Of a stretch of 63,929 bases of DNA, positions 1-63,929 are shown piece by piece. The translations under genes and the position numbers were made by a program. The stretch is taken from positions 1-63,929 of the forward strand of contig LPNZ01009407.1 in NCBI GenBank assembly GCA_001655205.1, written 5' to 3'. The DNA comes from Lenisia limosa (Eukaryota > Protista > Breviatea). The notes below the pieces were generated by a model that saw only the letters and a program-made list of their open reading frames with translations, had not been told where the DNA came from and did no database searches. Positions within the stretch are counted from its first letter, which is position 1. Every line of letters begins with the position of its first letter.

Positions 1-252
1 GTATTTTTCCAAGAAAACTACTGTACAAGTGGAAAAATCCCGACTCAAGTGTTTTCCAATCGAATTCCCCCTCGTTTTTTTACTCCCAGGAAAAAAAAAC
101 TCGAGGTTTTCTTATGGAAAATTTATGAAACAAAAAGCCCAAATCAACTATGCCTGACAACACACGAGGGTTGAGACTACCAAAACAAACAAAATATAGG
201 GCAGGAGAATAAGGTATCATAACATAGTTTAGGACACACACGTATAGCATAC

Positions 253-1262
253 CTCCCTTGTGCTTTAATACAGGTTCGCATTTCTTGGGTGGTGTTGGTG
301 GCTTCTTGGGTTCAGAAGATGATGGATGGTGCGGAGAAGATGACGATGGGGATGACGGCTCAACAGATGAGGGACCCGTCTCCGATGGTAAGGGAGATGA
401 GTCGCTGGATGATTCTAAAGGATGTCAACGTTTATTTTGCATCTGACCATAACAGCCCATGTCATCACGATTATATGATACTATATATTGAATATAAAAT
501 TCAAGATAATGCACATGAACATGAGGAACAAGGAAAGAATAGCGAAACAGGGTAGATTATGAGTCAATATCTGAGGCCCTCCGAAAAGAGATTTTTTTTT
601 TAATAGATCCTCCAGTAGATGATAGATAGATATGTACATATATATATATATATATATTATACTATATAGTATTTGATATAATATTGGAATCGAAGATACA
701 CCCTATCAATGAATTGTATATAGTTTTTAAAGAGGTAAAAAGAAGGTCAGTCTCTCAAGGGTAACCAAAAAGCAGCAGAGAACACACGAGAGCAACCCAC
801 CAAAAATAGACGAAGGAAATGAGGGGTCAGTGGAGTTGTATGGGACAGGGTTGTGATCTGTGTCCACAGTCTTCACCTAAATCTATGAAGATTGCAAAAA
901 AGATTGACAAGAGACTGATTGCTGAAAAGATTGAGATGTTCAGTTTGAAAGAGATTTTAGAGATCCCAGTTGAAGATCCCAAAAAGTTTCTAAACGATAC
1001 GTAGCGCAAACCTGTGAGAAGCTGAGGGTGACAAACCCAATGGCAATGATTAGAAGCGCCGCAATAGACAGCTTCAGAATCGGCAACTGCAGGATACCTG
1101 TTGTGTTTAAGTAATGTGGTGTGTTATATCCCATTATTTGAGTCACCTGAACCCAATTGTGATACCATTGTGATAAGATATCACTCATTACAAACCTGCG
1201 GGAACTGTGGAAGACGCAACCATCGTTCTGGCAACCTCCCAGCGAAGGGATTTGCAAAGCTG
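253..1262 (-). CDS. Partial multi-exon gene of unknown function (Ser/Pro-rich exon plus hydrophobic exon), probably continuing off the left edge
   Basis: Exon 414-253 is flanked by tttag and gtatgc and reads ESSSDSSPLPSETGPSSVEPSSPSSSSPHHPSSSEPKKPPTPPKKCEPVLKHKG. A hydrophobic candidate exon near 1095-1015 reads GILQLPILKLSIAALLIIAIGFVTLSFSQ. Exon linkage is not resolved. Confidence 0.35.
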
Positions 1263-1456
1263 TTAAGGGGCTCTATGGCTCTCCTTCCTTCCCTTAGTTT
1301 CTTTTCTTCAAATCCTATATATCCGACGGATAGGAGGCGAGAAGAAGAAGGCAAAGTGTGAGATTTAGTTTCGTACTTTCGTGATTGAGGGTACTCTTAT
1401 GTATTTTATTATTAAAAATGTACAAATAAGCTACAAATAAGTTGCTAAATCAAAGG

Positions 1457-3281
1457 ATGTCGTCTCGTGTTTTATTCCAGATCCCTTCTCCGCCGCTGTA
1501 GGGGTGGGACGCTTTATGTTAATTTTGTTCGTATGTTGTCCGATTGTCCGGTTGTCCGTATGTTCTTTATCTATTAATAATTGAAGTAAAAAAGGGGAGG
1601 AAGGAAGAAGAAAAAGACGTAGCCAACGATTTATATAAAGGTATGGCATATGTTGCATTATATGGATTATTGCCAACTCTTGAACAACCCTCATTGGTTC
1701 AGTTACAATGGACATTTTCAAGGTCATATTTGTGTTCCTTGTTGGATACCTTCTGTAAGGGGTGGATAAGTACTTTGTGTACCCTAATAGTGGACAACCC
1801 TTCTTCCTTTCATTACATGCTGGAAGAAATTACTGGTTAATGAAACATTAATTTTGTGATTGTTTTTTATATTGATTATTGCCTTATTATAGCATTATAA
1901 ATATCGGTATTGGGAGTTGATAGATATATTATTGTAATGAGCACAATAACTGACGAGTGATGCGAAGGTGCGTATATCACAGCATTGTGACAATCAAATA
2001 TTCGATTTTATTTTAGTTCATTCACAATTTCTCAGGCGGTTCAGTGATACTCTTTATCCCCAGCTTTGGTCAACTTTGCGTTAATTGCTTCAGATCAGCA
2101 AGTGGTGTAGGGTCCTTCATTTTGGAGGGTATCATTGATCTTCCCGCTGCAAACCACTTGGTTGGGAGGGACACTCTATTCTCATGTAATTGTCATTCAA
2201 TGTTTTGATTGTTAAAAGCAGTTCGTGAGTCTTTAATAAATATCATATGATTGTTCATAGAGACACTAATGAGCATCCTGAGATAAGTTTGTGAAAGTTA
2301 ACACAATTCTTTTAATACCTGTGCTCATAACAGTAAAGTGTTGTCGAAATGAGAAATAGTAAAATAAGGTTGTATCTGGCNNNNNNNNNNNNNNNNNNNN
2401 NNNNNNNNNNNNNNNNNNNNNNNTAATCCGCCTAATCATTTGCCTTAGTGTATGATATGTAAACCTCACTATGCCTTCCTAGCATATTTGTGTTTTGTGG
2501 ATTCCCAGGGTGCATTTTGCCCGCGTTATGTTATTTTACCCCTTAGTTTGAAGTATTCCTGGGTATTGGTAGCCTCGTCATTCTGATGGCCTTTGTCATG
2601 TATCTTTTGTTCTGTGTCGCTGCTGAGGTCAGGGCGTGTGGAGCAAAATCATATATTCTAATGAAGGGGCTTTTAAGTGATATCAGTTATTTTTATCAAT
2701 TAGTAATCATGAAGAGTGTATTTGGGCACATCTAAACTAATGTTATTAATGAATGTGATTTTTCATTCTCATGCTTCGAATGAAGGGGCTTGAGTGAATA
2801 ACTTCCAGTGCGTTTGTAAAAAGCAAAAAATCAACTCCTAAAAACACGATAATTCTATGTTTTGGATAATCAATCCTGATTTTCTGGTTTTGGCTTTCTG
2901 GTGGAGTCATGTGGTTGTATACATTGCATTTGATGATATGCTGGTGGTTTTAATATAATTTGCGGATGTTAGGGAGGGAACCACTCAGTAGCCTGTTTAT
3001 CAGAAAGTGTATTATCCTCAAAAATAACACTTCATGCTAAAAGGGATATTGTGGTTTTTTGTTTCTTACTTTCCTATTGTACCCCCCCCCCCCNNNNNNN
3101 NNNNNNNNNNNNNNNNNNNNNNNNNNNNNNNNNNNNNNNNNNNNNNNNNNNNNNNNNNNNNNNNNNNNNNTTTAGGAGCATGCAAGGTCCAGCAAATATC
3201 CGTATCGAACAAGTGGTGACGAGCACTTACAACGAAGAGGGAGTTTATCATGAAACAGCAACAACAAAAAACAGAAATTGA
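1457..3281 (+). CDS. Probable multi-exon membrane protein, family unknown
   Basis: Candidate exons have GT/AG borders and include hydrophobic FEVFLGIGSLVILMAFVMYLLFCVAAE (about 2548-2628). The terminal exon after the N-gap reads SMQGPANIRIEQVVTSTYNEEGVYHETATTKNRN* and ends at 3281. Start and frames of the 5' exons are ambiguous. Confidence 0.3.
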
Positions 3282-3353
3282 GTGGTCAATACTGAGAATC
3301 ACTTTTACAAGCTAAGAACTAACTTGTGGATTGATATAACCGTTGTTTTTTCT

Positions 3354-5644
3354 TCAGTCTTCAGGGAAAATGTCAACAACTTCTTCGTTCAGATATTGTA
3401 CTGATGGGTGAGCTTGTTTTGAAAGCAATTCGGGAGAACAATTGGGATAAGGATTCAGTAAGCTAAAATTTGGTCATTATTCCGGCTCCAATAAAGAATA
3501 AAATCCTTTATTACCCCCCCCCCCTTATTTTTGTATTGCTTTGGGGCAAAATCCAGAAGAAACATGAATAAGATAGTGTAGATATCATATTAAAAGTATT
3601 CACGTGCAACAGAATACAGCCCTTACCGTGGGTTTGGGTTTGGGACTGAGATTGAGTCTGTTGGGTTACCAGATTGTCGGGATTGTCTAAGTCTTCCTCA
3701 TCTCCGTGCTCAGGGTTGATCGTCCATCGCCAAAATGTGACTATATTGTCAAACACAATGGGACACGTCCCAGATCCATTAGAATCAAAAAGGACAAAGG
3801 AAATAGTTTTAAGGGAGTTAAAGAGGAACTGTTGGTCCAATTTTCTCTTAACCCACTCACTTTTCTCATTAGAGATGAGTCGTACTTCCGCAATTAATTT
3901 ACCAAGTCCATCTATTTTCACTATAGTGTGTTAGTTTAGGAACCACAGAAAAGAAGGAAATGAAAGGACCATCCAAGATACGGTCACAAGCCCCCACGCC
4001 CAACTAACATGAAACATGGGTAGATTTGATCATACACCTGATGAGCGGTGCAATATTCTCAAATCGGTACCTAATGAAATAAAAATTAAAAATTTGATAG
4101 TAATAAAACTTGCGGAATTGGATGAATTAGCCGAAAAAACGTCAATTTAGAAATAAGTAGTCAATAGAAATGCAATTTCAGTAAGACAAAACTATAAGTT
4201 GCATCATCAGAAAACCAACTCTATTGAACCGCATTTGGGACAGTCAAAGTGCGAAAAGAAAGGAAGCTTGCCAGGAAGTTCAAACTAAAACAGTAAAAAC
4301 TATATCATTTCCAGCCTTCTCGAATATCAATCATAGGAAGCTCTCTCCACCCCTAACCATTCTTTCGCCAAGATCGCCCTCCACTACAAAAACAATCCGT
4401 GGGTCTGACTCGTGCTCAACTGGAGTATACACCTGAATCTTCAGCGACGGTCCAAAGCTCTCCAGCTCTTTTAGTTGATAGTGCAGAATGTGCGGCTGAA
4501 TTGTAAGCTGCATATACTTATCGAAAAAAAGTATTAGGAGCAAAATGGGGAAATTTTTGGATATCATATCTAAATGTGTGTGGGAGTTTTATTATGAATA
4601 TGAGTAATTATTTTCCTCCGTCAAGTTCCATGGGGTTGGAATATCGTTTATTGGCCAGAAAGAAACGTGTTGAAATCAAGTTATATCTTATAATATTAGA
4701 GATTTTCATCAGCCAACTTAAAATTCTCGAGAGGAAAAAAAAAGTCTGCATACCATGTCACAGATTGCTTTGAAAAAGAGCCCATCCGCACTGAACTCGA
4801 CAGGGTATTCTTCCACAATATACATAAAGGTGCACTCGGCCAACACGCCGTCGTTATTCAATCTGCTTCATAAGTGCTGGGAGGATACCATTTAAACAAC
4901 ACATTAACACCAACCAAGTGATTTAAAGCAACATAAAAATAAGGTAGGTACCAGTTTTCCAGCCTACAATAAGAACATTTGCTGTTCAGCGTCAGCAATT
5001 GCCAAAGTCACTCCAAATTCTGCTTCTCTGAAACGTATCAAGATCAAAACCAACTTTTTTCAAAGACCTTTTGGCTTTCATCTCAGAATCAAACTTAATG
5101 GATTCATATTCCAATCCGTAGTATAATAATTCAGTTAAGACAGTTGAACCTCAACGGATTGGAAGTTCACCCCCCCCCCCCCNNNNNNNNNNNNNNNNNN
5201 NNNNNNNNNNNNNNNNNNNNNNNNNNNNNNNNNNNNNNNNNNATAATGAAGGATATCTAAAGAATAAATCATCTTCTTTTATCAATAACCAAATATTTCA
5301 TCCCTCTGACATGAACAGATTCTCCATTCTCCTCTGCCAGGTCAAATTGCTCAAAGCTCTTGTCTGTCAGAAATAGACTTCCTGAAAAATTTCATAAAAG
5401 AAAAGTACAAGAGCCGCGCGACACCAGACAAAATATCATTTACATACCTGAGAAAGAGTTACATTCTTGTACAATGATCTTGATTCCACTTTTTGAAACG
5501 TTGAATAGTGCATTCTCAAAAGTAAAAAATGATGTGTCTTACGATTTGTAGTCCACGTTTATGGATAAGACCTTGAATTTGTGTGGTGAAATGCTTTCCA
5601 TCATTGATGGTTGCTTTGAAGGTCAGTCCTTCTTCCATCACCAT
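3354..5644 (-). CDS. RAD1: RAD1 checkpoint clamp subunit (9-1-1 complex, PCNA fold)
   Basis: Spliced exons read MVMEEGLTFKATINDGKHFTTQIQGLI..; NALFNVSKSGIKIIVQECNSFSGSLFLTDKSFEQF; LNNDGVLAECTFMYIVEEYPVEF; PHILHYQLKELESFGPSLKIQ; FELPGKLPFFSHFDCP; YRFENIAPLIRCMIKSTHVSLKIDGLGKL. These follow the order of human Rad1 blocks recalled from memory (TKNGIKVTVE, LEEGGVVTVC, LREAFSELD, DYPKDSDLMEAFHC, YKISLL..KVSIRTD..G.L). Confidence 0.72.
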
Positions 5645-6174
5645 TGCTGGCTGTTTGTGAAGAAGATGGGAACGCGAATGAAAAGATGTGAGAACGTGGT
5701 TTCCGTTTTTGGGTGTTTTACCTGTGATGTGCTATATAAATAACTATTTTAAATCATATAATATAGAGGAAGAAATTCAAGAGGGAGGAAACGCGCTGGA
5801 AACAGGCAAAACAGGCCCACATTAAAGGAGCCGTTTAGTAATATTAACCGACTCATTACTTGTTTATGGCCCTCCCCCGAACCACCCCCCACAGCCATCG
5901 GCTTATTATCAGAACAAAATAAGCTCTTACATCATTATACATACACAGAGAAGAGAAGAAGCTGGTTTGCCATGATCTTGGGAAATCCAAAAGCTGTATT
6001 GTTGGTAAACTTGGTAATCCAATGTTTGGTGATGCCAACAAACCCATTTGCATTCAGCCGCTTTTGGTTTCCTTTCTATTTAAGAATGGCTTCCATTATG
6101 CCGTCCATTAACCGCTTTAATTTTCATTGGTATCTTCCGTCTTCTCTTTGCGCCAGTTTCCACCAGCCTTTATC

Positions 6175-9100
6175 ATGTCATCATCTGCACCAAACAAGGT
6201 AGGTTCTGATTATATTTCCTTGAGCTTTGATCCAATTTGGATGCCATCTCCCTGCGATGTTCTAATTGTAATCAGGGTGACAATGATGCAGGATTTCAGC
6301 CAGCCATCAAGGATGAGCCATACTCTCCACCGCCAAGTGATACAAAACCATTTAAGGTTGGCGGGCATTTTGGGGAATACAATCGGAGGTGGTGAGTGTA
6401 TGCAGTCTTCTGTTTGGTGTCAGCTCTGAAATATTTCAGCCACTTCTCGTCACACGACTGCTTGTTGCCTCGCCCTGCTTGGTCATCATCCTGGTTGTCA
6501 TGATTCTTGCGGGACTCTTCTATGGAGGCTTTGTCGCTCATGAGTTCCAAATGGTTTCATTGGGGTAGGCGTATGTTTCTTAGTTGATAACTTGTCATGC
6601 TGAACTTGATTAACATTAATAATGCGTTTTTTTTTTTTTTAATATGTTTTCAACTTCTCTGACCAGTAGTAATTTCTACGCTCGTGACAAGACTGAAGGC
6701 CAAAACTGGGACGCCCTAACTGAGGCAGCTTTTACCGGCTTTGGCACCGAATACGCCGATTTCTCTCAGGTGGGTGCTTTGAGATTTGAGATGAAGCAAA
6801 TCCTTTAATCAAGAAATAATAATATTCCTCTCCCCAATGATGCTTTGATTATCTATGACCTGTCTATGACTTCCTATTTCAAGAAAGGATGATGATTTTC
6901 TTTCACCATTTAGGCTGCTGAGGGTTTTGTGACCCTCTTCATCCACCGCGAAGACGAGAATCTTCTCACACCACGTTACCTCTGCGCCTTCAAGGAGTTT
7001 GAGTACATGTTCGAGACTTACGATTCCGAAACCACAACAAAGTAGGCAGGTGTGGTTTTCTTTAAGTGTGTTGTATAGGCATAAGTACCGCGTTATTTGC
7101 TTAAACACTCTTGTATTAATACAATAACTCGCTTCAGATATACCCCTAAGAAGAAGCTCACCCCTTCTGGAGAATTGTACAGAGAGGGTGACGTTGAATA
7201 TGAACTTGATGGAAAGGTGGGTATCTGCATTTTCCCTGATCTTTGGTATTGTGTTTGCCCTTGCGATACAACATCTCATACCCCCAGTTTACAACATGGT
7301 GCCTTCGTGAAGATGATGGCAGTTGTGAGGCTCCCTTATCTACTGGACCCCTCTTTGAGAAGTATTTTGTGATGGATACCACTGTCTCTCCCGCTGCATG
7401 CTCTATGATGGACCAAAATGGTGGGTTATCTTGCTGTTGAATATCTCTTTAAACACCTTTTATTAAGTGACTATTCAGGAGACCCTGCCACTCAGTTGTT
7501 TGTTGACTCTATTCTCAAAGATCACGCTTTCAACTCTTCGGTTTACCCCTTTCCCTCTGAATTCACCAAGGAAAGCCTTTCAGGTGAGCCAAAAGTTGTG
7601 GTGAATATTTATCAAGGGTTTTATAGTATGACTATAAATGATCAAACATCAAAATACGTGTGATAGTTTTACTAAATCTTCAGCTTCTGCCACTCGAAAC
7701 TATATCACAATTGGAGGACCTCTTCCAGGTTATCGCAACATCATGGATGACAATGAAGGTTGGTGAATCCTTTTCAAGGACTTTCGCTTTTTCATTGTTG
7801 TGATAATTCACATTTTTTTACTTGTTGGCATTTTGCTCTTTAATTGGATTAGATCAAGCTGCGATTTACAGTGGGTATCTCAAAGACTATGTCAATCCGT
7901 ATGATGACTGGAATGATAAATGGGGTGATGAAATTGAAAGCATTCTCCTTGGCGGAGGTGTATCTGATGCTATCATTGATCGAGTAAGCCGTCCCCCCTG
8001 CTTTTCTCATATTACCAGGTTGTGATGAACGATATAGTTGTTGCATTTGGTGGAGCTATCGCAACCGTCTTTATTATTCTTTCTTGGCAAACCAAGGTAG
8101 GACATTGTTACCCCCTTCACTATGACTTACCTTTTAGTCCTTCTTCTTGAGTACCGTTGGCATTACGCATATCCTTCTCTCTTTCCCCTCTGCCTGGTTC
8201 TTCTACCGCGTCGGATTTGGCATCGAAAATATGACGATTTTCAACGCTCTTGTAAGTTATCACGTACCATTCATTCACATCTGACAAATTAGGCCCTTTT
8301 CATATGCCTTGCTATTGGCGCTGACGACGTTCTTGTCTTTACGGATGCTTGGAAGCAAGGGCCTGTCTCAGATGGTAGGGAGATTCAATCACGATTTTAG
8401 TTGTCAATATTGCGTGGAAGACTTTGGCGAGAAGCATTGATTTGTCCTTTCTCGTGTATCTAGTTTCTTACCTTATTGCCTCTACCATTGTGTTTTCTGA
8501 CCGAACAGGTAAAGAAGGACTTCTCCGTCGTATGGACTATGCCTTCCGCAGAGCTAGTACGGCCATGCTCATCACGTCATTTACAACTGCCTTTGCCTTC
8601 TTTGGTAGGGGTCTTATCCAATGTAATCTCATCTATTTCGAAACACTGCTTTAATACCACGCTCAACATATCACCATCATCTTACCACCACGACGTCATA
8701 ACCATGTTCACTTCTCAGCTACCGCCATTTCCGAGATTCCCTCTATCCGAGTACTTGGAATCTTCTCTGCCCTCTGCGTTATCATGAACTACCTCCTTGT
8801 TATCACGTGGTACCCTGCGTGGATCCTCCTCTGGCACAAATGGTTTGCGTTTGTTCGACTTTTTGCTTCTCATTTTGAGTTTTCGAATTTTGTGGTGATA
8901 GCTAATATCACAAATGGAATAGTTAAATTAACTCTACAGGAGGTGCTCAGTCCGATGCTGTTGCTGCATGTCATACGCTGGAGACAGGGCCGTTTATGAG
9001 TACAATCAAGCTAAATCCCTTCAACTTCAGACCAATGAAAATCAGGAGTATGAATTGGAACAGAAGTATGGAGGGTTGTCTTCTGTATCTCAGTATCCCA

Positions 9101-11923
9101 AATGTATTTTGTGGGAGGCGTGTTTTTCAAATGTTTTCATTCATCATTTATTGTTTAGACAAGATGTCGAAAGTGGCCAGCCGAGCCTCACTCCCCCAGG
9201 TACGCCTTGTATGCTTTGGGTTTTTTACCTGTTATTTGGAGTGATGAGAGGTTGACCAGCTATTTTATTTTAAAATTTTATTACCCTTTCGGTCGTCACC
9301 TTTTAGGGACAGCAGACCCTGTTGAGCGGGATGCACTGGAAGAAGCTGCACCACCCCTGAGAGTATGTCCAAGATTTTACTATGTATTTTCATTTTCTTA
9401 GGAGCCGGTCCGTTTTTTCGAGAAGTTCTACTTCCACATCTACACTCCTTTCATTAACAAGGTTTGATATAACCAAAGGGCCAGTGAATTATGATTTTTC
9501 TTACTCCTTTAGCATGGTTTGAAGCTGATAATTACCATGGTGTGTGTGACCATTTGTTTCGCTTATTTCGCCATACAATTACAAGCTATGCAAGAGTTTC
9601 CTACTTTCTTCCCCAAAGGTACGAACACAAATTGAGTTTTGCACGTAAAAATCACCCCCTCCTTACACCCAAGCCCACGATTTCTTCTGTTATATTATAG
9701 ATTTCTATATGGAGCGCCTTGAGAACTACGTTGCCACGGAGTTTCCTGTTACGGATGAAGACCCTATTGGCGTTGGTGGACAGAATTGTCACTTGAATTT
9801 GTTTTGATGGAAGGCTAATCTGATCCTTTAGATCAAGTTCTACCACGCCTTTGGAATTGAGGGAATCGACCGCTCTGGCATTGACCAAACAGATGAGCTC
9901 AGAAAGGGAGAAACAGGTTCGTTTTCTGGCTTTAATTTTCATCAGATATAATTGTATTCTCTCTTAACTTTTCCAGTCTTCTTTGACAACTTCGATGTTA
10001 CATCAGAAGAAGCACAGCAGTTCATTTTTGACACCTGTCTCCTTGCAAGAGACATTGAAGTATCAAGTGGTAAAAAGGTGTGATTTTTGAGGAATACCAA
10101 TACAAATTTTAGTTCCCAGATCTTTGTCTCATTATTTAGGCCGTGTTAAACGAAGGTGTTGCCTGCATAATGGATGTTCTTCGTTGCCATGCTTTGAATG
10201 ACACAACAATCGGCACGTTCCCTATTCCTCAAAACAAAGTGAGTGTTGCTATTTCCTCAACTAGATGTCTAACATTTTCAGTTTAACGACAAGTTATTTG
10301 AAGTTCTCAAATCTGACACTCCTATCACCTGTCCTGGTTCTTTGGGATTCCCTATGCGCGGCTCTTTCTTCAAAGAAATGGCACCTGTTTGAGGGATGTA
10401 ATATATTCTTCTCCATATTATTACTAAGTTTCTGATAACTACTGAATGAAGTTATGGGGATACTCATCAAAATGTTTGTTTTCCTTTTCCTTCGTCAGTA
10501 TTGTTGTTGCTTTACCTTTTAGCTCGAAAAGTTGGATGATGGATCATATTCCCTCAAGTACACTTTCCTGACGTACAACAGCACAATGTCAAGCAAACCA
10601 AAGTAAGATGAAAAGGCGTGATTTACAATGTCACTTGTGTTTGCGTTATGGTTTAATTGTACAGTTTTGATGAAATGGTCGCTCACACTGAACTATGGGC
10701 TGATTTCGCCTCAGGTCAAGATGAAAAGGCACCCAAATCTCTGAAAGTATGATTTCACCATTTTGTGTGTTATCAATGCCATACGAATATCTTTGATCGC
10801 ACAGAATGGCTTTGTATCTTCAGTCCCCCATTGGGTTGTTGAAGTTTCGAACATTCTTGTCAGCGGCGCCTTGATTGGAGTAGTCTCATCCCTCATCCTG
10901 GCATCTGTCATTATCCTAATAGCTACGAAGGTATGAAAACGTTTTAAGATTGTTTGAGCTCATTTTATGCCAAATCGTCATTGCGTCCTTCATTCATACT
11001 TTAGAATGTCATTTTGACGAGTCTTGCCATTGTCTCAATTGTTCAAGTGAGTTCAGAGCTTTGAGATGACCTGACATCATAATCCTGATTCTAGTGTAAC
11101 CTATTTAGGTGGTGATTGTTGTCATCGGAATCATTATTCTTTTTGGCTGGGATCTAGGCATCAGCGAAAGTGTTTCTATCACAGTTGTAAGCTGGATAAT
11201 TTTAATATTGCTGCTTTAGCAAACTCTTTGATATTTTGCTTCTTTTGTAATTATAAACGCAAGTAACTTATTGCCTCAGCTTGTTGGACTTGCGATCGAT
11301 GCCATTATGCATTTCTGCGTTTCATTCCACGAGTCTGAGCAACCAACAAGGTTCCTCAAAACGAAGCAAGCCACGACAGAACTGGGAGTTTCAGGTATGT
11401 ACAGTTTCATTTTGAGATGGAATAAGGGGTTGTTTTCCTACGATGGTCAAGTGTATCCATCTTGTATTTTACCAAAACTGCACTTCTCACAGCATAATAA
11501 GTATAGTAAAAGGAGAATATTGGGTGAATTTTATCTGCTCATTTTAGCTCAAGTCTGCCTTTCCCCTCGGATTTACCAAATCAGTTGTTGGAGGCGCCAT
11601 CACAACCCTTGCATCCTCGTTATTCCTTTGGCCTGCAACACTATTGGCGGTCAAGATCTTCGGAATGATTCTCTTCTTCATTATCCTAACCGCATTCGTC
11701 TATTCACATTGTGGGTCTGGTCTGGGGTATTGACTAAGGCATGACTATGAATATTCCATCTTGATAAGGATTCTTTTGTTGTTAATATAGAGTAATTATC
11801 AGCTGCTAACAAGTTATAAGAATTATCTTTAACCCTGCTGCAGGCATGTTCCTCCCGCTTTTGGTACTTGTCGGGCCTGAGGGCACTTCTGGAGATATCC
11901 GTTTCTTCTTCAAAAAGAAGTGA
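6175..11923 (+). CDS. DISP: Dispatched-family RND/sterol-sensing-domain transporter
   Basis: SSD motifs AIGADDVLVFTDAWKQ (8311), RRMDYAFRRASTAMLITSFTTAFAF and LGIFSALCVIMNYLLVITWYPAW. Disp-type luminal segment FFDNFDVTSEEAQQFIFDTC. TM10 VGLAIDAIMHF, then GGAITTLASSLFLW, and C-terminus FLPLLVLVGPEGTSGDIRFFFKKK*. Many introns. Confidence 0.88.
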
Positions 11924-12382
11924 TCTTCTTTTTGTTCATTTGTTATTCATATCATCTTGTTTTAGCTATGGTCGGTTTTGAACTGTTTTGCTCGTTTTAA
12001 GTACTTGTGTTATATTATTCTCAGTTTATTGTATTTTGGGTGTTTTGAAGTTATTGAGATGTAATTTCGTTTTGAAAATGAGTGTATTTTCATGAGTTCG
12101 TTATACGCCTGTATCTAGCAACTCTTTGGCAGCTCTTATTAAACTCTTATCACATGATATCAACATTAGTGTTACTAGTGCAGCATTTTAACATTCTATT
12201 ATATTTATTATTTTCATCCATCATTTTCCAGCTCAACTCGAAAGACTTTGGTCGAATGACCCCCCACTAAATATTTCTATTGGTTTTAGAAACTGTTGTG
12301 CCAGCTGGTATGTTCCTATTGTTCTCAAGCTGGCTAGGAAGTTATCAATTTTATTAATCTATTCTTATAGTAAAGAGGGACA

Positions 12383-13509
12383 ATGGTTTGGAAGTATAGA
12401 AAGGAGCACTTACCCTCAGCGGAGCGGCTGATTGACGCAGGTGTTGCTAAAATAGATTTTATTATACGCAGTTCAATTGAAAAGAAAGGAACTGCAGTGC
12501 TTGGCCTGGTATGCAAACCTCGGACTGTTCCCTAAATTGCGTATTGCTCTTCTATCCTACCTCTCCCCTTATATATTTCTACATTTTGAGTTTAAATTTA
12601 TATCGATTATATTTAACTCAATTCCACTCCTGAAACATCTTTTCACAGACAACAGAGTGGAGGATCAACCCCTGGCCCAGTTTATCAAAAACTGGCAACT
12701 CATGACCTTCCTTGGGATAAGGTCCATATTTTTTTGATTGACGATCGAATTGTTGAAGACACCCACAAGGACTCTAACCAGAGATTGTGCAAAGACACCA
12801 TTCTCTCTGCTGCTATTCCAAAAGATAATGGTGTGTTGATTTCTCTTGTTATGTCCAAGAGTCAGACTATGAACTGATAATTTAGTTGTTTTCCCTGACA
12901 CGAACTTGCCGGTTGAAAAGTGCGTGAACAAATACAACGAAGATATTAAGACCCTAATAGAAAAGCATGGCCCTTGTGACCTTGCTGTTCTTGGACTGGG
13001 TAAGGGGAAGCTTTCATCGAATACCTGTTGGTTTCTGATGAATGATGCTCTCTTCCTTGGTTCCAGTAATTTTTCTAGGGGAAGATGGTCACCTTGCTTC
13101 TCTCTTCCCTCCTGTTATTGATTCCGGCTTTTCAAGTGCAAAGGTCTGCATATCACTCCATGTAGTTTCAATATCAAAAATCCCAAAGAAAGAAACTGAC
13201 TGGAATACTCATTATTTTCAGTATGCTGTCCACACAACCACCGAGAGATTTGCCATCTTTGACCGTATTACAGTAACAATGCCCGTTATTGAGCAGTCAA
13301 AAAACAAGGTACCTCCATGAAGTGCCTTTAATTGCCAAGATTTTCTTCCTGAAGGGAGAGAACAAGCAGCCCGTGTGGAAGGAAATGGAGGAGGCGGAAA
13401 TGAACCCGAAAAGGTAAGAACCTTTTGAGTCCAATTCAAATTTCAACTTAGATGGCCAGCCCACTGCCTGCTTCGCCACGAATCAACTCTTGCCATGTTC
13501 ACGCCCTAA
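12383..13509 (+). CDS. PGLS: 6-phosphogluconolactonase
   Basis: Exons read GTAVLGL; DERIVEDTHKDSNQRLCKD; DLAVLGLG|EDGHLASLFP; DRITVTMPVIEQSK; GENKQPVWKEM..WPAH. These match 6PGL motifs (DER, GxGxDGHxASLFP, RITxT). Confidence 0.9.
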
Positions 13510-13608
13510 GGTTGATGGTGGTACACTGTATTCAAAAGGACATTTCACGATACAATCTTCAACATCCACGCCTATCTTAACGTTATTCTGGGGCCACGGG
13601 TCATTTGT

Positions 13609-14822
13609 CTAATGGTCGATTTCCTGAAGGTAGTCCTTGACTTCTTCGGGCTTGAGGACAGTGAACGTTCCGTCAGCACGGGCAACACCAAGTTCAATGT
13701 TCTCGTGCGTCATGCGACCGTCAAATCCTTCCTGGAGATGTTAATGGTACAATCAAAGGACTTGAATAGAAAAAAAAAGGGAATCTAGGCTAACCGTTCA
13801 CACCATCTTGTTTTTAAGAATAATTAATAGACACAAGTTTGATTGCAGATAATGATAAAAAGGGAGAAGGTTAACTCAATTCAATGCGAATGGACTTCTA
13901 TACGTGTATTTAGCCAGATTATGTTGTAAAGGCCACTTATTAAGGATATTCTCCTCAGAAGACAACAATATGGATCGCTCCCCAACCCACTTTCAAAGTC
14001 AATAAGGCGGTGTGAATGGCATCATCAAGCTCCATATCTGGGGAGTATCTGAACTAATAAACCAAAATCATGGATGTCGGAGTATGCTGTGATGTTGGGA
14101 TGAAAAAGATAAAGAAAGAAAGGCACACCTCTTTTCAAGGAAAGTCTTAGCATTGATCATGTTCTTGCCAATAGCAGTGGCCTTCCATGGGAAAGAGGAG
14201 CCTAGAATAAATCAGTATTAATGTCACCATACCTGAGGGATCAACTTGGTGAAGTGTTGGTCCAGTGTGGTCATAGCCACAAATCAGCATAGAAACACCG
14301 AATGGTCTCACACCACTATATCAATAAGCGCTGATCGAACAGGCGGTAAACTAACCCTGATTGGGTGTACTCCTGCATCAAAGACGCCACATTCTTTACG
14401 ACATCCTTAACAGGAGCAGGGTCGTTATAAAGGCGATGATACGCTTCTGCTTTCTTTCTAGCATGCTCAACCAAGACTTTATAATCGGTTCCCATTCCTA
14501 AAATAAAGATTTTTGTGAGATACTAACACTAACAAAGGAGCTAAATACCTGAATAGACAGAACCGACATGATCAGCAAGAACAGACACCTTCTCAATCGA
14601 AGATGCAACAACATGAGGGTTGGGAAGCTTCTTTTCTGTGGCTAAAACAACACCATTCTTAGCTAAACGAATGGTAAAAAATAGAGTGAAATAAATTTGT
14701 TACTAACCACGAATTCCGAGTGAAGTAGGAGCAGAGCCAACAGCAGCTAACGCGTATTCGATTTGAACAAGCTTCCCAGAAGGCGAAAACGTGGTTAAAG
14801 AAAATGAATAAGCTTCACTCAT
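13609..14822 (-). CDS. PSMA2: 20S proteasome subunit alpha type-2
   Basis: Begins [29 protein letters not shown]. Later exons read [20 protein letters not shown] and [16 protein letters not shown]...[10 protein letters not shown]. Confidence 0.97.
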
Positions 14823-15158
14823 GATTAGTTAGTAATTAAAATGTGTAGATATTTGCAAATTATTATTAATGAAGGTAAATGAAGGCAGAATGAAGGTTGA
14901 AAACGGAAATAGCCTTAAATTCGGAAGCATTCGGAAAGTTCAGTTCTCAACAATTGCCAAGCTGCGACTTGTTGCTATCAAGTTGCTATACCCTTGCTAT
15001 TTCAGAGTTATTGGTTATTTGTAGAATCTATCTGCACAATTGCATAATAATTAATTGCTTTTATTTGACTTCAACAGGTTCATTCTTCAGTCATTCTTAG
15101 ATTCTTAGTATTGATTTAGTCCAATTTGAAACTAAAAGGGAGTACATCAAATATGTAT

Positions 15159-18100
15159 CTAAAGGACCAGTTTATCCTTAGTGGAGCCACGAGGTTCAAT
15201 TGCAAGAGACATGCTATAGGCTTTCTTTTCATCAATGACAGACGCCTCTGTGATATACTTCCAAATCTCGGATTTTAACTAAGGTATAAAAAACAGACAG
15301 GAGATCCAAACCTCTGGTAATTCCTTTAAGTTATATGCAGTTTGCTGATACTGCTGAAGATCAAGAATGACATTCATTTCCATAACTCTCTAAAAAGTGA
15401 TTTTTGATGAGGAAACACAAAAAACTTTTGACAAAAAAATATACTCTATCGATATATATACTATCACAAGCCATCGACACATATCTTGATTTCTGATATA
15501 CTATCATATCAATATTAATTATGTACATGTACGATAGGCCTACTTTTGTGAAATTAATGAGCTTGCCAATTTGATCCGGGTTTCCATCACCAATAAAAGT
15601 TAAATCAGAAAGGAAAACACCTAGACAATCAGTAAACGCCCGGTACGCTCCAACATTACCGATATAAGGGATACAGGGCGGGGAAATGGACTTGAGGTTG
15701 CTTCTGTAATTCTTGTATGACATTTCCGCACTCATAAGAACTTCTTGGCTTGCCAAAGTCTAGCATTAACAATAAAAATCAACATCCATGAGTTTTTTAT
15801 TGACATCCTTACGTGTATGTTTCAATCTGAGTGTTGCTGAGTTGTTCAAACCAGCTAATACTGAAGTTAAAGCAGAATAGTTTTGAAGAGATTGGAATTC
15901 CTAAAAAATAAATTAAGGCACAAGCAATCTTACAATAGCTAATTTGATAAACCACTCCATTCGCTTTACTCTGGCCTTCAGACCCTCAACTCGAACCATG
16001 TCATGCGTAATCCTGAAGTTAGAAATAAAGGACTACCAATTAGAGAGAATATTAAAAGTATCAATAAAACCAAGAACGTTAGGAGAGCGGTGCTGGGTTT
16101 TTGGCTTTGACCAGGCTTGGTTCAACAATTCAGGTGCCTGGAACGTAAACATAATACACTTCCCTTACTCTGATACATGAATAACGCTCAAAGTCAGCAA
16201 AGGTAATTTGTCTTGCAACTTCAATAGGATCAATATCATAAACGGTCTGAACAGCACTTTTTGGAATCTTGAAGAATAAAGAGAAGATTGCCCAACAATT
16301 GGTTCAGGAGGATCCTCGTTGAAATGCCGCTGTCTGCCAGTTGTAGCCACGGCCTTCTTCTTGTCAATGGTTTTAAGAAGCTGTGTGGACAAAGACGACA
16401 TGCTTTGGGAAAAATCTCCTTGAATAAACTTAACAAGCCTCTCCTAATAGATCAGTGCAAAGATGTACGCTCTACAAACTTGAAGTGGTTCATCAAAGTC
16501 GGCCCAATAGTCTGAAATCCACATTTTAAGCACGTTTCCAACCCGAAGATTAACAATCGATTTAGCTTTCGAGTAATCCTGCACAATAAGACAAAGATTG
16601 GAGGCTAACCGCATCACCCATGTCTAAGGCGCGCGGGACACAGGAGCGCTCAATTAGTTTCGTCAGGAGAACATTGGGAGAGGTGAACGATTGATAAGTC
16701 AAGAGGAAGGTTTTTTGGAATGTCATATCTACAGAGTAAACCACACATAGCAACACTTCATAATATTGTGAGGATAACCATGATAATAAGTTGGATTTTT
16801 GGCAAACCATGATTGTCGGTTGAAGTAACAGTTCTGATCAAATAGTTGAGCGATCCAGCTTCAATGAACTGTTTGCCGTCCTTGGAGCCAAAGAGGACAT
16901 TTGAAGTACTAGAGAGTAATATATTATGTTGAGCGGACTTACCTATCTTCTGGTTCATCCCAGAAGGGAATATCCTGAGCAACACCATCTAAAATGAATC
17001 AAAAAAAAAAAANNNNNNNNNNNNNNNNNNNNNNNNNNNNNNNNNNNNNNNNNNNNNNNNNNNNNNNNNNNNNNNNNNNNNNNNNATGAATAAGTAACAT
17101 AACTCAAATTCGACCAACCTCCATTGTCATCATCAGTGACATCCACGTTTGACGCAAGCACACAACCCTAATAAATCAGCTTATTGTAATATTGACTATT
17201 ATAATCTGATATAAACAATTTACTCTAAATCTTTTCACAAAAGATGCCTACAAATAAAAGATACCACCTTGATTTATCTCACTTTTCATTGAAAAAAAGG
17301 TCGGAAATGTTAAGTGTTATGTAGTACTGTACTTTAAAACTTTTATATGATCTACTCTGTATTATCACAAAATTAACAACCCAACATACGTGTCTTTGTC
17401 TCAGGTAGAGAGTTGATTGCCTTGGAATACCTGCTCCTTCGATTCCCTCCACAATTGGAGAGCTGCCAAGAAGTTCTTCTCCATACGACTCATCAGGATC
17501 TTCGATCGCGGCCGACAACGAAAAGGGGGCTTCGGGGTCCTTCAACGGGCTTAGAGACCATTGGTGGGGGTGATTCAATTCTAACAATTAGACCGGAGGC
17601 TTCCTTACTGCTATTAAAATGGGAGCAAATTTGGGCTAAAATGGAGGCGACTGGCCCATCCACATCAACTTCAATTTCGTCTTCAAGAGATAATGCAATA
17701 TCAAAAGCTTGGAGGCGGGGTGTTAAGGTAACAAGATCCTTGAGACATAAAAAAACAAAAAAAAACCATAACTTACCCCATGTTTCAAATTATAGTCACA
17801 AATTGTGTTAGTAGGGTCTTCAAAATATATTGAAACTGGTTTCTGAACAATAAGAATCCTCGAAGTTTGGACAAACCTTCTTGCCGACCACATCTTGAGA
17901 GGTCATGATTGTGTAATTATCAGGTGATTTGATATTCCCCTAAAGATTAAAAGAGAAACTAAGAAGAGGCCATACTTCTCCCATCGAAACGAGGGTGTCA
18001 AGCAGCTCCTGTACTGTAGCCCGTTTTCTGACTGACAGAGACCTTTTCTCGGGGAATCCGGGAACAATGCAAAACAGGTTCACTTCCAATTCTCTAAACT

Positions 18101-18672
18101 CACAATATGTCTAAAAAGTTACTCAATAGGTCAATAGCGTACCGCTCCACTGGCAAACTCCATGAGAGCTCCTTGCGGCTGGAACCATGTAGAGTTTCCC
18201 TTGATACCAAAATGCTGAACTTCGTCGTCCGTCAGGCCGAAGGTCTCGCCAAGCTGCGAAACCACTTCATGCACCTTGAGACAAGGCTCAAACTCAATAG
18301 TCCTGCTTGTTAACAAAGGCTTAGAGGAGCAAACCTGCTTTCGCCGTTGTATAGAAGGTGGAGAGGAATAGGTTTTGGTCGGAATTCAACGGCATGCTGG
18401 GTGTAAAGGAAAGTAGCTATCTTACTTCTTTGTCAATACCCTGCTCCAGAACACATTCATCTTCATCAATCCATTCCCCTTTCTCAACATTGAAAAGTCC
18501 ATACCCTTCATGATTGCTAAATAGAATAAGATGCAATACCGACCCACGGAATTGCACGGTGCTGTCCTTGGAGATGCATCAACAACTGATCTCCAGTTGT
18601 TCCTCCAGTAATGTACATTGTTGAAACATGGTTAAGCGCTGGTACGCTCACCTGGATTGGCTTATTCTCCAT
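15159..18672 (-). CDS. Ras guanine-nucleotide exchange factor (REM + CDC25 domains) with N-terminal tandem ubiquitin-like, talin F0/F1-like repeats
   Basis: REM-like TFQKTFLLTYQSFTSPNVLLTKL. CDC25 motifs SYKNYRSNLKSISPPCIPYIG, VFLSDLTFIGDGNPD..LINFTK, and end YSMSLAIEPRG. N-terminal exons read YGLFNVEKGEWIDED..VEFRPKPIPLHL and RTIEFEPCLKVHEVVSQL. Confidence 0.88.
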
Positions 18673-19255
18673 CGCCAACAACTCCGATGACTTTTTGGCT
18701 TTTTGTTACTTTTCTCTTGTATATTAGGATATAATTATATAAGATAAATATTTCTGCCCAGGGATTAAAAGAAGAGTTTGAAGGCTTGAGGGAATAAGTT
18801 AAAGAGAAACAAATAAGCGCACTGGTCCAAGACATAGTTGTCATTTTTGGTTTTTTGAGAAATTCGAAATTCACTCACAGAATTACTTATTTTTGATAAC
18901 CTTTGCTTATATACAACAATTACATGTCTTAATATCTTTATGTGATGAGAATCTTACCTAAATAAGCGCTCCTTTACTCGACTGAGCTCAATTTTGTCTA
19001 TAAACTTAAGGTTTGTGGTGTACTTGAAGGGATTTTGCCTGAAATCAATGAAGTATGTTTGAGAAAGGAGTTATGATCCTTCTTCCTCACCTTTTCCCTC
19101 TATCTTACTGGATTCAAATGGTTACGAATAAAAATAGGAATGTTCATTAGGGCAAATCACACTACTACAAGGTCCAGTCATTTTCTCAATCACTATTGTC
19201 TACCTTGCCTGATTCTTTCAATCAACGATCTCATGCTCTAGTGCTTTTTGACCAT

Positions 19256-22200
19256 CATGTCTAGTCCTTCTGAGGATTCAGGACAATCATCAGGTTAGAA
19301 GGGTGCCACCTCCACCTTTAATTTTTTGATGACTGAACATCTATCGTTTTTTTTGAGGAGTTGACTGATATGACTGATATGACTGTCTAGGAAGCCAGCC
19401 TGTTCGCAACGACAGCCCATGGGTCTTTACCAAAAAGGATTCTAAGGTTTGTGGGAAGAAACACGTTTGTTTTCGTCCAAGATGATACTCCATAACCTCG
19501 TTGGCATACAAGCGTGATTGTTTAAGCCCACGCCACCCCCTCAAAAGACCACCAAAGCACCCCAAGCTGGCATGACGATACCGCATCCTCAGAATATTCA
19601 ACCATCAAACAAGCAGATAGCCCCCCAGACAATGGCACCAACGTTGAAGCCAAACCAGCCTCCTCATAAAGCTGTGCAGCCCATGAAGACCCAACCGGTG
19701 TCCCCCCAGACGGCTGCTCAACTCTCCAAGTCCCAGCAGCCCCACAGAATGGTTTCGCCTATTACGCCGTCACCTACCCCGCCCCATCAACAGCCCATGA
19801 TTGCTGCTCAGCCACCAGTTGCTCACTCTATTCCCCAAGCTGTTTGCCGGAGATTGGAATTTACGCTTGCTCTCCCCGACAACATAAACATTTTCTATTT
19901 ACCAAAATATGAACCTCATATTATGCTTCCTTTTAATAATAGTGGTGGTATAATACCGACTGACAACAAGTAATCCTTTTATTCTTTCAAAAAAATAATA
20001 ATGATTGGAGAAATAATGTGACTCGAAAATCTCTACCCACAGGTTTCCTCGAGCTGATATGAGAGCATTTTTTTCCACCTCTCATTTCTGCAGGCAATGT
20101 CTATGCCCCATCATCACCATGTTATGCACTCCCAGCCTCGCCCCGTTGCTGCACATATCCCCATGCCCCCTCACAACCCGGTGAGCTTGTTTTCTATGAG
20201 AAAACAGCAAGATATTTTTATTGTCTTTAAAATGCAACACTCATCAGGAGCACTGGTAATGATAGGATACAGTATCTTTAATAGAGACTCCTTCTCTCTT
20301 TTGCCATCTATCTCCAATTTTGTTACAGATCAGAAATTTGCTTTGCGGAATTGAAGTAATTATATATGTTCGGTGAAATGTTTCCCTTGAAAAGTCGTAT
20401 ACATCGTTTCCTCTGTTAGTATCATAATGACGATATCAGAGCCCCTCCCAGTGGCCTATCCAGCCTCAACGAGCCCACACCCATTCCCGGCCCATGAACC
20501 TAGTTGCAGGACACATTGCAATTGCCACAGAAGGATCAGTGGGTTGCTGATATAAAAAAAACCGCTTACATGTTAGAGAAATATTAAGGTTGTTATTAGC
20601 TTGCTTTGGTGGTTGATTCTTGTTATTAGCTTGTTTTGGTGGCTAATTATTGTTATTAGCTTGCTTTAGTGACTGATTATTGTTATTAGCTTGCTTTGGG
20701 TTAAGTTTACCTTGCCAGGCTTCTGCAGCGAAGCCGATTCCGCAACCCCAGCAGTATCCACTCTCCTCGCCAGGATCGTCCGTCAAATCACCCCCTCTTT
20801 CAGCTGCCACCTCTCGCCCACCTATCAACACTCAAGTTTGCTCAACTGCTTTTATCGATTGCCTGCAATATTTTCAGTTACTATTTCTATGAAGATGGCA
20901 TGGACGACCCAGTCATAATACTGCCTTATTTTATTTTTCATTTCCGCATATTAACTTGCGCAGGCACTTGGACAGAAGCTCAACAACGTTCAGCTGACCC
21001 CTCAACAGTACCCCATTCGTCCCATGCATATGCCGGTAGGCTTCAGGATTCTTCTGGCACTGATTAGGGCGGGTTGTATGATATTACCAGACATGTCCTT
21101 ATAGAGTCAATGCGATTCAATTCTGTTATTTTTAACCCCTCAAGTCTCATGTCCACGCCCCTCAGCCCAATGCACAAACACGTATCCACCCCTCACAGGG
21201 TAAGAACTGCAAATACTCATGAAGAGAGGGGGCATAGTGGCTTTAATCTCATGAGTATTCGAAAATATCGTTTTTCTATATTTCTATGATATGGTCAATT
21301 GAGCTCTCACATTTAAGGCCCCATCCACCCAACAGCAGCGCCTCAAAGCCCGGCGAGACCATCCCCTGTTCCTATTTCCACCACTCCACATTCTGCACCC
21401 GCGGTGAGGCCTATACGTTGAAATCTAGGGATTTGGGAAACGCTCAAAACTACAATTATACTGCTCTTTCTGTGGTCTCTAGTTTAAGAGGATTCTGCTT
21501 TTATTACTTTTTTTTATTTGATTTTTGTTCTTTGTTTATTGTGCCATTTGGTATTAGAACTCAGTTGTTCAATAATAAGAGGATCCTGTTCGTGCTCAAC
21601 AGAAAGTCACCTTCTCAGGTTGGAATGACAATCCCCTTTTCGCTTCCCCCCACTGCCAACCCCCCACCAGCAGTTCGAGGACATACCGTAGGGTGAAGGC
21701 AATGGTTTCGAACTGTTTTGTTGTATTCCGCTTTATGAGTTCTTTGCCTCGTTCATTCCCATCCCTAAACCCGCCCAGATCCTGATCTTATCATAGCCTA
21801 CTCTCTTTTGAACAGATCTCATGATCTAGTCCCCCCTGTCCACATCCTCCCCCATGTCGCCACCCAGTTCTCAGCCANNNNNNNNNNNNNNNNNNNNNNN
21901 NNNNNNNNNNNNNNNNNNNNNNNNNNNNNNNNNNNNNNNNNNNNNNNNNNNNNNNNNNNNNNNNNNNNTCAACCTGAGGAAAAGTGGGCAATCGATATCT
22001 TGCATAGCCAATAGCTGGAATTCCATCGAATCTTATTCTATTTATTTTCTTTCTTCTATAGAAAGATACCTGAGATTTGCTTGTTCAAACTTCCTATGAG
22101 ATATCATGCATATTCTATTTTACATGTATTTTTTTGAAAGAATAATACATGATATTACATTGTTAATATGATATAAAATCTAGGAATAGGAATACTCATA

Positions 22201-24421
22201 AATGAAGCTCTAATCTGACACCTCTAGACTCGCGGCCCCTCTGTGACCTACCGCGGCGAGAGGAAGGATCGTGGGTTGGGTGAAAGGCTTCACTTCTGTC
22301 CAAAAAAGAATTTTATTGGTCTTTTGGACCAAAGTGAATGAAAGTGGCGGCATCGACTACATTTATCTTGGTACATTTATACGCTGTTCTTTGACCAATA
22401 ACATCCCAGCCACTTTGTTTTCTTACCTTTCCAGTTTACATAACGAAATCTTGGACTTCTGCAATTACATTCAACCCACACCGGCCGAGCTTTGGATGCG
22501 CTCTGATGTGCTGAACCAGCTTCAACAAACAATCAATCAGCTTTGGCCAAGTGCAACGGTTTGGTCCCTTCGCTCTCTTTCCCTCTTCTTCTCACAATAT
22601 TTCTTTCTCGTTCTCTGATCTCTTTATCGCGTATAGTGTTTCTCCTTGTTGTCTCTCTCATTCCTTGTGTTCTTGCTTTGTTCTTTCAGGATGAATTCTG
22701 GTGTATCCNNNNNNNNNNNNNNNNNNNNNNNNNNNNNNNNNNNNNNNNNNNNNNNNNNNNNNNNNNNNNNNNNNNNNNNNNNNNNNNNNNNNNNNNNNNG
22801 TATCATTTTGTTTAGTCAATCCACAATCCAATACTATGGTTATTTACATATTTTATGCTCCGTAGATGGAGGTGTTCGGCTCCGTGCTTACCAGGCTTGT
22901 CTTACCAAAGTCGGACATTGATGTGGTTGTCTTCGGAGTTAACAACAATATTGTTTCGGCCTTACACAGGTAAGAAAACAACTTTGTGAAGGCTTTTCGT
23001 TCCAATTTTTATGAATCAATCATACATGAATCTTAATGAATGTAGACTTGAAGAGGTTCTTTTGGAACGCGTAGCGTCTAGTGTACAAGTCATTCCCAAA
23101 GCCAAGGTCCCCATCCTCAAATACGTTGATAGCTTTTCTGGGGTGAGCATTTTGATCTATGAGTGACCAATTCTGATGAAAATAGTCAATCCCTTTTTGT
23201 TTCTCTTGAAACACATCCTTTGACCACTCAGTGCAATGTTGACGTCTCTTTTGACATCCCATACGGCCCTCGGAACACAAGGCATCTCAACAGTTTCCTC
23301 GACACTAGTCCAGCTCTCCGTCCACTCACGTGAGAGGCGTTATCATATGACCTGCTGTAGTTTTATCTCTCATTTCCAGATTATCCAAAACGGTTAATAT
23401 TTATCAGGGGGTACCGAAGTATTAAGTCCTTTTCATTTCCAAGTGCTCACTGGAAACACACCATTAGCTCACCGTTCAGATTGACGATCAAGTTCCTTCT
23501 CAGCCAGCAAAACTATAACGAGCCTTATTCCGGCGGCCTGGGCTCCTATGCATTGGTGTTAATGGTCATTTCACATCTCCAAGTGGGTAGCGTTTGGACT
23601 GATTGATCCATGAATAGATATGTAGTTGTGTTCTGATCCAAATAATGGGTCTTTTCACTTGTATTCACGAGACACTAAGCACTGTACTTTAAAATTTCAT
23701 ATATTGTTCATTTCTTAGAACTATCCATGTAACCGAAATGCGGTTCCCGTCTGCGTGCCAAAAACGCCCGGTGTTGATTTGGGGGACTTGTTGATCTCCT
23801 TCTTCTACGTCTACGGAGAGCACTTTGACTACACGGTTGGAGAGGGTACTATCAAGATTTCGTTGTCTTTTCGTCTTTATTACTATTTGCATTTCCATGA
23901 CACAGATAGATACATTCTTCACTTCTGTACAGTGTTGTTATTTATTGCCCAGAATTCTGCAATCAGTATTCTTCAGCATGGTACCTACTTCCCCAAAACC
24001 AGTCGTAATTGGTATGACAGCAAACACCCCAAAAAAAATTGCTTTTCAACAATAATGCAGTCTCAAACATACATCTGCATATTACCAACGGCAGTTCTCT
24101 CAAGTAGATCGGATCTTTAACCAGAGTTCCCGTTTACTTTCTCAGGTTTGACAGCAGCAATCCATCAGCGTTGGCGGTGGAAGACCCCCTGCTCCCGAAA
24201 AATGACGTGGCGAAAGCAGCGTTTTTAATTTCACATATCCGAAATCTCTTCCGTGAGGCCTACAATCGATTGACTGGAAATCGACCGGTCAGGTCGCCAA
24301 ATACCTGTGGGTACTTGCCTTTTATGGTGATTCACGTTGTTTGAACAACTGCTAAATGTTTTTGATCATTTTTACTCTTTTTTTTAGAAACCCAAGCTCT
24401 TCCACCAGGTCAAAGTGGTGA
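19256..24421 (+). CDS. TENT4: Non-canonical poly(A) polymerase, TENT4/PAPD5/Trf4 family, with a long Pro/Gln/His-rich N-terminal region
   Basis: LHNEILDFCNYIQPTPAE; FGSVLTRLVLPKSDIDVVVFG (GS + DxD); AKVPILKYVD; NVDVSFD; NEPYSGGLGSYAL; LAVEDPLLPKNDVAK. The core (about 22430-24421) is secure. Attachment of the low-complexity exons at 19256-21880 crosses an N-gap and is inferred. Confidence 0.85.
20591..20700. repeat. Intronic minisatellite, 30-bp unit, about 3.7 copies
   Basis: tgttattagcttgctttggtggttgattct and variants start at 20591, 20621, 20651 and 20681 (last one partial). Confidence 0.95.
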
Positions 24422-25401
24422 CTAACCCATGTAGCACACCCTAACATTCCGTCCCTATCGCTTCTCTCTCGCATTATAACTCTTTCACCTGTTTGTGGTG
24501 GCGGAGGGGAGGGTGTGTTTTCTGGGATGCAGTGTTGGTAGATTTGGGGGGTTTCAATTCACTGTTCGGACAGTTTTATTTAGTGTCATCATTCACCGTC
24601 ACCCCCAGGAATTTGATAATGAGCGACGACAAATTGACGAACTTTTTGTTCCATATGCCACGCAAATGGCAGCGCGAGTGAGCTGGGCTTGATTTATATT
24701 CCAAAAAGACTGGGTTTCTTGAGTTACTAAATAACTTCACCTTTCATTATGGTCAATGCCTTACTGATAAAATTTTGAATATCATCTCATTAAGATGGGA
24801 TCTTCACAATATGTAAATGAGCTTTTTGGTTTGACCATGTAGGTGAAAGAAAAGTCTGAACAAATGAGCGATTAGCGGCTCTTCAGCTTCCTCTTTCCTC
24901 TGTGGGTTCAGGCAAAGGTTATGATTTCATTTTCCATAAGAACAATAGAGTATTGCTGCAACCAATGAGACCCCTTTTATTTTTTCTCTCACCATTGCAG
25001 CCTTCTTCTTTCTCTTCAGGTCCTTTTAGCGTATCAAAAGCCGACTAAATTCGTCTTTGTGATTCTATTTCTTCTGGGTTTCTTTTTGATGTATTAGCTT
25101 TTTTCCTTAGTTTAGATACTGATTACCATCGTCAGATGTTGAACAACTGGGTATTTGAAGATGATACTATGTTGATGTTGGAGATGGAGGTTGGCAATGA
25201 CAGCATTGTGGCAATAGGATCAAAGGAAAAATAGGATGATCGGAGGATTAAATAATTAGGCATTGTTGAACCTTTCTTGAGGCTGTGTTGTGTTGAGGGA
25301 GTTGAGGGTCAATGGGGTTCGGGATTGAAAGCTGCGCCGCCGAGGTTCCTCTGCAAAAAAAAATCTCAAAAACAACACGCAATTTATTATTATCTATTAA
25401 A

Positions 25402-26504
25402 ATGGCTACCCGTGGACCTAAGTATGGACTTGATGCTGAGCTTGCCGCCAAGCAGGTTTGAATCTTTTTTCTTTGAGGCCACTTATCCTCCCAAGGCCGC
25501 TAAGTACAGCCCTGAAATGGAACAACAAGCCCGTGTCTGGATCGAGGCTGTTACAGTAAGCAATCAATCATAAAATATTTCAATTCAGCGCGTTGCTGGC
25601 GGGTTCTTTGTTGCCTCACTGTATTATTATCATTTTCAAGGTTATTTAATCCCTAATTGTTTGCTGCTTTAATTTTTTCAGGGAATTGCTGTCACTGGTG
25701 ACTTCCACGAGGCCCTCAAGGACGGTGTTACCCTTTGCACGTAAGGAATACACGGTATCTACAGTTTTTTTTTTATAATCCGCCTTCCCCTCCTCGACCT
25801 TCTCTGACTAATCAGTGTCATGAACACCTGCAAGCCTGGTGCCATTAAGAAGATCAACAAGATGAAGATGCCCTTCATGCAGATGGAGAACATCTCCAAC
25901 TACTTGGTAGGAGGAGGCTGTTTCCCCATTGTTTTCGTTTGATAGATTTTTTTAACCATCCTTTGGAGCTGACCCCCTTAGACTGCCTGCACTGCTCTTG
26001 GTGTCCCTGCCCCCGAGCTCTTCCAGACCGTTGATCTCTTTGAGGTTTGTCTTGCCCTGTTCCATGCCTTCTAACCCAAGTAGAAGCAAAACATGGGTGC
26101 TGTTGTTCAGAACATCCACGCTCTTAGCCGTCATGCCACTGCCAAGTATGCTTTTCTAACATTATCATGATAATTGCTTGTTTCTCTTTGATTTGACTGG
26201 CCAATACCCGCAGTAATTCACCCTCCAGGGGCTTCAGAGGCGCCACCATTGGCCCCAAGCTCTCCGAGAAGAACCAGCGCCAGTTCGACTCCAAGAAGGA
26301 CGCTGAAATGAGAGCCACCGTGCCTTCCCTCACTCGTGAGACCGGATCTGGTGCCACTGCTAAGGGCGTCGTCTTCGGCAAGACTCGTGGTGCGTGGTCC
26401 CTACGGAACTTTTTTTCATTTTTGGAGGGGAGGGGGTCATATTGTGGATTGACCATTGAGCTGTTGTCATTCTGACTGCTTCAGATGCCACGATGTACTC
26501 CTAA
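25402..26504 (+). CDS. Transgelin/calponin/MP20-like actin-binding protein (single CH domain plus degenerate calponin repeat)
   Basis: MATRGPKYGLDAELAAKQAAKYSPEMEQQARVWIEAVT; GDFHEALKDGVTLC; FMQMENISNYL; ELFQTVDLFE; GPTIGPKLSEKNQRQF..GVVFGKTRD. Confidence 0.92.
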
Positions 26505-26774
26505 GCGTTGTGGTCATGGTTGTGGGTTATAACTATAATTTAAGGGGTTATTTATTACAATTGATTACACTTGCGGTTGATCACCTTTATTATTGTGGCG
26601 TTAAAAGGATGTTTTGTGATGCGCTTTGTAGCTAAAAGGTAAACGTTTCATAGGCAAACTTTGATAAGAATATAAGATTAGACCGTTGACTACCACTATA
26701 TCAAAAAAGACATTCAAAAAAGAAAAAGTGTATCTACTACACAATAAATAATACCCTCTCATAAAAATACAAAC

Positions 26775-28046
26775 TCAAGCCATTGCCATTTGCCTTTCCG
26801 GCTCCTCTTCTGCTTCTGGCTCTGGGGAAGAGTAAACCAAATGACTAAAAATAAAACGCACACATCACCACAATATTATTTGTGAAACAAAAAAAAGTTG
26901 CAGACTTTGTCCATTTGCTTTCTACTTCACGGGAAAGTAAACTTGATGCCAGTTTCAAAACGCTTAACCCTCCATGCTATCTTGTAATTGCATCGAATAT
27001 TCCCATATTAAAAAATATTTCGGAAAGGAAAAACATCTTATATCAACAATCATCCCCCAACCTTGTGCAGAAACCTCAGGTTCATGAGTGGGAATTGTTG
27101 GTGCCTCATCCAGACCCATCTGGAAGGTCGTGAGATAGCGTTTTGAAATACCACCTCCCAAAAAATTTTCATGACAGTAAGAGCAATGGCATGAAGCTTT
27201 GAAAAGCTACCTAATTCAAACCATATACTTTCAGCTCATTTAATTTCTTACAGCACATAAATTCAGAGTAAAAAGTGCTTAATTAGTTGCTTATGGTAGC
27301 TCAGGGTCACTTTACCATTATTATTATTTATTTTTTTTACCTAACAGACCCAAAAAAATCAACCAAACACCCAAAACAAACCTCTTCCGCCAAAATCCTG
27401 TCGAGCTCCTCCTGTGCTGCTTCGTCATCCTCAGGGGTCAGAGACTCTCCAAGAAGAGCATCAATTTCCTTTTGCCACTCCATAGCTTCCTGGGTCTCAT
27501 CCATCAACTTCTCCACATCCTCAACGCTCATCTCCTTCTGAAGTTCCTTGAGTACCTCATTTCCTACAATGTAAGAAAGAAATCAACCACACAAACCTTG
27601 CTTCAGCCCATCAAAGACATCCTTTTCGATCTTGGCAAATTCGACAGTATCGATCATTTGTTGAAGGTTGTCAAATTGAACCTCAAGGTTTTCCAAGGAC
27701 TTGGTCTGCATCTTCTTTCTTCTTAAACAACGCATGGCATTCTAATGATGTGATATTTGGGAATGCATCTTACTTCCTTCTGTCCTGCTGCTGCGAGTTG
27801 TTTTGCCATCTCCACCTCACGAGTGATAATCTTCTCAACCTAGAGTACGGTAAAACAAGAGTTTGTCCGCGTGAATAGTTCATATTTTATAATATGAAAT
27901 AATATATATGGGAAAGGTTCCAGAAGGTGTCCTCATACCTTCTTTTTGTAGACTTTCAGCTTATCCCGCTTGACTTTAAGGTCCAGAACCGCCTTATCAT
28001 GTTCAGTTACCCTGTTCTTTTTCTTTTTCGAGAAAATTGCTCCCAT
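26775..28046 (-). CDS. VPS20: ESCRT-III subunit VPS20/CHMP6
   Basis: The N-myristoylation-type start reads MGAIFSKKKKNRVTEHDKAVLDLKVKRDKLKVYKKK. Later exons read EKDVFDGLKQGNEVLKELQKEMSVEDVEKLMDETQEAMEWQKEIDALLGESLTPEDDE, and the end is ..RQMAMA*. Confidence 0.93.
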
Positions 28047-28233
28047 TTTAAGGTTATATCGCGAGAAAAATTGGACAAAAAAAGATGTATATAGTCCCGG
28101 GGACCCCCGGGTAAAAAGTTTGTTTTGTGTGGTTTTTCTTCGTGATGCCTCTTTCTTGCATATAGGCTGAAAATTAAGTATACTGTACTAATACGGTCAT
28201 TTGAGTGGCGGGATATTCGCACTCCCTTAAGAA

Positions 28234-31200
28234 ATGTACCCCGCTTTTCATAAGACAAGTGTCTCTATAAATGTGGGAAGTTTCATTCCGAACTGGCATC
28301 CCCAAGAACCACAACGTCAAGATGAACCCGTGGATGAGGTTGTTCAACGAGTGTTGGATGAGATGACCAATGATGAAGGTTTGCAGTTCCCATATTTATA
28401 TGTATTCATTTCCTTTTTTTTTTATTTCTCATTGCTATATATAGATATTCATTTCTGTTGTTGCTTGCCAGAGTACTCTATATAGTTGATACATATATAT
28501 ATATATATGTATATATATATATGCGCTTCACACGAAGTTTTTCTTATTAAGTTAGAGTTAAAGTTATAACTGACATATTTGGAAAAGTTAATATTTCCTT
28601 TTTCATCTATTGTGACTGGATAACTGCATTTTTTTTACTGTTAAATAGACTCAGAGTCCCTCCGATTCTATGAAATACTGATCCTGTAGTTGAGGCTGTA
28701 TCCGAGGCAGTGAAAGAATCTTTCCCCCCGGTCATCCCCGAAGTCCCATTGATACCCCACACTCCGTTTGTCCCCGAGCTGCCACACAAAGACCAAACCG
28801 CCCTGCAACACTCTTCCAATAGCCTCCTTCCGAACAACGCCCAGAAGCTTGACATCCCCGACCCGCTGATATCACTCCCGTCGGCCCACCATCTCGAAGC
28901 CGTCCATCCCGACCACCATGTTGTGATTGACATGGCCCAGGTCCAGGCCGGGTATCTGGATGCGGTCCAGCCGATGGCGGCGACAGAAGCCGACCGCGTT
29001 GAAGCGCTTTTGTCCGAGCCGGCCGTTGATGCCGTTTGTAGGAGGGGTTTCAACGTCGTGTCGGTTGCAAACAGCCTGAATGTATCCATCATCCTCCTTA
29101 CAATCGATATGATATCTTCCTGGTATTATGTTTTTTATCCTCCGTTCTTTTAGTAACTTGAAATAGAACAAAAACACGGTAATAGGGAAGGTAAAAGATG
29201 TTGAATTCAGACTGACTGTGTTTCCTTACACTGTAGTATTCAACACCATACCACCGATTGAGCAACCTTATTCAAGGAGGTTCCAAGGGCAGCAAATCGA
29301 ACTTCTCCAAGACGTATGCCTGGGAAACTGTAATATATGTACTAATACCTTTTTGGGGCTTAAACTTCATTCTTTTGTGACTGTATTTAAAAAAAAACAT
29401 GTAGCTCTATTATTATAAATACCTTTCATAATCGTGTTGATAATTGCTAAAGAGCTGTTATCTATTCAATCATCTTATTATTTACACTGAAGGAGGATGA
29501 CACAGAGGATGACGATACTGAGGAAGAAGACAGACCAAAAAAGTAAATCCTTTAAATATGTGATTACATTTAACCACCAGTGCACCTAAATTCAGCTCAC
29601 AACTTCCCATCCCTCACCCCCTCACCGCGTATAGGCGAAAACGATTTGTGAAGCAGTTCGAAGGCGTTTTGCCGCCCCTTATCGCGCCAATGGCCCCGTT
29701 GGACACAACTCCGAAGAGCTTGTTCAAGAAACTCAAGCTTGAAAGTGACGACACCTACTCTCTCCATTTGTACCCTGGAGTCAAGTTCAACGACAGAGGA
29801 TGGGCTGTAGGCAGGGTGGTACTTAGAATATCATTACCAAGGATTCAGATTAATTTATGTTGAGACTAGAGTTCATTTGGAACTTTGAATCATGTTTTAT
29901 AAACGTGGCAGATTTGTGGTGCGACAACTTCCAAGCAAACTCCGTGTCAGCGTATTGGAAAGTGCCAATTCCATAACACCGATCATAATGACATTAATAT
30001 GAAGCTTCAGTATGCTGGGGAGACATATTGTATCAATAACATTTACATGTGGATGTATGTATGATATTGTACAATTATGTACGAATATAATGTTGTAAAC
30101 AGGATTAAAAATGTGATATCGCTGGAGGTATTCCTTTGAAATGTGTGTATTGATATGTTTAATGAAATGATTGTCTTCTTTTTTCACCTTGTAGCGCCAG
30201 TACTGAAAACTCACAAGGTTGGTGAACGGAAGTTGAAAAGAGAAAGTATCACTTCGGCTTATCTGTTTGAGGTCAAGGAAGAAAATGTCTATCATACCTA
30301 AGGATAGAAAAGTGTATTGGATATTTTATCCCATAAAAATATCATATCATATAATATCATTTATTTAGAGAGTATTATATGATATCATATGTACATCATA
30401 TGCATATGTATTATGTACAAATACAGAGTATATATACCTGGTCCGTATCATCATGATTAATAGACTAAAAAAAGTGGGGAGATATGCAATGGAAAAAGGA
30501 GAAATATAAAGGTGCTATCCCTGAATCTAACTATTAACCAATGCATTTTGCTGACTGAATCTAGTTACCTTTAAGAAAGGCTGGTCAATTGAAGAGCATT
30601 CAAGGTTTTTGAAAGTATGTTCCCCAATTTAAATGTTTTCTATATCTTCAGGTGGCTTTGGTCTGAACCTCCCTATATCGGTTCATATTTCTGAATATCA
30701 TATCGATATGTATTAATATCTAGTATTATATACTAGATCTTATGTAATATATGCATTTATCTTCGATAGCTGACACTTTAGGGTCTTGAGATATATGGCA
30801 AGGGTAAATGGAAAGCCATTTCCAAAATCATTAGGACGCGAACCCCAGCTCAAGGTCGGTCATGAGTATATTCAAATATAATATTATTAATAGTATTACT
30901 ATATACTCAAATTCATATCATTCGTTTAAACTTTCCACTCATCATTCTTCTGGTTTTCCTTTCGAAACTTTCATTTCTGATCATTCAGTGCAAAGTCACG
31001 CGTCAAAAGTAGGCAGTCCTTAAAAAAACACCTGTGTTTTTCCATAACATTTGAAGCCTTATCTAATATCTGTAGTATTTCCTCCGCGCAAAAATCACCA
31101 AGAAAACAAAGAAGAGCATCAACGACAACAACCCCCCACCACAAAACGCCAGAACCCACCTTGGACCTGTAGATATTGCCCCCATTGCAGAACTAGCTGG

Positions 31201-31551
31201 TACCCTTGCCCTTCCCAACCTCCCACAACCCCCGGACAATCTTGACAATACAGTGGTTGTTGAAACGGTCTTCGAAATGCCTCCAGCCGCCCCTGTTGAG
31301 ACGGTTGAAGCAATCGAACCACCAGCGCCAGTAATTGAACCTCCGGTTGCTCTTCAGGTGGGTGGGTCTCATTTCTCTATGCAAAATCAATTGTCTTTTT
31401 CATTTCGCCATGCTTGCCGCTTATTATCAAGGTTTCGAGTGCAGATACCGAGACGGTCACGCCCCTTCACCCCCATGGTCACGCGGACGTTGAGCAAGTG
31501 GTCGTGCCTGAAGCCGTTGTAGATGGTGAGATTGCTACCCAGGAGGATTGA
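28234..31551 (+). CDS. SHAQKYF-class Myb transcription factor with an upstream CCCH-type cysteine motif
   Basis: Four spliced exons give KKGWSIEEHSRFLK|GLEIYGKGKWKAISKIIRTRTPAQ|VQSHASK|YFLR (about 30570-31090). CGATTSKQTPCQRIGKCQFH lies at about 29915-29975. The start codon is uncertain. Confidence 0.82.
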
Positions 31552-31816
31552 GTGAAGTTTCTTGTTTCGTTTCAGTATAGATGTTTTTCTTTCTATTTAT
31601 TTATGATGTATATTATTGTTAGTGTCAAATGTTTGTTGGCTGTTAGATGGATTTTTTGCTGAACCCCTTTTTTGAGATATCTGATAACTCACCCAATCTT
31701 TTACCTTATCTGCACACACAACTTCTTGTTGAATCAACATCATTCATAATAATAATACCTGGGGACAAAAACTGAAGAAGAAAAAAACTAGGCACTTGTG
31801 TTTCCAAAACCAAGGC

Positions 31817-34800
31817 CTAAGAAGGGGGTGCGGGGGCGGTCTGCTTGCCTAATCGGGCAACTTCGGCGCCAAGCTCATCAACCGTTGTTAGCAGGGTCAT
31901 GTTTTTGAGAAGGATCTCTTCGAACATTGCCTGCAGAAATGAACAGTCACCAAAGCCTCCTCTCAATACCTGGTACTGAGGAGGCATTTCCGGGTGTTCT
32001 TGGGGGGCCGTCATTAGAGTTAGGAATCCTTTTCGTTTTGTTTGCTTGGATAGGGGGGCTGAAAGCGCTCCCATTTTCTCCTGGGAAGTGAAGTTAGTCA
32101 TATGATGAGCCCATTGGTAATATACGCTAGGTATGACAACTACTGCTTCATAAGTATTGTATTTTTTTAAAAAAAAAACTGAGCTAGTAAAAAAATCAGC
32201 CCTCCCAACCCTTTGGATGTAATGTGATATAATAGTCTTCTTGTCACATAGGTCTTCCTGGAGGGACTGGTTTGAAGACTCCAAAAAGATGTTCTAAAAG
32301 GTCAAGCAAAAAGAAGAGGTATTTGATTGGGAGTGGAGAGATATCGTATCAGGAAAACATCATTATTGTAATGGACGCAGAGAGAAGACCAGCTCAAACC
32401 TTTTCCTCCAGTCGCCACTTTTCGCTTTGTAGCGATGCAACACGGTCAGTAAGACCGTTAACTTCGGACTGCAGTTGTGTCGGTGACGGCATCGACTGAG
32501 CAGATGAGAATGCAGAACCGTGAAACAAGTCTTGCTCCAAATGGTCGTAAAAAGAGTTAGCATCCCGATAATTGCTCGATTCATGTTGATATAATAAGGA
32601 TATCAGAGTACATACTCATAGAAATACTTTTCTTTTATTTGGAAAGCACACTTGTGAGATGAGGAAAAGACAATTGCACCAACATCGGAACCAAGGTGGA
32701 ACACTCTTGGAAACTCCATAAGTATTTCAGACATTGTATGCTGGGGAGGCACACAGAAAGCTGTATGCACAGAGTTGTAAGGCAAATGATTGGGTGAATC
32801 CAATGTCTCTTAAAGCGTGATGGTGTGACGGCTTCGGCCAAATACAACCTTTTTTTTCTTTTCTCATTGCCATATATTTCAGTTATTGGACCCTTACCGG
32901 ATCTGATGGGGTTACTGGGGTAGTAGCGATGGGGGATTGGACCTGGGTTGTGAGTATATCCAAAAACAATCAGGTGAAGTATGCTGTTTGAAGTGGACTA
33001 TATTTCTTGAGAATAAAATACAATCTAGAATAGCTATCGATATGAGACACAAAAATAAAACAGATACAACTATGCCAAAAGTGACAAAATAAAAAAGCCA
33101 AAATTAACATCAGGCCAAAGCCATCCACACCAGCATNNNNNNNNNNNNNNNNNNNNNNNNNNNNNNNNNNNNNNNNNNNNNNNNNNNNNNNNNNNNNNNN
33201 NNNNNNNNNNNNNNNNNNNNNNNNNNNNNNNNNNNNNNNNNNNNNNNNNNNNNNNNNNNNNNNNNNNNNNNNNNNNGATCATCAGAAGGGCCTTGCGCTG
33301 GGCAACCTTGAACTCTTCCTCTCTCTTCTTCATCATTTCTTTGGCATTATTCTGGGTGTCTTCAATCTGGCGATCAGCATCTGCGGCCTTTTCTTCAGCC
33401 TGTTTTCTCAGATTATTGGCTTCTTCAAGATGAACCTCCGCTGCCTCCTGAGCTCCAAGGGCAGCACTTGCCTTTTGCTGCTCCTCCACGACATGGGCCT
33501 TGGTCTGCTCCAACATTGCCATGACCTCTGCGTTGCGCGTGGCCTCATCACGCATTCCAGCCTCCAATTCATCACCGCGCGCCTGCTCCTTCTGAATTAG
33601 ACCGCTCTGCTCATCCAACTTGGCCTGAATTGCGGCTAAACTGGCTGCATGGTTTTTCGCGGACGCTGCAATTGAAGACACATGACTCTGTTGGAGATCT
33701 TCAAGCTCCTTCTGCACGGTTTTCACTTCGTTCTTCATTGAGTTGACTGCATTATCCCTTTCCTCTACCGCCTCACGCAGGTCCTTAACCAGTCCCGTAG
33801 CTTTCTTTAGGTCCAACAACGCAGATTCCTTTTCCGCTTTCATTGGAGTCAACCTGGTCACTTCATCACTCAAACTCTCAACCTGTCCTAATAACTTCGT
33901 TTCCCGAGTTATTGCCTTCTGCTTCAACTTCTCAAGAGCCTGTTTGGCCTGTTCATCACGCTCCTTGAACTCCTCTTGCTCCGCCTGGATTGCAATTGCC
34001 GCAGCTGCTGAAGACGACTCATTTTCCTCCACCATTTGCTTGACTATGCCCTCCAGCTCGCCAATTCTCACTTTGGCTTCCTTCAACTTCTCCTTGAGAC
34101 TTGAAACCTTGTTCTTTGCTGCCGTGGCGCCAGTAGAGAACTCTTCTGCCATTGAGGACACTTCAGACTCCTTCTGAGTCAAGGCTTTTGCCATATCGTC
34201 GCGCTCCTTCTCCGCAGTAGCCAACTTGTCCTTCATTGTTACAATCATCTCAGCGCTAGACTGAGCGTCGGACTGCGCTTGTCTTAATTTGGTCCGCTGT
34301 TCACCTTCACACAGCGCCGCGGCCTCAAGCTCGGCATTGGCAGCCTCAACCCGGGCAATGTACACCCGTGACTTTTCCATTTCGGCCTTGAGGTCGGTTG
34401 TGAGTTGACTGTTACGATCTGAAAGATCCAAGTCTTTCTTCCTCAGTTCCTTCGCTTCATTCTGAGGAGTGACTTACAAAAAACCACTATCTACCAGACC
34501 TATCGTGTCATATCAAAAAACACTATCATACATATGATAGTATGATGCAGAGTAAGATTTCACATACTCTACATACTCTACATAAACTATTTGATATTTT
34601 TGCGTTGATTTGATAAGCCGCATACAAGTGATTCCTCGAGAGCTTCTTTGGTCGCCGAAATGTCATTTGTTGTGTCCTTTTGTTCACTCTGAATTTTATA
34701 AGTCCAAGACTTTCCTCAATTGAAATGAACAAAAATAATCATTGGAAATCCTGATTCCTATTATTACGATCTTAACCAACCATTACAGTGGATAACTTCT

Positions 34801-37800
34801 CTTCACAGCTGCCAAGCTGCGATTTTAACAAAGCTATCTCCTCCTTCTGTTCCCTCATCTTCGACATTTCTCCCTCATTGGCGGCCTAGAGAGTCAATCT
34901 TCAAATTTTCCACAAAAAATCTCGATAAAGTGTTCATAAATAGAGACTACCTGTATATTATTGATACGAAAAGAGTATCGTTTGTTATGCAAAGGGATTT
35001 AGTTTGGATACCAACGTATTTTAAGTAATTTAAATGGAAAATACACGATATTCCACAATCATGTTCAACAAATTCTACAGATAATAATCCTCTCCAACCT
35101 CAATTTTGGCCTCAAGATTTGAAATTGTGTCTTTCAAGTACGTAACTTGGGAATTGTGCTCAGATTCTGACTGCGCGATAGACTGTTTCAAAGACTCAAT
35201 TTCTGACGTAGCCGCTGACTTTTCTTCTTCTCTTGCTGACTTCTCAAAGCTATACTTCTCCATCACTTCCTCTAAACTCTTTTCACAAACAGTCTTTTCC
35301 TTCTTCAGCTTCTTCATTTCTTTGTTCACTTTCTTTGTTTCTTCAACCTTCTTCTTCACTTCATCCTTAAGCGTAAGATTCTCTTCTTGGACCTCTCCTA
35401 GCCTTTCCTCTTTCCTCTTTAACTTTTCCGAAAGCTCCAAAAATCTTGTCTTCAAATCTACCTGTGCTTCTTGCGCACTGGTCAGATCACAGGATAATTG
35501 CTTTCTTTCAACTTCCATTACCTCTTCCAATCTTGACACAACCTTTTCTCTGTCGACATTTGCTGCTGCCTTCTGCGCTTCAAGCGCCTGCTCCATTTCA
35601 TGTTGAATGGACTCGTTTCGACTTTCTAAACTCTCATTCAACGAGACTAGCTCCGCAACCCTGCTTCTCAGCTCCTCCGCCTCCGCACTCCTCTCCATAC
35701 TCCCTGCTTTGGCGGCTTTCAATTCGGACTCCAGCGCGGCCCGGGCCTCCGCTGCCGCCGCCTCGTCATTATCAGCCGCCTCTACACTGGTCAACTTCGC
35801 CGTTAGGTCCTCAACTTGAGCCACCAGAATTGCGTTGCGCGTGTCAGAAGTGGCGTGCTTCTCCGTCAATGCCGATACGTTGGCGTTGAGCGTCTCTTCG
35901 TTGCGTCGACTCACTTCCAACTGCGATCTTAGATCGTCCAATGTGTCTTTGGCGTCTTTTAGTGCTCCTTGAACGTCCGTGAGCTCATTGCCAGATACTG
36001 TACTTGCTACTGACGCCGAATGCAAGGATTGTTTTAAGGTAGTGATTTCACCAGAAAGGGCCTCCTTTTCGCTCTGAAGTGAGACAAACATCTGGTGTTG
36101 CTCTTGCCTTGATAGTTCAGCTTGGGTATGTTTCTTCTCTAAAGAGGCGAACGCAACTTCATGCTCCTTTCTAAGCTTCACGATTTCTGCCATTGAAGAT
36201 CCGGTGGCGGTCTATAACGAGTCAAATAAATAGTTCGTGGTGTGTAAAATTCAGGACCATATCATTTGTGTGTGATCCATACCTCAAGTTCGTTTCTGAG
36301 GTCTTCAAGCTCCTTCAAATGTTGTTCAGCCTAGTTCATCGTCAATAATACTGAAAATAGCACAGTTTACAGTCTTGCCTCATAAAGAATTACTGGGTGT
36401 CTAAATATGAACCAAGTTTAGATATCAAATGCTCATAAAATTACATTCTTGGGTTAATGTTAACGATCAAACCCTCGATTAAGTAGCAATCTCATTATTT
36501 TTACCATAATATATAGTACTAGTATATGATATCTCAAAATGTATCTTCATACCTCTTGTGATTTGGCAGCTATCACCGCTCTCAACTCTTCCTTCGTCTC
36601 CTCAAGGTTCTTTCTTGCTTCATCAACATCCTTTTTCAACTGACTGACTTCCTCTTCAACAAGCTTGCTTGCTAAATTGAATGATGTGAAGAAGGATTTT
36701 TTCAAAGCAATTCAAATCCTTCGATTCAGCCCCTCTTACCATTTAAATCCTGTTGGCATTTCAATAGCTTCGCTTCAGCTTCATCCTTGGAACTCAAAAT
36801 CAAATCTATTTCAACCTAGACTCATAAGGAGAATCAAACCAACTATCCACACGGATATACACACGATATTTCAACAGCGCAAAATATTTAGAGGTGAGAA
36901 ATAAAACAAGGTTATATGGCCAAAGCCGCACACCATCACGCTTATAAGAGATATTGGATTATATAGTATTATATGTTACGCAATTTCACGTAATAATAAG
37001 ATATCATATGATATACTATACATCATTTATAAAAAAGTTATATTTCGCTATCTGAAATTTTCCAGCAAGTTTCCTGTTATATATTATCCTGTCACGTCTC
37101 TAAACCCAACAAACATTTGAACCTCCACCCCCGCCACAGGCCTTGAGGTTTTCGATTTCCTCCGCTTGGGCCTGATGGTTAGGTCAAGTGCTTCGAGTGG
37201 ACAAGAATACGACTTCTAGTTTTACCACACATAACACTTTTTATAAAAAATCCTACAATCAGTTGTTTCTCGACTTTCATTGAGTTTGCAGAGGCAACGG
37301 TCACATTTTGTCGTAAAGCAGCCGTCTAAATAGTTGAATCTGCATACAATGTAATGGTAATGTATCCCAATAGCCTTTGAAAAGAAGTTACAACCAAACC
37401 AACCAACCATTTGCTGGTGTTCTTCCCGTTCATTCCTAATGATTGTTTTGAGACTCTCTGTCTCCTTTAGTGCTTCAGCAAGACTTGTCTTTTGCTTGGA
37501 CTTGCCAATAACCTCTGAAATGGTTTAACACGTGGATGATAGGCAACTGGTGCAGAAAAGTTTCACAAAATATAGGTTGCAGGTCGTGGTTAACACAAAT
37601 CTATGTACATGGAATAGATCTGACAAAAAATGAATTAAAAACCCACTTTGAGCCTTCTCAAGTTCTTTAGATGAAGCTTCATATGACCGTTTGAAGCGAT
37701 CAAGTTCTGGGAATGTTACGACAGGGATTAATCAGCAGTCGCTTCCACCCACCACAATCAATAATAATATAAATATTGTGACACGATAGGGTGACAAAAT

Positions 37801-37924
37801 CAATAAGAAGATACTTACCTGCAACGAATTTTCGATTACGATCATCAACTTCATATTTTGCTGCCTTCAACTCTAGAAGCTGAGATTGGAGTTTTGAGAA
37901 TTCCTCTATTGATATGGACGCCAT
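31817..37924 (-). CDS. GRIPAP1: GRIPAP1/GRASP-1-like long coiled-coil endosomal tether
   Basis: The N-terminus MASISIEEFSKLQSQLLELKAAKYEVDDRNRK..ELDRFKRSYEASSKELEKAQ..IGKSKQK resembles human [42 protein letters not shown]. The C-terminus LQSEKWRLEEK..SSNQSLQEDLCDKKTII and LQAMFEEILLKNMTL..ELGAEVARL resembles LQQEKWMLEEK..SSASMAEDLCRKSAII and LQNMLEEQLTKNMHL..LSQEIVRL (human sequence recalled from memory). Two very large E/K/A-rich coiled-coil exons (33276-34460, 35097-36210). Confidence 0.72.
32645..32876. mobile_element. Degenerate copy of an intronic dispersed repeat (same family as 41542-41709)
   Basis: It shares the core gtatgctggggaggcac.c.gaaagctgt.t.cacagagtt, then aagcgtgat.gtg.gacggctt, and the terminus caac.ttt..ttttt.tt.tcattgc.ata with the 41.5-kb copy. 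Confidence 0.75.
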
Positions 37925-38127
37925 TTTGAGGCTAATCCTTTTGTTGCCTGGCGTGTTTCTGGCATATTATTGTAGTGGCATTTTGGTTATATTGTTCCTG
38001 GGGTTCCATCAAGAAAAAGGGATAATCAGACAACCGCCAGCCAAAATCCTAACCCAATCCCACCAAAATCCCGCCGATCGCTACCATTTTTTTTAAACAA
38101 TCTATTTCTCTTAATATCTAACAGGAA

Positions 38128-39672
<1,545 letters not shown>

Positions 39673-40557
39673 TGTACACTTTTATATATTGTTTAAAAAA
39701 TATCTGGTTGACTCGATGCCGGCTCGGATTTCTCAGTTGATTTATTGATATTTTGAGAGGATTTAATAATACCCATCATTCTGATTTGTGACATCGAGGC
39801 ACCCAACCCGGATTTTTTGAATAAGGAAACGTGTTATTGTTTTTTTCTTTTTTTAAAAAATAAAAGCCCGCCGTCTTGACACTGTAGGTTCTTGACCACA
39901 ACATTTGCTAGGTTTTATGTAATTATGGTAGTTTTGATACTCAAATGTCTTCGGAGGTATTTCATTGAGAGGGAAAGTGGGGTGAAGGCTCGTCTCAAAG
40001 CCCTCCCGTTCACATTTCAGGCCATCGTTGAACAATCATTATTATTTTTCCATAATAGCCCTCATGAAATGAATGATAACACCGTCATATCCCGCGATTT
40101 TGCAAGCATGGGAGTATCGAACACACCTGTTAGCAGCTTTGAGGTTACCAATGACGCCAGGGAGAAAAGGTGGTTTATGTACACACCACCAAGAGAATCA
40201 CGTGAGGAGGCGCACCAAGGAAAAAAATTTGGGTAATTTACCAGNNNNNNNNNNNNNNNNNNNNNNNNNNNNNNNNNNNNNNNNNNNNNNNNNNNNNNNN
40301 NGCGGGGGGGGCGTTGAGGTTATTATACACGCACCTCTTAAAACATTAGAAGACAAATACCATCAGTTAAGATTTATCAATAAACTCAGTACCAGTTGGG
40401 CTTCACTTCGGTTCCAAACAGACCGGTAAAATGTTTATCGAGAAATTCAATCTTTTTTTGAAGCCCTAACTACCAGACATCATGGTCAAAATCTATGGCA
40501 CAAATAGTACATTACCTCACCTTAAAATACAATTAGAATACAACACAATGAAATCAA

Positions 40558-43500
40558 TTACCCCGCCGGGTCGTCTTCAATGTCGATCCCCTGTGTCATA
40601 CCACCCTAAATGAATCAGCCCAGATCACGCAAAATGTATAAATAATAGTAAGTAGAATATCGTTCTAAAAGGCAAAATTACAGTAGTTCCCGATTGATAG
40701 ACCTTCTGTACCCCCCCCCCTCTTTTTCTTGTTTCATCCCGGATAATACGGAAGGAAATCCTGGTATCCTCCTACATATTGGCTCGTGAAAAACGAACGG
40801 TGCTTGTTGGAGTCTTCCAATCGCTTTTCTTTGGAGAATCGGATCAGCTTGTGGACATTTAAACCCTCAGCAAGCAAAATAACACTACATGGTCAGTGAA
40901 GAAAGTGCGAAGTGTGGTCTTACTCTCCCGTAGAATTGACAGTTACACCGAAAGGCTTGGGAATAGAAACCGGAAACCGGTTATCTACAGAGTAAGAGAA
41001 TATTAGCACTCTGAACCACCAGAGGTTCACAGCTGAGCATGCGAAGCCGAGGAGTTAGTCCAGAGTGTATATTACGATACAGGATACTTAAGAATAGGCA
41101 AGAAAGGAGACAGGAAAAGAAGAAAGAAGATAATATCTAAGTGAAGAAGGTGATGTTCTGATTATAAACTTAGACTATTCAAGAAATCCCTGAATTGATC
41201 TTATACCAAGTGAATCCCTAATTATTGAAGAACAGAAGCGCCATACAGATGGGTAAAGTTGCAAAATAGGAAATATATGTAATAAGAAAAAAACTGTAAA
41301 AATAAATAAATATTTATCAAATTGGCATAATTAATACAATCCCCCCTCCCCAACTGTATTGGCTGTTTTTAGTTGACTTCTCTGTACATACTACAACGCC
41401 ATTATTCTATTTGGGTTAAAAATGAGCTGTAGACTTGTGACGGCACATTGGACCAAAATAAGATGGAAATCGACACTCTTTTACCTCTATAATTGATACC
41501 TGAAAATTGCATATAATATATATCATATAGTATATATATAATATAGCAATGGGAAATAAAAAATAAGGTGAACAATAGGTATGCTGGGGAGGCACGCGGA
41601 AAGCTGTGTACACAGAGTTAATAACACTATAATCCAATATCTTTCATAAGCGTGATAGTGTGGACGGCTTTGACCAGACACAACTTTATTTTTTATTCCC
41701 ATTGCTATATATCATACAACATAACAATAATGGTCATCTCTAATTAAGAGGCACTCGTCCTTGTGCCATTTCATTCCTCAACAACAACGAAAGAAATAAC
41801 ACTAAGACTGAAATATTAAGACGGTGTTCGTTCCTACGTGTGTTGTGCGGTGGTGGCGGGTGGGGGTAAGGGAAGGGGCGGAGTAAAGATGGAAACAAAA
41901 TAAACTCTTTTTCTTTTTTGATCAACTTGCTAGGTTTAATGAGATTATCAAAAGAATGAGATATTCTGTGGAAAGTCATTAGTATGCATGCGCTCCAATA
42001 TTATCTGCTTGACTTGAAGCAATGAATGCCAACATACTGCAAGCGGTGCAATGAGAGCCTCACATGTCTTTGAAGCAGCAATCGCACCCTTGACTCATCA
42101 TTACCAAAAACAAAAGGGGGGGGGGATGGATTATTTTGATGATTCCTCGATTAGCATTGATTTTTATTGAAGTGAAGAACCCCTACGCCCACTGGGAAAA
42201 GAACCTGGGTTTTCTCAGTACCGAGTACAGACCATGTCCCCTCTACTGAAACCTGAAAAGTAAGACTACACAATGGAACACAAGTAGGGCTTCATTTCGG
42301 TTCGAAAAAACCTGAGAAAATATCGCCAGTTGCCGAGGATTTGGACAAGAAATAGAGCACAATAGTGCGTATCATCACCATAGTCAGTCATAAGTTAGAG
42401 GAGAACAGGTGATTAATTTCTTTCAACGTTCGAGGCGAGAGTCAAACCTTATAAAGGAATGACATATGTACAGTGGAAACAGCAACAGTTGACTTGGAAC
42501 AATCCACAGCCGTAACTGTGACGGTAAGAGCTTAGAGCGCCATTTCAAAATCATTTCGATTCCAAAAAGACTGAGTAACTATCATATTATTGTGGATTAT
42601 CAATAAAAAGTCAAAAAAATATTTGTATCTATCAAAAAAAGAGCCTTCCTTTGAACAAAAGTATGGTTCTGAAGGACACAAGACCAACCAGTTTTTCCTA
42701 GATCCGCCATTATGTCTCCGCTGATGTCAAAGCCGCTTTCCTAATTTATGAGTTATATTATGTGTTTAAATAGTTTGCTTAGTATATGATATTGAATATC
42801 ACCAATACTCCAAAGATATAAATCCGTTGAAACAGTTGATAGTATTATATTATTCCGACAGATATCAAGTTTAAATGCACATGATTTGTTGCAAAAACTT
42901 CATACCTCATTATTCTTCGTCACTTCGAACACATGAACCTGTCCTGATTCAAAACCAACAACAAACCGGCTTCCTGACCCATGAGCACACTGTACGGTTA
43001 AGGTGAATAGAATAAACTAAATTCACATCAATATTGTGGTGATTCTTCGGCTCACAGTAATGGTACCAAATCCCGTATGTGTCTCCCATAGGGGTGCAAC
43101 AACAGTTTCCAAATCACATTCCGGTTCTCCTTCTCTAAAGAAGTCAGCTTTGTTTGAAAAGAGCTTTGTTTGAAATGGTAGGCGAGAGAAAAAGATGTGC
43201 AAAAGGACCTGGACCCATGCAAACAGTCCAGGTACTGCAAAGTTGAAAAGTGAAACTTTTTCTTCTGAGACCACCGCTACTACTTCATGCGCACAAATAG
43301 TGAAGATGTCTAAAGTGTAAGAAAACTGTAACAGGTTGGGGAATGAAATTTTCCATATTTACCATAGTATATTTGATTAATATTGTGTTTTGATATATTA
43401 CATAGGCTTAATTTTAAAATTATATTAAAAAAAAAACACAGAAAAAACAAAACAAGAGGAGCTGCACTCTGCTCACTTGTGCCATTAGCAATACCAGTGT

Positions 43501-44543
43501 TTATTGTCTTCATCACCTTCCTAAATTATAAGTTCTTCAATACGATCTCGAATTTAAGGATCCGATAATTCAGTCCTATTTTTTCTACGCTTCTTCCTGT
43601 TAAAATTCCCAAATCAATGAAAAGAATGAACAGGATTTGCGCTTCTCATGCGCTTACTCATCAGGTAGGGACGGCACTGACACAATGCCTTGCTGGTCAA
43701 GAGTCACAAAAATAGATCCTTCCTCTCTTCCCGGCGAGGACATAAACGCCCCAGATACGAATTGCTATGTTGTAAACATGTGAATGACGAACGGGATGAT
43801 CGCAAAGTCTCTCCGAACTTCATACATCCTCTCTTACAGTAAGCTCCGGCGGTCTATCAACATAGAACCAAGACTCAAAGTAGCTGGACTATTAGAGGGT
43901 TCAACACAATGACCTCGCTCATCCAACTTCATGAGTTTGAGCCTCGATCACAGAGTCCCAATCATAAATCATACATCCTATGCACGAACTTAGTCCCCAA
44001 TTTACATTTTTATAAAAATAAGCCATAGGACTAGCCAAATTGATGAGACCCACGTACTATTCAAAAGCGGTCGTATCACAAAGGATGACTCTTTCCTCAA
44101 GAACACACATGACAATGTCTGAGTTGAAAAACGGACTGCAGCTATAGATGCAGGTAAAAGATGCAGGACAAGGAGACACTTGCGGGTAGTGGTGGGAGTA
44201 CATGATAAAAATTGGTTCAGAAAAGTGAAAGGGTTGGAAGAAGAAGACAACAATAATATTTCGAAATCATACCAAATAAAGAGGTTGGAGCTGTTACATC
44301 TCACATTAATCTCAAAACACAAAACACAACAGGAAAAGCATCAACAACCAATCTTCATGTATCCCTCATTACAAGCATAAGACACATTTAGGTGGACCAT
44401 TTAGTCGCCCACTCTATTTTGAGAAGCTTCCCAGTTTCTCTAAGTCGAAGTGTTTCAAAAACATCAGGCGAAAACTGATGAAGATGTCGCTGGAAGTTCA
44501 CTGGCTTTCTTGGTGGTACCACATAAGTGGTGTTTTCGTCCAT
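40558..44543 (-). CDS. Multi-exon WD40-like beta-propeller protein, family unassigned
   Basis: Strand-like exons read CAHGSGSRFVVGFESGQVHVFEV; VTAVDCSKSTVAVST; FDISGDIMADLG; VVAVVSEEKVSLFNF. The start reads MDENTTYVVPPRKPVNFQRHLHQFSPDVFETLRLRETG and the last exon reads GMTQGIDIEDDPAG*. Several internal junctions are unresolved. Confidence 0.5.
41542..41709. mobile_element. MITE-like element, about 168 bp with about 29-bp terminal inverted repeats in TA-rich flanks
   Basis: The left end tatagcaatgggaaataaaaaataaggtg (41542-41570) is the near-perfect reverse complement of the right end caactttattttttattcccattgctata (41681-41709). There is no ORF, and the core recurs at about 32730-32876. Confidence 0.7.
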
Positions 44544-44860
44544 GGAGGAAGAGAAGTGAGTATGTGACTATGAGAGGGCTATGATGTATGGCTCTGTTCT
44601 TCGTTGTAATATGAAAAATACTTAAGAGGGAGAGGCAGGACGGACACAAGGATAATAAATAACGATCAAGATATCAAGATCACTAGATTCCTCAGGACAA
44701 TATGAATATGATCGCTTTGACTGCCCGTTTCCCAAGCTTCATTGCTTCGATTTTTTGTTCTTCTTAACCAGAAACAGCCACATGGAGATGTTACCCCCAC
44801 CCCCGTCTTGAAAAACCGAAAAATGTGTTGACCACGGTGTGTTGTATTGTGTCAGTTGAC

Positions 44861-45628
44861 TTAGGCCTTGAGGGCATACTTGCGCATGGGGAAAGCAGCC
44901 TCCTTCTTGATCTGCTTCTCGGTCTTGCGAGAAGCCTCGAACTAGAAACATTAGAAACGTGATTATAAAACAATAAGAGGAGCAAGCTGAAACTGGTCAG
45001 TGCTTGGTTAAAATTGTCTCATAGAGCTTAGCTCTCTGAAGTAGCAAATATATTCCATCAATCCAGTAAGAACCCTCAGGCGGTATCCAAACCTACAGCA
45101 GTAAGGCGACGACGGATAGCACGGGTCTTCTTGGCGCGGAGGTCAACGGGGACGAACTTCTTGCCTGCGGAGTTAATTTCATTAATGAATCCAACAGAAA
45201 GCTGAGAAAAGCTTACCAGCGTAGAACTTGCGGAGCTCTTGCTTGCGAGTCTGGTTCATGACGGTGAGAACACGGGCAATGCTCTTGCGGACGACCTTGC
45301 TAAAAGAATGAGACCATTTCACGAAAAAGTATATTCAACAAAGAGAAAATAACCCCCCAAACATCTTGGAGATCTTGGAGGTGGCACCGTTGGAAACCTT
45401 GGCGACACGGAGGTTAGAAAGCTCGGTCTGGAAACGTAAAGCAGAGCTAAACAGAAAATCGATGTGTGCTCAACAAAAGGTTTACGCTAACCTTCAACTC
45501 ATGGAGCTGGTTGGTGAGCTCGTCCTTAGACTTAACACGGAGTTCATATGCCTTGACCCGAGCTAAACAGGTTAGCAGTTGCTATAAACAAAAAGAAATC
45601 AACTTAGAATACTCCCACACATACTCAT
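44861..45628 (-). CDS. RPL35: 60S ribosomal protein L35 (uL29)
   Basis: [25 protein letters not shown]; [20 protein letters not shown]; [16 protein letters not shown]; [16 protein letters not shown]; [11 protein letters not shown]. Confidence 0.97.
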
Positions 45629-45836
45629 TTTTTTTACAACACGATAAAGAGGACCTCAAAAATAAAATTGTCCAAGATAAAAGAAAAAATAGATGACATA
45701 AGTTCAGTTCAAGAAAATATAATTTCGTAATTTAACTTTTTTTTTGTTTTTGATTTTTTGATATTTTTTTGGAGCAGAGCAAGGGGAAGAAGTGTTTAGA
45801 TATTTTAATTGATAGGTTCTAGCCTGTACTTTCGAA

Positions 45837-48800
45837 ATGCTGCGTTCAGCTTTGGCGACTCTGAAGCCAAGCAGCTTTGTACGTTTAGGATCAAGAGCAT
45901 TTGCCAATGCTGCTGGAGGTTGTCCGCCTTGTGGCCCAATGTCTTCTCAAAGTTTGATTTTTGACGTCTTTTTCATCTTCTAGTTCCATTTTTACAGAGA
46001 TGCACCACATGGGCTGGTTTAGCATGCTTTTTTGGCGCTGTTGGAGCAGGTATGTGGGTGGTTGTGCTTTGTAATGGTTGGGTTCTGGAATGGCGTACTG
46101 CTAATGCCTCTTCGGTTTCTCACAGCTCGTATTCAACATGATTTTACTTATTCTAATTGAATCCTATTGTAATTATAGCATGAAACCCCTTATTATTTAG
46201 GAACATACCTCACATCACGAACTGGTGGAATTGTTAGATACAGTTCAGTTCCTATCAAGCCCAAGAAGGACCGCCCTCGTCTTGTTATTCTTGGAACAGG
46301 ATGGTGAGTGTTGGACGTGTTGAGGTTATTGTCATATTTTTTTTTCACATTTTCAGGGCCGCCATGCAGTGTCTGAAAACGGTCAATACCAGTCTTTATG
46401 ACGTTGTTGTTATTTCTCCCAGAAACCACTTCACCTTTTCTCCTCTCCTTACTTCGTAAGTGAAGTTTGTATTTGTGGTTTATTTGAAAATATACTATCG
46501 TTGATATATTTAAGTAATTGAGTAAAATTCTTCCTTTACGTGTGAGTTGCGCGTCACAATTTTAGAACTGCTGTGGGCACCATTGAAAGCCGGTAGGCAG
46601 GTTTAAATGGTTGTTTTTTTTTTGATGTATCGCGTTGTTGTTAATGAGTGAATCCAAATAAGGGTCATGTTTAAGGTCTGTTATCGAGCCTCTGCGCCGC
46701 TTTGTTCATGTTTGGAAGAAGGACATCCATTACTACCAAGCCAAATGCATTGATATTGACCCCAAATCCAAGAAGATTACATGTGTTCGTAAGTGGGCTT
46801 TATTACTTTCACACTGGAAGGATCATTTTGGCAATGATGACATTTCAGCGGATCACAAGCGCGTCATGTCCGAGTCTGAATTTTACCTCGGCTACGACAA
46901 ACTTGTTGTTGCTTGCGGCGCTGTGAACAACACTTTCGGTGTCAAGGGTGTCAAGGAGCATTGTTATTTCATCAAGGTACAAGGGTGGAAGATTTGCCTG
47001 GAATTAATAGATGTTGAATAATGGTCGCCCCCCTCCCCCAACTAACTCAAGCTTCAGAACTTTCAAATTTCTTTCTTTTTTCCAGGCCGCCCTAATCTCT
47101 TTATTTTATCTAATTTTAGTTTTTTCTTTTTCTTTTCAAAAAATTGCCAAAAACAATTAGAAATTTGAAGAAGTGTTGGTGCCAATACCTCTCACCTTGA
47201 GGTTCATATCTAACAACAATGACTGTTACATCTTTTGGTTTTTTTTTTTGAACAATCTATCCTTTACCTTTCAGGAAGTTGACGGGGCCCGTAAGGTTCG
47301 ATCTCGTCTCATGGACCTCATTGAAGCTGCGTCTCTCCCAGGCATGCCGCGCGAGGAGCGCAGACGCCTTTTGAATGTCGTTGTCGTTGGAGGAGGACCT
47401 ACTGTTGGCAGGGATGGGGTGGCTTCAAATTGAATTCCAAAGTGAAGCCCACTCATGCCCTTAGGGAGTTGAGTTCGCAGGTGAACTGCATGACTACTTT
47501 GCCAATGAAGTTCGCAACTGTTTCCCACATCTCAAAAATGACGTAAAGATTTCTCTTATCCAATCTGCTGATACCCTTTTGTGCAGTTTTGACCGCAAAC
47601 TGAGAAAATGTGGGAGAGATTTCTCAATGGTGGAAAACTTGTTTATGTGTACATAATTTTATTTTATTCACAATCAAGACGCTGAGAAGACTCTGAAGAA
47701 ACTGAATGTTGATTTGAGAACCAACTGCCGAGTGACTGAGGTAAGCATTGTACTTGGAGAGATTTTCTCATTTCTATACCGAATAGCGAATGCCTCACCA
47801 TCCCTGGACATACATACATATACTACTTGTATCTCTGATCCTTTAGGTGGCTAAGAACCACATTATGATCAAGGACAAGAAAACAGGAAAGAAAGAAGAC
47901 ATCCATTGCGGTCTTATTGTTTGGAGTACTGGTTTGTGGCGAACAGCAAAAACAAGGCCGCATTCCTTTTAGTTTAAATTCATTGGTATCTTCTTGAACC
48001 TTTTTCATTACTCTGAGTCAAAATCCATTGTTAACATATTAAACCTAGCAATAGTCATATTCTTAGGAAATGCTCCTCGTGAACTGTCAACAAAACTGAT
48101 CCAAGTCCTTGGCCAAAAAGGCAAGAACCTTGAAATCAATCCTGAAACTCTGGAGGTATGGGGTTAGGTTTTTTGTTTCTGGGTTCAAATTGGCAGTTTC
48201 CAAATTTGTTTCTTCTCTGACACCCCCCNNNNNNNNNNNNNNNNNNNNNNNNNNNNNNNNNNNNNNNNNNNNNNNNNNNNNNNNNNNNNNNNNNNNNNNN
48301 NNNNNNNNNNNNNNNNNNNNNNNNGGTTTGGAAATGAATGACTTTTCACACAATATTTCCGGCATTGTCACAATACTGTTCAATGGTCAATAATAGTATT
48401 TTACAGATGGCGTCTCAACAAGGGAAGTTCCTTGGAAAGGCCCTGAATCAGCTTATTTCGAAGCCTGGCAAACCCTTACCGAAGTTCAAATACCAGGTTT
48501 GCAGATCCCTAAGAGTAAACAAACGTTTTAAGGACGTTCATCAAATAATATGTTACTGTTTCGGTTTACTTTCTAGTACAAGGGAGCAATGTGCTACGCT
48601 GGAGATTCTTCCTCAGTAATTGATGTAAGCGAAGGAATGTTGAATGAACAACGGAGGGGGGGGNNNNNNNNNNNNNNNNNNNNNNNNNNNNNNNNNNNNN
48701 NNNNNNNNNNNNNNNNNNNNNNNNNNNNNNNNNNNNNNNNNNNNNNNNNNNNNNNNNNNNNNNNNNNNNNNNNNNNNNNNNNNNNNNNNNNNNNNNNNNN

Positions 48801-49233
48801 NNNNNNNNNNNNNNNNNNNNNAACATTTCTTTTGTTTGTGCTGTACTTAATATGTCCGTTTCTGAGGATGATGTTTTTGTGTACAACACATTATTCTCTA
48901 TGACGTAGTTCTACATTTTTTTTGTTTATTGTCACCACAATTTCCGTTTGGCTCGGGATATTTGTGCGATGTTTTGTTGTTTGGTGTTAGATTCGTTTTA
49001 CCCCCCAGCTGCAGAAGCGACTGGCCTGTGCTTTGTTTGTTTTGTTGTTATCAACCTTTGTGNNNNNNNNNNNNNNNNNNNNNNNNNNNNNNNNNNNNNN
49101 NNNNNNNNNNNNNNNNNNNNNNNNNNNNNNNNNNNNNNNNNNNNAGCTGTCGCATCGCAACAAGATCCTTATCGGTCTTGACTGGGCCAAAACGGCCGTA
49201 TTCGGCAGAGACCTTGGGCGGTACAGTGACTAG
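45837..49233 (+). CDS. NDH2: Type II (alternative) NAD(P)H:quinone oxidoreductase, mitochondrial-targeted
   Basis: Presequence-like start MLRSALATLKPSSFVRLGSRAF. RPRLVILGTGW; VISPRNHFTFSPLL; YDKLVVACGAVNNTFGVKGV; VVVGGGPT|GVEFAGELHD; IVWSTG; ASQQGKFL; RNKILIGLDWAKTAVFGRDLGR. Three N-gaps interrupt the 3' half. Confidence 0.93.
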
Positions 49234-49472
49234 TTCTCAGTTCAGTGTGTGTTATGGTAATTTTATTTTTTTCATGGTTGTTTTTGAGTTTGCATAAGTC
49301 AAGTTTTGTTTCAGAGATCGTCCCCCCACGGTGTTGTCCCTAAAATACTCTCAAAACACTTAACTTACAGGAAGCATTTAAGTGACATAAATGGAAACGT
49401 TTCTATGGAACATAAAATACATTAAGTGATACCGTCACCAATTGGAAAGAAAAACTAGAAAAAGAGGGTCGT

Positions 49473-50192
49473 TTAGTTGATAGGCTTGATCTGCAAAGGT
49501 CAAGGAGAAGGATAAATTATGATCAATTAGAACTTCAAAAAAGAGTCGCATACCTTGAAATGAAGGGACATCAAGGAGAAAACGAAGGCCTTCAAGTCAA
49601 GAGTAAGGTCTAAGTGGGTGAGAAAGGAATAAAAAAAAAATTATAGAACAAACAGTAGAAAGCACGGAAGCTCTCAGGGTCCTTGCACTCTTGGACATCA
49701 AGAAGAGATCCAACCTTAGCGGCCTAAAAGATAAGAAAAAGGGGAGAAGCGTAAGGTAGACCAACAGCAAAGGAAATGTGTTCCTTGTCCATGACGATCT
49801 CAAGCTCCTGCATGCTAGATCTTTCAGGTTCGGGCCAAAGGCTATCATCTTCCCTAAATGGAGGTGAGAAGGGACGAGAGAAAAAGAGGAACCAACTTCA
49901 TGATCTGAGACTGGTCAATAATCTTCTTGAACTCCTCAATAACGGTAGTATTGACGAAAACTGAACAGTAAGCGGGTTCTAAGCGCCAGAAACACAGTAC
50001 CTTCTTTGCGAATCATATTTTCACCCTTGTAGCCAGAGTGGTTAGCGTAACGGAGCTTTCCATTGGAATGGAGCTCAAATTCTGAAAATAAGCAAACAAG
50101 CCTTCGTAAATCCTACCAAGGAACTCGTGTCCGAACTTGGAGCCCTTGTGGCCAGTGTAGAATCTGAGGTAGAAATCGTTGTCCTTTCCCAT
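49473..50192 (-). CDS. MAGOH: Mago nashi (exon junction complex core)
   Basis: [101 protein letters not shown]. Confidence 0.96.
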
Positions 50193-50431
50193 GTTTAAAC
50201 AAGCAAAAAGAACAATTTTCGAAAAAAAATATTGGTGAAAAGGGAGAGTAGATCCTCGATCACTTCAAAAGTTGACCAAAATTTCAAAAATTTGCCTTCA
50301 ACGCCTTCTTGAATTAATTTAGTATAATATATTATTAATATATTAATATATTGAAATAGGGACTATTTTTGCATGAAATTACTTATGGAGCGGGTTGTTG
50401 CAATTTCATTTTCAGTTTTCTTATTAACGTA

Positions 50432-53400
50432 ATGCCTGGCTCCCTTCCACCCATCGAAGCAGATGTGGCAGGTTTGATATTAGATAGCAGCCAGAGAGCT
50501 CTGGGTTCAAAACGAATACTGCAGGACGAGGACGGAGATGTGCCGCTTGGTTGGATGGAGCAACTGAAATTTACCCTAGTGTCTTGTTTCCGTTATTTTC
50601 GGTTGCTTCTAAAATGTTTTTCTGTTTATAAATCAGAAGATTGTTATCGAGACTAAAATTGAAACATGTTTTGGTTTAATTCAGTCTCCCTTCATCTATA
50701 TTTGCTGGTCACATATAACCCTTTGCAGTTGTATTGAGGATGCCATTTTGTTTACGTACTTAGAAGCGGTGTTGAAATGGTCACAAGGTTCTTCTCCCCA
50801 GGAAATTGAAAATGTTCTTGAATCTGCAACGTTATCCAGTATCACTGTTTGGGGGATATGCCATTTTACTTGGTATAATCGTACCATTCCTAATGTCTTC
50901 ATGTGTATAATATAGCGCTATTTTGTCAGGTCTGCGGTTTAACTAATAGGAAACTAATTAATGAAAATAACCATGTTATTACTAATAAAACAAGACTACT
51001 GGACATTGAGCGACATATTCGTATTTGTAATGATCAAGATTATGAATAATACTACTGAACGATAAACCTTTTATGACTATTGAATGAAAAATGGCTTTCT
51101 TTTATCAAGGTAATTATATCAAGAATTGGGAATTTCATTCTTTTTTGAACAATAGAGAAGCCCTCGTGAGTTGGAATGGCAAATGATTGGTGGAAGAATA
51201 AGATGCTAACCAATATTTTGTGGATGTGTTGGGCCTAATTCTTCTTTTCAATCTTCCATTTCACCCTCCAGGCCACGCACATAGGCCAGTACATTGAGGA
51301 TTGGGCGCGAACAGCGGTGGCGACTGCTCTTGACCGCGTCAACCCGGGTGGTACGGTGGGAGGGGGGATCTGTTGTGTNNNNNNNNNNNNNNNNNNNNNN
51401 NNNNNNNNNNNNNNNNNNNNNNNNNNNNNNNNNNNNNNNNNNNATTTTCCTTTTGTGTACCGTAACTGTTTAGGGGTCTGAGGAAAGCAAAAGAAACCAG
51501 CGCCTTTCGAAGGCGGTTCAAGGCCAAGAAAACGGTGGATGGGGTGTAGCCGTTCACTTTTTGATATACACATTCACCAAAATCTCTGGTTAACTTGAAT
51601 TTATTATATTTTGAAAGCAGAATACAAATAATAATTACATGAAAGCCTTTTGGAGTTGCCAGTCTTACACCCTTTTATGTTGTGGATGGATGACTTGGCT
51701 TCTTATACTCTCTTTAGAGTTCCCATTTGCTTATTCAATCAATAATTATGCCACTGTAGATGAAGGCTTCCAACACAGTGTCCTTTTCCAAGACGCATTG
51801 AAGTTATGGTCCCATACGCTAAACGGTGGGGAGTTAACAGGCACTTGGCCGCATTAGGTTGGAAATGTTGGAGCAGAATATAGTTTAACGACTTTTCTTT
51901 GTTTTAAAGGGAAAACCATAGTAATTTCCAACTTGCACATATCCTTCACACCAGGCGTTACAATGATGCTGTGCATTTCTTATCGACTTTGATTGTTTCA
52001 GCAATTGAACCATCTCGATTTGAACCGAGGCAACTTGCACTACCAGCGTCTTCCCCACCCCCTGGAGGTAAGGCTCAAGCCACAGGTTTTTTCAATTGCT
52101 GACTGATTTGCAACCAGGATAACAAAGTATCAATCCATCACCAACAGGATATTTTTGACCCCCCCCCCCTCCCCCTCCCCCAGTTAATGTTGACTATCTG
52201 TTCTCGGATGATTCCGACGATAACGGTAGTTTGCCACGTCACCACACGGCGTACCGTCGGTCCACAAGTTTCACCAGATATTCCGTTGGTACCCTTCCGC
52301 CTTGGGATGCCGATTTGGATGATGACGAAGATAACTTTGATGTTGAAGGACTTAGTCTTGAACAGCTGATCAAAGTGGGTGAAGTTGTGTTGATGAGAGA
52401 ACGAAGAGTTGAATTTTTTTGGACTTATATGAGTTTCAATACCGCGCTCCACCACCTTTGTTTGTTTTTTTTTGTGCAGATGTCTCAATTTTTTGTTTCA
52501 CAAATATTCATTTTCACAACCACCTCCCAGACAGTCGCACCAAACATTGATGATGCATCTGAAGGCCCACATTGGATGGAAATTGCCACGTCGCTTGCAA
52601 ATAAAATTCTGGATGCCAACAATAGGTATTATATGTACATAATATAGATATTATATATATCATATGATATACAGATAGTATATGACATTATAATTTACAT
52701 CATATCATATTATTATCAAAGAATATGATATCTAGCACTAAATTTAGATAAACTTTCCGAAACATCCACCAGTGGGAAGATCTTTTATGGCACAAAGCAG
52801 CCCTAGAGATATCTCTCTCATTGTTTTTCATAATGTGATGGTATTCTTTGACCAACGTGTAACCTTTTATGAGAATAATTTAAAGTGGGCTTTTCTCACT
52901 GACTGTAGTGAATTAGAAGGAGCGACAAGTCTCATTCTTCGTCTCATTGAGGTTCTGGGGCACATCCTTGGCAGAATTGTGATAGTTACAATAGGATTAT
53001 TCTTTACGGCTTTGGAAAGATACTCTATTTTTCAGTTCCCATTTCTACAGATAGTTTTTCTTTCCATATGTTACATAGTATCTCACTCGACAGCTTGCGG
53101 AGGCCGCACCAATGGCCGACCTTTGTTTTGCCCTTGCGCGGTCGCTTTCCACGGTTGAATCAGTCACAATCCTGCTCACAGTTCATGGCGTGGGATGGGG
53201 CAAGGTGGTGGTTGCTTTGTACCTACTGTTGTAATTTGTTTTCACCTTTTGCTTATTTTTTGACGATGTTGTAGACTGTTTTACCCGAAACAAAGGACAA
53301 CGTTCGAGACAGAATGGCACTTTTAACTGAAGTGGTAAGCACTCAAATGAATCCTTCCACTCTATCAAGTATCTCTGCTTAAGTACATATAAGTACATAT

Positions 53401-56400
53401 ATTATATGCAATCATTTTGCCTTATTATTAAAAGAGTAATATGTGAACTTGTATCCCTGTTTTTCTTCTGTTTTTGTGACGAAGATACACTCTTGCATTA
53501 ACCTCTCCAGTCACGGCTTTATGTCCGGTGTGTATCAGAGGTGGCACCACTATGGCCCCTTCTTCCCGACCATCTTGCCGGCAACGCCGCTGAAGCCATT
53601 GCTGCATTGATTACCCCCCAGGTTAGCATTTTGAGTTTTCAGCTAACATTTCACTGTCAGACATACTCTACTTTCTGCTTTCTGATTGCTTTGGGGCTCT
53701 CTAATTGAAGAAAGACATATGATATGATATGGGCTTCCCAATTCCCTCATAGCCCCCCACTCCCTCAGTACACGTTTGAAAATAATGGAGATCGATATTT
53801 ATCACATCGAGAATATGGTATTTTTTCTAGTACACTTAAGATAATCATACACCAGACCGAAAACAATGTGGCAACTCCGAGCCTCCTGGCACTGGCCGTT
53901 GCCGATCCATCCTTCCAGCACATCGAGGACCTGTCCAGATACTCGCACGTGGCGCGCACAATTTCGATTGCGCTCGCATCATGCCAGAGCAACCGAAGCG
54001 TCACAATGAGCCATCGTGTCGGCCCCAGAGCCGTTCTCATGTCGGAAGACGACTTTGCCGATGGAAGTAGTTCCGACCCGGGATGGACTGTACTCTGGAA
54101 CCGAGCCTTATGCCTAGCCGAGCCTTGTCTTGAAGACAACTGGATCAAGAAGTTCCTTCCTGAGAAGCTACTGGTTCTTGCCCCTGGTGTTTCTCTTATT
54201 ACACTCTGCCATTTGGTTGTTTTGCTTCCCAAAGCGCCACGAAGCAAGTGCCTGAGTTCGCATGAGACCGCGTCATCCTTCTTGAAGCAGGTTGGTCTGC
54301 GGCTCCTCGTAAGTTCGAAAACTGGTGGAATTTCGATATTGTTCGGCTAATCATCGAGAGATTGACGGTCTTTTTTCGGTCCATAGGGAACCCTGCCTCC
54401 CCCAGATTTTGTTATTGTTGAATTTTGAAAATCATTTGAGTGTAATTTTTTTAGGTCGTGGGACTGGTTTCCTCCTTTTCTGAAAAGGAGACTGGGAACA
54501 AATCATCTTAGTAAGAGGGGGAGGTAAAGGGCTGGCCAGTGATGGGGTAATCTGGAAGAAGGGGTGGACAGACTGTATGATATGATATACAGTATATACT
54601 TGTATTTGGTGATAAGTATACCTCTGAACATGTTAGAATGAGTTTCAACATTGATTCCTCACTTACAACTTAGTGTGGACCAAATACTCTCTTCCTGCCT
54701 TTCTGGACTTTATTGGATGCACAGCTCTTCACGTGACATTGCAAAAGTCAGGAAAAGTTGCCTTTTTTAAAAAAAAAAAGATAATTGTATATATGTTGTA
54801 AATTCAGATATCGTGTACACGACTGAGTAAAAAGAAAAATAAGGGATCGTAAAAAAGAAAACTGAAATATTGGTTAATAGTCACATAACCCACTAATACC
54901 TTTAGGCAATTCCAAAAGAAACCTGGGCCACTCTTCTGTACCAGCAGACCGCTAACCGCAATCCGAGCCGCACAGCAACGCCGTTGCCACTGTCCTTCGC
55001 GGCGGCAGACCCCCCTTTGAGCTTATGCCTGCGGTCCGTGCTGTGCTGCATTGCTGAGGAGGCCACCCAGATCCCAGCTTCTACCCAGGCTCCAAGTGGG
55101 TGAAATTATCTGCAATGGTGGTTGTTATTGGAACAAAAAAAGGTTTCTTACTGATCTAGGATTTACCGAGGAAAATGGCTCATTCACTTCATGGCTGGGC
55201 TCAAAACCGCAATACTGGGGCAATACTGTGGGTATTGGCATGGAGGGTATTGTATGGTGAAATGTTAGGGAACATAAAATGCAACAATGTGTATAATATA
55301 TTGAAGGGCAATGTCAATGCAGTGTATGCATATATATAGACGATAGTAGAAACAACAACACGGGTATGGCGCATATATTTCCAGTCGTCACGCTTTAGAT
55401 TATGAGCGAATCGCTCAGACAATTTACCCCTTCCTCAGAAATGGTGAGATTAGTTATTGGTATCAGTGTTCAATTCTGTTATTATTGTTCACTTTTTAAG
55501 TATCTGATAGAGTCGATGTATTCTAGTAATCGTCAACCTCACCCCACCCCCAGGTTGCTCTTCTTGATCCCATCAAGGACCTTTCAATTGCAGCTAAATC
55601 CATTGTTTCTGTCCCAGCACCAATGTTAGTAATTACATATGATATAATATTCTAGTTTACTAAATGGATACTATATTTTTTTTATATATCATATAGTATG
55701 ATGTGAAAATGATATATTTCTTCATTTTCTCACCACCAAGGGTCCAGGCCTGGTCGTCGGATCCCACCTCTGCCGACGGCCCAAATATCCCGATGACTGC
55801 GGAGGTTGTGACGCGCAGTTTGTTGCGCTGCGCTGGGGTGGCGTATTTGGAAACGGAGCTCTGGTCTGGACCAGCCGGTATGAGGAGTGCATCCTGGTCT
55901 AGTTATTATAGTTATCGAGTAGTTATCTGGGATTTAGAGGAAGTAACCAGAGAGAATATTGGATTTGAATAAAACCCCAAGAGGCAACTTGGTAATATTG
56001 ATATTTCTTTAAATACAGCTGAAATCCCGATAAATGAGGGTTATTAATGGGCGAAATTCTCCTTTAACGGATTAGATCTCTCGGTCTGGCTTGCTCTAAA
56101 TGATGGAATTCTTACTGCAGGCCTTTTGAGCCTCCTCAAATTGGCTGTGGCTACTGGTAGGGGCTGGGCTGAAAGAAGGGTGAAGAAGGGGCTGAAAGAA
56201 GGGTGAAGAAGGGGCTGAAAGAAGGGTGAAGAAGGGTGAAGAAGGGTGAAGAAGGGTGAAGAAGGGGATGAAAGAAGGGTGAAGAAGGGGCTGAAAGGGA
56301 AGGATGAGCTTAAATGGTGAAGTAAGTAATTGGACTGTTAGTCTCAATATCCAGTGTGTTGTGATATTTACCAGGGAGGGATGTCATTAATATAGTATCA

Positions 56401-58272
56401 TGCTATCACGTTCTTTATTTATGCACAATTTCATACTATTGTTATTTAATCAGATGATATTTAAGCTTTGGTCTGATTATTGTATTCGTGGTCCACACCT
56501 TAACCCATCAGATACACAGTTAGTTGAAGTACTGGAGGCAATTGCAGTTTCTTGCATGAGTCCTTTATCCGTTCTGGCGCTTCTTTATGAGGTAAGAGTG
56601 TCATTATTTAGCTGAGTATTGCATTGATTTGTTTCTTCATGCACACTTAATGGAGTTTTTTTGTCTTTTTTCACCCCCCCCCCCNNNNNNNNNNNNNNNN
56701 NNNNNNNNNNNNNNNNNNNNNNNNNNNNNNNNNNNNNNNNNNNNNNNNNNNNNNNNNNNNNNNNNNNNNNNNNNNNNNNNNNNNNNNCCTGCAGACTCTA
56801 TCGGATCGGTTGGTTATTAATGAGAGATTCATTGATATTATTTTGAGCAAGATAGGAGTCGGCTAATTTTGAACCGCAAGAAAAAACCTGAAATATTAAA
56901 AGTCTAAGGAGATTAAATAAGACATAGGGGTACTATAAAGCAGAATGTACGATACTCCTACCCCACTCCTACCTCCCCCTGAAAGTAATCGTTGTAGACT
57001 TTCAGCCCCTGGTCTGTCACCACCCCTCAAGAGCTGCCTACCAAAACTCCTACCCTGTGTTCTTCAACATTGCGTATGGATGGGGTCTGCATTTCTTTGG
57101 GACTGGATTTTGATCTTACTGTTTGCGTATGTTATAAAACTATTCCCTGTTGTTTTCGTGGAGCGTGATAAAGACTGGAGGGAATTTTACCGTACTCTGA
57201 AACTTCAACCAGCCCAATCAAAACGCCTGATGTTTCAGCCCGATGCCTCTGGAGTTTCCTCCCTGATGGACCAAATTTCAACACTGATCCTGAGATGCGT
57301 TTTGGACGACAGCTGCGTGCTCTGGATTCGTATGATTTGGGCTTCTCTATTGGTCATAGTCTCCTGTTTTGATAAACGTGTGGTCTTCGTGTAACTGTTC
57401 TAGACGATGTGGACGAGGATCACCCCACTTCACAGGCTCTCAAGACGGGATTGACAGCATTGAGCTCCCCTCTTGTCTGCCAGAGCTTTTTGGACACGTA
57501 TCATAATGATTGGTATGGGTGTGTTGTACTACAAAAGTGCATCTTATTACTGAACTGATTTCCGAGGCAGTTTAGAGTTATGAAGATCTGTGACAACTAT
57601 TGTATTTTGACACCTTTTGGAATGATTTTGCATTTTTTCCTTTTCCGGAATGGGCATTTTGACCCTTTTAGGAAAGTGTCGACTACTCTTCGTTCTTTGA
57701 TAGGCAAATTCCTTGGTGAACCTTCAGTAGGGTTAAAGCAGAGCATGACTTGACGATAACTTCCTTTTTAGGAAGGTGAAATTGTGACAAACTCTGGACT
57801 ATTACCAACTGAAGATAATGTTCTGGTAAGCTGAATCGGCACGGCATTGTATCTTCCAACCACTTGGGTAATAACTTGTTGACTTTTTTTGGAAAGATGA
57901 ATCACCAAATCGCAAAAATCAAACAGAGTCGTATTTTACTTTGAGTCCTTTGATATTCATTCACGGTCACAGGCGGCTTGCTACGTATTACGCCATTTGT
58001 CGCGCGAGGAAGCATTTGGCGTTGCCCAGTACCTCCTAAAATACCGGCAGTGGTCAAGCATCAGGCCGTTATGGGACGGGGGTGATGATTTAGGTGTGTG
58101 GTGTAATGTGTCCCATTGATTTTGATATAAGAACATTGGCTTTCAAATCAGTCAAAAATGATGTGAGCTTTTGTGGGATAGGATTTCTGCTGTGTTCTTT
58201 TCACTGTCTTCAGAGTACCCAGCAACGGCCGTGGAATCTGGTTTGGCGTCTGTGTTTCAATTTTGTATGTAA
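50432..58272 (+). CDS. Large multi-exon protein of unknown function (Leu-rich, probably alpha-helical solenoid)
   Basis: A chain of plus-strand exons with GT/AG borders, including a long exon at about 53851-54290 (TENNVATPSLLALAV..WNRALCLAEPCLEDNWIKKFLPEKLL). Others read DKDWREFYRTLKLQPAQSKRL and RSQAACYVLRHLSREEAFGVAQYLLKY. No family motif recognised; it could be more than one gene. Confidence 0.55.
56165..56305. repeat. Intronic purine-rich tandem repeat (10-bp gaagggtgaa units, partly in 23-bp higher-order units)
   Basis: Directly visible: gggctgaaagaagggtgaagaag repeated, followed by a run of gaagggtgaa units. Confidence 0.95.
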
Positions 58273-58492
58273 AGTAGGTATTATTTTGTTGGTTTCTTTG
58301 GTTTTGAAAAGCTGTTTCTTATTATGGTGTATGTTTCGTGTTATTTATTGAGCCAATGGCAAACTTCCCAATTGAATCAGATATCTTAAATAGTAGAGAA
58401 AAATATCCAATACAATCATTCATAGCGTGCTCCACATCTGACCACACCATATGTGGAAGATACTATGACAAAATGAATCCAAAGAAAAGGCC

Positions 58493-60491
58493 TCAGGGTC
58501 TTCGCCAAACCAGCAGTTCTTGATTAGACTGCAAGGACCCAACAACAACCGAGCTGATAAGTGGGCACTCCTGCATGATCAGACACGCCAGTTCATCGCC
58601 AAGATCCTCATTGACATCGGCTTGGTTAATGACAACTATCCGACGGTTGGGGCCAGCGTTTTGGAAAGCTCCGTTTTTATGATTGATTAGACTCGGGATG
58701 AGGTTAGTGCTGACGTTATCATCCAGTTCCGCTCCGGTAATACTACAGAACTGCTCCGGTCTAAAAACAGTGTCTTTGATGGGCTTGCCAAAAGCGGAAA
58801 TGCCAATGACGGAAATAACTGTTGTCGTTGCGGAGGGGATAACGGGCTCGGAGGCACCTGGGGCTTTCAGGGGAAGGCACCTTGCACCATCAGCCTCAAC
58901 GATAACGGACATCTTCGTCGCTTCATACCTACCTTGTTAGATGACCATTATGAGAAGAACTGCAGCTTAAAGGGGGGGAGGGAGCACGTTACCATACCAT
59001 ACATAATACATTCAAAGAATGGCACCCACAAACACAGAGTTCAGCCACGTCGGGTTGATTCCCTTGACTTTTGCGTCTTGCACGCTGCCGCCAAGAACAA
59101 CCAAGTGCCTGGTATTGGGAAGGTATTTGGCCACCGAAGGAACTGATGGATTAGGCGGTAACTAGAAAGAGGCATTAAGCACCGATTAGGATTCACTACG
59201 GTCTCAACAAGATTGGTTTTCTTGAAAAATCTGATAATTATCTTGCCATATTGCTTTTTGCGACCAGACTGAAGACCAGAGTGTTAAGACATTTTTTTCT
59301 TTGAAACTGGTTCTCAATAAACACTGATAGTAAGAAGTTTCTGTCTCCAAACTAAGTACCCAGCAACATCTTGAATAATATCATGTTACCGAAATGTTTG
59401 AAATTTGATAGATGAATAATACTGGAGCATCCTACCAACTTTGACATGGTTTCGCTGGAGCAGGGTACACATCCAAGTCCTCCTCTGCTACTGGTTTGTC
59501 ACTTTCAATCTGTGTTTGTCAGTTAGCAAGTCCAATACAGCAAAGGTCCAAATATTAAAGCTGAATTATCAACGGTAACCAAAATACTCCCATTTTACCT
59601 ATTCCAACGGGGGGGGGGGTCAACACAAGCAACAGAACCAACCTACCGATTTCACCGTTTCAATTGCCACATGTTCAGTTTTGGGAATCAGAGTCTCAGC
59701 AGGAGGGAAAACAGGGTCCTCTTGAGAGTTATATTAACAGTCAACCCTTGGCCAAATACATAGTATATATGCATATATATTATATCTATATAGTATATGA
59801 TACAGTTTCTAGCTAGTATATATAATATTGAACCCTTGTTCTATGATATCACATTTTACCAGGGAATAAATATTGATTGATATTGGTCGAGTGGCAAAAG
59901 GGGAAGGGCTACGGCAAAATAGAAAATGTACACTATTAGATAGTATATTATATACTATAGTCCTTTGAATATTTTCAAAAAAAATCAAATCAAATTTCTA
60001 CAACAGTATGCCACATTCCTCCTTACCAGAAGGCAGCCTGATTTTGCATGTTGACGCTGCGACTGCACCCGGGGTTTCCTCTTCATTCTATTTCGTAAAT
60101 GCCACTATGTGCGCCATGATTATTTGACATCTGTCGCAACGTATCAATTTATATTGATAAATGTTATTTGGGTATCATACTCCAAATTACTATACAAGAA
60201 GGTGCTCTAGCATCTCTATTATACCCACCACCGACAAACGTATTTCCCCACTCACCAGTTCCATAAGGAGTCTGAACATAGCGGTTGTCTTCCCTCCGCC
60301 TCCAACGATACTCACCATTTCATGGCGATTCAAATCGAGTGCTTTGCCTTCGGGTGAGAATCGTGATATCGTGTTGAATGGAAGGGTGGTTTGTGTTGGG
60401 ATTTCAAGAAAAAAATGCTTCAGAAGAAATTGAAAATCGCTTCACGAGGCTTACATAAATGATGCTCGCAGCTGACTGCCCATGAAGACAT
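58493..60491 (-). CDS. yqeC: YqeC-family protein (putative selenium-dependent molybdenum hydroxylase accessory protein), spliced eukaryotic gene
   Basis: Exon 60491-60455 (MSSWAVSCEHHL) joins exon 60347-60256 (CKALDLNRHEMVSIVGGGGKTTAMFRLLMEL) and exon 60087-60027 (NEEETPGAVAASTCKIRLPS). A later exon reads LVVLGGSVQDAKVKGINPTWLNSVF. The last exon reads SVIVEADGARCLPLKAPGASEPVIPSATTTVISVIGISAFGKPI..VFRPEQF..LINHKNGAFQNA..RIVVINQAD. All hallmark YqeC blocks appear in the correct order. Confidence 0.88.
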
Positions 60492-60870
60492 GATCAGATG
60501 AACAGAACCTCGAAGTTACCCAAAGAAACAACAGAGCAGCAACAGTTAAAATACTATCAATGTATTTATAAATGTGTAAGAGAGGGCGAGCAGCGAGCAA
60601 GCAGCGAGATTGGGAGAGCCAAGAGGCAAGCGAGTAAAATTGTACCAGTGTGCATAAAACTTAGCAAAAAAATAATAGCCAAAAACATAATTTGAAGCCA
60701 GTTTTAAGCGTTTATTTACCGTGTTCATAGTGATAGCACAAGGGTATCTCAGAAAAGACCTTTTGTTCAAGTTTTAGTGTAAATCTAGATGCCTTCAGAG
60801 GCATAGAAGTGGTTTCTTAAATTGTTTTAGGGTTATCTGTGGATAATCAAGCCGGGAAATCGGCTCCACG

Positions 60871-63800
60871 ATGAACTCCGAAGAATTCGACATTCGCAGG
60901 GCGGTTTCTGACGATGCCCAGAATCTCCGCTCCCTCATCTACGCTGAGGCTTCTTTGTTGAAGTCCAGATTTGGTGAATTTGATATCTCGAAGCTTATGT
61001 AGGTTTCTTCCCCCAATTTATTGTGTAGTGAGGTGAGTTCTCTGTCGATCGTTGCTACAAAGCCGGAAGGCGAAGCTTCTGTTATCCTCTGCCTTGATAA
61101 TGGTAGGATTTTTCAAATAGTGTGTATTGAAGAGTTTTTGGCACAAATGTAGCAAAGATGGCTCCATTCGTCACTGTGAAACAACAGGATATTTTTTGAC
61201 TGTTTTCCAAATTATTTTCTTAGAGCCTCCTACCTTCAGTGGATCCGAGACTCCTCTCAATGCTGTTGTGAGCTGGGGGTTTGCCTTCTTGTCTAAATAT
61301 TTTGTCTGTTTGCCTTTATCACCTTGTTCAACTGTACATTATCATCACTGTTCTGCTTCATTGTTGGAGAGTAGGGATTGTATGCCTTGCAGTTCTTAAC
61401 TTGGAGTGTAATTAATTTGATGGACGTTGTATAACTTCCATTTTGATTGATTAAGATAAACTGCTATTATTTCACATTTCTTAGTTCCTCACAATTTATT
61501 CGTCCATTTCCATTTTGCTTTATCAGATCACCCCCCTTACACCACTAATTCCTCAGAACTGGCCGAAGTGGATGGCGGAAAACTGCCCCAATCTTGATGC
61601 AGACGTAAGAAGGGGTGAAGGCTCTCCTAATTCACATTGTCACATTGTCCCTTAAACCTGCCCTAGGCCAAAAATCATGATTGGATTTCGCTCCGTCTCA
61701 CCCACTAACTCCTTTTTTTTTACTAAGAGTTAAGGATCGCCAGGGATCCCACTTATATAAGCATAGTCCGCTCGCAACCCCTAAACCCTTTGACCAATAG
61801 TGTTACCACTTTGCTTCTCAGTAGTATTTCACTCCGCACCCCCAGGAAATCAATACCCTCTTTGTGACATTCTTCGGGGGTGACCATGTTGTTGCTCATG
61901 ACGCCACATTTGAAATGCTTGCGTCCGCGTTCCACACGTCAGAGCTGACCGACACTGTGTTGCTGCTGCTTCCCGAGGTCGGATCTTTGGTTTTGATCCG
62001 TTACCTTGGTTATGGTGAAATCTCATTCCTCTATAGCGTATATATATATATATATATATATTGAACAAGGTTCTCTGAATCACCACGAAAAATAACACAA
62101 AATTAAGTTCACCTCTTTAGGATGTTCTATCATTTTCGCCCTTCAGGGAGATCTTAGATCTGGTAGCAGAGTTCGATGGATTCAGTATTATGGCCGCCCA
62201 TCGCGCCAAGTTTGCGCCACCCCTTGTCATCCGACGCGCAATGGTGGAGGTATGGGGGGGGGGTATTGTTTTTACCTTATTTATTATGTATTTTTCATTG
62301 TTATAATATGTCATAATAATAAGTCATTATCTTCCAGGATCACGACGATCTGACGCCGGTGTTCGACAAGTCATCAGAGGTCATGAGCAGCCGCTACGGC
62401 TCCTATTTCCTTGCCGACCTTATTGCTGCCCAGTCCCCTGAAACGCCGGCTCTTGTCGCTGAGGTTGGTAGTGGTGATAGATAGTATACAAGGTCAATTT
62501 CGGGAAATACATGAAGCTTGGTTGAAAATTGGGTACAGTTTGTGGTTCCCTAAGGAGGTAGTACAACAGTGCGGAAAAGAGGAAGAAGGCAAGATTGCCG
62601 AAGTTGTCCGTGTATCAGGGGTATCAAGGACATGTCAAGGATATATCAGTTTATCAAGGATATCTCATCAATGATTACGCTATTTTCACCCACTATTTTA
62701 CTTCAAACTGCCTATTTTTACACACTAAACCACCACCCTGTATTTTCACACAAATTGCCCTTATTTCACGTACACAGAACAATAATGGCCGAAGCCTCGT
62801 ATGATACGAGTATTCCCAAAATTTGCCTTCTTTGACACCTTTCAGAAAGACGGACGCGCGGCTGGCTTGATGGTTTTGAGCAGCGAGGTGGAAGTTGACC
62901 ATCTGTTTGAAAGCTTCGAGTTTGATTCCTTTGAAGACCTCCAATTCTGTGAGGGGGGTTTTAGCTGAGTCGAAACTGGTGCTCTTGTTCTCAGTGTAAG
63001 TCTTGTTTTTTTTTTTATCTATCTTGGATCATCATAAACATCTTTGTTGCCTTCCCTAAACTAATTGACATTACATCTTCAAAATCGAAATACTTCTGTT
63101 CTTTTGTTGGCAACCGTAACGCCGTAGCCAAGGAAAAGGCCTTCTGTATCAGTCTACACTGCATGGACGAGGAGGTGGAGGCGAGCCTCAGATCGTCAGA
63201 TCTCCTCACGGCGGCGTTTGACCTTTATCCGACCAAGCAATACTGCCTCTGCACCATTCCCAATTCCGCACCTGTGGGGTGTATAAATGAATAAATCTGC
63301 ATTTCCCCACTCTTCTTCAGAAGCGTAAATGCAATCGTCTAACCACCCCAGGTCTTCTCTCTCCTCGACCAATTCACCCCGATTTCGCCGAAACACCCCT
63401 CCTCCGCCACCGCAGCCCTCTACATTCTTGATAGGGCCTCTCTCAACCCAAAGGGTGTACAAGGTCGGGTCGGGCTCCGAGTTTTCCGTTTGGAACTGTT
63501 TTCTTGGGTGCATATCATATTAATAGTGTATCCCCCCATCCTCTCACCCCTCTCCTTCCAGTTATCCCCATCCTCTCACCCCTCTCCCTCCAGTTATCCC
63601 GCTGACACGAGAGGACCTTGCNNNNNNNNNNNNNNNNNNNNNNNNNNNNNNNNNNNNNNNNNNNNNNNNNNNNNNNTTCCCGCCGACGAGGAAGGCCAGA
63701 TCCTAACAGCACTCAAGACCACACTCGATATTCGTGCTGGTGTGCGGGGTGGGCATCTTTGTTGTAGTAAAGGCTCTATTGAAACAAGGACCACTGGATC

Positions 63801-63929
63801 CGGTAGTTGAAATGTACACAAAGAGTTGTAGGGCTACTAATTTGCTCACAGCCTCGGAGTTAAAATCTCCTAGGAAACATAACAAACAGCCGTCAAAAAT
63901 TATCCAATTTTACTCCCCCCCCCCCCCCC
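60871..63929 (+). CDS. CFAP61: Cilia- and flagella-associated protein 61 (5' part; runs off the window)
   Basis: MNSEEFDIRRAVSDDAQNL..SRFGEFDISKL; LVIRRAMVE|DHDDLTPVFDKSSEVMSSRYGSYFLADLIAAQ; GLMVLSSEVEVDHLFESFELDSFEDL; AFCISLHCMDE..AAFDLYPTKQYCLCTIP. These match recalled CFAP61 blocks. Confidence 0.87.
62040..62061. repeat. (TA)n microsatellite (others at about 637-658 and 28493-28522)
   Basis: Directly visible TA runs in introns. Confidence 0.9.
63529..63600. repeat. Intronic tandem duplication, about 33-bp unit, two copies plus a partial copy
   Basis: tatcccc(cc)atcctctcacccctctcc(t/c)tccagt occurs twice. Confidence 0.9.

Follow-up and report, generated by a model that had tools for sequence, protein, structure and literature searches.

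The analyzed window is a 63,929-nt stretch of the Lenisia limosa contig LPNZ01009407.1 (assembly GCA_001655205.1), positions 1 to 63,929. On its minus strand, at positions 58493 to 60491, it encodes an intron-split member of the YqeC family (TIGR03172; Pfam ID PF19842), which in bacteria is a marker of the selenium-cofactor trait of selenium-dependent molybdenum hydroxylases. The start ATG is found at 60491-60489, 9 codons after an in-frame stop, and the TGA stop codon at 58495-58493. Splicing by hand yields two in-frame models with GT-AG boundaries at every junction: model A, with 6 exons, 5 introns, and a product of 280 aa, and model B, with 7 exons, 6 introns, and a product of 297 aa.

Exon 1 (60455 to 60491; 37 nt, ending in phase 1) encodes MSSWAVSCEHHL and is followed by the donor GTAAGC. 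For intron 1 (60348 to 60454; 107 nt, GT..AG), the acceptor used is the only one that keeps the frame into the P-loop exon. Exon 2 (60256 to 60347) encodes the N-terminal helix and the P-loop (KALDLNRHEMVSIVGGGGKTT...). This piece alone scores 28.7 bits against PF19842 (cutoff, 27.6) and 25.8 bits against TIGR03172, and tblastn matches it to residues 8 to 46 of bacterial YqeC. It is followed by intron 2 (60088 to 60255; 168 nt, GTGAGT..AG), exon 3 (60027 to 60087), intron 3 (59721 to 60026; 306 nt, 29% GC, with AT-rich simple sequence), and exon 4 (59647 to 59720), which encodes DPVFPPAETLIPKTEHVAIETVKS. A candidate exon 5 (59440 to 59509; 70 nt), present only in model B, adds a 17-residue acidic loop insert that bacterial YqeC lacks. 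The exon with the VKGINPTWL motif (59026 to 59161) has its acceptor at 59161 in model A or at 59142 in model B. The last intron (58933 to 59025; 93 nt, GT..AG) contains CTAAC 6 nt before the AG. The last exon (58493 to 58932; 440 nt including TGA) alone scores 119.1 bits against TIGR03172 (cutoff, 73.05; E value, 2e-34) and 67.2 bits against PF19842. The introns contain 36% GC versus 50% in the exons, and the GC3 of the gene is 0.51, within the range of 0.36 to 0.60 seen in other coding pieces of the window.

The start codon of this gene is separated by a spacer of about 380 bp (60492 to 60870), probably a shared bidirectional promoter region, from the divergent start codon of CFAP61, a eukaryote-only ciliary protein whose gene is split by introns. 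The 5' part of CFAP61 occupies positions 60871 to 62965 of the plus strand and gives CFAP61_N hits of 42.1 bits at 62323-62481 and 24.2 bits at 62786-62965. The scaffold has 15 N gaps, but no N run lies between 56787 and 63622. RasGEF and Cid1-type poly(A) polymerase are also encoded in the window, and the organism is clearly a flagellated, intron-rich eukaryote. Pfam scans of 28 larger open reading frames in the window were mostly blank, and Rfam and tRNA scans of the window found nothing.

Comparison of 31-mers with sequencing runs indicates that the gene is expressed and spliced, although this evidence consists of k-mer shares only and not of reads across junctions. A poly(A) RNA run (X1), from a library labeled metatranscriptomic, holds 0.40 of the sampled 31-mers of positions 58400 to 60600, whereas a fully spliced mRNA predicts 0.30 to 0.41. 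The same run holds only 0.07 of the words of the 485-nt intron region at 59162-59646, whereas a second run (X2) holds 1.00 of both. For this intron region, the expected share is 0.088 if candidate exon 5 is spliced in and 0 if it is not. This difference rests on about 3 sampled words, so that the support for model B is weak.

The spliced protein scores 226.7 bits (model A) or 225.2 bits (model B) against a profile built from 128 full-length bacterial YqeC sequences and covers profile positions 7 to 257, a collinear match to both the N-terminal P-loop half and the C-terminal half, and its core has the same length as that of bacterial YqeC. All the motifs listed in the preliminary description are present, namely, KALDL..EMVSIVGGGGKTT, AASTCK, VKGINPTWL, VIVEADGARCLPLKAPGASEPVIP, VIGISAFGKP, FRPEQF, and VINQAD, which is far beyond chance. 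Of the 33 columns conserved at 75% or more in the 128 bacterial sequences, 29 are kept, including every invariant E, D, G, K, E, and P. The P-loop, GxGGK(T/S)(T/S) in the family, reads VGGGGKTT, its commonest form, and the EADG(A/S)x, LKAP..EPVIP, RPE, and N(K/Q)xD motifs, carried by the last exon, are likewise identical to the commonest forms. The TTTT(K/H) block that follows the second strand is degenerate and reads A-S-T-C-K, encoded by exon 3. Its first three positions fall within family variation, but the fourth is Thr in 126 and Ser in 2 of the 128 bacterial sequences and Cys here. This block is a conserved motif rather than the curated membership criterion, but its divergence could mean altered or weakened function. 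The preliminary description of this gene, as an intron-containing YqeC next to CFAP61, is confirmed.

An exhaustive search of 1.84 billion cluster representatives returned 3,609 hits, none of them above 53% identity, and every one whose genomic context was checked is bacterial. Identity to the best bacterial members is 34 to 45%. This search found neither the protein itself nor any close relative, so that no sister eukaryote or donor could be named, and a look-up of contigs encoding the 139-aa open reading frame of the last exon found none on record. This open reading frame is present in a metagenome-derived protein atlas, in which the nearest clusters are 100% bacterial. In two trees, the protein sits inside bacterial diversity on a long terminal branch (1.25 to 1.3 substitutions per site) with no supported sister. 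The best groupings, with unlabeled metagenomic sequences and Thermodesulfobacteriota-like proteins from metagenome-assembled genomes, have SH-aLRT values of 84 and 90, and no donor is claimed. The nearest sequences in the trees come from bacterial operon-type contigs.

The closest bacterial relatives are encoded in operons with YqeB (TIGR03309; 354 and 311 bits), MocA/YgfJ, XdhC-family, MoaB-like, and molybdenum transport genes. Of the 10 long hits that were scanned, 9 are fusions of YqeC with a MobA-like NTP-transferase domain, in both orders, and structure-based hits in the protein atlas show the same fusion. In contrast to these operons, the L. limosa gene is monocistronic, and none of the genes for YqeB, SelD, MocA, XdhC, or a molybdenum hydroxylase of the xanthine dehydrogenase family lies in the window. 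The candidate client enzymes of this family are xanthine dehydrogenase, purine hydroxylase, nicotinate dehydrogenase, and DOPDH.

An AlphaFold2 model of the bacterial relative P0040 (pLDDT, 92.9) matches SRP54/FtsY, MeaB/MMAA, MinD/ParA, and NifH in Foldseek searches, with a probability of 1.0 and E values down to 3e-5, and a search of the PDB with the family profile also finds FtsY and ArsA. These comparisons, made with the bacterial relative and the family profile and not with the spliced protist protein itself, point to the SIMIBI class of P-loop NTPases. Motifs of the corresponding types in the L. limosa protein are GGGGKTT (G1), EADGAR (G3-like), and NQAD (G4-like). The similarity of the P0040 model to MeaB/MMAA and other SIMIBI G-protein metallochaperones (identity of about 12 to 15%; TM-scores of about 0.40 to 0.44) is low and supports the fold class only. 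These proteins share the logic of nucleotide-gated cofactor delivery to a target enzyme but serve a different cofactor. MobB, the P-loop GTP-binding partner of the molybdenum cofactor guanylyltransferase MobA, is a small SIMIBI-type protein that accompanies a MobA-like nucleotidyltransferase in molybdenum cofactor dinucleotide formation and is dispensable in standard assays. YqeC gives only a marginal hit to MobB (E value of 0.15 with the P-loop exon) and has an extra C-terminal domain. The analogy is a functional inference rather than family membership, but the bacterial fusions point to a MobB-like role beside MocA, a hypothesis that can be tested in bacteria as well.

Taken together, these data are best explained by a genuine, transcribed nuclear gene for a complete YqeC-family protein, probably a GTPase, which was acquired from a bacterium long enough ago to gain 5 or 6 spliceosomal introns, host-like base composition, and a probable shared promoter region with CFAP61. 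We assign this reading, together with the role suggested below, a probability of about 0.6. Family membership, gene structure, eukaryotic context, presence in spliced form in poly(A) RNA, and bacterial affinity follow directly from the analysis, whereas location, function, and any use of selenium are inferred. The protein has no N-terminal extension relative to the bacterial ones and most likely works in the cytosol. Its likely role, by inference, is that of a nucleotide-dependent accessory protein or chaperone in maturation of the molybdenum cofactor of a bacterial-type hydroxylase of the xanthine dehydrogenase family. It would act with a MocA-type cytidylyltransferase, XdhC, and YqeB, with SelD as the selenium donor, in parallel with MobB and MobA or MeaB and its mutase. 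The likely metabolic purpose would be anaerobic purine or urate breakdown. A deletion of yqeC in Clostridioides difficile had no growth phenotype on purines, unlike deletions of yqeB and selD (PMC11448449).

The interpretation offered in the preliminary description is thus partly supported: lateral transfer followed by intron gain fits the data, whereas a labile-selenium molybdenum hydroxylase pathway in this organism remains a hypothesis. Its claim that no eukaryote with this trait has been described is weakened, as YqeB-family genes, a marker of the same bacterial selenium-cofactor trait, have been reported in the nuclear genome of the anaerobic flagellate Spironucleus salmonicida and read as possible non-selenocysteine selenium use (Xu et al. 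2014, PMC3916229). That report did not include YqeC, XdhC, or purine pathway genes, and S. salmonicida genes are almost intron free, in contrast to the heavily intronized gene described here. No paper describing a eukaryotic YqeC was found in the literature searched.

Among the alternatives, the one that survives best, although it appears unlikely, is that YqeC has been repurposed or works without selenium, helping to assemble or insert a sulfur-type (MCD or MPT) molybdenum cofactor into a xanthine dehydrogenase- or aldehyde oxidoreductase-type enzyme, or serving another cofactor. In that case, the organism would have no labile-selenium trait. The strongest bacterial linkage is to MocA-type cytidylyltransferases and XdhC-family maturation factors of aldehyde oxidoreductases, which concern the molybdenum cofactor and not selenium chemistry, and both the silent C. 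difficile deletion and the diverged TTTT block are consistent with this view. However, YqeC of the closest bacterial relatives is adjacent to YqeB, the better-supported selenium marker. It is still less likely that the gene is a decaying relic, transcribed and spliced but no longer useful. The substitution of a 98%-conserved Thr, the long terminal branch, and the fact that no close relative was found in any other organism might suggest this, but the frame stays open across 6 or 7 exons, 29 of the 33 conserved columns are intact (including the P-loop, EADG, K, EP..P, and N), the splice sites are canonical, and the gene is represented in poly(A) RNA. Bacterial contamination or an assembly chimera, which the evidently mixed sample, the N gaps of the scaffold, and the presence of the last-exon open reading frame in a metagenome-derived atlas might suggest, is rejected because the coding sequence is interrupted five or six times by GT-AG introns that carry in-frame stops, the RNA run lacks the intron words, no gap separates the gene from CFAP61, no bacterial protein is more than 53% identical, and the composition is host-like.

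A more far-reaching possibility, which is tentative and somewhat less likely than not, is that this anaerobic flagellate has imported the whole bacterial module for selenium-dependent purine/urate fermentation. The module would comprise the cofactor maturation set of YqeB, YqeC, XdhC, and SelD and enzymes of the recently described 2,8-dioxopurine pathway (SsnA, YgeW, YgeY, and others), all intronized and scattered over the genome. This would make it the first eukaryote with the "third" selenium utilization trait, and one that gains ATP from urate.

The labile-selenium cofactor of molybdenum hydroxylases is the least understood way in which life uses selenium and has been treated as a prokaryotic trait. 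Its markers YqeB and YqeC also travel with the newly defined anaerobic urate (2,8-dioxopurine) pathway of gut bacteria. A fully domesticated YqeC in a eukaryote would extend this trait across domains, especially if genes for YqeB, XdhC, SelD, YgeW, SsnA, and YgeY prove to be present in the same genome, and would add a new energy and nitrogen source to the metabolism of anaerobic protists. It also provides an independent handle on the unknown function of YqeC, as a gene that is kept and expressed outside an operon after long divergence is likely to be needed.

The YqeC gene is encoded on the minus strand. Six-frame translation of 58400-60700 shows YqeC-like peptides spread over different frames and separated by stop-rich stretches. 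Single pieces are sufficient to identify the family. The terminal open stretch (58493-58912) scores 119.1 bits against TIGR03172, "selenium cofactor biosynthesis protein YqeC" (curated cut-off 73.05, E value 2e-34), and 67.2 bits against the Pfam YqeC family (PF19842; cut-off 27.6). The P-loop piece (60190-60333) scores 28.7 bits against PF19842 and 25.8 bits against TIGR03172. No other P-loop family comes close, the best alternatives being VirC1 and MobB at E values of about 0.1. The preliminary description of an intron-containing YqeC gene at this locus is confirmed.

With a tblastn comparison to bacterial YqeC as a guide and direct reading of the minus strand, two in-frame gene models were obtained, with GT-AG boundaries at every junction. 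Both share the exons at 60491-60455, 60347-60256, 60087-60027, 59720-59647, and 58932-58493. Model A (280 aa) joins 59647 directly to an exon at 59161-59026, whereas model B (297 aa) adds a 70-nt exon at 59509-59440 and uses the acceptor at 59142. The ATG at 60491 is the first one after an in-frame stop located nine codons upstream. Against a profile built from 128 full-length bacterial YqeC sequences, model A scores 226.7 bits and model B scores 225.2 bits, and both cover profile positions 7 to 257 in a single domain. The N terminus has no extension over the bacterial proteins, so no targeting peptide is evident. The introns are 93 to 485 nt long and have a GC content of 36%, as opposed to 50% in the exons. 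Intron 3 (59721-60026; 29% GC) contains an AT-rich stretch full of TATA-type simple sequence, especially at about 59740-59960, which includes 59755-59792. Two introns, at 58933-59025 and 59510-59646, carry a CTAAC branch-point-like motif 6 to 12 nt before the acceptor AG (TCTAACAAG; GCTAACTGACAAACACAG), which resembles the short branch-point-to-acceptor spacing described for some metamonad introns.

Expression and splicing are supported indirectly, by the k-mer content of two sequencing runs of the same study. A polyA "metatranscriptomic" RNA run (X1) holds 0.40 of the sampled 31-mers of 58400-60600, whereas a second run (X2) holds 1.00. In the 485-nt stretch at 59162-59646 (intron 4 of model A), X2 again holds 1.00, but X1 holds only 0.07. 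A fully spliced mRNA is expected to give 0.30 to 0.41 for the whole stretch, depending on the length of the untranslated regions, and, for the intron stretch, 0 under model A and 0.088 under model B. Thus, the RNA holds the exons and not the introns, which argues against DNA carry-over. The small residue fits the extra exon of model B and mildly favors that model, although it rests on only about three words.

The start codon of the gene is separated by only about 380 bp (60492-60870) from that of a divergent plus-strand gene, whose later exons match CFAP61_N (42.1 and 24.2 bits). CFAP61 is a ciliary protein found only in eukaryotes, and in this head-to-head arrangement a laterally acquired gene appears to share a promoter region with a ciliary gene. 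Other eukaryote-type genes on the scaffold, at 15361-15756 (minus strand) and 22271-24120 (plus strand), are a RasGEF domain exon and a Cid1-family poly(A) polymerase (PAP_assoc plus a weak hit to the central palm domain). Two unusually long open stretches at 33070-34431 and 35075-36193, both on the minus strand (453 and 372 aa), match no Pfam family apart from a weak coiled-coil-like SHE3 hit. One of them is interrupted by an N gap at 33137-33276, and they may belong to the type of the "unknown helical gene" mentioned in the preliminary description. The scaffold is a gapped short-read draft with 15 N runs (for example, 56685-56787 and 63622-63676), so that gene models crossing the gaps are unreliable. 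However, no gap lies between 56787 and 63622, and YqeC and CFAP61 therefore sit on uninterrupted sequence. The GC3 of YqeC (0.51) is within the range of the other coding pieces (0.36 to 0.60). Contamination or chimerism is therefore very unlikely.

A word-indexed search of 5.8 billion proteins found only bacterial-type YqeC, at 35 to 47% identity to the last exon. An exhaustive phmmer search of 1.84 billion cluster representatives returned 3,609 hits, none with an E value below 1e-30 and none exceeding 53% identity. The ESM Atlas contains the 139-aa open reading frame of the last exon (58496-58912, minus strand) as a protein of its own, possibly from this same sample, and its nearest clusters are all 100% Bacteria. 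The DNA of this organism has therefore probably been processed as a metagenome with prokaryotic gene calling, which would hide the true spliced gene. Among the GTDB species genomes, the best matches come from Dehalococcoidia, Anaerolineae, Spirochaetota, Desulfovibrionales, and Clostridia metagenome-assembled genomes (MAGs), at 33 to 51% identity over the best matched segment. In a tree with 69 taxon-labelled genome sequences, the protist protein sits on a long branch (1.3) in an unresolved group with Dehalococcoidia, Nitrospinota, Atribacterota, and a spirochaete. With 151 bacterial sequences, it groups weakly (SH-aLRT 84, then 90) with unlabelled metagenomic proteins and Thermodesulfobacteriota-type MAG proteins, and the contigs of those neighbors are ordinary bacterial operons. 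Thus, the origin is bacterial, with an unresolved donor, and the transfer is not recent. No second eukaryote with a close copy was found in these searches.

The closest bacterial relatives keep the classical neighborhood. In a Dehalococcoidia MAG, the gene order is MocA-like, Mo-type ABC transporter, YqeB (TIGR03309, 354 bits), methyltransferase, YqeC, and XdhC-family maturation factor. In a second contig, the order is MoaB/Mog-like, YqeC, MocA/YgfJ (178 bits), and YqeB (311 bits). Of the 10 long hits that were scanned, 9 (P0071, P0132, P0059, P0047, P0052, P0093, P0081, P0100, and P0186) are fusions of YqeC with a MobA-like (MocA-type) nucleotidyltransferase domain, in either order. One protein (P0176) is fused to a HAD hydrolase instead. 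Structure-based Atlas hits show the same fusion families. These fusions suggest a MobB-like role for YqeC that is not discussed in the literature consulted.

No YqeC structure has been solved. The best PDB matches of the family profile are FtsY and ArsA, and an AlphaFold model of the bacterial relative P0040 (pLDDT 92.9) matches SRP54/FtsY, MeaB/MMAA, MinD/ParA/Soj, and NifH. These are SIMIBI-class NTPases, many of which gate cofactor or cargo delivery. The family carries the motifs GxGGKT(T/S), EADG(A/S)x, which resembles the SRP G3 motif DTAGR, and N(K/Q)xD/E, a G4-like motif that suggests, by inference, guanine nucleotides. Of the 33 columns conserved at 75% or more in the 128 bacterial YqeC sequences, the protist protein keeps 29, including every invariant residue. 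All four deviations lie in the "V..TTTT" block, encoded in exon 3 (60027-60087), which reads AVAASTC. The last Thr of this near-invariant block is T in 126 and S in 2 of the 128 sequences, and it is Cys here. This change, which might be neutral, adaptive, or a sign of relaxed constraint, is the main caveat on function.

The literature agrees that the role of YqeC is accessory and undefined. YqeB and YqeC are computational markers of the Se-cofactor trait. In Clostridioides difficile, selD and yqeB deletions impair growth on xanthine and urate, but a yqeC deletion shows no phenotype (PMC11448449). XDH and DOPDH both need SelD (10.1101/2025.04.24.650524). The statement in the preliminary description that no eukaryote is known with this trait needs qualifying. 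The Spironucleus salmonicida genome paper (PMC3916229) reported homologs of a gene shared by "orphan SelD" bacteria, which its supplementary table names as the YqeB family, and its authors proposed selenium use beyond selenocysteine. In the literature searched, no paper reports a eukaryotic YqeC, and none reports the urate-pathway genes in a protist.

The interpretation offered in the preliminary description, an old lateral acquisition that might serve a labile-selenium pathway, is only partly supported. The transfer and domestication of the gene are well supported. Nothing in this window bears on partners, and selenium dependence and a full purine pathway remain a tentative proposition. YqeB, XdhC, SelD, YedF/DsrE, YgeW, SsnA, and YgeY together make up most of the gene set of the E. 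coli ygeW-ygfK region and of the 2,8-dioxopurine pathway, and the pathway-level claim, if verified, would be more novel than the gene itself. The family assignment, the gene model, the eukaryotic surroundings, the exon-biased RNA content, and the bacterial affinity come directly from the sequence and k-mer comparisons, whereas the nucleotide preference, the function of the protein, and any use of selenium are inferred. As far as the literature searched shows, the gene is the first eukaryotic member of an already described family, acquired by a well-known process, lateral transfer into an anaerobic protist. A role in the maturation of the molybdenum-hydroxylase cofactor is likely (probability of about 0.6), with YqeC being read as the MobB-like or MeaB-like nucleotide-dependent helper of the MocA, XdhC, and YqeB cofactor line for XDH-family hydroxylases.
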